Position numbers and translations under genes: made by a program. This document shows positions 1 to 52,258 of a stretch of DNA of 52,258 nt, piece by piece (position 1 is the stretch's first letter; the number at the start of each line of letters is the position of its first letter). The notes under the pieces are model-generated. The model made no database searches. It was not told where the DNA came from and was given only the letters and a program-made list of their open reading frames with translations. The DNA is taken from the NCBI GenBank assembly GCA_000708835.1, contig DF237563.1, forward strand, positions 1 to 52,258, written 5' to 3'. The stretch is from Klebsormidium nitens. Taxonomy: Eukaryota; Plantae; Klebsormidiophyceae.

Positions 1-109
1 CAAGAAGCGACTAACTTCGAAGGTGCAGATCGCCTCATGGTGGTGCAGACGCACGCCCATACGTGCATATGTCACCGTTGCACTGAAACAAGAGAGCTGG
101 CGGCCACTA

Positions 110-265
110 CAGGCTGAGGACATCCGGTTGATGATCCTTGATGCAATTGGGCAATCTCAGGCTGGAAAGCTCCGCCATGCAACACCAGTTACGGGGGATG
201 ACAAAAGGCAGGAGCTGGCTGGAACATGTGCGGCATGGTACTACAACAACTCTAACAACAACTAA
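110..265 (+). CDS. Possible terminal exon of a gene entering from the left
   Basis: CTACAG acceptor, then open frame AEDIRLMILDAIGQSQAGKLRH…NNSNNN* convergent with Twinkle. No homology recognised. Confidence 0.2.
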   Translation, partial: QAEDIRLMILDAIGQSQAGKLRHATPVTGDDKRQELAGTCAAWYYNNSNNN

Positions 266-520
266 AGTCGCTTATTTTCAACTTATCTTGACTGTCTATC
301 TCGTCGTACAAGGAAGAGCTGTCTGCCTCGTCGTAACATGAAGAGCTGGGGCTGCAATGGCAGTCAAAGTACTAAGTGATCTACTGCGTGCTTTAGAGCT
401 CCAGCTTCATGCTAACCAAGCCTAGGAACCTATGCCTAGGTTGACTGATCCTGTATATCCGAACGACTAAGCTGTACGACGACTGTACATCCTCCTGATG
501 CCCTTACTAGTCTGATTTCT

Positions 521-3500
521 TTAAAAGAAGACGTCCTCATATCGTCCAGTAACCCTGCACACGCGTCCCAAGGTCAGCATGGAATCGAGCGACATAAGCG
601 GCCAGCTTCCATCTGCAAAGGGCAACCCGTGCCAACCGCCATGGCAACTGTCTAAACGAATATTACAACAAAAACTGCGGATGATGTGGGTTTCTGAACC
701 CTTATGCCTGTCGACTTTACTTGCCAACTGGATGGGAACGAAGTCAGGTTGTCAAGACCTTCACCATACCAGTGAAGACGAAACGCTGTGAATACCGCTT
801 TATGTACCACCGACGATATCGAACGGAAGCCAATAATCTCTGAGCACATAACTCAACAACTTGGTCGGGAGTCTTCCGTGCTTACCAGACGTAACACAAG
901 TCCGCCTCGCCGCTTTGGAGGTAAAGTCCCTAAAAGTCAAATCCACACCTAGCAGATTTAATCGGAGTTCGCTGCGCGCTCACCGGTCATAGCGAAGAGA
1001 CGCCTCCCCCAATATCCCCTTTCTACTTTCGCTTCTCCAAGGGCCTAACTCGAGCAAGACGTGACCTGAGAATCTGATCTACTTTGAGCGGATCGGTCAG
1101 GTATTGCTGCGCGCTCACAGGTCGTAGCGCAGGGTGGCCTCTCAGTCTTACGTTCCGCTTCTTCTCCAAAATAAGAGGGAACTCCTAGGCTTTATTTGGA
1201 CGTTGCTGCGCGCTCACCGGTCGTAGCGCAGGGACGCCTCCCCGATGGTCCCGGCTGCCTTGTTGCGCACTTTCCGCACCAGAATCTTGACCTCGTCCAG
1301 CGGGCCCGCCTCGGGGTCGCGGTTGCGGTGCACCACGATGCCGTTGTCCGTCTTGTTCACGAAGTGCGCGCTGCCGCTGATGTCGTACAGGCCGGGGGCC
1401 TCGCCGCGCCACTGCTGCAGCTGGAAAAGGAGAACGCGCAAGAGATGGTTCAGACTCCACGGGTTTTCGGGAGAAGCTAAGCGCGCCTCTACAAGTCTGT
1501 CAATGCATTTGCGACAATTCAATAAGCACTGAGATGGTCAAAGCGGTTGCGCACGACTTGGCACTGTCAAAGACAAGACGCGTATGCCTCGGGCCGGCTG
1601 GATGCACGGTTACTAATTAATGAAGAAACCGAAGTCCTCTTCGTCGTCACCGGGAAAAGGGAGGGAACAAAGAGAACAATGCGAAGCAATAACTGGTAAA
1701 GCATGTAGCAGCGAGCCACATCTGCTGCCAAACAAAGAAAGCAGCAGAGGCAGTAGACCCCTCTGCCTGTAGATATGCGCACCTTCAGTTTAGCTGACTT
1801 GCCTACGGACATCGGCAGTCACTTCAGGACAGTGCGGAATTCTCGCCCGTTGAACACAGCCCGTTTGAGAGCCAAGCAAAATATCCAGAGTTTCCAAATT
1901 TTCAGCAGATCGTTCGCCAAGTGGAAAGCTCGAGATCAAGTGATCAAGCCGGTAGACACATACAAAGAGCAACCTACCAACCTTTCCGGTCTAGGCACCC
2001 AGCCGTGACTGCTATCACAGACTGTTCACGCGACTTACATCAGAAAGGAAGGTCAGACTGGCGGCACCTCTTCCGCATGCACGACCAAACCCAAGCATCT
2101 GTAGCTTCGCCGGTATGAGGACACAAACCTTCGATCACAGCCCACAACCGACCAACCACATCAGACATGTAGCGGAAGACTTTCCCCGCCGCTTTTCTGC
2201 GGAAGAAGGGCGGCACACTGGCCCCACAAAAGGGAGGTTCACCGATCGCGTCCTCATGCTACTTTTCGTTCATTCTCAATCAATGCAGCGCTGTACGCTA
2301 TGGCTGCGTACCTGCTTGGGGTGCGCGACGAACCAGACGTGGCAGTCGTGGTGCTGCGCGAAGCGCTTGATCTTGGTGAGCATCTGGCTGACGTACTCCG
2401 TCTCGGTCTGCCGCGCCGGCCGCTGGTGGTCCAGCTCGTTGTACGGGTCGATCACAAGGCCGCGGATGCCGTGCCGCAGCACCGCCGCGCGCGCCAGCCC
2501 CAGCACCCACTCGATGGACGGGAGCTCGTCGTCCTCGCACCTGCAACGATCACAGAGAGAAAGACCCTGAAACTCTCTTCAAGATGAAAGAACGAGCCGC
2601 TTTCCAAACGTTCGACAAACTCAGACGGGGCTCCTGATCACAGCTTTTCGGTGGTGGAGCGGCGTATAGTAAACCTCGATGTCACATTCCTACAAGATGA
2701 TCGGGCTAACGGAGCGACAAGTATTCTCGCAATTGCAAGATCCAGCCAAAGATCAGGGATGTGCAATCAAAGCGCAGAGCAATCGCAGTGGAGCCTGGAA
2801 AGCTCAGAAGGGAAGAGCCGAAACCCAAGCAACGAGTAGAATCGATGAGGAATTAGACGGTCAAAGCAGAGCTTGCTGGTCTCTGGTCTCTGCGATTCTA
2901 CTCGAGGCGAAGAAGCCGTTGCTCTCGAATAAAACGAAGATCAGTAGTCAGTAAAGATTGGAGGACGCTGTAATAATTGAAGTGTGCTGAGGCTGCTCAA
3001 AGTTGAGGAAAGGACCAACAAATCAGTGGGGCGGCAGTCCGTACCTGATGACGTGGAAGTGGTCGTTGATCCAGGCCTTGCCCGCCTCTAGTTGCTCTTG
3101 CGAAACTCGCGGCCGCTGCTCGCCGTAAGGGGCATCGAAGAAAGGGGCGCCCACGAACTTTTCAATCAGCTTGCGGGCGTGATCTCGAACCTGGGAGAAC
3201 AAACTTTGAAGTCAGACTCGTGCCGAGGAAGCCTCGGCTGAATTGACCCAATCAGACGGCAAAAGAAGTTGATCATGTTTAGATTGTGAACAGAAAATTC
3301 ACAGGTATTAGAGAACCAATCTGCACCTCTCAATAATCTGCCTTCCATACACATTGATTTACAGAACGTTCCCGACCCTGGTCGCCAAACCCACAATCGA
3401 GTTGCAGTAAAAACCGATTTTGAACTCTAGAGCAGCATACCTTTCCACATTTGAGCGGCCCAAAAGATCGCCATTCAGTACGCACTCGGCTACGGTTGCT

Positions 3501-6500
3501 TTTTGAAACCATTGACTTGGTGCCCCCACCTTGTTCTCCATGGAGCAGAGCGCGAAGGTCCAGCCGCGCTGTCCCACCAGGTTGCAGAGCAGCGCGTCGA
3601 GCCACTCCGACTTGCCGCTGTTGGGCACGCCGGTCACCACCGACAGCTCCCCCGGGACGATGCGGTACAGCTCGTCCAGGCCGGACCAACCTGCACGAGA
3701 GCACGGACTTTTCGACCAGACGCCCGGAGGAATCTCTCGAGCATTCCTCGAGCACGAGATAAGCAAAGCTACGAGAAATGGATGTGGTTCGGGCTTTGTG
3801 CGGCACTGATGCCAACATTCGGTAACCGGAGCGAACCGTTAAAATGAACAACAGACACTGAGAAGGTGGACGACACCCTTCCAGAAGAGAACTTATGAAA
3901 GTTCTTCAAATCTTTTCCAAGCGAAGCTTGTGGGTCCATTAGACCTGACCGCTAGCTCCAAAGTTGCAAGACGACACTAACGGCCAGGCTAAACTCACGA
4001 CATGCAAGTTTTTTTGAATCCTACCAAGAAAAACAGTGGGTGAAATCCCTCACCGGTGGACACGCCACGCTCGTCCCCCAGCTGCAGGTGATAGTAGTCG
4101 TCAATCTCCTCGAAGAACGACTCAAACTTGAACAGCCCCCGGATCGGGAACGCCTCCGCGCCCTCCACCGCCTCGCGCACGCCGGCCTTGCCCATGCGCA
4201 TCAGCGCCTCGTTCGCGTCCTTCACCGGCTGCCCCGCTGCCGTCATCGGCCACTTGACCCGCCAGCACTTCTCGCGCCCGAGCCGCCGCGCGAGCTCTTC
4301 CGCGAGCGCTTGCCCCGGCTCGTCGGAGTCGGTGGCCAGCACGAACTTGGAGGCCTTGTCAAGGTACTCGCGGCAGTTCCACAGGTACTCGTACTTGCGG
4401 TCCGCTTCGGGAGCCGGGAGGGGGGTCCCGGGGTCGGATGCTTTCGCGGGGGCGCCGTCTGGGGGGCCAAAGAGCACGGTTGAGAAGATGGGGAGATTGG
4501 AAACAGTAGATACGTTTTCGAAGATTCAACTGATGCACGTTGGTGAGCGAGATTTGACAACGATGGTGCATTAAGCAGTGGAAAGGTAACGAACTGTCAA
4601 CATCGACAAACGGCATCGTAAGGGGAATCGCGCAATCCTAGAGTAGCCGAATCGTCTGAATGCACGCTCGCTTATTCCAGGAAATATTCCGGCTACGTTG
4701 GCCGGCAATGGAACAGAAGGATGCAAGTAAACAGTTCCTGCGATGAAGTATGTAGCAGCGGGCCACATCTGCTGCCAAACAAAGAAAGCAGCAGACGCAG
4801 TAGACACGTCTGCCAATAGATATGCGCACCTTCAGTTTAGCTAACTGCCTACGGACATCGGCAGTCACTTCAGGACAGTGCGAAAATTCTTTCAGAGACG
4901 ATCACCCAATTCTTGACAGCCCATCGCTTCTAATTCGACGAAAATTCTGTTAGTCGCCTCCTTTACATTCGGCTTTTTAAAACCCTTCTCAAAGACTGCT
5001 CCTTACTGCCATGCAACCTCGATCGACGATCAGTTTCACCAGGAAGCCAACGCCGATTTCTTCTATCCTGCATAACCAACGGAACTAGCGGACTGATCGC
5101 ATTTCAAATTCGCAGAGCACCGACTCGTGATTCCGAACGTATTAGGTTGATTGAGCGGATTCTCCAGGCCTAAACCTACGCGCACCTGGCACGCTGACGC
5201 AGTTGAGGTAGCCGGCCTCCTCCATGGCCAGCTTGTCCATCTCGCCCTCCACGATGATCACCGTCTTGCTGTCAGCAATGTCGTCCAGGCCGTAAAACAC
5301 CTTCTCTGCGCCCTTGACCTGCAAGGACGAACGGTTCTTCTTAAAACCCCTAGAATTACTATCTGCGGGTGTGAAATGGAGGCTCTTATGGTGCATTTAG
5401 CCACGACACTACTCGTTATACCTTGCCAGACCTACAGGAAAACAACGGGGAAATTCCTGCAAAATGTAACTATCCTTCTCAAAGGGAAAACCTTCCGGTA
5501 AAGTCTACTATTTTCTCCCAGGCATAAACCTTTGGCTGGCACCGAAAGGCACCGAACACAAGAGGATGCCATTAAGGAATTCGGCGAAAGTTCAGAAAAC
5601 AAAGTATGTAGCAGCGGGCCACACCTGCTGCCAAAACAGAAAGCAGCAGCCGCAGTAGACACCTCTGCCGGTAGGTATGCGCACCTTCAGTTTAGCTGAC
5701 TGCCTACGAACATTGGCAGTAACTTCAGGACAGTGCAGATTAAATTGTACCGATCGATCTCCCAACTCTTAAAAACACCATGATATCCAGTCCTGAGGAA
5801 ACTTCTTTTGGTCGCCTCCTTGCACACCATAGATTTTTCAGGAACCTCTCAAATACTGCTCAACTGACGCCAAGCAACCTCAATCAACAAACGCTTTCGT
5901 CAAGAAGAACGCCTTTCGTCCCAACTTTCGACAAGATCTTCGAAGTGTAAATACGGTTCTTCCTTCCCCATCGACAAGAAGAAGTGCGACAAGAAGAAGT
6001 GGACATGTACTGCCTACGCTTACGATCCGTCAAAACAGCTCAGTCAAATTTGTGCCCAGTGCCCTCCCTCACCTGCCAGAAGGCCTTCTCCGGCCCGCGA
6101 TACTTGACGTTTACGAGCTCGCCCCTGCGCACGTATGGAAACGCGAGCGCGTCCGCCTCCTTTTGCAGCTGCGGACTATACGTCCGTTCCTTCTTCACCC
6201 CGTTCCTTATAAACGTCCCCTCGCTAATCTTCCGGTTCTTGAAGAACGCAAGCTGTTCCTCGTCGAGCTCCGAAAAGTCTTCGGGCCGCGGGAGCTTTGT
6301 CGCGGGGAAGCGCTTTTTTTGTAGAGCCGTTTCGCGGGACTTGGTGCTGGGGCTGTAGGAACCCCCGAACTGAGAGGTCGAGCGTGCGGGGTAGCGGGAC
6401 TTGACGGAAGAGGCCCAACCGCACTTGCCGCGGAAGCAGTGCCACACCGCGTTGTCGCCGCTCTTGATGGTCACGCCCAGAGACAGCTCCTTGGAGTCGC

Positions 6501-8385
6501 CGCCCTTGCACTGCGGGAGGGGGCGCGAGATGCGTGAGAAAGAAGTTTGGAGAAAGTGCTTTGACTACCCAATGGATGCGCAGTGGGGGCTTTTCGGAAG
6601 TTCGAGTCGACTTCTAAAACGAGTGCCCAGGCCCAAAGTAACAATGTGGTCAGAAGAGTACGGAAGAGGGCCTGACTTGTCTTAGACAGTGAAGATGCAA
6701 ATCACCACCAACCACTAGATCCTACAGTGTTACAGGAGAACCTCAAAAAATCCAAAACTATTCCTCCTCACCATTGGGCACAGGATGCGGTACTCCCCAA
6801 TTGAGTAGTCCGGCAGGATGATGCCGTTCTCTTCCAGGAGGTCCCGCATCGGCGCCCCCCGCACTGTGTCCGGCTGCTTCCCCACAGCCCCGTTTACAAC
6901 CCGCCTCGAAACCGGCTGCACCGTGTTGGAAAACACGGGCAAGGGCACGGCTTTTGCTACACCGCTGTTGGGAGCTGGTTGTACGGTGGGCGCTTCCGAC
7001 AGATTGTCGAGAATGGGAGGCTGGGTTTGCGTTGCAGGGGCTTGGGTTGCTTTAGAAGGGCGGCCCCTGGGTTTTGGGACTTTCCCTTCGACGATGGCCA
7101 GGGGGGGAAGAGTGCGGCCATTGAGCTCTGGGGGGTTTGCCGAACTGCTAGTGAGCACCCCCGCGACGGGGCCGCTTCCCGACACTGCGGCGCCGTTTGT
7201 AGAAAACATCTCCTCAGAGCTGGCAATATCAGTCTTGGGAAGAGAGTCTGCCGACCCACTTCGTAGGTCGCTAACGAAGCCATTGCCTGGGTTCCCCGTC
7301 TCTGCCAAGAAACTTTCCAACGCTTCTCCAGCCCGGCCATTTGAGGAGACCGCCAGATCGCTGTTGTCCTCTGAACGCGCGGCAAATGGCGGAACCAGAT
7401 CCTCTGTACGAAGCTCATTGGCCGCAACGGATCTAAGTAGCACCTCACTGCCACCAGATTGCCCCTTGGAGGACTTTGAAGGGGCCTTAAAGGTCGTCTT
7501 CTGTGGCGTTGCACTTTTCCCGGTGGTAGGGCGACGTGGAGGGGGCTTTAAAAAGGTGCTCTGCGCCTGTTTGGCCTGGGCCCGCGCTCTCCTCTCTTGG
7601 GCGTCCTTGTCGTATCGAGTTGGGTTTCCATTCTGCGCAGACTCTGTGCCGTTGGAGGCACCTTCCTCCTCAACCGGAACAGCCTGAGATGAAAACTCCC
7701 GCCTTTTCACCTGCTTGCCTAAGGGCCCGCCATCAGATCGCAGCGCCGCTGGAACCGAATCAGGAGCGCCGTTCTTCGACACAGTGCTGTGTCCATTCTG
7801 GTCCAAGCTGAAGGACGTTGGTTCTTCATTTCCCACAGGAGCGGTGTCAATTGGTCTGCCGTTACTAGCACTCGAAGGCACGCCGGACTTAGTGCCACCC
7901 TCGTCGCCAGCTGTCTCCACTTTTGCCGCACCATTACCAACTGCATTATATTGGCCGCTTTTGGTGCTTCGACTTTGCGCCACCGCCCTTGAGGACCAGG
8001 CCGGACCGGTTGGAGAGGCAGATGACAGTGGATGATGGCCCGCAAAGGAAGGCCTTGCATCTGCCGTCCTCAGAGCACCTGTCAAATTGCCATCGGATGA
8101 ACTCAGAGCCAGAGTTGGAATTGCAGAATTGGGCAAATAGGTGGGGGAGGATGAACCAGCAAAGGGCCTCTGGACTGAACTTAACGTGCTTGCCTTTGAC
8201 GCTGGTCTTTGGTTTGTGAAGTGCTTTTCAAAAGCTGCTGCAGCGCCGAGGGCCCGCCTCAGCATGAGATTCCGCATTGCTGATAACCCAGGGCTGCTGA
8301 CAACGCCTGCTCTCAGAATGGGGTCCGGAACCGAGAATTGGACGGCGCCATGGTGGCTGGCCTGCGCGAGGTCTGCGAGCGCCAT
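521..8385 (-). CDS. TWINKLE: Organellar Twinkle DNA primase-helicase (T7 gp4-like), 9 exons, 1120 aa
   Basis: Exons 8385-6772, 6510-6073, 5318-5186, 4458-4054, 3690-3530, 3190-3045, 2540-2312, 1420-1218, 554-521. All GT-AG and phase-consistent (3363 nt). Motifs: Zn-binding CPMCKGG...WHCFRGKCGW, TOPRIM IVEGEMDKLA and ATDSDEPG, Walker A GVPNSGKS, Walker B LVIDPYNEL, VAHP, ISGSAHF, KVRNK. Confidence 0.95.
965..1250 (-). repeat. Three imperfect copies of the Twinkle exon-8 3' end plus 5' splice site
   Basis: gctgcgcgctcac(c/a)ggtc(g/a)tagcg at 971, 1106 and 1205. The 1205 copy is the real exon/intron junction. Confidence 0.85.
1701..1836 (-). ncRNA. Intronic two-hairpin H/ACA-snoRNA-like element, copy A (Twinkle intron 7)
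   Basis: Sense to the host transcript. Two predicted hairpins, hinge AUAUCUA, ACA 3 nt from the end of the conserved block. ~93% identical to copy B by eye. Confidence 0.5.
4748..4882 (-). ncRNA. Intronic two-hairpin H/ACA-snoRNA-like element, copy B (Twinkle intron 3)
   Basis: Same structure. Upper stem UCUGCUGC/GCAGCAGA, then 14 nt (UGUGGCCCGCUGCU) to ACA, then UAC. Confidence 0.55.
5604..5737 (-). ncRNA. Intronic two-hairpin H/ACA-snoRNA-like element, copy C (Twinkle intron 2)
   Basis: Same structure, ~90% identical to B by eye. Many substitutions fall in loops or keep pairing as G-U. Confidence 0.55.
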
Positions 8386-8895
8386 GCCAAGCAGCGCCTA
8401 GCGATCGCATTGCAGGACCAGGCTGCAGCCTCAGGCGCCCATGCACAAGCTTGTGCAACTAGGGAGATGAAGTTACCGCCAATCAAGCGCGTTAATGGTC
8501 TAGTAGTTTCTGAGCGAGGAGCAGGCTTAAAGTTTGCCATGGACAAGTAGGAACTCTCTAGTTACTTTTGCCGCCTGATATTTCAACAACGACTTTGAAG
8601 TTTAACTTCGACTCTGAGGCGTGGCACTTGCTCTAAGTTTCAGATTTTGGAGAGAAAAGGTTCTTGGTGGTGAGCAGGCTGCAGCTCATTAGATTCAAAT
8701 GGTGAATGCCAGGCGCTGATTAGGTACCTCTAAGATTAGTTGTTGATCAGGCGAAGAGACAACGGGCAGAGGCAACTCAGTGGCAAATAGGAGCGGGATA
8801 GGAGCAGTTCATATTCGAACCCCTCATCGACAAGAGCACAGTAAAAGTGACTGTGGAATTACGGGCGCATACGTCATTATAAGTCGGATTGAAGC
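8386..8895. promoter_or_regulatory. Short divergent intergenic region shared by TWINKLE and RHD3 (probable bidirectional promoter)
   Basis: Head-to-head start codons are 510 bp apart. Confidence 0.55.
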
Positions 8896-11800
8896 ATGGC
8901 GGCGGCAGAGATGAACGGAGCACTACAGCAGATTCAGCTGATTGATGGGGAGGGCAACTACAACCTCACGGGAATTGAATCCTTTGCCCGGAGAGTCAAG
9001 CTCGCGGAGTGCGGCTTGTCGTATGCTGTGATTGCCATCATGGGCCCACAGAGCAGCGGTGCGTTGTTTGTTTGTGCTCAAGACATGTGGATGCATCTTC
9101 TCTTTCCGCTTGTAAAAACGGGTTCTGTAATTATGGTTTCTCCTGCAGCAAAATACTTTGTCCTTTGTGACTAATACAGAATGTAGACACATGTTATTTG
9201 GAGGCACTTTCAGTGCTTCTATCAAAGTAGCTCTTCTGTACTGATTGTAAGCCCTTCCCGGTGGTATGTTGCAGGCAAGAGCACTCTCCTCAACCACCTT
9301 TTTGGAACCAAGTTTGTGGAGATGGACGCCCTCCGAGGGAGGTGAGACATCCAAGTCTCCACCCTTGTTGATACACACATGTCGTGGGCATGATCATGAT
9401 TTTGCTGGTTGGGGCAATCACATGTATCTTCTCTGTCTGTACACTGTAGTCCTTTTCTCTGAGTATATAATGCTGACACGAAGTCCTGCCTCACAGAAGC
9501 CAAACAACGAAGGGTGTTTGGTTGGCCCGGGCGCCCAATGTGGAACCAACGACCCTCGTGATGGATCTCGAAGGAACGGATGGCCGGGAGAGGGGAGAAG
9601 TGAGCGCAGGCAGACAACTTCGCTGTTGCCTCTAGAGTGCCTCCCTGTTACAGCATTGGCATCTATTGTAAGCACTGTGTGCCCCGTTGACTGTCACATG
9701 TTCTTGCTTGTGCTGAGGTCAGTTTGTTGAACTCCTGTCAGAGGCACATGGCTGGAGCTGATATGCTCTGACATTTGCTCGTGATAGGATGACACCACGT
9801 TTGAGAAGCAGAGCTCGCTGTTTGCGCTGGCGGTTGCGGACGTGCTGCTCATCAACATGTGGTGCCACGACATCGGGCGCGAACATGCGGCCAACAAGCC
9901 GCTACTCAAAATTGTGTTTCAGGTGGGGCTCATGTGGATTGCACCACTTGCAAGTAAGAGGCCCCGTGCTTCAGAGGACTTTGTGCACTTGCCTATGCCT
10001 GGTGTGATGCATTCACTTCATTCATTTCCTCAATGGATTTCGGAAGGGGCGTTCGAGTGTGTTTGCAAGAAAGACTCCGGAAGAACAGAGTTCCAGACGT
10101 CCAATACGGACCTCGACTTGCGCAGATGATGATGCGGCTCTTTACTCCCCGCAAGACCAAGCTACTCTTCATCATCCGTGACAAAACAAAGGTGAGCACC
10201 GTCGTCCCAAGATGCGAAAGTATGCTGCGAGATGTGGCCAGGTTCTTGTATGCAAGCCATGCTTGTAGTGTGTCTTTCAATGATGTATGCAGGAAGGGAG
10301 AATGGTCAGGATTGACGAATTGTTGAGCAACCTTGCAATCTACCGCAGCACCCCTGCTGACGAGCCCTCATCTGCCATGCATTTTACTCGTCAGAGCTAA
10401 AGAGTTTCTTGCTCATGGGTGGTGTTCAATCTTCTTGAGGCGTTCTGATTGCACCTTCTGTTCTTGCAGACCCCCCTGGAGACTTTGGAGCCCATCCTTC
10501 GAGAAGACATCCACAAGGTGAGCCCCTCACGCAGCCAGCCGTCAACACTCGCAAGCAGAACCTGTACCATATTACAAGAAACGTCGACAGTTGCGCTTTC
10601 TGTAGGTAATACACTCCTACTTCAAACCTTTGCAACAGCTTTTTCTTGAAGCTTCCAAGGTGTGTGCGTGCGCATTGGGTAGCTTATATTATTGACTCCG
10701 CCAGCTGTCCTGACCTTTGAGATTGGTGCGCTGCAGATTTGGGACTCGCTGCCCAAGCCCAACAAGGAGAAGGAGGTGCTGTTTGAGGACTTCTTTCAGG
10801 TCAGAACTAGGGAGAAGGACACGAGTCTCCCTCTTTATATGCTTTAATCTTCGTCCAACTCTCTTTTCGAGCTTCACAGGAGGTCTTCTCAGAAATATAT
10901 GTTTGTATGTATTTTGCTGCTTCAGTTTGAGCAAAGGAAACGATCTGACCTGGTCGCTGATGCAATTGTTTTAACCTTCCATGCAGATTGAGGTGGTGGC
11001 CCTGTCGAACTTCGAGGAGAAGGAAGAACAGTTCAGGGATCAGGCAAGTTCGTTCCGCTTCTCCAGCCTTTTTCGGCCCACTTGTCCGCAGGCCTTAGTC
11101 CTCGTTCTCTTGCATCCGACTGGTCTAGTCAAGCACATGGACCGGAATTCATTTTTAGACACCATCGGACCTGCTATTGGCCATGTACTGTTGGTCGTTT
11201 ATCAGGTGGCGGAGCTGCGGGGCCGCTTCCAGAACTCCATTGCACCTGGCGGCATTGCCGGCGACCGGCGGGGCGTGGTGCCGGGGACGGCGCTTGCGCT
11301 GAGCATGCAGGAGATGTGGAAAGTGATCAAGGACAACAAGGACCTCGACCTGCCCGCACACAAGGTGGGCCGCCCGAACGGGTGCACATGGTTAGACCAA
11401 GGCTCATGAGGTTTGCTAGCTGGATACAAGGCTGCACCAAGTCAGTGGGGGTACAGTCGGTTGCCGGCTGTGTTATTCCGCATCTCGTCTGGTCTTTGCA
11501 ACTCGCAGGTATCCGACGGTTCGACAGTCAGACTCTTAGCCCGTAGGGTTTCAAAGTCAGGGTATGGACTGGGCTCGAATGGACATGCGTTATGTTGTCG
11601 AACTGAAAGTGGATCTTGTAGTGACTGGTGTATGGCAGACCGTTCAATTGACCACCTTTTGGGTGTCTGTACACGTTTGTGTTCCAGCCTGGCCGGTGTT
11701 CTCGTGTAGCACAGAAGCTGCTTCTTGACTTCTCTCGCTTTTGGGAAGAGAACGCTGACAGCTGTCGTTTTCACAGATCATGGTGGCCACAGTGCGATGC

Positions 11801-14800
11801 GAGGAGATTGCTGCGGAGAAGATTGCGGAGTTGAAGAGTAACCAGGTAAGGTGTCTTCCCGTCTGAAGAGATACGGCTTAAGAGCATTTCGTCCTAGGAT
11901 GGCTACAGATCTGGAGAAGGTCCAGCATGCCCTTTACGTACGCCAAAAGCAGGGATAAATTGAGCTGCAAAATTTCTAGGCAAGGAGTACGTGTTTCTAT
12001 CCTGGCGTATGACGTCATCCACATTCCAAGGTTTTAATGGTTTCACCTTGTATCACAGTGCAAGTCTTACCGTTTACCCACTCTATGAAATGGCATTTTG
12101 TCGATCCCTGGTTTATGGTGGGTAGTGCTAGCAAGAACTCTAGACCTCCAAAACATTCCGCTTCTCCTTTTTCGTCTGACAGCACTGGTTGGAGTTGGAG
12201 CGGAAGACGCAGCTGGGCCCCGTGGCTGGTTTCGGCAAGCAGGCGGGGGACCTCCTGAAAGCAGTCCTGACGGGGTACGATACGGAGGCGGCCTTCTTCG
12301 ATGAGAGCGTGCGGGCGGAGAAGCGGAAGGGCCTTTTCACCAGCGCAGTAGGGGTGAGTCTGTCTGGCAAAGATTTCACTTCCGACACCTGTTTGCTTGG
12401 CACGAGGGTTGTTCTAAATGGATGGGAGTCGCAAGGGCACCTTTCTCAGGGTATTTGTCTTCCGGACTTGCGAATCATTTTGGAAAACTTGCGCCGGTTT
12501 TACCAAACCGATTGGAAGAGCTTTTGAGAAGATGGTCGAGTAAGGTCCGGGTTTTTACTTTCTTCACCAACAGGAACGTGGGGAACCAAGACGCTGTGAT
12601 GCGAAAAGCTAGTGCTTACCAAGTGAGAAGCCGCAGGGGAGCCGGCGGTCGAGACATCATTTGATCTAGTACTGTCGGAACGTCAATTGACCTGTCCCCG
12701 TCCGTTGTGTCCAGGTCATTCACGAGTCGTTCACGACCCTGTTGGGTCACCGGCGCGCAGAGGCGCTCGACAAGTTCAAGGCTGAGCTGGCGGCCTCCGG
12801 CGTCCCCTCTACCTCCTCCGATGGACCGCCCAGCAAGGACGCCGACGTGCCTGGCTTTGCGGAGGCGCGCAGGCGATGCACCGAGAATGCGCTTAAGGCC
12901 TTCGACAAGGCTGCCGCGGGTGAGGGTTTTGTTTCATTTCATGGTCGTAATAGCGTGCTGGCGACAAGTACTTGCCGGAACAGCTTGGCCAACTGACGTA
13001 CTCACATGATTCTAGAAACGTCCATTCTCTTTCGTCAAGTCCGAAAATGACTACATCGGCCCGAGTGCTCTTCTGGAGCCGCGTGTGTCTTCTAGTCTCA
13101 TTTAGGGTTCTCTTGCTTTCTTAGGAATCTAGCTTGTGCCTCGCAGATGCTCTCGTGAGTGGTGCGGGGTGGGACTACCTGCGCACCCGGCAAAAGCTGC
13201 AGCGCGACATCGACGCCCACGCGACCGCTGTGCGCACCGAGCGACTGGCCGCCATCCAAACGAAGGCCAAGGTGGGGGCCATTGTTTTTATGGATACTCG
13301 CTTTTCGAAATTGTTCAAAAGGCTAGAGCTGGGACTCCGACCAGCTCGTGTTTTCTCAACTGCTGCTAAATCCGTACGATTTTCTGGAGAAGCTTGTGCT
13401 GCGATCACCCCCATCAACTATTCTCAGTTTGTCCAACCGGCTCAGGTGTTCTGATCTCATTTTGTACATCCGGCACTTGGAAGGACCTCAACTTTTGTGG
13501 AACTCCAGCCCTTATAACCTTTTTTTCTCGTTCTCTCAGGACACGTTGCAAGGCAAGCTTGCGGAGCCCGCCAGTTCGCTCCTGGACGCTGCGTCCTCCG
13601 AGACCTGGCCCGGCCTGCGTGAGCTGCTGGCGCGCGAGACGGCGCACGCGAAGCAGGAGCTGGCGGCCGCGGTGGCGGGCTTCGAAGTAGAGGCGGAAGA
13701 AAGCGGCGCGCTGGAGGGGGCGCTGGAGGACGCGGGCAGGGAGGCGGTGGAGAAGCGCGCCAAGGAGGAGTCGACGCAGGCGCTGATCAGGATGAAGGAG
13801 AGGTGGGGGTATTTGAATTTCTCCGTTTTGACAGGCTGTTGGGTGGGCTAAGGCTCAGATGCAGCTGTAATACTGGTCTCTTCACGGGCTCATCTTCCGG
13901 TGTGGCAATCAGCAAGTCGATTCGTCGATTCTGTTGTGCCTTCAAACTCTCTGTTGCATTTGAGATGATCCTTGAAGCTGAGAGATTGTAAGAGCGCGCT
14001 GTGCAGACTCGTGACGGATCCTTTCTTTGCAGGTTCAACACTTTGTTTGGCCGCGACTCCGAGTCGATGCCGCGCACGTGGGCAGGCAAGGAGGACATCC
14101 GGGCCATCACGCGCGAGGCGCGCATCGGCGCGCTGCGGCTGCTCAGTGTTCTGGCCGCCGTCCGATTGGACGACATCGACGGCCCTGATACCGTGGCCGA
14201 GGCGCTGGAGACTCTGCTGGAGGGGCAGGAGGGCAGCATGGCACTGCACCCGCACTCAGAGGGAGGAAGCGCGGCGGGGGCCAAGGAGGCGCCGTCCAGG
14301 AATGCGCTGGCGGGGGCTACGTGGGAGAACGTAAGTCTGGAGAATCGATCGAGCGGGCTTCTCAGGGTCGCAATGTGATTGTCTCGAGGACGTGCGACCG
14401 GTGGTCCATAATCCAGTGCATTTCGTGCCGGAGATAGCCTCGAGAATAGAACGCCATGCCCAGAGCACGTCAAAGCCAGGCGTTTGGACCCAGTATTTAC
14501 TGGCCGCTTGGGCGAACCCTGACTCTGCAGCCGACTCCGTACATTAGAAGTTTGCCGTCAACTGCGTTTCCCCTTGTCTTTTCCGTGCAAGGCCACGTGC
14601 TGCATATATCTCTGAGTTTCATTTTGGCGCCCTGGCACGTTTGCATTGCGTGACCCTCCTAAGGGACTCTTGCCGTGAAAGGTAGCAGCAACAGCCTCAC
14701 TCAATTCCAAACCCATATTTTCAAGCTCTGCCCTCTTCCCCCATTTAATCCCACCCGTTCCAAGGCCTCGACATTACCCTTCGAAAAAGGTTCTGATCTT

Positions 14801-16061
14801 TGATTCTCGTCTTTCTGCAGATTCCGTCGTCCGCGACGCTGCTGACCCCAAGCGCATGCCGCTCGCTGTGGCGGCAGTTGAAGGCGGAGACGGAGTACAC
14901 GATCAGCAGCGCCATCGCCGCGCAGGAGGCGCACAAGCGCAACAACTCGTGGCTGCCGCCGCCGTGGGCCATCGTCGCCATGATCGTTCTCGGCTTCAAC
15001 GAGTTCATGGCGCTCGTCAGGTCAGCAGCTGAGGGCGCCACGCCGCAATTAGCGGCGACTCCATGGAAATGCTCTCGATCAAGGGGTTTGGTTTGTTGTC
15101 TCTGGTTCAAAACAATCGAGCGTGTTCGCGTTTTGCCGTTACTGATTGATCTAGTGGGCGACTCTTTGAGTATAGACAACGTCCTTTTGTTCCTCACATT
15201 TGAGGGGCGCCTTGTCTGTTGTTCTATTACCAGACAATCCCTATCTAAGTAACGGATCCTCACTTGGGCAGTGAATATATGACACGCCAGATGCGCGGAA
15301 CCACTTACTCACTTTTTGCAGACCTCAAACACGCGTTCCTTTCCCCCTGACTGGTTAGCTCCTTTCATCTCAAGACACGAAGGTGGCTTCCTTTTCTTGT
15401 GCAGGAATCCCCTCTTGTTGTGCGTCGTGGTTGCCGCCTACTACGTTGGAAGGGCCCTGTGGGTGCAACTCGACGCATCCGCCGAGTTTGAGAACGGACT
15501 GGTGAGCCGACAAGAAAGCGTCTGCTTTGTAATGAGCGCTTTTAGGTCCCCCTAGCGGACTAGAGAATGCAGAAGGGCGGCTACAGGCTGCGACTCCCGA
15601 GTTGTTCATCTCCACGGGTCATTGATGCCGCTCGATTGCCGCCTGGAGCCCAAATCCGAATGGAACGATCCTTTCTAGCAACTTCTTCGCAAGTATAATT
15701 GCTGTTACAGGACGCTTTAGAGAGGCTGAGAGAATGTGCTAGCGGAAGATGGGACTGATTAGTGGCGCTTTTGTAGGTGCCGGGCCTGCTGTCGATCAGC
15801 GCCAAGTTTGTGCCGACGCTGCTGCGCTTGCTGAAGCGGCTGTACGAGGACGGGCAGCACACGGTGCAGCACGCGACGGGTATCCAGATGCACGACTTTG
15901 CGGCCAGCAACAGCTCGACCACGTGGGAGCAGAACGGGTACGGAGATGACGTCAGCAGCAGGGCCACGGGCGTGGCGAGCAGGCCCGTACGGCATCGGGG
16001 GTCAGCGGCGCAGTCGAGTGGGATGGCAGATGTGCGCAAGGTTCAAACGGATTCAAGTTGA
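8896..16061 (+). CDS. RHD3: ROOT HAIR DEFECTIVE 3 / SEY1 atlastin-like ER-fusion GTPase, 18 exons, 857 aa
   Basis: Exons 8896-9058, 9275-9341, 9497-9599, 9788-9922, 10126-10191, 10470-10517, 10737-10799, 10987-11043, 11206-11364, 11777-11845, 12183-12353, 12715-12919, 13147-13271, 13540-13802, 14033-14330, 14821-15020, 15405-15501, 15777-16061 (2574 nt). Motifs: [37 protein letters not shown], and a C-terminal hydrophobic hairpin [17 protein letters not shown]...RNP. Confidence 0.96.
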
Positions 16062-17443
16062 TTCTGACTCGGTTGTGCTGCAGCGGGCTTGCAGAGGCTT
16101 TGCGTGAGAAGGCTGCGATGTAGACTACTTGTTTTTCCAAGCTTGCAACACCTACTTTCAAAGCAACACAGCGAACACAAACGTGGTTGAGAATGCAGAG
16201 TTTTTTGAGTTTGCGGAGCCTTGTGCTGTGTGTGCGGCGTTGCCCTTATCCGCTTGATCTCTAGGCATGTGTACTGCGTGAGCAAGGATGAGTGGATGGT
16301 TGCATAATGCGGATTACTACTGGTGTCGCGTCTGCTTAATTGCAGTGCATCAGCGCTGCTTATCATGGTGTTGGGTACTATCCGTCCTGTGAAATTCAAA
16401 CGTCACTGAGATGCTAGACAATTGCTGAATGTACTGGCTCTGAGGATCGACCATTCACTGTTCTGATTGCCTGGTTGCTTGCTGGCATGTCGTGTCTTGA
16501 TTGGATGCATGACACAAAGTGCGAAGCTAGCTCTACGCGTCGAGTCTGTCATGCACAGGCTGGTCTACTGTTGTCAGCAAACCAATAATGGATGTCACTG
16601 GACCGAGATCCCGGAGTCCATGACACATGATCCACGCAGAAGCACGGCATGTGAACGATCCAACAATACCTGTACGTCATGCATATGAGACGCAGCATGG
16701 TTGCGGCCGGCCGATAGGATCCCGCTATTTTCTTGACATGTGCATATAGCAACGGTTTTAGGGTTTTCGAAACACCGGGGGACCCGGCCTGCTTGCAAGA
16801 AGCAGCGCCTGGTCTTAAATGGAAGTGGCCGGCGGGTCATCATGAGATCCCATCTGCGGCTGCCTACGTAACATGACGATGCTTGCTAGCTTCTGAGTCA
16901 ATGAGGCCGGTTTTCCAATGCACTACAGCCAGTAACTTGGAATGATGGAACGAAACCTGGTTGTGTGTACATATAGAATATTGGGCGGACCAATAGCTTG
17001 CCTTGAAAACTTACATGCTCCACCAAAGAAGGTCAGGTTTGACTTTGCTCCGAGTATGTAGTACTCAGGCTTCAGGCTCAGGAGAGCATATAAGTTCAAT
17101 GTGTTGGAAGTCGCAAGTGCGATAAGAATGGAAGGCAAAGAGTTCGTACACTGCCAACATTGTTGACTGCAAGCAACCCAGATGCCTTATTGAATCAGTC
17201 TCAGTTTTGCGGTTGGACTTGTGAACAACTCGAGAGGAAACATAAGCAGGACGAGTAGCAACAACTTGGACTGGCCTTCAACAACCCCACACTATACACA
17301 AGATCCGAGTTTCTAGAGCTCCGCACTTTCAAGGCTGCTGTTATGGCAAGTGTCCAGTGATTGTTCACATTGCGACCTGGCAGTAGATGTGCGTCCGCTA
17401 TGCTCCAGAATACCGCAAGTCACTAAATCAGTCTACAAAAAGC

Positions 17444-19805
17444 TTATTCGTATTGAGCGTACCAGATTCCGGTGATCTTTACATCCTTGGGGGCTTTTGA
17501 GCCGAGATCCGTGTCGGAGGGCTGGATGCTCTCAAACACTCCGGCGAGCTCCTGGGTCTCGGGGTTAGACTTGGCAACGCTGAACTGGATGTTTCCTTGC
17601 AAGGCCTCAGTGTTCTTGGTGTTCTCCTTTCCAAGCTCCTCCTCGTCACCAGCACCCCCCGCTGGCAGGGCCACGGCGTTGTCATACCCGGTAGAGCCAC
17701 CCCGGCCCTTAGGGTCCAAGAAAGAAGAACCCCGGTATGAAGGCACCAAGAATGGCCCGCCAAAAGAGTTAGCGTTTCCAGTCGCCACCAACTCCTTGAT
17801 GGTGAACAGGAAGGGCACCCTCTCGCCTCCTGGAAGCTGGACGGTCACAGCTGCGTAATCGATCCCGTCCTTCTCCTCGAACTTGATGCTGCCATCATTG
17901 CCAACCTGAGAACGACAATGAAACCCTATTATGGACCAGAACCCTAATGCGATGGGACAGCATGGATTTTGTGGTTCCGGTGAGGTGGACTATACCGTAT
18001 ATATATCGCAAAAGCAACGAGCTTCTTGTGAGAGGGAGACATCTTGGCTGCACTGCTGACGTAAAGGTGGAAAAGAGTCAATAATCGGAAATGCTAAACA
18101 AAAGCCTGTATCCAGCATTGCTGCAAGAATTCTAAAAGAACAAGATATCCAGGTTCCAGCGCGACAGTAGGCTCGTCTCTTCGTACGTCAGCTCTTGGGT
18201 GCGGAAGACAATTAAAGAAAAGATACAAGATTGCACCCAGTCCGCAGGAACTTGACTGATTGATCATCTCATGTCTCCACCCAGCTTTACTAAGTGCCCT
18301 TTTCTGCTGGGGTTTCTGCTCATATCAACTTGAAGCCCCACTTTTAAGTTTTACAAAATGCAGTGCAAGTGCTGACATATCCAGCTGAAGAACCCTTCAA
18401 TTGCCAAGCAGCTCTAAATGAAGCCCGTGTGGATTAAAACTTCCAGCTATAATCGTAGGGGTATCCTTTAACTCAAAAAGTCAACCGCACAACTCAAAGC
18501 AATAAAGGTAACTTGAAGCTTCTGCGGTGCAATACCTGTGGTCATGTGCCGAACTCAGGGTTGCAAAGGGTGAGTGGCCAAATGCGAGCAACGATGCCTT
18601 GGCAACAGCCAAGTCATATCATTGAATGCAATTCCTCACTCTACTGGCTGTTCTAGATTGGATGAACTGACAGCGCAGCACCGCTGAGAATCAGGCAGAA
18701 TGAGAGAATGTCCAGACTGAAGTGAGGCGAACTCACATCGAGCGGCCCCTCAATTTCGTCCAGTGTGTAAGTCAACCTAGTCATGAGCTTCGTCTTCTGG
18801 AAGTCCACGGGCTTATCCTTGAACTGCGACTCCGCCTTCACGGTGAAGGAGGTCGGCTCCATGCACAGCTTCTTCAGCGTGTACTTGCCAGCCTTCACCT
18901 TGAAACCATCCTCACCCCCACCAATGATCGGGCACTGGTTGGCAATGCCAGTCCCCTTGATCTCCATGTACGTTCTGCTGTTCAGCTCATCGAAGGTGAG
19001 CTTTGGGGGCTCCTTAGCCAGCGCACCCTGGCACACCGCACAAAAACCCTTGGTCAGCATCCCAGATACGCTGAGCATTTCTCACTGTGGTTCCCAGTCA
19101 TGCTGAAAGTATATTATCGGTCGGCCAAGAATGAAGAAGCCTGCGACAAGCCTGCTGCAAGGCTAGCACACAAAATGCCGCGAAAGTTTATTTACAGACT
19201 TAACATTTTGAGGGCACCATTTAACCCTTGCATCCTTCTTATCCAAGAGTGAAGAACTCCGACTTAACCACAATGCCCGAAGGCATCGAAACACTGCAAA
19301 TACCATCTCATTGTCCAAGATTTGCAGCAACAAGAGAACCATGGGGCAAACGAAACAGTGGCTTCGCAATGCAATGCATTGAACAGCACCCATACCTTTC
19401 ACCTCGAAATTAACTTATACCAATACAAGGTGAGGGCCGGACACAAAGCGTTGAAGTGCTTGCGCAATTTATCCAGTCCAGACCCCTCCTACTTGCGTAT
19501 GGCATTACAGTGAGTGCCAATTCAGGGTGATTCATAAAATGCTCGTGTTTGCACTGGCCACCACTGACCTGTGCCAATAGGAGGGAGGTAGCGGCAACCA
19601 CCCCCGCTGCCTTCCCTGCCTCCGCAACCTTCTTCACGAACTGCTGCACGGGGGTCTTCTCCCCTGAGCACGTTGTCCTGGCAACACAGGGCTTAACCTG
19701 GAACGCCTTCTGCACATTCCCGGAGCTCCTCAACTCCTGTCCTTTGAACTGGGGGGCCAGCACAGCGGCCCGGGCAAGCCCTGACGCAGCAACGGAGGAA
19801 GCCAT
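17444..19805 (-). CDS. PSBO: Photosystem II oxygen-evolving enhancer protein 1 (33 kDa, PsbO), 3 exons, 329 aa
   Basis: Exons 19805-19569, 19027-18737, 17905-17444. Bipartite transit peptide ending ALA. Motifs: [108 protein letters not shown]. Confidence 0.98.
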
Positions 19806-20161
19806 GCTTCTTGATGCTGGCACAAGGTTACCAAACAACTTTCTCCCTTGCGCTCCAGAGAATATTCTACAGGTGTTCTTCCTGCAGAAGGCAACAACTT
19901 CAAGGAGAAGCACGATCGAGCAGGACCAAGACTGCGCAAGCAGGGACCCAATGAGTCTGAACAATTGAGTACCTTCAAGACTTTGTTTTGTGTATGTGGC
20001 GAACTGAGTACTACGAAGTCGTCCCTCACGGGCAGGAGGAACGTGCAAGCTTACTTCGATTCGATACTCTTTCGCAAATATAATAATATAGAGATTATTG
20101 ATATATCCAGCTTGGGATCTTATCAGGATCGTTTCCAGCCTATCATAGCCTTACGTTTGAT

Positions 20162-20167
20162 CACGTG
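20162..20167. promoter_or_regulatory. G-box (CACGTG) ~357 bp upstream of PSBO; a TGACGTCA palindrome lies at 20902-20909
   Basis: Exact motif match. G-boxes are common in light-regulated plant promoters, but a 6-mer occurs often by chance. Confidence 0.3.
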
Positions 20168-21574
20168 GTCACTGGTTTCGAACTCTGCAGACTCGTGGTC
20201 AGGAGTTGTATTTTCTCCGACTCGCGATTGCACGCTGCAATCGACGGCTGTGCAGCCTTTGACAAATGTAGCTCAAGATCTTCTAACTGCAAAGAAGGGG
20301 TCTTGGAAGGGTACCATACCTTCAAGGGTCCAGATTCTGGGTCCCAGTGCTCGCGGAGAAAGTACCGTGATTGTAGCACGGACAGCAGCCAGCTCCGACC
20401 CTGCTAAACCCTGCCAGTGGGATAAATCACCCACAGCCTTGGCCGCGCCGCTCATGCGGCCGCGCGCAGTGCTCGGAAGCCGGGCGGCCTACCTGACTGG
20501 CTCGGGTGACTTGTCCCTTCAATCCTTCATGCAATGCTCATGTCTTGAAAGCTGAGCTTAGCAATATGGCGCCATGACAATATATCAGCTGAAAGGTAGC
20601 CATATCGTATGTAGCTGCTGTCTTGCAGGTAGCTTGAATCCCCAGTAATGAGTATAGTATATAGGTAAACCAATCTTAGCGAGGCAGACACGATTAACCT
20701 ATACGTTGCTTATACTCTTATATGAACTTCAAACATGTTGTTATATGGCCTTTTGCGAAGTTTAGGTCCGAGACAGCTTGTCATCATATATGTGGCATGG
20801 TCTTATAATTAAGTTCCTTTGACATACCTATATACTGCACCGGCACGTACTATTAGTGTTTCCTATTAGTACATGCTACACGTACATAGCGTTGAAGTCA
20901 GTGACGTCATTTGCACATGCATAGCGAATGAGCATATCGCATGAGCTACTGACTTTCAAGTTTGCCCGCTATGTATTGAGCCACACGCGCGTGCGCAAGT
21001 TGCAGATCACGAATTCACGGTGCAGGTGCAACGAGTTGCTTGGGAGCATGTGCGCTGCCATGCCAGCCGATTTGAACCAAGCATGGCCGCTCCGAATCTA
21101 CACTTTGAAGCAGGTTGTGGGACATAGTCTCCTTCAATCGGCCACAAGACTCCGCAAAATGGCAATGATGGCACACTGAACCCCCGGTCCTTTCAACCGT
21201 GCTAGTCGTTGTCAATGCATATCATTACCGGTTTAATTTAGTGCCTCAGAGCAACGCCTTTGCCAACGCAAGGGCTTGCAATTGACTTACACATCATCCC
21301 TTGAAGCGCAATTGTGGCAAGGTAACTTTTACCCTTCTGCATGATTCCAAAGAGAGAGATAGGCAATGTCAACACGTCAAGCACCCAATGGAAGTGGTTG
21401 AATGAGGCGCGGTTCCATTTCTGAACTTGCAACTTCAAGAGGGAACATTGCTGCTCGAAATGTGCAGCATTTAGTTAATGGAGGCAATCCAACATTGCTC
21501 CAGATCAATGCAAAGGCTCCAAGTCCAACGCCAACCCATCTATATACCAGGACCTGTTCAAGACAATACAGGTC

Positions 21575-24500
21575 TCAGTGCTTATTTTCCTCCGGCACCG
21601 CAGACTCTTCCTCAGGTTCACCCCTTGCAATGCGCTCAGCCTCCGCGGCATCAAAGGCTGCCTTTTCGGCTTTCATTTGTTGCACCTAGTAGACAAACAC
21701 GGATTGAGAAATCAGGATGGATGGGGATGACGGCCCTGTCTTCAATCGTACTGGTGGTCTTTTCAGACAAAATAATCCACCAATGTTCAGCGAAGTTACA
21801 ACTTAGACCATCACCACCTGAGATTCATTACGTCAGCTCACATCGAGAGTGTGTGGTTCCTGCGCGCAGACTCATGACTTCATCCCATATCGGTGTCAAA
21901 TGGACAGTGAATGGCTGACAACCAAGAGGAATGCCAACCCAGATTTCGATGCTCACCGGCCCTTCTTCCCCTTTGTCCGTTTCCCCTTCTTTCGTTTCCA
22001 CCACAAATGGCAGCAAATCATCCAGCTCTCCCTTCTGTGCCTTTTTAGCCACTAAGTATCCTCCGACCACAACCAGATTTATGATGGCCAGATAGATAGA
22101 GGCAATCCCCCTGCCGGCATCGCCATCTTTCTGCGGTGTTGAGTCTATCTGCGGCAGCGCAAGCAAACAAAGACAAATGAGAGGGGCAGTAAGGACTTAC
22201 AACGCCAGTGGGGTCTTGAAGGAGATCCCAGTTGACTTCCGGTTTCCCAAGATTCCATACCCAGAAGCCAACTGCAGTAGCAATGGCCGACAGGCCCATG
22301 CCCAGAGGGAATAATGTCTCCTCAAACTCCAGCTCTCTCTGCAAAACAATGGGCCCAATTGCTGAGCTTTTAACTTAGCGATGGCCTTTTAGCAGCCTGC
22401 TAAGGAGATGGTTTGCACATCGCAGACCAGAGAGATACTCCATGAGGTCATTAAAAGCACCAATACCCATCAGCATTGAGCAGTTTTGCCCAGGCAGGTC
22501 TCTTCTTGTCAGACCAGAAGAACTAGTGACGGAGCTGCACTCAGTATATACATGTGAGAAACAGCAAAGAGGACGGAAACTCACAAACGGCCGCGTGATC
22601 TCCTTCTCGGGCGCTGGGCCAATATCCCAAGGTCCAAAGAAGGGCTTGATTTTGTCGGCGGGGGCGTCGGCAGGGGGCACCCAGGGTGTGCCATAGTTCT
22701 CCTTGGGGAAGAGGTAGGGCAGATCAGGCATCTTGGAGGAGTCCATCCGCTGGTAGATGGGGTCCGACGGGTTCACATCGTCCGGATTGCCGGAGTACTT
22801 CTCAGCGCTTGCTGTAACAACAGGGTGGGGCAACTCAATGACGCAGGCGCAAGCTGGCTCAAAACATGACTTCCTGAAAAGGTTCCTGTCTTTTGATCGA
22901 ACCTCAGTACAGACGACACATTTGCCAGAGGAAGGAAAGACGATGCGCAATTCCAGGGTAGAAGTCAGGCTCGGGCAATGACACAGATTGCCAACATAAA
23001 AATGGGAAAACTTTGCTGAAACAGTTCTTCTAGTCGCGGCACGAAGTCTGCAAAGCAGTTTCTTCACAAGCAAAGCACACAGCTGCTGCCTTCCATCGGA
23101 TTCAGGCGGGTGCACTCACTTGGCCTTCGGATGTTCGCCTCCCTGATCCGTTCTGCAGAGCCAGGCCCGTACTTTGGCAGCTCTGGCGCGGCAGCCTCCA
23201 CCTTGCTCGCGCTGCCACCCGCTTCTGCTGCAGAAGGGGATGCCAACACCTCCTCTACTTTGCTGCGCACGCTCTCTGCTGCCGCCTCCACCTTGGTGGT
23301 GACAGCCTCCGCTGCCTTCTCTACCTGCGCCGGCACGCTCTCTGGTGCTGCTGCTGCTGCTTTAGGCGCCTCCGCAATTTTCTCCACCTTGGGAGCCACT
23401 TCTTCAACCTTTGATTCCACCTTGGGAGCCACTTCTTGGATCTTTGATTCCACCTTGGGAGCCACTTCTTCGACCTTTGATTCCACCTTGGGAGCCACTT
23501 CTTCGACCTTTGATTCCACCTTGGGAGCCACTTCTTCGATCTTTNNNNNNNNNNNNNNNNNNNNNNNNNNNNNNNNNNNNNNNNNNNNNNNNNNNNNNNN
23601 NNNNNNNNNNNNNNNNNNNNNNNNNNNNNNNNNNNNNNNNNNNNNNNNNNNNNNNNNNNNNNNNNNNNNNNNNNNNNNNNNNNNNNNNNNNNNNNNNNNN
23701 NNNNNNNNNNNNNNNNNNNNNNNNNNNNNNNNNNNNNNNNNNNNNNNNNNNNNNNNNNNNNNNNNNNNNNNNNNNNNNNNNNNNNNNNNNNNNNNNNNNN
23801 NNNNNNNNNNNNNNNNNNNNNNNNNNNNNNNNNNNNNNNNNNNNNNNNNNNNNNNNNNNNNNNNNNNNNNNNNNNNNNNNNNNNNNNNNNNNNNNNNNNN
23901 NNNNNNNNNNNNNNNNNNNNNNNNNNNNNNNNNNNNNNNNNNNNNNNNNNNNNNNNNNNNNNNNNNNNNNNNNNNNNNNNNNNNNNNNNNNNNNNNNNNN
24001 NNNNNNNNNNNNNNNNNNNNNNNNNNNNNNNNNNNNNNNNNNNNNNNNNNNNNNNNNNNNNNNNNNNNNNNNNNNNNNNNNNNNNNNNNNNNNNNNNNNN
24101 NNNNNNNNNNNNNNNNNNNNNNNNNNNNNNNNNNNNNNNNNNNNNNNNNNNNNNNNNNNNNNNNNNNNNNNNNNNNNNNNNNNNNNNNNNNNNNNNNNNN
24201 NNNNNNNNNNNNNNNNNNNNNNNNNNNNNNNNNNNNNNNNNNNNNNNNNNNNNNNNNNNNNNNNNNNNNNNNNNNNNNNNNNNNNNNNNNNNNNNNNNNN
24301 NNNNNNNNNNNNNNNNNNNNNNNNNNNNNNNNNNNNNNNNNNNNNNNNNNNNNNNNNNNNNNNNNNNNNNNNNNNNNNNNNNNNNNNNNNNNNNNNNNNN
24401 NNNNNNNNNNNNNNNNNNNNNNNNNNCTTTGATTCCACCTTGGGAGCCACTTCTTCGACCTTTGATTCCACCTTGGGAGCCACTTCTTCGATCTTTGATT

Positions 24501-25198
24501 CCACCTTGGGAGCCGCTTCCTCAATTTGCGTCTTCACTGCAGTGCCTGCATCCTCAGCAGACTGCACTACCTGGGCCCCTGCCCCTTCTGCTGCTTCCTT
24601 GACTTCTCCCGCCGCTGCCTCCAGTTGGGCCTTCTCCCGAGCGGCCCGCTCCTGTATGGCGTGTACCAGCTCCCGCCTCTGGCGCTCAGACTCTGCATTG
24701 GCCACAAGGAAGGCGTTGAGTTACCATGAGCGATTGCAATTGCTGGCTTTTCATCAGCGATTGGTGTTACGGAAATGCAGAAGTTGAGGCAGTCACAAAA
24801 TTTTGTCATAGGGGTCCTCAATTTAGAGGGCCTAAAAGGGAATCACCACCAATGAGGCTCCAAAAATAGCAAGCGCAGAGTGTATACATGAATATCAAAG
24901 GAAGCATATCCACATTCATGTTTCTCTGCTGACCTGTGATCCCCTCCTCCTCGACAAAGGCCAGCGCCTTGTCCACCCCGAGCACAGAGAACGGAAGTGC
25001 TATTCCTACAGACAGCAGCGACCTTCTGGAAGTAGCAACACCACCTGGTTTGACCATCTGCGCTCTCTCCTGAGCTGCATTGCACCTGATGCTGACACGA
25101 CGTTGAGTCGTCGATTGCTTCTGTTGGCATGGCGCCTGGGGACTCAGCAATGCACCTCTGCTTGCGCTGGTAGCGCACCTCGAAGCAGCTGTCGCCAT
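21575..25198 (-). CDS. Uncharacterised chloroplast thylakoid protein: transit peptide + twin-arginine signal, 11-aa tandem-repeat domain, two C-terminal hydrophobic helices
   Basis: Exons 25198-24934, 24692-23120 (contains N gap), 22811-22585, 22338-22201, 22148-21957, 21685-21575. GT-AG; phases fit (unverifiable across the gap). N-terminus is S/A/R-rich, followed by SRRSLLSVGIALPFSVLGVDKALA (RR, hydrophobic core, A-X-A). Hydrophobic segments LFPLGMGLSAIATAVGFWVWNL and GIASIYLAIINLVVVGGYLVA. Confidence 0.75.
23385..24525 (-). repeat. 33-bp coding tandem repeat (unit [IV]EEVAPKVESK), at least 8 visible units
   Basis: Plus-strand unit ccttgggagccacttcttcgacctttgattcca is head-to-tail on both sides of the gap: 5 units on one side, 3 on the other. 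Confidence 0.95.
23545..24425. other. Assembly gap (881 N)
   Basis: Run of N flanked on both sides by the 33-bp repeat, so likely a collapsed repeat. Confidence 1.
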
Positions 25199-25444
25199 TG
25201 CGACAAGAGCAGACGGCGAAGCCCCTGTTCCCGGCCTGTGAAGCTGGCCTGGGACGCAAATCTCCTCCTCAGAATCTCACTTTGTATCGTACAGGCTACC
25301 GTCAGCGAAAGGACCAAGTTGAAGGAGGGTTCTGTGCAGCAACTTCAAGCAGCGACTAGGTCCGAGGGGAGAGAGGAGCTGACTCTGACACACTCTGTTG
25401 ACATGCAGCCGGTAACAGTCACTTACATTGTCCGCAGTGTCAAA

Positions 25445-26230
25445 ATGGATGCTTCAAACACACTTAGACAAACTTTGCAGATTGGTGGTCTTAACGCCCA
25501 GCAATTCGATTTTCAATTAGCTGCTTTGCATTCAAAATGGGTTGTGCAGTTGATCGACCCCTCTATCTCGGCTTCTTGGAAAGGCCTACCATATTCTAAT
25601 CTTTTGGAAACTGGTCTTGGCAACTCCTTATTCCTAGCAGACAAATCTGTCTTAACTCTCAAATCCATCCCTAGCCGGTGGAAATCCTATCTCACAGGAT
25701 GGTTTGCTCCAGGCTTGTCAGTGGCTGAACCTCCTTTGGACTTTGATTGTCTTCTCAACGAGTCTCTTTGGTTCAATCGCTTCATCAAAAAGGAGAATGG
25801 TCAATCTTTCGGTCACTATCTAACACTGATCAGAAGTTGATTTCTAATGGTGGACCTTTTTTCATTTCAGATATCGTCAAGAAGTTTGAGTACGGCGGCA
25901 GTATAAAATTGACTTTTCTGGAGGAACGTGAACTGCGGGCGAAGTACGATGCCAATACTGCAAAAGTATTGGTCTCACTCATTGAATGCATTCCGCTCGG
26001 CTGGCGCGCCGTTATTTCTACCAAGGTGAGACAGCCTTTTGCACAGCATGATTGGATCGTTGAAAGGAGATATGTGCAGCATCCTACTACTCGCTATCCG
26101 GCATTTGTATACCGTGTAGCACAATGTCTGTCTGGGAAGGTCATTGCTCTCAAATTTACAATCGACCCTGCAAATGCAATGATTCGCCGAATCTCGCCCG
26201 AAACGCATGCTACACTATCTAAAGCTCATA
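25445..26230 (+). mobile_element. Truncated, frameshifted L1/Tx1-clade non-LTR retrotransposon ORF2 fragment (region C-terminal to RT)
   Basis: GGLNAQQFDFQLAALHSKWVVQLIDP...ASWK, LLNESLWFNRFIK, NGGPFFISDIV and LIECIPLGW resemble the GGL..D....AL..KW, PLW.N..I, GI..I.DL and IP..W motifs of L1/Tx1 ORF2. There is a frame change near 25820-25840 and no RT core is visible. Confidence 0.7.
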
Positions 26231-26346
26231 TAGTCAAAGCTTCGGTGATTCAAGCTTCTTCTGCGGGGTCCCGGCATGCCGACGAAAGTCCGTCGACAAA
26301 CCCGTCACTCGGGAACCGAACTCCGCAGACTGCGAAACTGGAACCC

Positions 26347-26433
26347 TACTGAGACCGAAATTCGATAAGGCCATCCGAAATTCGATAAATATTTTGCCTG
26401 TCCGAAATTCGAGTTGTCCGAAATTACATCGAC
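26347..26433. repeat. Four direct copies of CCGAAATT(CGA), preceded by TA; possible single DNA-transposon terminus
   Basis: Copies at 26355, 26375, 26402 and 26418. No inverted partner was seen in the window. Confidence 0.5.
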
Positions 26434-26528
26434 TACTCTTAGTTCTGAGGGCTCGGTAGGGCCGGCTCGGCGCGCAGCGACGTTCTGAAGTCGCGCAACG
26501 TTCACCATGCTTCTCTTCGCCAGCATGT

Positions 26529-26561
26529 TTCAAGCCTTTCAAGCCTTTCAAGCCCTTCAAC
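26529..26561. repeat. Short tandem repeat (TTCAAGCCT) x3 plus partial copies
   Basis: ttcaagcct ttcaagcct ttcaagccc ttcaac. Confidence 0.8.
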
Positions 26562-28787
26562 TTCAAAGTTCTGGGGCGTCTTCCTTGAACTTGAAGTTGC
26601 AATGCTTGCATGCTCGTTTTTGCGACAAGGAGAGGAGGAGCTCCTCCACAGCTCAGCAGCTGGCGTAGACGGTGCTTTCCACCCTTTGTTGTCCGCAGGG
26701 CATGGCCTTTTGCTTGCAAGCGATGTGTGCTCTCGTCGGAGTAGATACGTCCGGACGTCGCTGCTGCAGGTGCGCCCTGCAGTTTGTATCTTCCGGACTC
26801 TGCCCTTGTGCTTTGTGGCAGCAAAAGCTGATGGTGAATCTTCAGAGCCTCCATCAATGCTTTAACAGGGGAATGTGCTGGCACAAAACAGCATTGGGCA
26901 CAGGCAAGCAGGTCTCCGTTGTGCAGTTAGCAATTGATTGAAAGTGAGTCTGCTATTGCAGCTCAGCCTCCATGCAATTGTCAAATAGCCAACAGTTGAA
27001 AGTGTAAGCACATGCAGGCGAGCAGCATTTGCATTTGCAGTCACGTCAGAGCAGCAGGGGCTTGTGGTCACAACCAGGAACCTGCAGACTTCATAGTAAT
27101 CGTTTTTGCGTTCCCCCTGTTTCCTAATTGGACTGCTTCCAGTAGATTTGAGATACAGAGTCCAAGCACATCCTCTGTCCGTTGGAGCGGTGGGCATGCC
27201 AACTGCAAACAACTCACAGGTAGGAGAAACTGTGCTCTATTCCAATCTCACTACCGTTCTGTCATAAGGGGCATTCACTTACAGAAGAAGAGAAGAGAAG
27301 AATGCACACACTGTCAATTCTATACGTTTCACATGAGATCGTAGGTACTACCTTCATGTTCTTTCTTTGCGATGGACGTGTTTGGCTGTCTAATTGATTC
27401 TTTGTGTTCATTGTATTTGAATGTTGCCGCGCATTCCACTGGCCATCTGTGGGAGAAAGGAGGGAATGCACAATTTGAAAGATCGGCTTGACGCAGCAGC
27501 TCTTCAATTTTGGCAGAATGAGACGTCGTTGAGCTGAACTTTTAAGGTCTGTGTGCTTGGTGTACTCATTTTGTCCCAGAGGATGCTGGGTACTCATTCT
27601 ACGGCTTTTTGTTGATGACTTGAGGGGCTCCGTTGTTATCTGTTTGGCTGTCTACACGCGGAGCTCAGCTTGACTTCTGTATCTGCGTCAGCAATTACGC
27701 CTATCTTGTGTGACAACCTTTGCAGGGGTCATTGATAAGCCTTGAATGCTGCGACTTTCTGTTTATCTGAAATGATTCACGCTACTGGTGCTCCCTGACT
27801 AGCGTGTGGCCAGTAGAGATGTCTCCCTACCCGCCGCTCTTGAAGCTGGAACATTCAGCACCTCAGAAAGTCAGGCGCAAATTGGACATCCAATATTGTG
27901 CATCTTTGGTAGCACCGCTTTGTGGTCTAGCGGAAGCAAGTTTGCTGGTTCTTAGTAGAAAGCTGGAGAATAATGAGGAGGGTAGGTGGCGTTTTGCTGT
28001 TGCTCCAGCGATTGCATATTGGTAATTGCTGTTGAATCAGGCTGAGATGCGTTTCTAATTGCTTCACAGAGTGGGTCGCCGCGCAGGCTGCCGCCCTACT
28101 TTGCCGCCTCTGGTTGCGGGTGGTCCCGCTATCCCGGCACTCAACCTCATCCCCAACGTTGCTCACATCACTTGGGAAGGTTCTCAGGTAAAGTGGCGTG
28201 CCCTTTTCTGCTTACCCGCTTACCAGCTTTCTGCTTAACTATGTCTTTGTACTTACGGCTGGTACATGCATTATGGTTCCTCAACACCTGCTTCGCTTCA
28301 TCAAGACTTTCCCTTGAACGTCCCAATCTTGTTGAACTGTGCTTCAAATTATTTAAAAGACTCCTTTTGGTCCTGCTGCATTGCAAGCACCCAAATGCAT
28401 GCAATTTGCCTGCTCCTGCTCCTCGGGCATCTTCTGATTGGCCGTCGAAAGAAGAATTATTGATGGTTAGAAAAGTGGTCCGGCTCTGCATCGCTCCTGC
28501 TCCTGCTGTGTTCTGCATTCTTTCAGAGTAGACTTGTGTCCTTAAAGACGCCAGGCTCGCCCCAACATGTTGGCAAGGAGCGTCTAAATCGGTCTCCTTT
28601 ACAGCGAGTTCATCGTGTCACAGACCTCTGGTTTGGCATATTTGTTCGTCAAGCTGGCAAGGTCGCATCTGCCGAGTCCGAATTGCTCTCAGTTGGCCCC
28701 GAAAATCAGAGGAGTTGAATTGCGTGACGGCTTTATCTGGTACTTTCGTCTTGCTGACGTCGACTGACACGATCGCCTCTGATCGGC

Positions 28788-29534
28788 ATGGACTTTCAGG
28801 ACTACAAGAAGGCTAATAGTAAGAACATCGCGCGGCTGGTCAAGGGCGCACGCAACCACCAGACCAACGCGCTGCGCTCCTTATACACCCAAGGAAGGTG
28901 AGGCACCTCGCCCCTGATTGATGACGTTCTATGATGTATGAAAATTGGAGGGATCCCAGGGTCTGTGAGTTCCAGGTCACATCTTGGTTTGCTGGAACCC
29001 AGCGTTGCGTCTCTCGGTTTTTTATCGTATCTGGAGATTGTTAGCCTGTTTTGAGTGGTCCTCTTTCTCTTCTGGTCATACGTAGGACTCGTTCTGGAAG
29101 AAGCAAACAGTATCTATCTTCTTGGTTGCAGAAACAAAGTCAAAGGCTCAGTACATCACCAATTCCAAGCACTGACTGTGAGGCCTTGACTGTGGGGCCT
29201 GCTTGTGCGTCGCATCCTCGGTATTTTACAATGCTTTTACCGCTCACTTCATACGTTGCCTCCCCCTCAGGGTCTCAAGGAGGACGCTGAGGGGTCAGCT
29301 CGCATGAGCTCCCCCCGCTTTCCGAGATGACGTTTCAGCCTGGGGGGGTTCGCCCCACAGCCCAGGAGGCCCCCACAAAAGAGCACATTGGTGGAACGAG
29401 TCATCAAGTGTTGGCCTCCAGAAAGATGACGCCATGGCATCGGAAGCGCAAAAGCAGAGGGCCATCGCCCAGAAGGCGGCTGCTGCGGTTGCGGCGCAGC
29501 GTGGGCGCGCTCGCCCGCCGGCAGGGGACAAACG
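28788..29534 (+). CDS. Putative orphan spliced gene, 5' part only
   Basis: ATG exon 28788-28897 (MDFQDYKKANSKNIARLVKGARNHQTNALRSLYTQG) ends AG|GTGAGG in phase 2. It fits an exon 29361-29534 (…HWWNESSSVGLQKDDAMASEAQKQRAIAQKAAAAVAAQRGR…) ending CG|GTGAGG. Downstream exons are unresolved. Confidence 0.35.
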
Positions 29535-32500
29535 GTGAGGGGGATATAACGACGTTATGGTCAGCGGAGAAAGTGATTACGAACAATATTGAGGCCCTTT
29601 TCTCTTTTCTCGTTTTTCTTGTAAGCGAAGAAGATTGCATGAGGTGGCTCCAGGCATGCCATGCCGACTGGTGGAATGAGAATGCCCACTCATCCCGGAC
29701 GATCCGTTGGTGTAGGACTGCGTCTCAAACATCTGATTGCGAAGTCAGTTGGTTGAGTCTTCTGGCTGTCGACGTTCATGGGATTCAGCTAGGAGCAGGC
29801 AGACAAGCTGGAACATCGACGTAGGTGCATCGAAGGTCGTCAAATAAACGAGCTGTGCACACAGATGGTCGAAGCAGTGTTATGTGTCCTCCTTTACCGA
29901 GCCTGATGATGGCCGCGTGTTTGCGCAACGAACTGACCCATTGGAGACGGAGTGGACAAAGCATCAGCTGGGCATTCCGTCTTGCACAGCTTTGTATGTA
30001 CCTTCAATCGTTTAAACTCTCCGCGTCCTCGAAGCCCACCCTTACGATTGTCGTCTTTCTCTGGCAGTTGTCAAGCCCCATTTCGAGCAGCCGCCCGCGG
30101 CAAAGCCCTCTTCTCCCATGCGCCGGCAAAACCTTCCCTCCAGTACCGAACGCGCCAAGAAGGCACTTTCGGCGGGATTTTCTTGAGCCCTCGAGCCAGT
30201 CCAGGCCCTCCAGCTTGATGTCAACAATACACTTGACAGACAATCTCGTTGATCATCGTAGGCTCTGTAGAAGCGCTAGATTGCTTTCAATATACTGTTC
30301 CTGATGACTCCTGAATTTGTTTGAGGTAAGGCGGTGTAGAGTGCAACCCAAGGACCGATCGACCATGAGTTGAAGAATCGCCGCAGATTCCCGACCCAGA
30401 GCCACATAATGGATCGATTGCTGACTCAAGTCGATGAGCTATTCGCGAATGAGTTGTTACTATAATATTTGGCACATGCGGGCAGGACATGGCGGCTACA
30501 CATTTAATACGATGGTGTGTATTGAACACACTCGATGTTACAAAGAATCAAGAGTGGTACACATTCTGAAAAGGGATAGCTCGACGTTCTATCAAGAGCA
30601 TGTTGTTTAAGAAATATGCGTGTTTGCTTCGGCGCGCAGACGCCCGCTGCGAACGTACCTACATCACGAGGTCGCATAAGTGCAGTACGTGCGCGGCTCA
30701 TATATGTCGCGACCGCGTGCAGTCGGATGGGCCATCATGCACGCGGCCCGCCCTCATGTGATTAATTTTGGGGTTGGCGCTGCACGTACATACCATCTAT
30801 GCATCTCAGCTTGAGCCTTGCCAGCAAAGGAGGTTGTTGGTCTCCGCATCGATGAATCGTGGTGGCAGGGCCGAGCAGGCTCGAGTCGTGCAAAGCCCTG
30901 TTGCAATGCATGCCTTCTCCTACATAATTCTATATTAGTTCTGAGTTCAAGAAGCGCCCCGCGCAAGACTACTGAACTGAAGTTTGGCGCGACGGTCGTC
31001 ATGATGCCTCAATCTTGATACGGATTATGTGGACACAGATACAAGCTCGTGTACACAAACAACACCAGCTCAAACATAAACATCGGCGGTAGGAAGGTGA
31101 ACACCAGAATTGCAGCCTGTTCTGCGGGATGGTGGAGGGGAGCTTGTTTGAGTTTCGATCCAGCGGATCCAGGCGGGATTGACCCATCGCTTTACAAGGA
31201 ATCAACATTGGGGAGTTTTGAGGCGCGCAACTGCCCTCCCGCACGTACAGTCTCAGTGGCATGCTCGGATCAACCGGGCATGATGGTTCCATGACTGCAC
31301 CGTCCTCAGTTGGAATCGAAGGCCGCAGAGGGCCATCCTGGAAACCTGCTGGGTTGAAAGTTACGTCAGAACTTCAGCACATCGGAATTTATAACGATTC
31401 GTAGTTCTAACGAACAAAGCGAGTGTCATCCACATGAGGATAATAAGGAGACATGCACGATTTGCAGCAAACGACACTTCGGACAGATTTGAGATTTCAG
31501 GTGCCTGCAGTACCTAGTACGCAAAAAAATCAATCGAAGCCGCGGCTCCTCGCGGCCGCACAGCCGTTTTGCCATCATTGGTCACACATTCCTGACGAAG
31601 CTCTGACCTCACCATCTTTGCTGTCCAGGTGGTCCAGGAGAAGCGCGGAAAGAAGGGCGCGCAAATCTCAGGGTCAGCAGCCTGTTTTTTCGGCCCCCCT
31701 CCCTCCGTCGAGCAGCGTTTTACTTTTTTTGTCCCCGTTACCGGTACGTGTTTTCCACCCCTTATCTTTTTCGGCGCATGCCTTCTTCCACCTGCTTCAC
31801 TGCTTCGTCCCGCCATTCCGTTGCTCAGACCGGCGTTCATCACATCAATGATCGTGATCAATCAAAACAGATTAGGTCCAAGGAAAGATCGATGCTAATA
31901 CTACCATGCAGCTAGATTGGTCTAGTTTCGCTCCCCGGAATGTTCGCTCAACTTTGCTAACCGCTGAGATGATTCTTTTTAATCTTGATGTGACGTGCTG
32001 AAAAGTACAGTGCAAGGACCACGGTGTTTGTCTCCAGATCAGACGAGCTCGATCTTGTTTCGGTGCATGATGGTGGCCGCACACTTCGTGTTCTGCATAC
32101 TTATCCTCAGGCTCAGAGCCTTAGGTCTACCAAATTCGGATGTGCCATCATTGAATTGCGTAGACCAAGTGGATTTGACCGTCAGAATCTGCTGAATCAA
32201 ACAGATCAAACGGCGCATCAAGAATTCAGCACTGACGATATGATGGTGATTTGTACAATTGATTCCAGTGTCAACCATAGATATCAGCAATCTGAAGCTT
32301 AAAAGCGATCATGAAATGACGTGTGCAATCAATCGATGACACTTAAGGTCTTCGCTGATCGTAGGCGGCCGCGGCGCGGGCTCATTGCGGCCGCGCAAAC
32401 GTTTTAAAGCTCCATCATCATGGCGTTGATCTCGCATTCCTACGAAGACCTGACTTCATCATCTCTGCTCTCAGACGTCGCTAAAGCAGGACGGGAGGCA

Positions 32501-33480
32501 AGGCGCTTCACAGATCAGTTGCACAAATCCTTGCATTCGAGAACAGCTGGTACCTTTAGTGGGACGTATATGAGCTCAAGCTGCCAACCGAGGGTCACTG
32601 CTTTGTCAATCGCAGTGAAAGTCTGTGGCGTTCACTTGTGATTACTCAACGTCTCAATAGCTTTACCCTTTGAGCAATCAGTGTAGGGTTCCCCTGAGAT
32701 GATGCGTCTGCGCCTGCGCCTTAAGCCTCCAAAATTAAGGTGATGTGGGGAGACCAGAAAGCATGGAAATGGGGATTACACTATCTATATTCAAGTTTTG
32801 AACGACTCACTGAATCACGCTTTTGTCGCGTGTCTGATGTTTGAGGCAAAGATGAAGACGCACAATAAGGGACTGGCGTTGGAAAAGGATGGCTCCTGGC
32901 AGAGGGTGACTGTTTCAAGATCAAGGTGATATTCCATGTCGTTAGGGAAGTTACAGCAGATAGGATGTTTTCTGGTGATTGCTACATCAATTTGTCAAAT
33001 GACTAAATTTCTTAGTCATTTGTGTCGAGACTCAAATGAGTTCATGGTTCGAACTCCATAGAATGCAGAGACGGGCATCTGATCTTTGAATCTGCGGTCC
33101 GCAAGAGACACCAGACCCCCCAACCTTACAAATAGTTGCTTAACCAGGATGTTTTACAATATTGATTTGAAGCCGTCAGCCACTCCATGAAGAAGCGATT
33201 TGATTTGACTACTCTCAGAAATTGCTTGTTTGTCTGGAATACGACTTTTGGCTTGACTGCATTCAAGTAAACATCCAGCGAAAGTACTCCCAAGTCGGAG
33301 CATGATCTTCAGACAATGAACTCGTTTCATCGTTCTGGGTGTTGCAAAACCATTGATGATCTGCTGATGCCACTGCTAATGCTATCTGGCGTTCATTCCA
33401 GCAAAATGCTGTGAGTATACAACCTGCTATTACGCTTGTTGGTCAATCTATTGGCCTTTCGTTTTCCCAGGTCGCCAGCC

Positions 33481-34197
33481 ATGCTTTGCCTGGATGGGAC
33501 AGAGAGTCTGACCGGCCAAGGGGTTTCATGCCTCCCTCTACGGACGAATTGGCAGAAGCCTGAGAAGGAGGAAGAGGGACTTGTAGGAGATTTCAAGGGA
33601 GGGAAGTTGGTACGAGGGACCACCGTCAAGCACAATTCCGCAGTCGCATCAAGGGCGACGTTCGACTATTTGCCCAATGCTAATGGTCGCAAGTCAGCTA
33701 AGAGGCCAGCGGAAAGTGCACCATGGGAGCCAGGGACTCGTGATGTGACGGAGAAAGGGGTGGATAGGTCCAAGCGACGGTTCCCGAAAGCGAGAAGACA
33801 CCGGCTCGCGAGAGGGGGCGTTTCTGGCAAGCACGTGAACCGCGCAAAAGCAGTCGAGCAGATTCTTTCTGCCCATCAGCGCGCGGAGGAGGAGGCAATT
33901 CGGCAGGCTGCTATGCGGAGGAAAGCAACTTTTGAGAAGCAGCGCCGCAGGAAAGTATGCAGGGCAAGGGAAGCGGAGAGGGACACGCAGGCGGGAGTGG
34001 AGGTGAAGAACGCAGAAAGAAAATGGCAGGATGGGCAGCCAGCAGATGCGGAGGAAAAGGAAGAGAGAGCGAAGAGTGGGCAGCAGGAGCAACTGCGGCA
34101 CTCGGTTGGCGGGTGCCGTGATGAGAAGAGAACGACATCGGAAAAGCAGGCAGGGGGCTTCTTCTCGCTCGAACGATGTAAAGTGTTTTTTAAAAAG
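33481..34197 (+). CDS. K/R/E-rich ORF; possible additional 5' exon of the 34861-43346 gene
   Basis: Open frame 33436-34227 with a strong phase-0 donor AAG|GTGAGA at 34197. Position 34861 is preceded by CCCGCAG (phase-0 acceptor). No homology recognised. Confidence 0.35.
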
Positions 34198-34860
34198 GTG
34201 AGAAGAAGGCTTCTGCCCGACTTCTAAGATTCCCCTGTTCCTCCGTCGTTGTCAGCTGCCTCTCGCATCCTCAGAATTTAGGAGCCCCAAAACATGGATT
34301 CACGGGTCCCTTAACACGTCCTTCTCAACCAGTTTACCAAAAACGAAACACTTCTCTTCGTTGTGTGATTATAAACAAAGCATCCTAAGCAATTTGAGAC
34401 CAGCAGTAGACATCTGCGGTCTACTAAGATAAGATTTGAAACACAAGAGAGTCGTCTAGAAGGGAGTGAATTAGATCATGGCCTTCAAATCATGCGGAAT
34501 TATTGGTAAAGGTCTATCGATTGTCCACCTCTTCTGTTCATTTTGAGACATGTCACACCAACGAAAGTCTACAAAAGTCTATCATCTGTGCCACAGGATA
34601 TCACATTCAGCTGAATGTCAAGGATTACGATTACCTGAACTCACGAGACAGTTCACCCCTGGCGCAGACTGGCCCCCAGAAGATCAATCACGCCGGCGCC
34701 CCTGCTGCCCCCATAGTCCCAAGGGGCCAAGACCTGCGAGCGGGCGCCATGTGTGGTCGCAGCGGGTATCGCGCCGATATTTCCGATCCTGAGGCGGAGG
34801 CGCCCACCAACTTTGGCGTCGGCGTGCGGGAGGCCTTTGTGAGCGCGGCCGCCCCCGCAG

Positions 34861-37800
34861 ATGCCGATAGCGTGCGCGAGGTCCCCCGTCAACGTAGGGG
34901 TCGCGCGCGTGGCCGCGCTCCCTGATCGGAAACTAGCGGCCGAGGCTGTCACAGCTGTTGAGGGCTGCTCATCCAACATTGAAGCGCTCACGGCTCCGAT
35001 CCGCGCTTCCGCAGCGCACACGGCCGCAATCTGCGGTGCCGCAGTGCGCGCAGCCTCTCTTTCCCGCGCTGGTCCCTCGGCGACGCCTTCTCCTTCCGAC
35101 GCTGCTCATAGTGATACACCTTGTCGCCTCTCCAGCGTCCAGACGACACCAGCCGCGGACGGAGAGACGGCAGGACAAACGCGCGACTGTCGGGAGGTGC
35201 TCCGTTTGCGCGGTGGTGGGCCGAAGCGGAAGTCCAACTACTCCGAGGAAGAGTGGGAAACAGACAGCGATTCCGAAGAGTCGGACGAGATTTGGAAAGA
35301 TCTCGAGGAGCTGAACGGAGAATCTGACGACGAAGAGAGGGAGGACGAAGCAGAGGGGGGTTCGATGAATGAAGCGGAGGCTGAAACAGGGCCCCCTGAA
35401 GAAACTTCCGATGACGGGGGAGAAAAGTCGTCCGAAGACGCGTCCAAAAGTAACGAGGGTTCGGAAGAGAACATGGAGGTGGAGTTGCCCAGACCCATGG
35501 CCCGGGGTTCAAACCAGGGGGAAGGAAACAATGCGGATGCAGAAGAAGACCCGTCCCTTTCAGGCGGTGCTGCAGCGGCGCCTCTGGTCGCCAGGATTGG
35601 CACGATCCAGTCTCTTCCTGCGACCCCGAATGAACGGGCTACCCAGGACGCCCTCCAAGTCCCAACTGAACCAAGCCGGCGGCAGCCCGCCCGCAAGCGC
35701 GTCATACGGACAATGGATCTTAGTGACGACGAGATGAGCGAAGGTGCTGGGAAGGACGAGTCCGAGGAGAGGGTGAGTATCGTGCCTGACCGACTCTAGA
35801 GCGTCCATTACGGTATTGATTGCTGCAATGAATCGTATAGGACATGTATGGTTGCAAAGTCTACTTAACAGTTCACGGCTGTATGCGTCCAGTGCTAGTT
35901 CCGAGGAAAAAGAGTGGTCTCCTCAAGCCCGGGCCGCGCTCGCACGCAAGTCGTTTCTAGCTTGGGGGCCAGCACGAGAGACCTGTGCTCGTTGTCGCCT
36001 CTCACCAAGGAAGCGGTTCAGGGGGATCCCCTCGGGCTGTGCTCGTTCTTAATGTTGCTTCTCAGCCGAGAACAGCTGAGAGGGATCCCCTCTGGCACTT
36101 TTTATTTGCTTGTCTCCCGAAATTGAGAGGATGATCCTAGGGCTCATTCTGGGGAAGTGTAGCAAGTCAGAAGAGATGATATTGGTGAGGTGGAGGACTT
36201 GAAATCTGCTTTCCTCCTCCTTGTGCAGCCCCCAAATCGAAGGCAGCGGATGGAAGACAAGGGCGAGCTTGGACGGCGCTTTGGATCCGGAAGGGGCTAC
36301 CCACAGAGCGCGCAGGACGAAGGCGGCCGCCCAAGCCAGCAAACGGGTCTTGAAGACTGCTGGAAGAAGCTCACGGCCAATGAAACTGCCGCCAGAGGCG
36401 GTAACGAGCAAGAAGTCGGCCGCCTGCCGAGGGAAGTGGGCCGCGACAGTCTAGTGCAGCGGACAACAGGGCGCGAAGACGGCGCTCGCGCCGTGAGTAG
36501 CCTCACCAGCCGCGCGCGACATGAAGCTGATCGTGGAGGGCGCGCTCAAGGTCAAGTCGGCGGCCTTGAAGAGCGCCTGCACATGAACAACGGCCCACAG
36601 GTCTCGGCTCGAGTGGCCCGGGAACGGACTCAGGCACAGGGAGGCGCACAGGCGGCAACTGGGCCAGGTTGTTATATTCATTTATTGTAACAAGGAGGCT
36701 CCGAATCTCATTGCTAGTCCATTCTGGCAGGCAATAATGTTCCTTTTAAGCTGCAGCGGTTTTGAGAATTTTGGCTTCACGTGCCACTATTTCCAAGGGG
36801 ACCCGTTTTTATTTGCCAAACCAATTCAGACGACTACAGTATCTACGAGAATCGGTGTATCATACTATTCAGAGCTGGCTGTCAATGCCTCCAAAGAACC
36901 TCATTTGGATGTTTTCCGGTCCTGTTTGAATTCGTTGGCAGATCTATCTTCAGAACACTCTGAACGTGCGCATTGAAGAGAAGACCATGAAGCGTGACGT
37001 GAGGATTAGTCACCTCGAAAGTGCGGACTCGAAGATTGAATGGAATTCGAAAGATTGGAGCCACGGCCGCTTGTTTCCGATCGCAGTTCTTTTGTCCTTC
37101 TTGTATTCTCACCGCTTTCTCCTCCTCAACCGTTGTCAGCTTGTCATGCACCCTTTTAAGTTGAGAACCCAACACTACGGCGAAGTACAAATCTAGCTCT
37201 TCAACTTTCATTGACGGCCATGACGAGTAGAATTTAGTTTCCTGAACCAACTGTTTATCCCCGCAGGGACAAGCGTCAACGAAATTGACGAGATCGAGAC
37301 GGTCTGCAACCTTTTGAGAAGCACCAAGCTCGTCAAGAACGCCAGGCAGGTTCTGAGAGAGGGGGATAAGAAATCTTTCATGCAGTCGTTAGCCGTAGCG
37401 GCATTTGCGGTGGGGGATGCGCGCTTGTGCAACGAGGGCGTTAAGCTGGGGACAAAAAGTACCGACTGGCCGATGCACCAATGGTTTCATGCGGTGGCCA
37501 GGCGACTGGGATTTATTCCGGCGGCGTTGGTGTGTCACCTCAAATTCCACTTTAGCCGAACCGAGGACATACGAGGCCGCGCGCGTTTTTGGGAGTTGTG
37601 TTGCAGCTCGATAGGTGAGTAGCGCAATGTTTCTGCTTACCCTTTTTCAGCAATTGACTAGCTCTAGCAAATGTGATCACATCAACCAGCTTTCGTGATC
37701 CATTATGGATGAATCTTGACTTTAAGCAGAGAAACTCATTGACGAGGAAGACCGTCGAAACCCTTACCTGTGTAGCCAATACCTCTTGCCTTATTCAAAA

Positions 37801-40800
37801 GACAACGCTATTTGATTCCACTGTGCTTAATTTGGAATCCTTCTCTTTTCTGGAGCGGCTATTGCACACAGTACTTCTTCGTACTTAGTAGGCCTGCGCA
37901 AGGCAACTTCTGGTGATCTGGCCCCTAAACTTTGCATCTTATTTGCTGTACAGATTCGAAGGAGTTCGCCACCGACATCTGCAAGCTCTTCAACACTGAC
38001 ATCAACAGCAAGGCCCGATATTTTACCCTCCCCTCGCCAGCTGTCCTGGAACGCATCTTCCAAGAAGACCCCGGACTACTCTTCTCCTTCTGCCTTTCCG
38101 GTTTTCTCCAGGGGGAGGGTTGTCTTATGAAGTGTCGGCCGTCGATGATAGCAAAGTACCCGGCAATACTCTTCGTTTCAGGGAGCTTGAAAGCCATACT
38201 TGGCATCTGGTGTTCCATAGCGCGGTGCTTCGGAGTGGAGACGGGCTCATTCAGTATATGTGTTGCAAAAATTGAAGAAGATGACGTCTTCCCTGAGGAC
38301 GACGACGTTCATGTGTCGAAAAAGGAAGCAGAGCCGGACATCGACGAAACGGAGACGCAACCGGAGCGGAAAGGACGTGTGCGGTACTCCGAGCTATCGG
38401 ACAGAGAGGAGCGGCAGGGGGTGCGCTTGCTGCTGCAAGTGGCGCGCGCGAGATCGAAAGAGATCAAAGATGCCCTGAAACGGTGGGCCCAGGAAATTGG
38501 CGCGGAGGACGAGAACTCGGACGAGGAAGATTCCGAAGGAGGAGGGGTTGTTTGGAGCAAGGAGCTAGCCAGGGGTCTCGCATGCCGCGCGGCAAAACGG
38601 TTTGCATATGACCGGCCGCTGACCTATGACCTGGTTATGCGGGTTGTCATCGAGGAGTTGGAGAAAATCTATCTGCAAGATGCGGGCGACGGCCGGAAAG
38701 TGATGTATCGCTTGACTTACACCGCAAAGCACGACGTCCTCAAACTCGCCGTCATCCTGGTGATCGGAAGCGACTGGAAGACAGCCGTGACGACAAAACT
38801 GGAGGCGTTTGTGAAATGGGCGACCACTTTCAAGGAAATCGGTAAAGGTATGTATTCTCGTCCCATCTGAGTTGCTCATTTGTTTCTAAACATCTGGGAG
38901 CTTGTTTTTGACCATCTCATAATGGAATAATCTAATCAATTCAAGTTCCACAACCTGACTAATTTTGGAGACACTCAAAAAGCACCTGGGTCTTTTCACA
39001 ACTTCCCTCCTTAGAGCAGGGTCGTGTAGCGGCAACTTTGCTTTGTGCTTCTCGCGGTTTCTGGAGAGAGCTATCAGGCAAGAAAAACTAATTTGAATGA
39101 AACCGTTGTCATACAAGTGCCGCCGAACGGCCCGCGCATGCGCCAGCGTGGTGACAAGAATCGACGTACATGGTACTCTCGGACACAATCGTCTTCAAAT
39201 CTAAAATCTATCAGAGTGGATTCAGTTAGCGATTGTTTGCTCCGGTGCATCAAGCTGTTCACAAGATGCGAGCACATCCTGGCGGAATTACCTGCGCAGG
39301 ATCAACATCTCGATAATGCTCTAACGAAGAAAGATATGCTCAGTTTCTAGACAACCCGATTTACTTCACACTTTCAGTACAACAGAACTGTACGAACCCG
39401 CAGGTCATACAGTTCTGTTGTACTGAAGATTTCAGCGAATTTCAGGGTAGTCCAGCTAAACAATTGCTATGCGGATTGCCATCGCTAACTTCGTGACAGC
39501 GGACACCATTACACTTTTTTCTTTGCTGGCAGGCAACTTTCCAGGCGCACAGAAGGGGATCGAGTTTCGTGAAGGGATCCGACCCTTCGCCCAGAAGAGC
39601 AACGATATCAACCCGGGGGACCCACACTGCTGCAGCTCGCTTGAAGCTCAACAGTATCACCTGAAGAGGTGGAAGGAGAACAAGCTTACGTGGGATCAGT
39701 ATCGTACGGCGTCGTGGGTATCCTCAAAATCAAGTGCCAGCGGCAGGCTGAAGAAGGAGAACATCAACTCAACGGTGGAGACCGACGCTGGTGAGTTTCT
39801 TGAAATTTCGAGTGCCAAAACCTATCCGATCAGAGATCGACCGAACGTCTCATTGGTAAGCAGATCTAGAATCAACGTCAAGTCACATACAACAATCAGT
39901 TTGGAAGTGAACAATTTATCCCTGCCCTACGAGAGTCAGAAGAGCCTTACGAAATGGCGAAAGTTTGACAAACGACATTGGTAGACAACAATCCAAACCC
40001 ATCAGCCTTGACCATTTGCTAGACAATCGGTTTTGGCTTTCTTCTGGATCCCTGCCTCAAATTCTTTTTCTTTGCACCACCACCGACCGAGGCAGACACG
40101 TAGTTGACCCCTATTTGGGCCCGTCGAGAGAACCTTTCCTCCGTCACCCGGTTGACCGCTCGGGCGAGAACGGGAGAGAGGAGACATGCTCGCCCCCAGT
40201 CGAGAGACGGGGGGGAAAGTATTTAATACCGGGGAAGAGGCCTTCCCTTAGGAACAAGTCCCCACTCCTCTCAAGCGAGTGATTCCAAATGCAGATGCTC
40301 ATCAAATTCCCCATTTGTTGCCCGTTACTTTCTGGCAGTATGATGCTTAAGATTGTGAAGAAACCCGAATATTGTCTCTCAGGATTCACTGGCTTGCTTA
40401 TTCCCTTGTAGGGTCTTTGTTCGGTTCAACATTAGATACGCGCCAAGGTCGCCTGTCTTGCTTCAAAGCTGTGGAATCCCAAAGATTGTGGTAGTCTGAT
40501 TCCGGAAGTCTCCTAGACGTTCTTTGAAGACATTGAGTTGTAGGATAGGCTGAAAGGCTGCTTGAAGCCCTCCGAATAGTTCAATTTTCTCCAGAAGGTG
40601 CTGGTTGTTTGACTAATTATCCTTGTCCCAACACTTGGACACACGCATGAGAGGGCTTAGATGGCTTTGAAGTAGTCTTCAAGCAGAATGCAGTTTTTGG
40701 TTGCCAGGGGACGACAGGCAGAAACAATCTGCACTTTTGTTTTCATTTGCTAGTTGAGCATTCAAAAGCCGTCTTGCTGGACCGTGATATATATCTGAGT

Positions 40801-43346
40801 CTTTTTTTCGAAGATAAAAAACGCAGGAGGTTTTTCACTTGGGCGAGATGCATTGGGCGGAGTTCTGCCCCTGTGGACGAGGGGTGAGAAATGACGGGAT
40901 TTCCCCACTTGGCAAATCGGGAAAGAACAGCCTCCCCCGATTCCTTCTCGTACTCCCCCTTTTGGCAACAAGCCAATTCTTATTGATACTGTTTCGATGC
41001 TGTGCAGTTTACTGGGAGCAAAGATCAAATCTGTGGGATCCAGAGCTGAACAAGCGGATCCATCAGCACGAGAAGCGTTTTGAGGTGCCGAATGGGGCGA
41101 CATTCGATCCTGAGGTGCTAAGGAACAAGTTCCTGCAGCGTCCCCAGCAGCTCGGGCTCTTTCTGCGTGGCAGCGCGGAAATCTGTTCAGACCTGCCAGT
41201 GACTACGTCTCAGTCTAAAGATGGAGAATGCGCTTTCCTTGTGGAGGAGGCGTGGCTGAAGGACCTGACGGACTGGCTCTTCAAGCAGCCTCCCTGCGGG
41301 CCACCCCCCTCGCCAACGACATACGAAATCAAAACGACGTGGCCTCTTTTGTTGGGTACGGAACATTCGACGGCCATGGTTGTAACGAGCTATCAGCTCT
41401 TCGTTCTCGCAACACTTCTTCGCTTCGAGGATTATGACCCCCAGAAGCTGCCGCGAGTGCCGGTCAGCACAGGAGCAGGACGGAAGAGGGGGACGGTCGC
41501 CGACCTACGACCCGCGTCCATTAAAGAGGTCCGTTTGCGGACGGCGGGCGGCCTGCTGACAACGACACAAAGCAAACTCTGGGTGTCCACGAACTGGACG
41601 ATGGAGCAACTACGAGCCAAGACGAAGGAGTGGTGTTACAAGGGCTTGAAGGTGGACCAGACGGACTACTTCGGAACCCTTGATTGGAGGTAAGGGTCAC
41701 AGTGCTTACTAACGCAAAACGGTCATCTGGAGCTCCAGGGTTGCGGTCTTTACAACATAAAAGTCGATAAGTGATTGATGGATTACTTTCAAAAATGGAT
41801 AGCACAACGCGCGACACGCTTACTCAAATTTGGGGGAAATTGTCAGATGGCACAGTGTGATGCGTCCCCTTTTCTCTGCAAATCTCAACTCAAAGTTACA
41901 GCACTGGGTATAGTGGACACGCGCTCAACTAGGCAAATGAGAAACTGTTCAATCGATTTGCGATGAACTGGGCTCAAAATGCGGTTGCAATTGTTTTAGG
42001 AATCGATTACTGGTATCTAAAAGAAATAAATCACCAGCGTGATGTGCCCCATCACAATCACACCCCCAATACGTTACTTTGACCCTTGTCCTCCGCCGGC
42101 CCTGTTCCACCCAAATCGCCCTCACAGACATCCAGGCGCGCCTTTCTAAAACCTTTTACAGCATTGCCACTCGCGCCTAGCCTTTTACAAAAAGTAAAGG
42201 AAGAGAGAAAGAGAGGTTGTTTGCCAGGCCTGCTAGTCTGTTCTTCTGAACTTCCGGACCCATGTATGTTTGCTGTGAAGCAGTTTGTCCATCTACGCCT
42301 TTTACAGAACCGAGGTCACCCTTCTGGTCGACTGTGCCCCTGTTGGACAAGCGAGGAGCGTGGCGTTCAATTCGGGTCAGACTCTCGGTGTCTTCATCGA
42401 GAAGGGGCTTGAGTCGGCGCTGGAGAGGGCGGAGCGGCCGCACTGTCGTGACTGGACGCGTGTTGAATTGATTGTGGTCGGTGAGGAGGCCGCTCCACCG
42501 GGTGTACCAAAAGCCCTCCGAGCGGCGGTCGAAAAGTCTCGAATGGGAGCGGAACTTAGTGAAGGAGCGAGCGAAGGAGGAGACGGCGATCAGCGAGCGG
42601 GGGGTAAGCGGTGGGAGCCATACGCGGAGTTTAATCGCCGTTTTGTTGGCACATGGAAGCAGCAACTAGAGCGGGCGCGTCGATTGAATCTGTCCGAGAT
42701 GGACGTCCGGCCGGAGCAAGTCAACGCGCTTGAGGCGCGCATAAGGCAGAAGCTCGAAACGATCAGAGAGAGTCTCGGGGACGACGAGAAAGAGATTGAC
42801 ATCGAGATCAAAGCCTACGGACTCACGCTGATACGCACCGTGGAGATGACCCTGACCTGGGCAGACGTGAGCCCGCGGGCAAGGAACTGGGTGTACGACC
42901 AACACCTCCTGAATCACATCGAGATGGGGGGTTGGCTTTGCAACAAGTGCGATCGGGTTGTCCCGGGCGAGGATTCGGACGATGTACCGAGGAACATCCG
43001 GTGTTGTTGCACCGAAGGGGAACGACTGCCAAAGGGAAGAGGGCGCTCGCAGCCGCGCACCTCACCCGAGCCGGATCACAAATGCGGTTCACGGAAGATC
43101 AAATGGTCGACGGCAGCTTGTGGCGGCCGGAGCATTCTCGTTGTGCAGAAAACGTTAGTCGAACTGGGATGCGCCACGTGGGCGCTTGCAGGCCCGAAGA
43201 AGTTTCGCGGGACGCGTGTTCCGTACACGTGGCCTGGCCCGGAAGGGAATGGCGCCGAAGGATCGATTACAACGATCCAGATGGCGAAGCTGATGTGGCA
43301 GGTGCTCCTGAACGCAGGCTTTGACGAGTATGTTAGGTCGATGTAG
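34861..43346 (+). CDS. Large orphan multidomain protein (~1517 aa): LRLRGG motif, acidic tract, double LAGLIDADG (DOD-type) endonuclease-like domain, C-terminal Cys/His cluster
   Basis: Exons 34861-35772, 36229-36667, 37267-37614, 37954-38841 (alternative donor 38847), 39545-39790, 41008-41689, 42308-43346. All GT-AG, with matching phases 0,1,1,1,1,2 and no internal stop (4554 nt). The 5' end and possible extra small exons are uncertain. The domain call is by-eye. Confidence 0.65.
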
Positions 43347-45658
43347 GATTGTACGGAAACAGCTCGAAGGCATCGCCATAGGATAGCTATGTTTTGCAAG
43401 TGTGCCCTAGGTCCACGAGTGGCCAGAAACTATGAGCGCCAAATATCCAGATAGATAAAACCAGCCTGACAATCGGAATGCATAAGTACGATGTTTTCAT
43501 GTAAGATTTTGCCGAGTTGTGGTGGGCCGTGTTCTAGAACATTGTTTGTGATATGCTTGATTGAGATGACGGACAGAATCATATCCGGACCGGCCATGCA
43601 AACGCAGACGCGGATACAGCCCGCATATCAGCATGACTTGCTTGGAGTGTACCTTGCATGCATGATCTTATCTAGCCGCTCAAATCGGTCCGACGCATAT
43701 GCAGCATATAGAAACGTTAATTCTAGGGCCATCACGACCGCGTATGTATGAGTTCTGTGACCGTCATGTTGCCGATTGTGAACGGCAAAACAAAACAAAA
43801 TATAAAATGTTCATCCAACTAAGCCCTTGGGCGGAGATCAAGTCAGGCATGCCGCATAGTTCGTGGATCGGCATGGGGACCCCACTAGAACTTCGATTAT
43901 AGCTTAACCAAATTATGGCGGCAAGTCCCGCAATCTTTGGTCAACTTGAGTCGGTTGTTCAAAAGATAAGCTTCATGACGTTTTTAACGACTGTGGTCAG
44001 CATTGTCAGCTCTGCCGAGACTGTGCCATTGGATGTCTTGTTCTTTTCAAGATTAATTGTGCGCACATCTACATAAATCTGAAAACCAAGTGGCGGTCTA
44101 CCCAAGAAGAACTAACGGTTATCCCCTACTGTGGCCCGTACTGGCCCGTAAACAAGAAGCAAACAAGCAGAACCCCAAAACAGAGACCTGGACTTTGTTG
44201 AACTGGTTCTACGTGCACAGCGGTCAATCACTGCATGCGGCCTCCCTAGTTCAAACCTACTTTGCCACAAGATATTAGGAAGAAAGTCTCCGCTAGGAAG
44301 TTGATGACGGCTGAGCGTCTTGGCATGCAGACTCGGAAGCGCCAGCTGGCGCAAGCCAACCCGTCGAAGTGGTCATTGGGCGGCGCGCTTTCTACAAGCC
44401 TTGGACGGGTTGGTGCAGTACTAGCCGGAAGGCAGGCAGAACTGCGGGCTGCCGCATCCAGTGCTGGCGACGCAACGAGGCAACGTCGCAACTTAAGAAA
44501 ATAGAATTATGAACGCCGCACGTGGCACGCTGACAAGACACCGCTACTGTTGATAACGAATTGTCAGGGTGTGTAGAATTTGACGAGCTGCTAGGCGAGC
44601 GCCGATTGGCGACATGCCGAAACGGGTGAGCCTGCAGCATCGGGGCCCGAAGCACGACATAGTGGACAAATCCCAAAGCAGGACCTTATACAATTCGGCT
44701 CTTTTTGCTGGACGACGAACCGGACCACAGTGCGAGTGGGGATCATGAGCCAGGTGTGAACTGAGAAGGTAAAGTAAGCTTGCTGCGACTGTCTGGGAAG
44801 GTGGGTGCACATTGAGCTAGACAATTGGCTCAATGACGACCTGCTGTCGATCCAAAGCCCAGGAACCTGCTCCGATCATTGGGCAAAAGACAGCAAAAGA
44901 TCGGACGGGAGACTTCATCAAGGCGGGGAAACGTAACTGGGGGCGTGGCAACCGGAAGAAATATTGAGGAGGACAGCAAGAACTCGAAAGGGCGCCGGAG
45001 AAGGCGCAGGACGAAGGGAGAGGACACGTGGAAGATGCTGGGCCACAACGGGCTCTTGGGAAGAGGGGTGGGAGCGGGGTGCTGGTTGGAAAAGCAGCGA
45101 GAGAGGGTTGGGATTTGTAAGCCACTTTCTGGGCCACAGGTCGTGAGCGCACTTTCTGCAGGAATACTAACTCGTGCAAACACAAAACCGACAGGAAATA
45201 GATCTCTAGACAGTATGGACGAGGAAGCTTTTGAAACAGAGAGCTCAAAAGTAGAGCCATCCACCCCTCATCTGGCGCAGCTTGTGCCGTAGCCTTAGAA
45301 GATCCTAGGGGAGAGAAGTGCCACTCTGTGGTGGCCTATTCCGGCGGCCTTTAATCGTCGATGATTGGCGCGAGCACAAAGACCAGTCGCGGCGCCGGAC
45401 GCCATAAGCACGAGCGCGCCGGGTGGGAAGTGTCCAAGACGTCCTTCAACCAGGAGACAACCAGGTGTAGCCCACCGCCGTTTAGAATTTGGAATTTGGT
45501 AAACGCGCAGGGGGACCGCGAGGAGGATGTGGAGGCAAGGGAAAAGCGAACTCTGCATAGCACGACGTCATATTAGACTTGGAGGCGAGATTCTCGGAGT
45601 CAAGTAGGGCTGATGACAATGGCTAGGGAGGAAAAAGCGTCTGGTTCCTAAACAATAT

Positions 45659-48600
45659 TTATGAGGGTTGCTTCCGTTGTCCAGAGTTTGCGAAGGCGGC
45701 CAGGCGAGCCCCAGGAATAGTGGAACCCTCCGAACGGCAGTGGGGGGGTTCTTCCGAAGGCAACCCTGACCGTCCGCTCTCCTCAGCTTGTCCGCTGCCC
45801 TGTCCAGCGTCAGCACTCTCGGCATCGCTGGCCCAATCCGCACGCGCATCTGCGCTCATCCTGAGCACTCCCCCATGCACCTCATCTGCCCCCAGATCTG
45901 TGCGAGGCCCCCCCATCGCCGGCTCCTGCTCTTGCCGACTGATAATATCGAGACATTTGTCCTCGTACGGATCCCGCAGGATCCGGCCCCTCGCGTCTTT
46001 CTCCAAGTAGGATACGTAACGGAGCCCTTGCAGATCCCAATATGCGAAGAACGCCTCGCGCACCGCCAGCGGCACCCCCCCAACCCCGCGCGCAAGCCAC
46101 ATGGAGGCGAGCTTGAATGCGCCCCTTTCCCCCACGAGTTCGACGCAGGCTGCATGGGGGCTCCACTTCCCCCCCCGAGCTGGGTAGATTGTTATACCGG
46201 TATAGTGGCAACTTTGGTTTTGGAAGTCCAGCATTTCTAGGAGATGCTCCGTGGTAACGTGCTCACCCAATTGCCGCCCCTTGGCAAAGGTTTGAGACCC
46301 TTTCGTCCGTCTGAACTGCTGGGCTTGCCATGACCCGGTGCCACGGCGCTTCTCGACGTTCCCCGCTATGAATGCTCTTGATTTGGCAATGAGCTCGTCC
46401 ACGTTTTGCTGCGCCTTCTCAAGCGTCAGCTCGAAATACTTGGCGTAGCGGCTGAGATCAAACTGGCCAATCTGTAAGAAGGACACCGATGACACTCAGC
46501 ATCAACCAAGCTGCGACTCGATGACCATCTGTCCTTTGCGGGGTCGAGCCAAGGCAGGAAACAGTACCAACGCTCAATCGATGATGGCTGCGCGCCAGGA
46601 TAACCGACAAACTACACGATCTCGCCCGCATGTGTGAAAGTCATCGTGATGACATCGTCTTTGATGGACGACCGGAACCTAAGAAGCGAATATACTGAGA
46701 ATGCTGGACCTAATCGACGATTGATGTCACGATTCTCAGCCTTGATGAGCATGTATGGGAGCCATCAAGCCAAGCGCTGCTCGCACGACACTGCTCAAAC
46801 TGAAGAGAGCACACTGACGAACAAGTTCTGAACAAGGTGCTTTTCAAGGGAGGGTTTCAACATTGCATTCGTACCTCAACCATGAAGGCGGAGTAAAGTC
46901 GGAAGTCGCCCTCTGCTTTCGCGAGCTGCAAAGCCAAACGAATAGGATCAGCCAGACGTAAGGCAGGAAGAAAAAGCCGACAGGTTGAAACTAGACGAGC
47001 GGTTTTGATGACGCGTGAATCTCGAGACTATCAAGACAACAGCACCGTCAAATGTCACTTCAGAAGGCAGTCCTTCTTAAAGACAGCTTCTGCATGGAGT
47101 ATGGCAGAAATGGTTCCATGTTGCCTTCCGCCATTTAGAAATATCAAACGAGGGCTTACATTGTCAAACAAGATCGACAGCTGAATGTTTCCCATCTCCT
47201 GGACCATCCTGAAGGTCAGATAGAAGTTCTCTGGGTCGGCCTCGAAGCGAGCGAGAAGCTCTCGGTATTTTGGCAAGTAAATTCTGTAGCCATAGGACGT
47301 CGAGCCATCCTCAATCTTGTCTATGGAGGCGACGGACAGGCCGTGGTGTTCTGAGAATTGGTTCGATGCTGACATCGCAAACCGGAGCCGAACGTCTGCA
47401 CGGGGTTCAGGGCTCGTTCAAACGCTGAGAGGGTGTCAAGGCGCCCAAAATTTACGTGAGTACGTTTGACTCTCCGAAAACCAGACAGAGCAACTCTTTC
47501 CTTCCGCCATTTCCTGCCCCATCATTTCTAAGTACGAAATTCGTATTACTTGATTATGCACTTTTCCAAGCCATGTACCTACCTTTCCGCAGCGGGTGCG
47601 CGCATTTGAACATCCTGACGATGATGGCCAGCTGCTCTGCTGTTGGCCGCTCCCATCCTGGTGGACACGAGAGGATATCACGGCCCGCCCTCTCGTCGAT
47701 CTGCCGCTTACAATCGTTGGTGTGCTGACACAAGCATAAGGAAGGACAATGATCAATGACTCTAGATTCGTGTGAATCGTAGAAGAAGTGGGATGTGCAT
47801 GAAGCGAACATCCGGCACAGGTCATGCACAACACACAACCGCCAATAAGCGATGGGTACCCCGTTCAGAGGCAGAACTTTCTGGTCGCAGTTCACAAAAG
47901 CTTCCACAAAAGCTCACTGTATGAATCACAAAATTTCTGTGCTTGGCACGGGCTTGCACCAGCAATACAGATTCTTCAACCGGAAACCAGATCGCGACCT
48001 GGAGGATTTGAAAATCAAAGGCTTGTTAAGGTTGACTTGACGCTCCTCACTCACCTTTGCCCAGACCTCCAACGGCAGGTCCTGATCCGCCAGTGTGTGG
48101 ACGTACATTCTCAAAAAGGCTGAAGTAATGCCGAGTGGAAGATGTTTTGAATGCTTCTTGATGAACACGTCGAAGTGCGTGAAACGAATCTGCAGAGGGA
48201 AGACCTTACGAAGTTAAGCTGAGGAGACAACGTGTGCATCCGAAGCCCGAAACATAATCACAGGTAACCAAACAGTCCGACAAGCACATTAAGACCATCA
48301 AGCAACATGACCACCGCTCCGACTTAAGCCAGAACAGCTCATTCTTCACAGCCGCAGTATCATCTAGAGGTTTTCAATAAAGGCATTTCCGACCTACCTC
48401 CTTCCTTTTTGCAACATTCCCTATCGCCTTTTCGCTGCACCAAGATCACAATATAGATGAGATTGCAGCTCTAACAGCTTTCTAACCCACCTCCTGGGAA
48501 GGCCAGCGTCGCTCTTCTGGAGGAACAAACTCGGTCAACTCAGAGAGGTGTGACCGTATGAAGTTTTGATGACATTTTCCATGCGCAGTCTCCAATCGCC

Positions 48601-49689
48601 AGGCTGCCTGTCCGGCTCCTGAATACAAGCACAGCAGAGGTTTGAGACACCGTCTTTGTCCTGTGACATTTCGCAGGCATGCAACTGGTACTATGAATTG
48701 GCAATCCTAAAGTGTTTCTTGGTATAATTTGTTAACAGAAGAGATGCATGTACGTTGTGTTCCTTGCACCATTGACACTTGGCACAGAGCAGCTCACAAA
48801 CGCCCTTCTATCACGTGTGTTACATCGTGTTACTTTAGCCAGCAAACAGGGTTTTGACACTCGCGATTTTGAGGGCCTCCATATGCTGGAGCAGTCGATC
48901 CATGAGCCGGATCAGCTGCCTACGGACTCCTTCTGGATGCAGGATGTGCTCTTCATGTCCTGCTTCTTTTTCAAGCTGCTGGACAAACGGATTGTCAGAA
49001 TGACCTGCTCTTAAGAGGGACTCTATGAGATCCCGAGCATCCTCGGCATATCTACCCTGGAGCTTCTTATGCGGCTCACGGGTTTTGGGGTCAACCTTGA
49101 GGTCCCCGTGTTCATCAAACAAGTTCAAGCCAGCTACACCCAAAAGCTCCAGCTCAAGTGATTGAACTTCGTCAAGGGCCCACACACCCCGCGGACGATT
49201 CCCCTCGCTCAGAGGCCCACGCGTGACTTTCTTTGCAATCGATCGCCTTCCAATAGGGACCCCTTCTTCATCATCGCTGACAAGCTGGTGAGCCCTAAGT
49301 TCTTGGAGTAGCCGCTGCTTGTCATACCCCATCAGCTTCACTAGCCGCTGTGGCACTGTGACTTTGCCGATAGCTTTGCCTGCAGAAGCCTCTTCTCTAG
49401 AACCAGGCCATCTCGAGTGAGGAATGTCAGGCTGGAAGACTGTCCGAGGAGGCTTCTGACTGTGGCTTTGCCAGGGTGCAGCAGTTGGGTTTGAAGCTTG
49501 GCTTTCCGAGAGGCCTGATGGAACTAGATTTGCAATCGTCCCAGCAGGTCTTAAGTCTGTGGACGTGAAGGCTGGAGTCGATAGGCAAGGATGCTGCATT
49601 CCACTCAGCAAGCTGGCGTTTGACTTCATTGCCCAACGAGGTACGCGCCCTCTGGTCTTCTTTGCAGATGTCTCCTGCACATGACGCAA
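45659..49689 (-). CDS. Orphan multi-exon gene with two degenerate HNH/endonuclease-VII-like motifs (partial model; 5' exons probably extend to ~51200)
   Basis: Phase-compatible GT-AG exons: ≤49689-48861, 48618-48491, 48189-48055, 47998-47960, 47724-47583, 47395-~47060, and terminal 46471-45659. The link between 47060 and 46471 (candidate microexon near 46925-46875) and exons at 49700-51200 are unresolved. Confidence 0.5.
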
Positions 49690-52258
49690 TATGCAAGATG
49701 GTGTCAGCTAATCATGTTTTACGTTCCTGACATTAAGGCTGTCCATCTACCGCCGAATGAGGCCATTCGCTGAACGAAAGCATTCAGTGGTCAAGTCGTT
49801 GGTAAAATGGTAGGCCCTTCCAAGTTGATCCCAGGAAAAGGATTGGAAAATGGAAGCATGTGTCTGGACAATTGTGAACCTGCCCTTTCATAGATGTGAT
49901 AAAACCGCAGCCTGACAGTGCCACCCTAAGACAAAAGTGTTTGACAGGGATTGGCAGCTGACGGGCATCTTCCATAGCTCAAATGGTCAGTCAGAACCTG
50001 ATCCAGGATGCTCTTCATTTGTCATCCACTGCTGACAATAGATTAGGCTGATCTTTATCAGAATCTCCCCTCTCCATACTCAAAATCTCAGTCGGCAGGC
50101 TGCCAGGGGCTGTTAGATGTGGAAAGAAACCTCACCATCTTCAGTGTGAGAAGAACAGACAATCTTTCCAGCAGGATGTCTGGTCGCTTGGTCTTCAGAT
50201 TGAGGATTGACCTTGCTGCAGCATTAGCGACACAGAGCTGTGAGACGCTGCGCAACAGCCAACAAATATGCTGTATGCTGACAGACTTGTCCTTATTGAG
50301 CTGCTAAAGTATGGATACTGCTTAATGGATACGGACAATCAGTTGCTACTGTGGTGCATTTGCAGATGCACCTTTTTGATAGCACGCTTGTCAACCAAGA
50401 GTTGCCTGGCAGAACTTTAGCTGATGCATAAGCAAGAAGAATCCAAGATACAGGCAGGGCAAGTGTAGCCCAGACATCAGAGGGCAACAGTGCATACATG
50501 CGCTTTACTGGCACGCTTCAAAGTCGCATCTTCCTAACGATTGGTGTGATTGAGTTCCAGGCATTCCCCCATGAAGATTGAAGATAAGAATAGAGCAGAC
50601 CTTGTCAGTCGCAACCAAACCCCTTAATTGTTGTTGTACCAGCCCCAGTAGAATGTTGAGTCGTTTAAGCTCACCTCAAACAAATGTGGACCGCACATGC
50701 CTCAGGCTTGATGAAGGTGTTATCATCAGAAGACAGCATAGCAGAATCATGTAGTGACCTCAATATCCTTCTGAGCTGGTTTTCAGTCGTACTGTATTTG
50801 GCATCATGTCTCAGCAGCGACATTAGCTGAACGCATCATCTGCTGCTTGTTGATATGGTCAAACGTGACCTGCTTGCATGCTCCGAGCTGGCCACAGGCT
50901 GCAGCCTAGCTCCCTCAGAACCTTCGCAGCGATCCAGAATCTGCCTCGATCAGCATCTTCACTCTGTGCTGACGGGATTCACTAGCTTTCACCTGCCACG
51001 TTACGCATTGCTCATCTTCCTGAATCCGCTTCACAAAGACCGGGGACATTCTGTGCATCGAAGAAAGAGTTCACCCTTGGCTCCCCCTCTTTCTCTTGCC
51101 ATAAGTGGCATTTAAGCAAGGACGCAGCGCTTCGAGGGAGCCATGAAAGTCCTGTGGAATGGGGACCGAAGCAGCTGCACAATGGCGGCTGCATCATGCA
51201 TCGGTTTACCTACCTGCGGTCGATCAATGTGCAGAGCAATCCCTTTGATCTATTGGACGGCTAAAAGACCATGTCGGGAATTTCTTTGTCCTGGGCGGTC
51301 GATCGCAGCGAAACGCTTCATCCGACGGCCACGCTTCAAACTGAGACAATCCAGTGACAACCCGCAGTTTTTCTTTTGAAGGGTCCGTTATTCCTTTTTT
51401 CTCCTCCTTTTTGCATTTTGAATCCGTGCGGAAAGAGATGGGCGAGAAATACTAGCCGCCTTGTGCTTTCGGGGCAATTCAATGGTGCTTAAAAGTGACA
51501 TTTAGCCCGTCCACCCCTTACGAACACTGCTCTTATGCTCCCCTTATGCTCCTCCCATTCTCCCATTCTGTCTGACAAAGGCATCCTCCACGGCCCGTTA
51601 ATTCTCAGCACGACTTCCATTGATGACGGTTTGACATCATCGATCCAAAGAATACAGATCTATCACAGCATTGTCGAAAGTTCAGGGAAAGTTCCCTTAT
51701 CCACATGATCCAACTCGCTGCACAACCTCACAACTGTCAATAAGTTGAATTTCAATCAGTCAACACATTGGACATGCTTGTCAGATTCTGTAAATCCATG
51801 CAACTAGTTTGTAGCGGCTCCATCAAGTTTCGTCAACATGTGTACATGTCCACGTAGACATAGACTAGATACTATAGAATCAATGACCCACATGCAGGTG
51901 CGTGGCCGCGCCGCGCGGTTTCTAAACCCTCGCTAAACCCTGCTCGGAATGAGGCGCGCCTTGTGATATAGAAGTCTGGAAACACGGATTCAGGACTTGA
52001 CTTATAACAAGCAACTAATAAATTGTAACTAAAATACAATACCCATCTAGTAGTACAATCTCATGGCTTCAATGATCTTGCAATGCATGTACTAACTCAT
52101 CGTCTCTGTAACGGCGCTAGCTTTCCGAGCCCCTCGCGGGGATCCCCCGGTAGCTATACGCGCGCGGGTCGCGCGGACTAGTGTCGTTAACGCGCCGTGC
52201 GGCCGCGAGTTAAACCCCGAGCCAGATCCGCCGTCGGATGGCTGGATCCAAAACGGAC

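Follow-up and report, generated by a model that had tools for sequence, protein, structure and literature searches.

Does a nuclear gene of the streptophyte alga Klebsormidium nitens carry a true double-motif LAGLIDADG domain, and if so, what might its host be using it for? The question arose from a stretch of 52,258 nucleotides (contig DF237563.1; hereafter the window), in which positions 37267-38841 had been read from the sequence as a gene in its own right, encoding an intein-type LAGLIDADG endonuclease fold with no intein around it. We conclude that the segment is a candidate domesticated nuclease or DNA-binding module, and that both the extent and the type first assigned to it need revision.

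Results

Two exons of a large nuclear gene

The segment does not stand alone as a gene. It corresponds to two exons of KFL_006140070, an annotated K. nitens nuclear gene spanning approximately 12 kb, whose 1,844-aa product (GAQ90217.1) contains the LAGLIDADG module (Table 1). GAQ90217.1 was previously annotated merely as a hypothetical protein. The predicted start of the module agrees with our exon boundaries and is preceded by a GCAG acceptor (37263-37266) that is also found at the aligned position in a related locus, L001. The predicted end does not agree, as the second exon runs on to 38847; the GT donor that follows at 38848 is in phase 1 and is conserved in all five loci checked (the window and L001-L004). 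The first exon is an open frame with 56% identity to L001 over 132 aa, and the second has 57% identity over 308 aa.

Table 1. Coordinates of the module and its host gene in the window
Feature	Position	Strand	Basis or detail
KFL_006140070, annotated extent	33481..45289	+	Exact protein look-up; exons placed on window by tblastn
Exon: LAGLIDADG domain 1 from helix 1 to strand 4, preceded by two N-terminal helices	37267..37614	+	
LAGLIDADG motif 1, VAAFAVGDA	37395..37421	+	Asp codon GAT at 37416-37418
Spliceosomal intron, GT...AG, phase 1	37615..37953	+	Splits domain 1 after strand 4 and before helix 3
Exon: domain 1 helix 3, then the linker and LAGLIDADG domain 2 with its insertion	37954..38847	+	
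Invariant Lys of K..[FY]x[LIVM]PxPAV	38010..38012	+	Invariant in homologue alignment A7
LAGLIDADG motif 2, LSGFLQGEG	38094..38120	+	Glu codon at 38115-38117
Domain 2 insertion of 140 residues, within the hairpin of strands 3' and 4'	38271..38690	+	AlphaFold2 model and alignment
Invariant Lys of R-K-[LM]	38796..38798	+	Invariant in homologue alignments
Next annotated exon 3' of the module	39532..39789	+	Annotated-protein (P0002) residues 1044-1129; 51% identity to L001
Conserved C-terminal region 1	41004..41690	+	66% identity to L001
Conserved C-terminal region 2	42303..43343	+	Cysteine cluster CxxC ... CxC

That a spliceosomal intron divides the module, as first proposed for this nuclear gene, is borne out by comparison across species. 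The intron starts with GTGAGT and ends with ACAG, and splicing joins G to AT to restore an Asp codon. It interrupts the same codon position in the same phase in five related loci that we recovered from public assemblies (L001-L004 and L179), with GT donors and AG acceptors in each of L001-L004, and sequence conservation breaks off at its donor and restarts at its acceptor. The public model of GAQ90217.1 instead places the donor at 37458/37459, which removes 52 conserved residues of domain 1 from the model; cross-species conservation supports the donor first proposed, 37614/37615.

The flanks of the module within the 1,844-aa protein are helical or of low complexity, and the C-terminal ~570 aa are kept in every homologue. 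C-terminal region 1 is the best conserved part of the protein and is colinear in L001-L004 and L179. In region 2, a Trp precedes the cysteine cluster in the three lineage-A copies. Neither region had a Pfam match or a significant PDB match. A domain search of the 1,844-aa protein returned no Hint, intein-splicing or Hom_end match at E <= 10 and no PPR, HTH or LAGLIDADG_WhiA match, in agreement with the predicted absence of intein blocks and of a PPR tract.

Motifs and candidate catalytic residues

Both motifs lie at their predicted positions with their acidic residues retained, and the other peptide strings quoted in the original prediction are present in the order given there. Motif 1, within the longer string LAVAAFAVGDA (37389-37421), aligns with the LGFxxADG of motif 1 in true enzymes. 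Its Gly50 and Asp51 do not vary among four homologues, where the motif reads FL[IV]GDG; the relatives' motif is the canonical F-L-[IV]-G-D-G and is stronger than that of the window, which ends in GDA, not GDG. Motif 2 keeps the pattern G-[FL]-x-Q-[GA]-E-G-C (with G, Q, E, G and C invariant in five homologues) and aligns with the RGFFDGDG of true enzymes. In the spliced protein, 121 residues separate the two motifs; the family is defined by two such helices with a spacing of approximately 100, each closing on an acidic residue and then a small one.

Two lysines accompany the motifs. The first, at the start of the K..[FY]x[LIVM]PxPAV string, pairs K to K in the profile alignment described below with the near-invariant ‘KT’ lysine of the templates (K114), and the second aligns with the invariant ‘L-x-R-K’ lysine of true enzymes (template K217). 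In all intact copies, these lysines and the two acidic motif residues are unchanged. Retention of this catalytic set suggests that the module may still be able to cleave DNA.

Profile comparison with LAGLIDADG_3 enzymes

The query profile was built by joining the exons of four homologues and taking out the 140-residue insertion, whose boundaries we picked ourselves, guided by the hypothesis. The template profile comprised 71 free-standing double-motif LAGLIDADG_3 endonucleases from phages and large viruses; all six templates checked clear the Pfam LAGLIDADG_3 threshold. The two profiles aligned with hhalign over 202 columns with a probability of 95.3%, a P of 2.2e-8 and a score of 56.5. Motif 1 fell on motif 1 and motif 2 on motif 2, the domain order was correct, and the secondary-structure elements and both lysines were in register. 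In 100 column shuffles the score was 14.5 ± 2.9 with a maximum of 25, placing the true score about 14 standard deviations higher. The reversed profile scored 19.2 and unrelated regions of the same protein scored 10-14, while two genuine LAGLIDADG groups scored 66 against each other.

With both motifs masked, the score was still 34.8 (P 8e-5). The K. nitens sequence alone scored 42.0 against the templates, and a second template alignment, built by an alignment tool, gave a probability of 91.2%. The unedited pieces matched more weakly, still at the expected positions (P 1e-4 with 55.7% probability, and P 0.044), and domain 1 alone reached a P of 0.003, barely over the best shuffle. The profiles are thin (Neff about 2) because the family has just four to six members. 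At the level of sequence, these comparisons show that homology to LAGLIDADG_3 enzymes is domain-wide and extends beyond the motifs. The predicted kinship with true double-motif LAGLIDADG enzymes is upheld, and a LAGLIDADG fold would be expected because of this homology. The qualifier ‘intein-type’ fared less well: against a profile of intein-embedded endonucleases, drawn from nine sequences only, the query scored 24.4 (P 0.009), compared with 56.5 for the free-standing phage and viral enzymes.

Curated libraries and predicted structure

Pfam gave no LAGLIDADG match at the gathering threshold on the exons of the window, and PHROGs and NCBIfam no match at threshold. LAGLIDADG_3 did match at motif 2 of two relatives (L002, 13.5 bits; L003, 12.7 bits), but below the cut-off of 22.5. 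A PDB sequence search returned insignificant matches to I-PanMI and I-AabMI, at their motif 2, and no match with domain 1. We also ran AlphaFold2 on the two exons separately and compared the models with PDB and BFVD using Foldseek. The models are of low to medium confidence (mean pLDDT 71.6 for exon 1 and 62 for exon 2). For the exons folded apart, the element order of exon 2 (helix, strand, helix, strand, insertion, strand, helix) fits the paired alpha-beta-beta-alpha-beta-beta-alpha fold, but the Foldseek search found no LAGLIDADG structure, and the first hairpin is absent from the exon 1 model. The structural check proposed with the original prediction thus gave no clean pass, and support for the LAGLIDADG reading comes from the profile comparison.

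The insertion in domain 2 combines an acidic low-complexity stretch with a conserved helical sub-domain, which is best conserved at 38553-38672 and has invariant residues from W200 to Y239. The exon 2 model places four helices (pLDDT about 85-92) between strands at residues 98-104 and 248-255. The insertion by itself had no match to the LAGLIDADG profile (score 12.1).

Relatives and selection

An exhaustive HMMER search of 1.84 billion representative proteins gave no more than seven matches at E <= 0.001. Apart from the K. nitens protein itself, these were four relatives of exon size, a short fragment, and a 2,689-aa protein that is unrelated and matched weakly. Two paralogue lineages were found in the same samples, with mutual identity of 31-36% and saturated synonymous sites. 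The gene is colinear in both, and its multi-exon layout and intron positions are identical across loci. The dN/dS values of 0.19-0.36 show the signature of purifying selection on the module.

Discussion

The explanation that we favor, and consider likely, is that the two exons at 37267-38847 encode a monomeric LAGLIDADG_3-type module with two motifs, highly diverged in sequence, that was captured by the nuclear genome of a streptophyte alga. On this reading the captured module has gained spliceosomal introns and, in the last beta-hairpin of domain 2, its helical and acidic insertion, and is now one part of a large, lineage-restricted protein. By homology, the two motif helices would pack against each other and the two four-stranded sheets would make a saddle for reading a long and specific site on the DNA. 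The Asp of motif 1 and the Glu of motif 2, aided by the two invariant lysines, would bind the strand-cutting metal ions, and the flanking domains and the insertion may serve regulation or additional contacts. DNA binding, cleavage and the biological role of the module are all properties that we infer.

The closest known systems are the free-standing LAGLIDADG_3 (PF14528) enzymes of phages and large viruses, which give the best profile match (95%) and share the two-domain layout with motifs about 100 residues apart, the acidic residues of the motifs, the ‘K-T’ lysine before motif 2 and the C-terminal ‘R-K’ lysine. Unlike them, the K. nitens module belongs to a eukaryotic nuclear genome, is interrupted by a spliceosomal intron, carries a 140-residue insertion in domain 2, lies inside an annotated 1,844-aa protein, and is too diverged for Pfam. 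Intein-embedded DOD endonucleases (PI-SceI/VDE) have the same block order of motif, short hairpin, L-G helix, Lys block and second motif. The K. nitens module matches their profile weakly, however, and is not flanked by Hint splicing blocks, none of which matched in the 1,844-aa protein at E <= 10.

Host genomes have reused such scaffolds before. Yeast HO is domesticated, and bacterial WhiA is a double LAGLIDADG scaffold that is not known to have catalytic residues and bears a C-terminal HTH domain; the K. nitens protein differs from WhiA in having no LAGLIDADG_WhiA or HTH match. Like yeast HO and WHO, the K. nitens module is nuclear-encoded, lies outside introns, shows no intein splicing, and is joined to extra C-terminal domains that include Cys-x-x-Cys. 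HO and WHO retain an intein-like Hint region and, immediately after it, a zinc-finger domain containing 3-5 CxxC motifs (PMC7282813), whereas the K. nitens protein has no detectable Hint and a single CxxC...CxC cluster about 600 residues downstream. The intein-type profile also fits poorly, and an HO/WHO-like fusion of intein and zinc finger does not agree with the missing Hint and the lone, distant cysteine cluster. Plant OTP51 likewise has two LAGLIDADG motifs and is encoded by a nuclear gene that its streptophyte host has co-opted. OTP51 has PPR repeats and a chloroplast transit peptide (PMC8393795, PMC2758277) and is without endonuclease residues (PMC2758277). The K. nitens protein has no PPR match and its acidic residues are invariant, which does not fit an organellar splicing factor of the OTP51 type.

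It is possible, though we do not favor it, that the module is a catalytically silent scaffold that resembles a nuclease but binds DNA sequence-specifically, as WhiA does, or RNA, in the manner of OTP51 or an intron maturase. Cleavage has been lost from most of the captured LAGLIDADG domains known so far, OTP51 among them, and the GDA of motif 1, the insertion within a DNA-contacting hairpin and the fusion to large additional domains would all sit comfortably with such a loss. Inactive relatives usually lose the acidic residues and lysines, however, and here all four are invariant across lineages that are only 31-36% identical and saturated at synonymous sites. The protein also has neither the PPR tract nor the HTH domain of the known binders. 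At the other extreme, it is unlikely that the protein is an active nuclear meganuclease that cuts the genome of the alga itself at a specific site in a programmed double-strand break, as a counterpart of yeast HO or of a WHO-like nuclear homing element. Such a meganuclease would be an independent streptophyte case, built from a free-standing viral-type LAGLIDADG gene and not from an intein.

We regard it as improbable that the module is the nuclease of a selfish mobile element (a WHO-type nuclear homing element, for example, or some large transposon as yet undescribed) and not part of a host gene. The catalytic residues are indeed kept, two paralogue lineages do share the same samples, and the lineage-B copies look decayed in one sample (L004 has in-frame stops and L179 a frame change), which recalls the decay cycle of homing genes; WHO clusters also contain pseudogenes (PMC7282813). 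Against this, the K. nitens scaffold and annotated proteome hold a single copy, neither terminal nor direct repeats occur within 28-48 kb, and the module is not within an intron, an intein or a duplicated target gene. Together with the shared exon layout and intron positions and the dN/dS of 0.19-0.36, these features make ‘domesticated’ the best fit among the alternatives originally offered. It is very improbable that a lineage-specific orphan of different fold has come to resemble the family by chance in two GDG/GEG-like helices: this would account for the silence of the curated models and of Foldseek with the exons folded apart, and the small family yields thin profiles, but the hhalign score far exceeds the shuffles and the controls from the same protein, stays significant with the motifs masked, and sets both domains in the right order with secondary structure and lysines in register.

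To our knowledge, cellular genomes have domesticated very few LAGLIDADG genes (HO and WHO in yeasts, OTP51 in plants and WhiA in bacteria). The captured module described here would be a separate case: its host is a streptophyte alga placed close to the base of the land-plant lineage, it has no intein or PPR partner, it carries spliceosomal introns and a large insertion, and its catalytic set, unlike that of OTP51, is intact. The family was missed entirely by curated domain libraries, and the public gene model deletes 52 residues of domain 1; both are lessons for annotation. Few other candidates for a domesticated DNA-cutting enzyme exist in the plant lineage, and the K. nitens protein is one. 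If it does cut DNA, it would be a natural nuclear meganuclease of that lineage and a new scaffold for enzyme engineers.

Gene structure of the module

All of the peptide strings named in the original prediction occur in the order it gave, and both LAGLIDADG motifs lie where it had placed them. The intron that it proposed between them has GTGAGT...ACAG ends in phase 1, and interrupts the same codon in the same phase in five related loci from public assemblies (L001-L004 and L179). The GT donor and AG acceptor of this intron are present in 4/4 of the loci read in detail (L001-L004), L179 also has the exon 1/exon 2 split, and sequence conservation extends to the proposed donor (37614|37615). Motif 1 reads F-L-[IV]-G-D-G in the relatives, the K. 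nitens version being less canonical, and motif 2 reads G-[FL]-x-Q-[GA]-E-G-C across the homologues. The conserved motifs and the identically placed intron in related loci confirm the observation, which is therefore more than a coincidence in a single sequence.

The module lies inside GAQ90217.1 / KFL_006140070, annotated as a hypothetical protein of 1,844 aa. The public model splices 37458 to 37954 (donor 37458|37459), leaving out 52 residues that are conserved in all relatives and that make up helix 2 and strands 3-4 of the first LAGLIDADG domain. The claim that 37267-38841 is a gene of its own did not hold. Exon 2 ends in a conserved E-[IV]-G-x-G followed by a phase-1 GT donor, kept in 5/5 loci (the window and L001-L004), and we rejected a stand-alone 410-aa gene because this donor is conserved.

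Features of the K. nitens scaffold and of the gene that carries the module
Feature	Position	Strand	Description
Toprim-domain ORF	3998-4477	-	Fits TWINKLE primase/helicase homologue kfl00614_0010 of PMC4166229
ORF with Sey1 match	13348-13848	+	Sey1 three-helix-bundle match
Assembly gap	23545-24426		882 N, within a minus-strand ORF (23064-24705) of KVESKVEEVAP-like tandem repeats
GAQ90217.1 gene model	33481-45289	+	Mapped onto the window
Motif 1	37389-37421
Segment omitted by GAQ90217.1	37459-37614
Exon 1/exon 2 intron	37615-37953
Motif 2 core	38094-38120
Insertion in the domain 2 hairpin	38271-38690		140 residues; two long conserved helices, W200 to Y239 (exon-2 numbering)
Best conserved part of the protein	41004-41690		66% identity to L001; invariant G-x-G-x-K-x-G-T-x-A-D-x-R-P
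Cysteine cluster	42303-43343		Conserved C-x-x-C, followed some 20 residues later by C-x-C or C-x-x-C

Homology to LAGLIDADG enzymes

Direct searches recovered little. Pfam returned nothing above threshold for the window's exons or the whole protein, and sub-threshold LAGLIDADG_3 matches in two relatives fall at motif 2 (E 0.09 and 0.16). PHROGs and NCBIfam gave no match, and PDB sequences searched with four profiles gave nothing significant; the motif 2 piece had three insignificant PDB matches, 2/3 of them meganucleases (I-PanMI and I-AabMI), each at its own second motif. An internal profile comparison of domain 1 with domain 2 was insignificant. An HMMER profile built from true enzymes gave the spliced proteins 2-8 bits only, and a profile of single-motif phage enzymes matched domain 2 at P 0.004 and domain 1 insignificantly.

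The evidence for homology comes from profile-profile alignment. Templates were genuine LAGLIDADG genes from viral contigs, found by two degenerate motif patterns (6/6 of those checked pass the Pfam LAGLIDADG_3 threshold), and the template alignment holds 71 free-standing double-motif enzymes. For the query profile, the exons were spliced for the window, L001, L002 and L003 and aligned, and the 140-residue insertion was removed. Aligned by hhalign, the two profiles match over 202 columns with a probability of 95.3% (P 2.2e-8, score 56.5), motif 1 falling on motif 1 and motif 2 on motif 2, with the helices and strands between them in register. As controls, 100 column shuffles scored 14.5 ± 2.9 (maximum 25), the reversed profile 19.2, two conserved regions elsewhere in the protein 10-14 and the insertion by itself 12.1; two genuine LAGLIDADG groups compared with each other score 66. 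The score was 34.8 (P 8e-5) with both motifs masked with X, 47.9 with the insertion retained and 42.0 for the K. nitens sequence by itself, and a second template alignment, from an alignment tool, gave a probability of 91.2%. Taken by itself, domain 2 reaches a probability of 92% (P 5e-7), and domain 1 has P 0.003, barely above the best shuffle. Unedited exon 2 matches the templates at 55.7% (P 1e-4), and the exon 1 piece at P 0.044, located at motif 1. From these tests and controls we conclude that the sequence most probably encodes a real, very diverged double LAGLIDADG module. Its description as intein-type is unsupported, because the nine intein-embedded domains, admittedly a thin profile, fit much worse than the free-standing enzymes (score 24.4, P 0.009, vs 56.5).

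Cleavage involves the last acidic residue of each LAGLIDADG motif (PMC2758277). The motif 1 Asp and the motif 2 Glu do not vary among the four spliced homologues that appear intact (window, L001, L002 and L003), and two invariant lysines align with the near-invariant 'K-T' Lys and the invariant 'R-K' Lys of true enzymes.

For structure prediction, the two exons were folded separately with AlphaFold2. The exon 2 model (pLDDT 61.9, pTM 0.62) runs helix, strand, helix, strand, four-helix insertion, strand, helix, helix, the order predicted for a LAGLIDADG domain whose last hairpin carries an insertion. In the exon 1 model (pLDDT 71.6), the motif helix and the second helix are present and the first hairpin is absent. 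Foldseek against the PDB (twice) and BFVD returned no LAGLIDADG structure for either model of the exons folded apart. The structural check proposed with the original prediction was therefore not passed, although separately folded exons are an unfair test.

Genomic setting and relatives

An exact look-up identifies the sequence as a nuclear scaffold of 52,258 bp from the charophyte green alga Klebsormidium nitens. The Toprim/TWINKLE-like and Sey1-like neighbours are ordinary nuclear genes; kfl00614_0010 is a listed TWINKLE homologue (PMC4166229). An organellar origin of the gene was rejected because its introns are spliceosomal and its neighbours are ordinary nuclear genes. There are no tRNA or Rfam features in the window, and an apparent low-GC dip at 22-26 kb is due to the 882-base N run.

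Exon 2, used in an exhaustive HMMER search of 1.84 billion representative proteins, gave seven matches at E <= 0.001: the K. nitens protein, four exon-sized relatives, a 57-aa fragment and an unrelated protein of 2,689 aa, matched weakly (E 1.3e-5). The four relatives and the fragment come from two public assemblies, and their contigs gave the five related loci, which fall with the window into lineage A (window, L001 and L002) and lineage B (L003, L004 and L179). Two metagenome scans found no further relatives, and a whole-protein search restricted to the C-terminal region matched only the K. nitens protein.

In lineage B, two copies that come from a single JGI metagenome, L004:9262-10966 and L179:6168-7779, share 88-92% DNA identity and are both apparently broken. 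Several exons of L004 contain in-frame stops, and its motif 1 reads G-N-D-stop; L179 has a frame change in exon 2, possibly an assembly error, and a motif 1 reading E-D-G.

Between the origins offered in the original prediction, the domesticated one is favoured. The gene is present once in the window and once in the annotated K. nitens proteome, its exon-intron architecture is identical across all loci, dN/dS is 0.19-0.36 with synonymous sites saturated, and there are no flanking repeats, all of which favours domestication by the host. The apparent decay of L004 and L179, both from one metagenome, counts against it.

Regions around the module

The insertion helices are as conserved as the LAGLIDADG core (pLDDT about 86-92) and form a sub-domain grafted on the predicted DNA-contacting hairpin. 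The approximately 570 residues after the module keep the same order and strand in both lineages, with no Pfam match and no significant PDB match. This stretch includes the region with the highest conservation in the protein, which belongs to no Pfam family and whose sole PDB match, ribosomal protein uL4, is insignificant (E 1.5). The cysteine cluster, also in this stretch and recognised by no library, looks like a small zinc ribbon, and lineage-A copies carry a Trp before its first Cys. The N-terminal residues, about 690 in number, are charged and of low complexity, and are conserved within lineage A only.

Relation to known systems

By sequence, the closest known proteins are the free-standing phage and viral LAGLIDADG_3 enzymes. 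By biology, the nearest parallels are HO of yeast and the WHO elements. These are nuclear and non-splicing and have Cys-x-x-Cys domains, but they keep an intein-like region with a zinc finger fused directly to it (PMC7282813), two features absent from the K. nitens protein. The known plant case, OTP51, shares the plant lineage; however, it carries PPR repeats and has lost the catalytic endonuclease residues (PMC8393795, PMC2758277), whereas the K. nitens protein retains the motif Asp and Glu. We found no paper mentioning KFL_006140070 / GAQ90217.1 in the library searched. We rate the K. nitens protein as a probable domesticated nuclear LAGLIDADG protein of new architecture.
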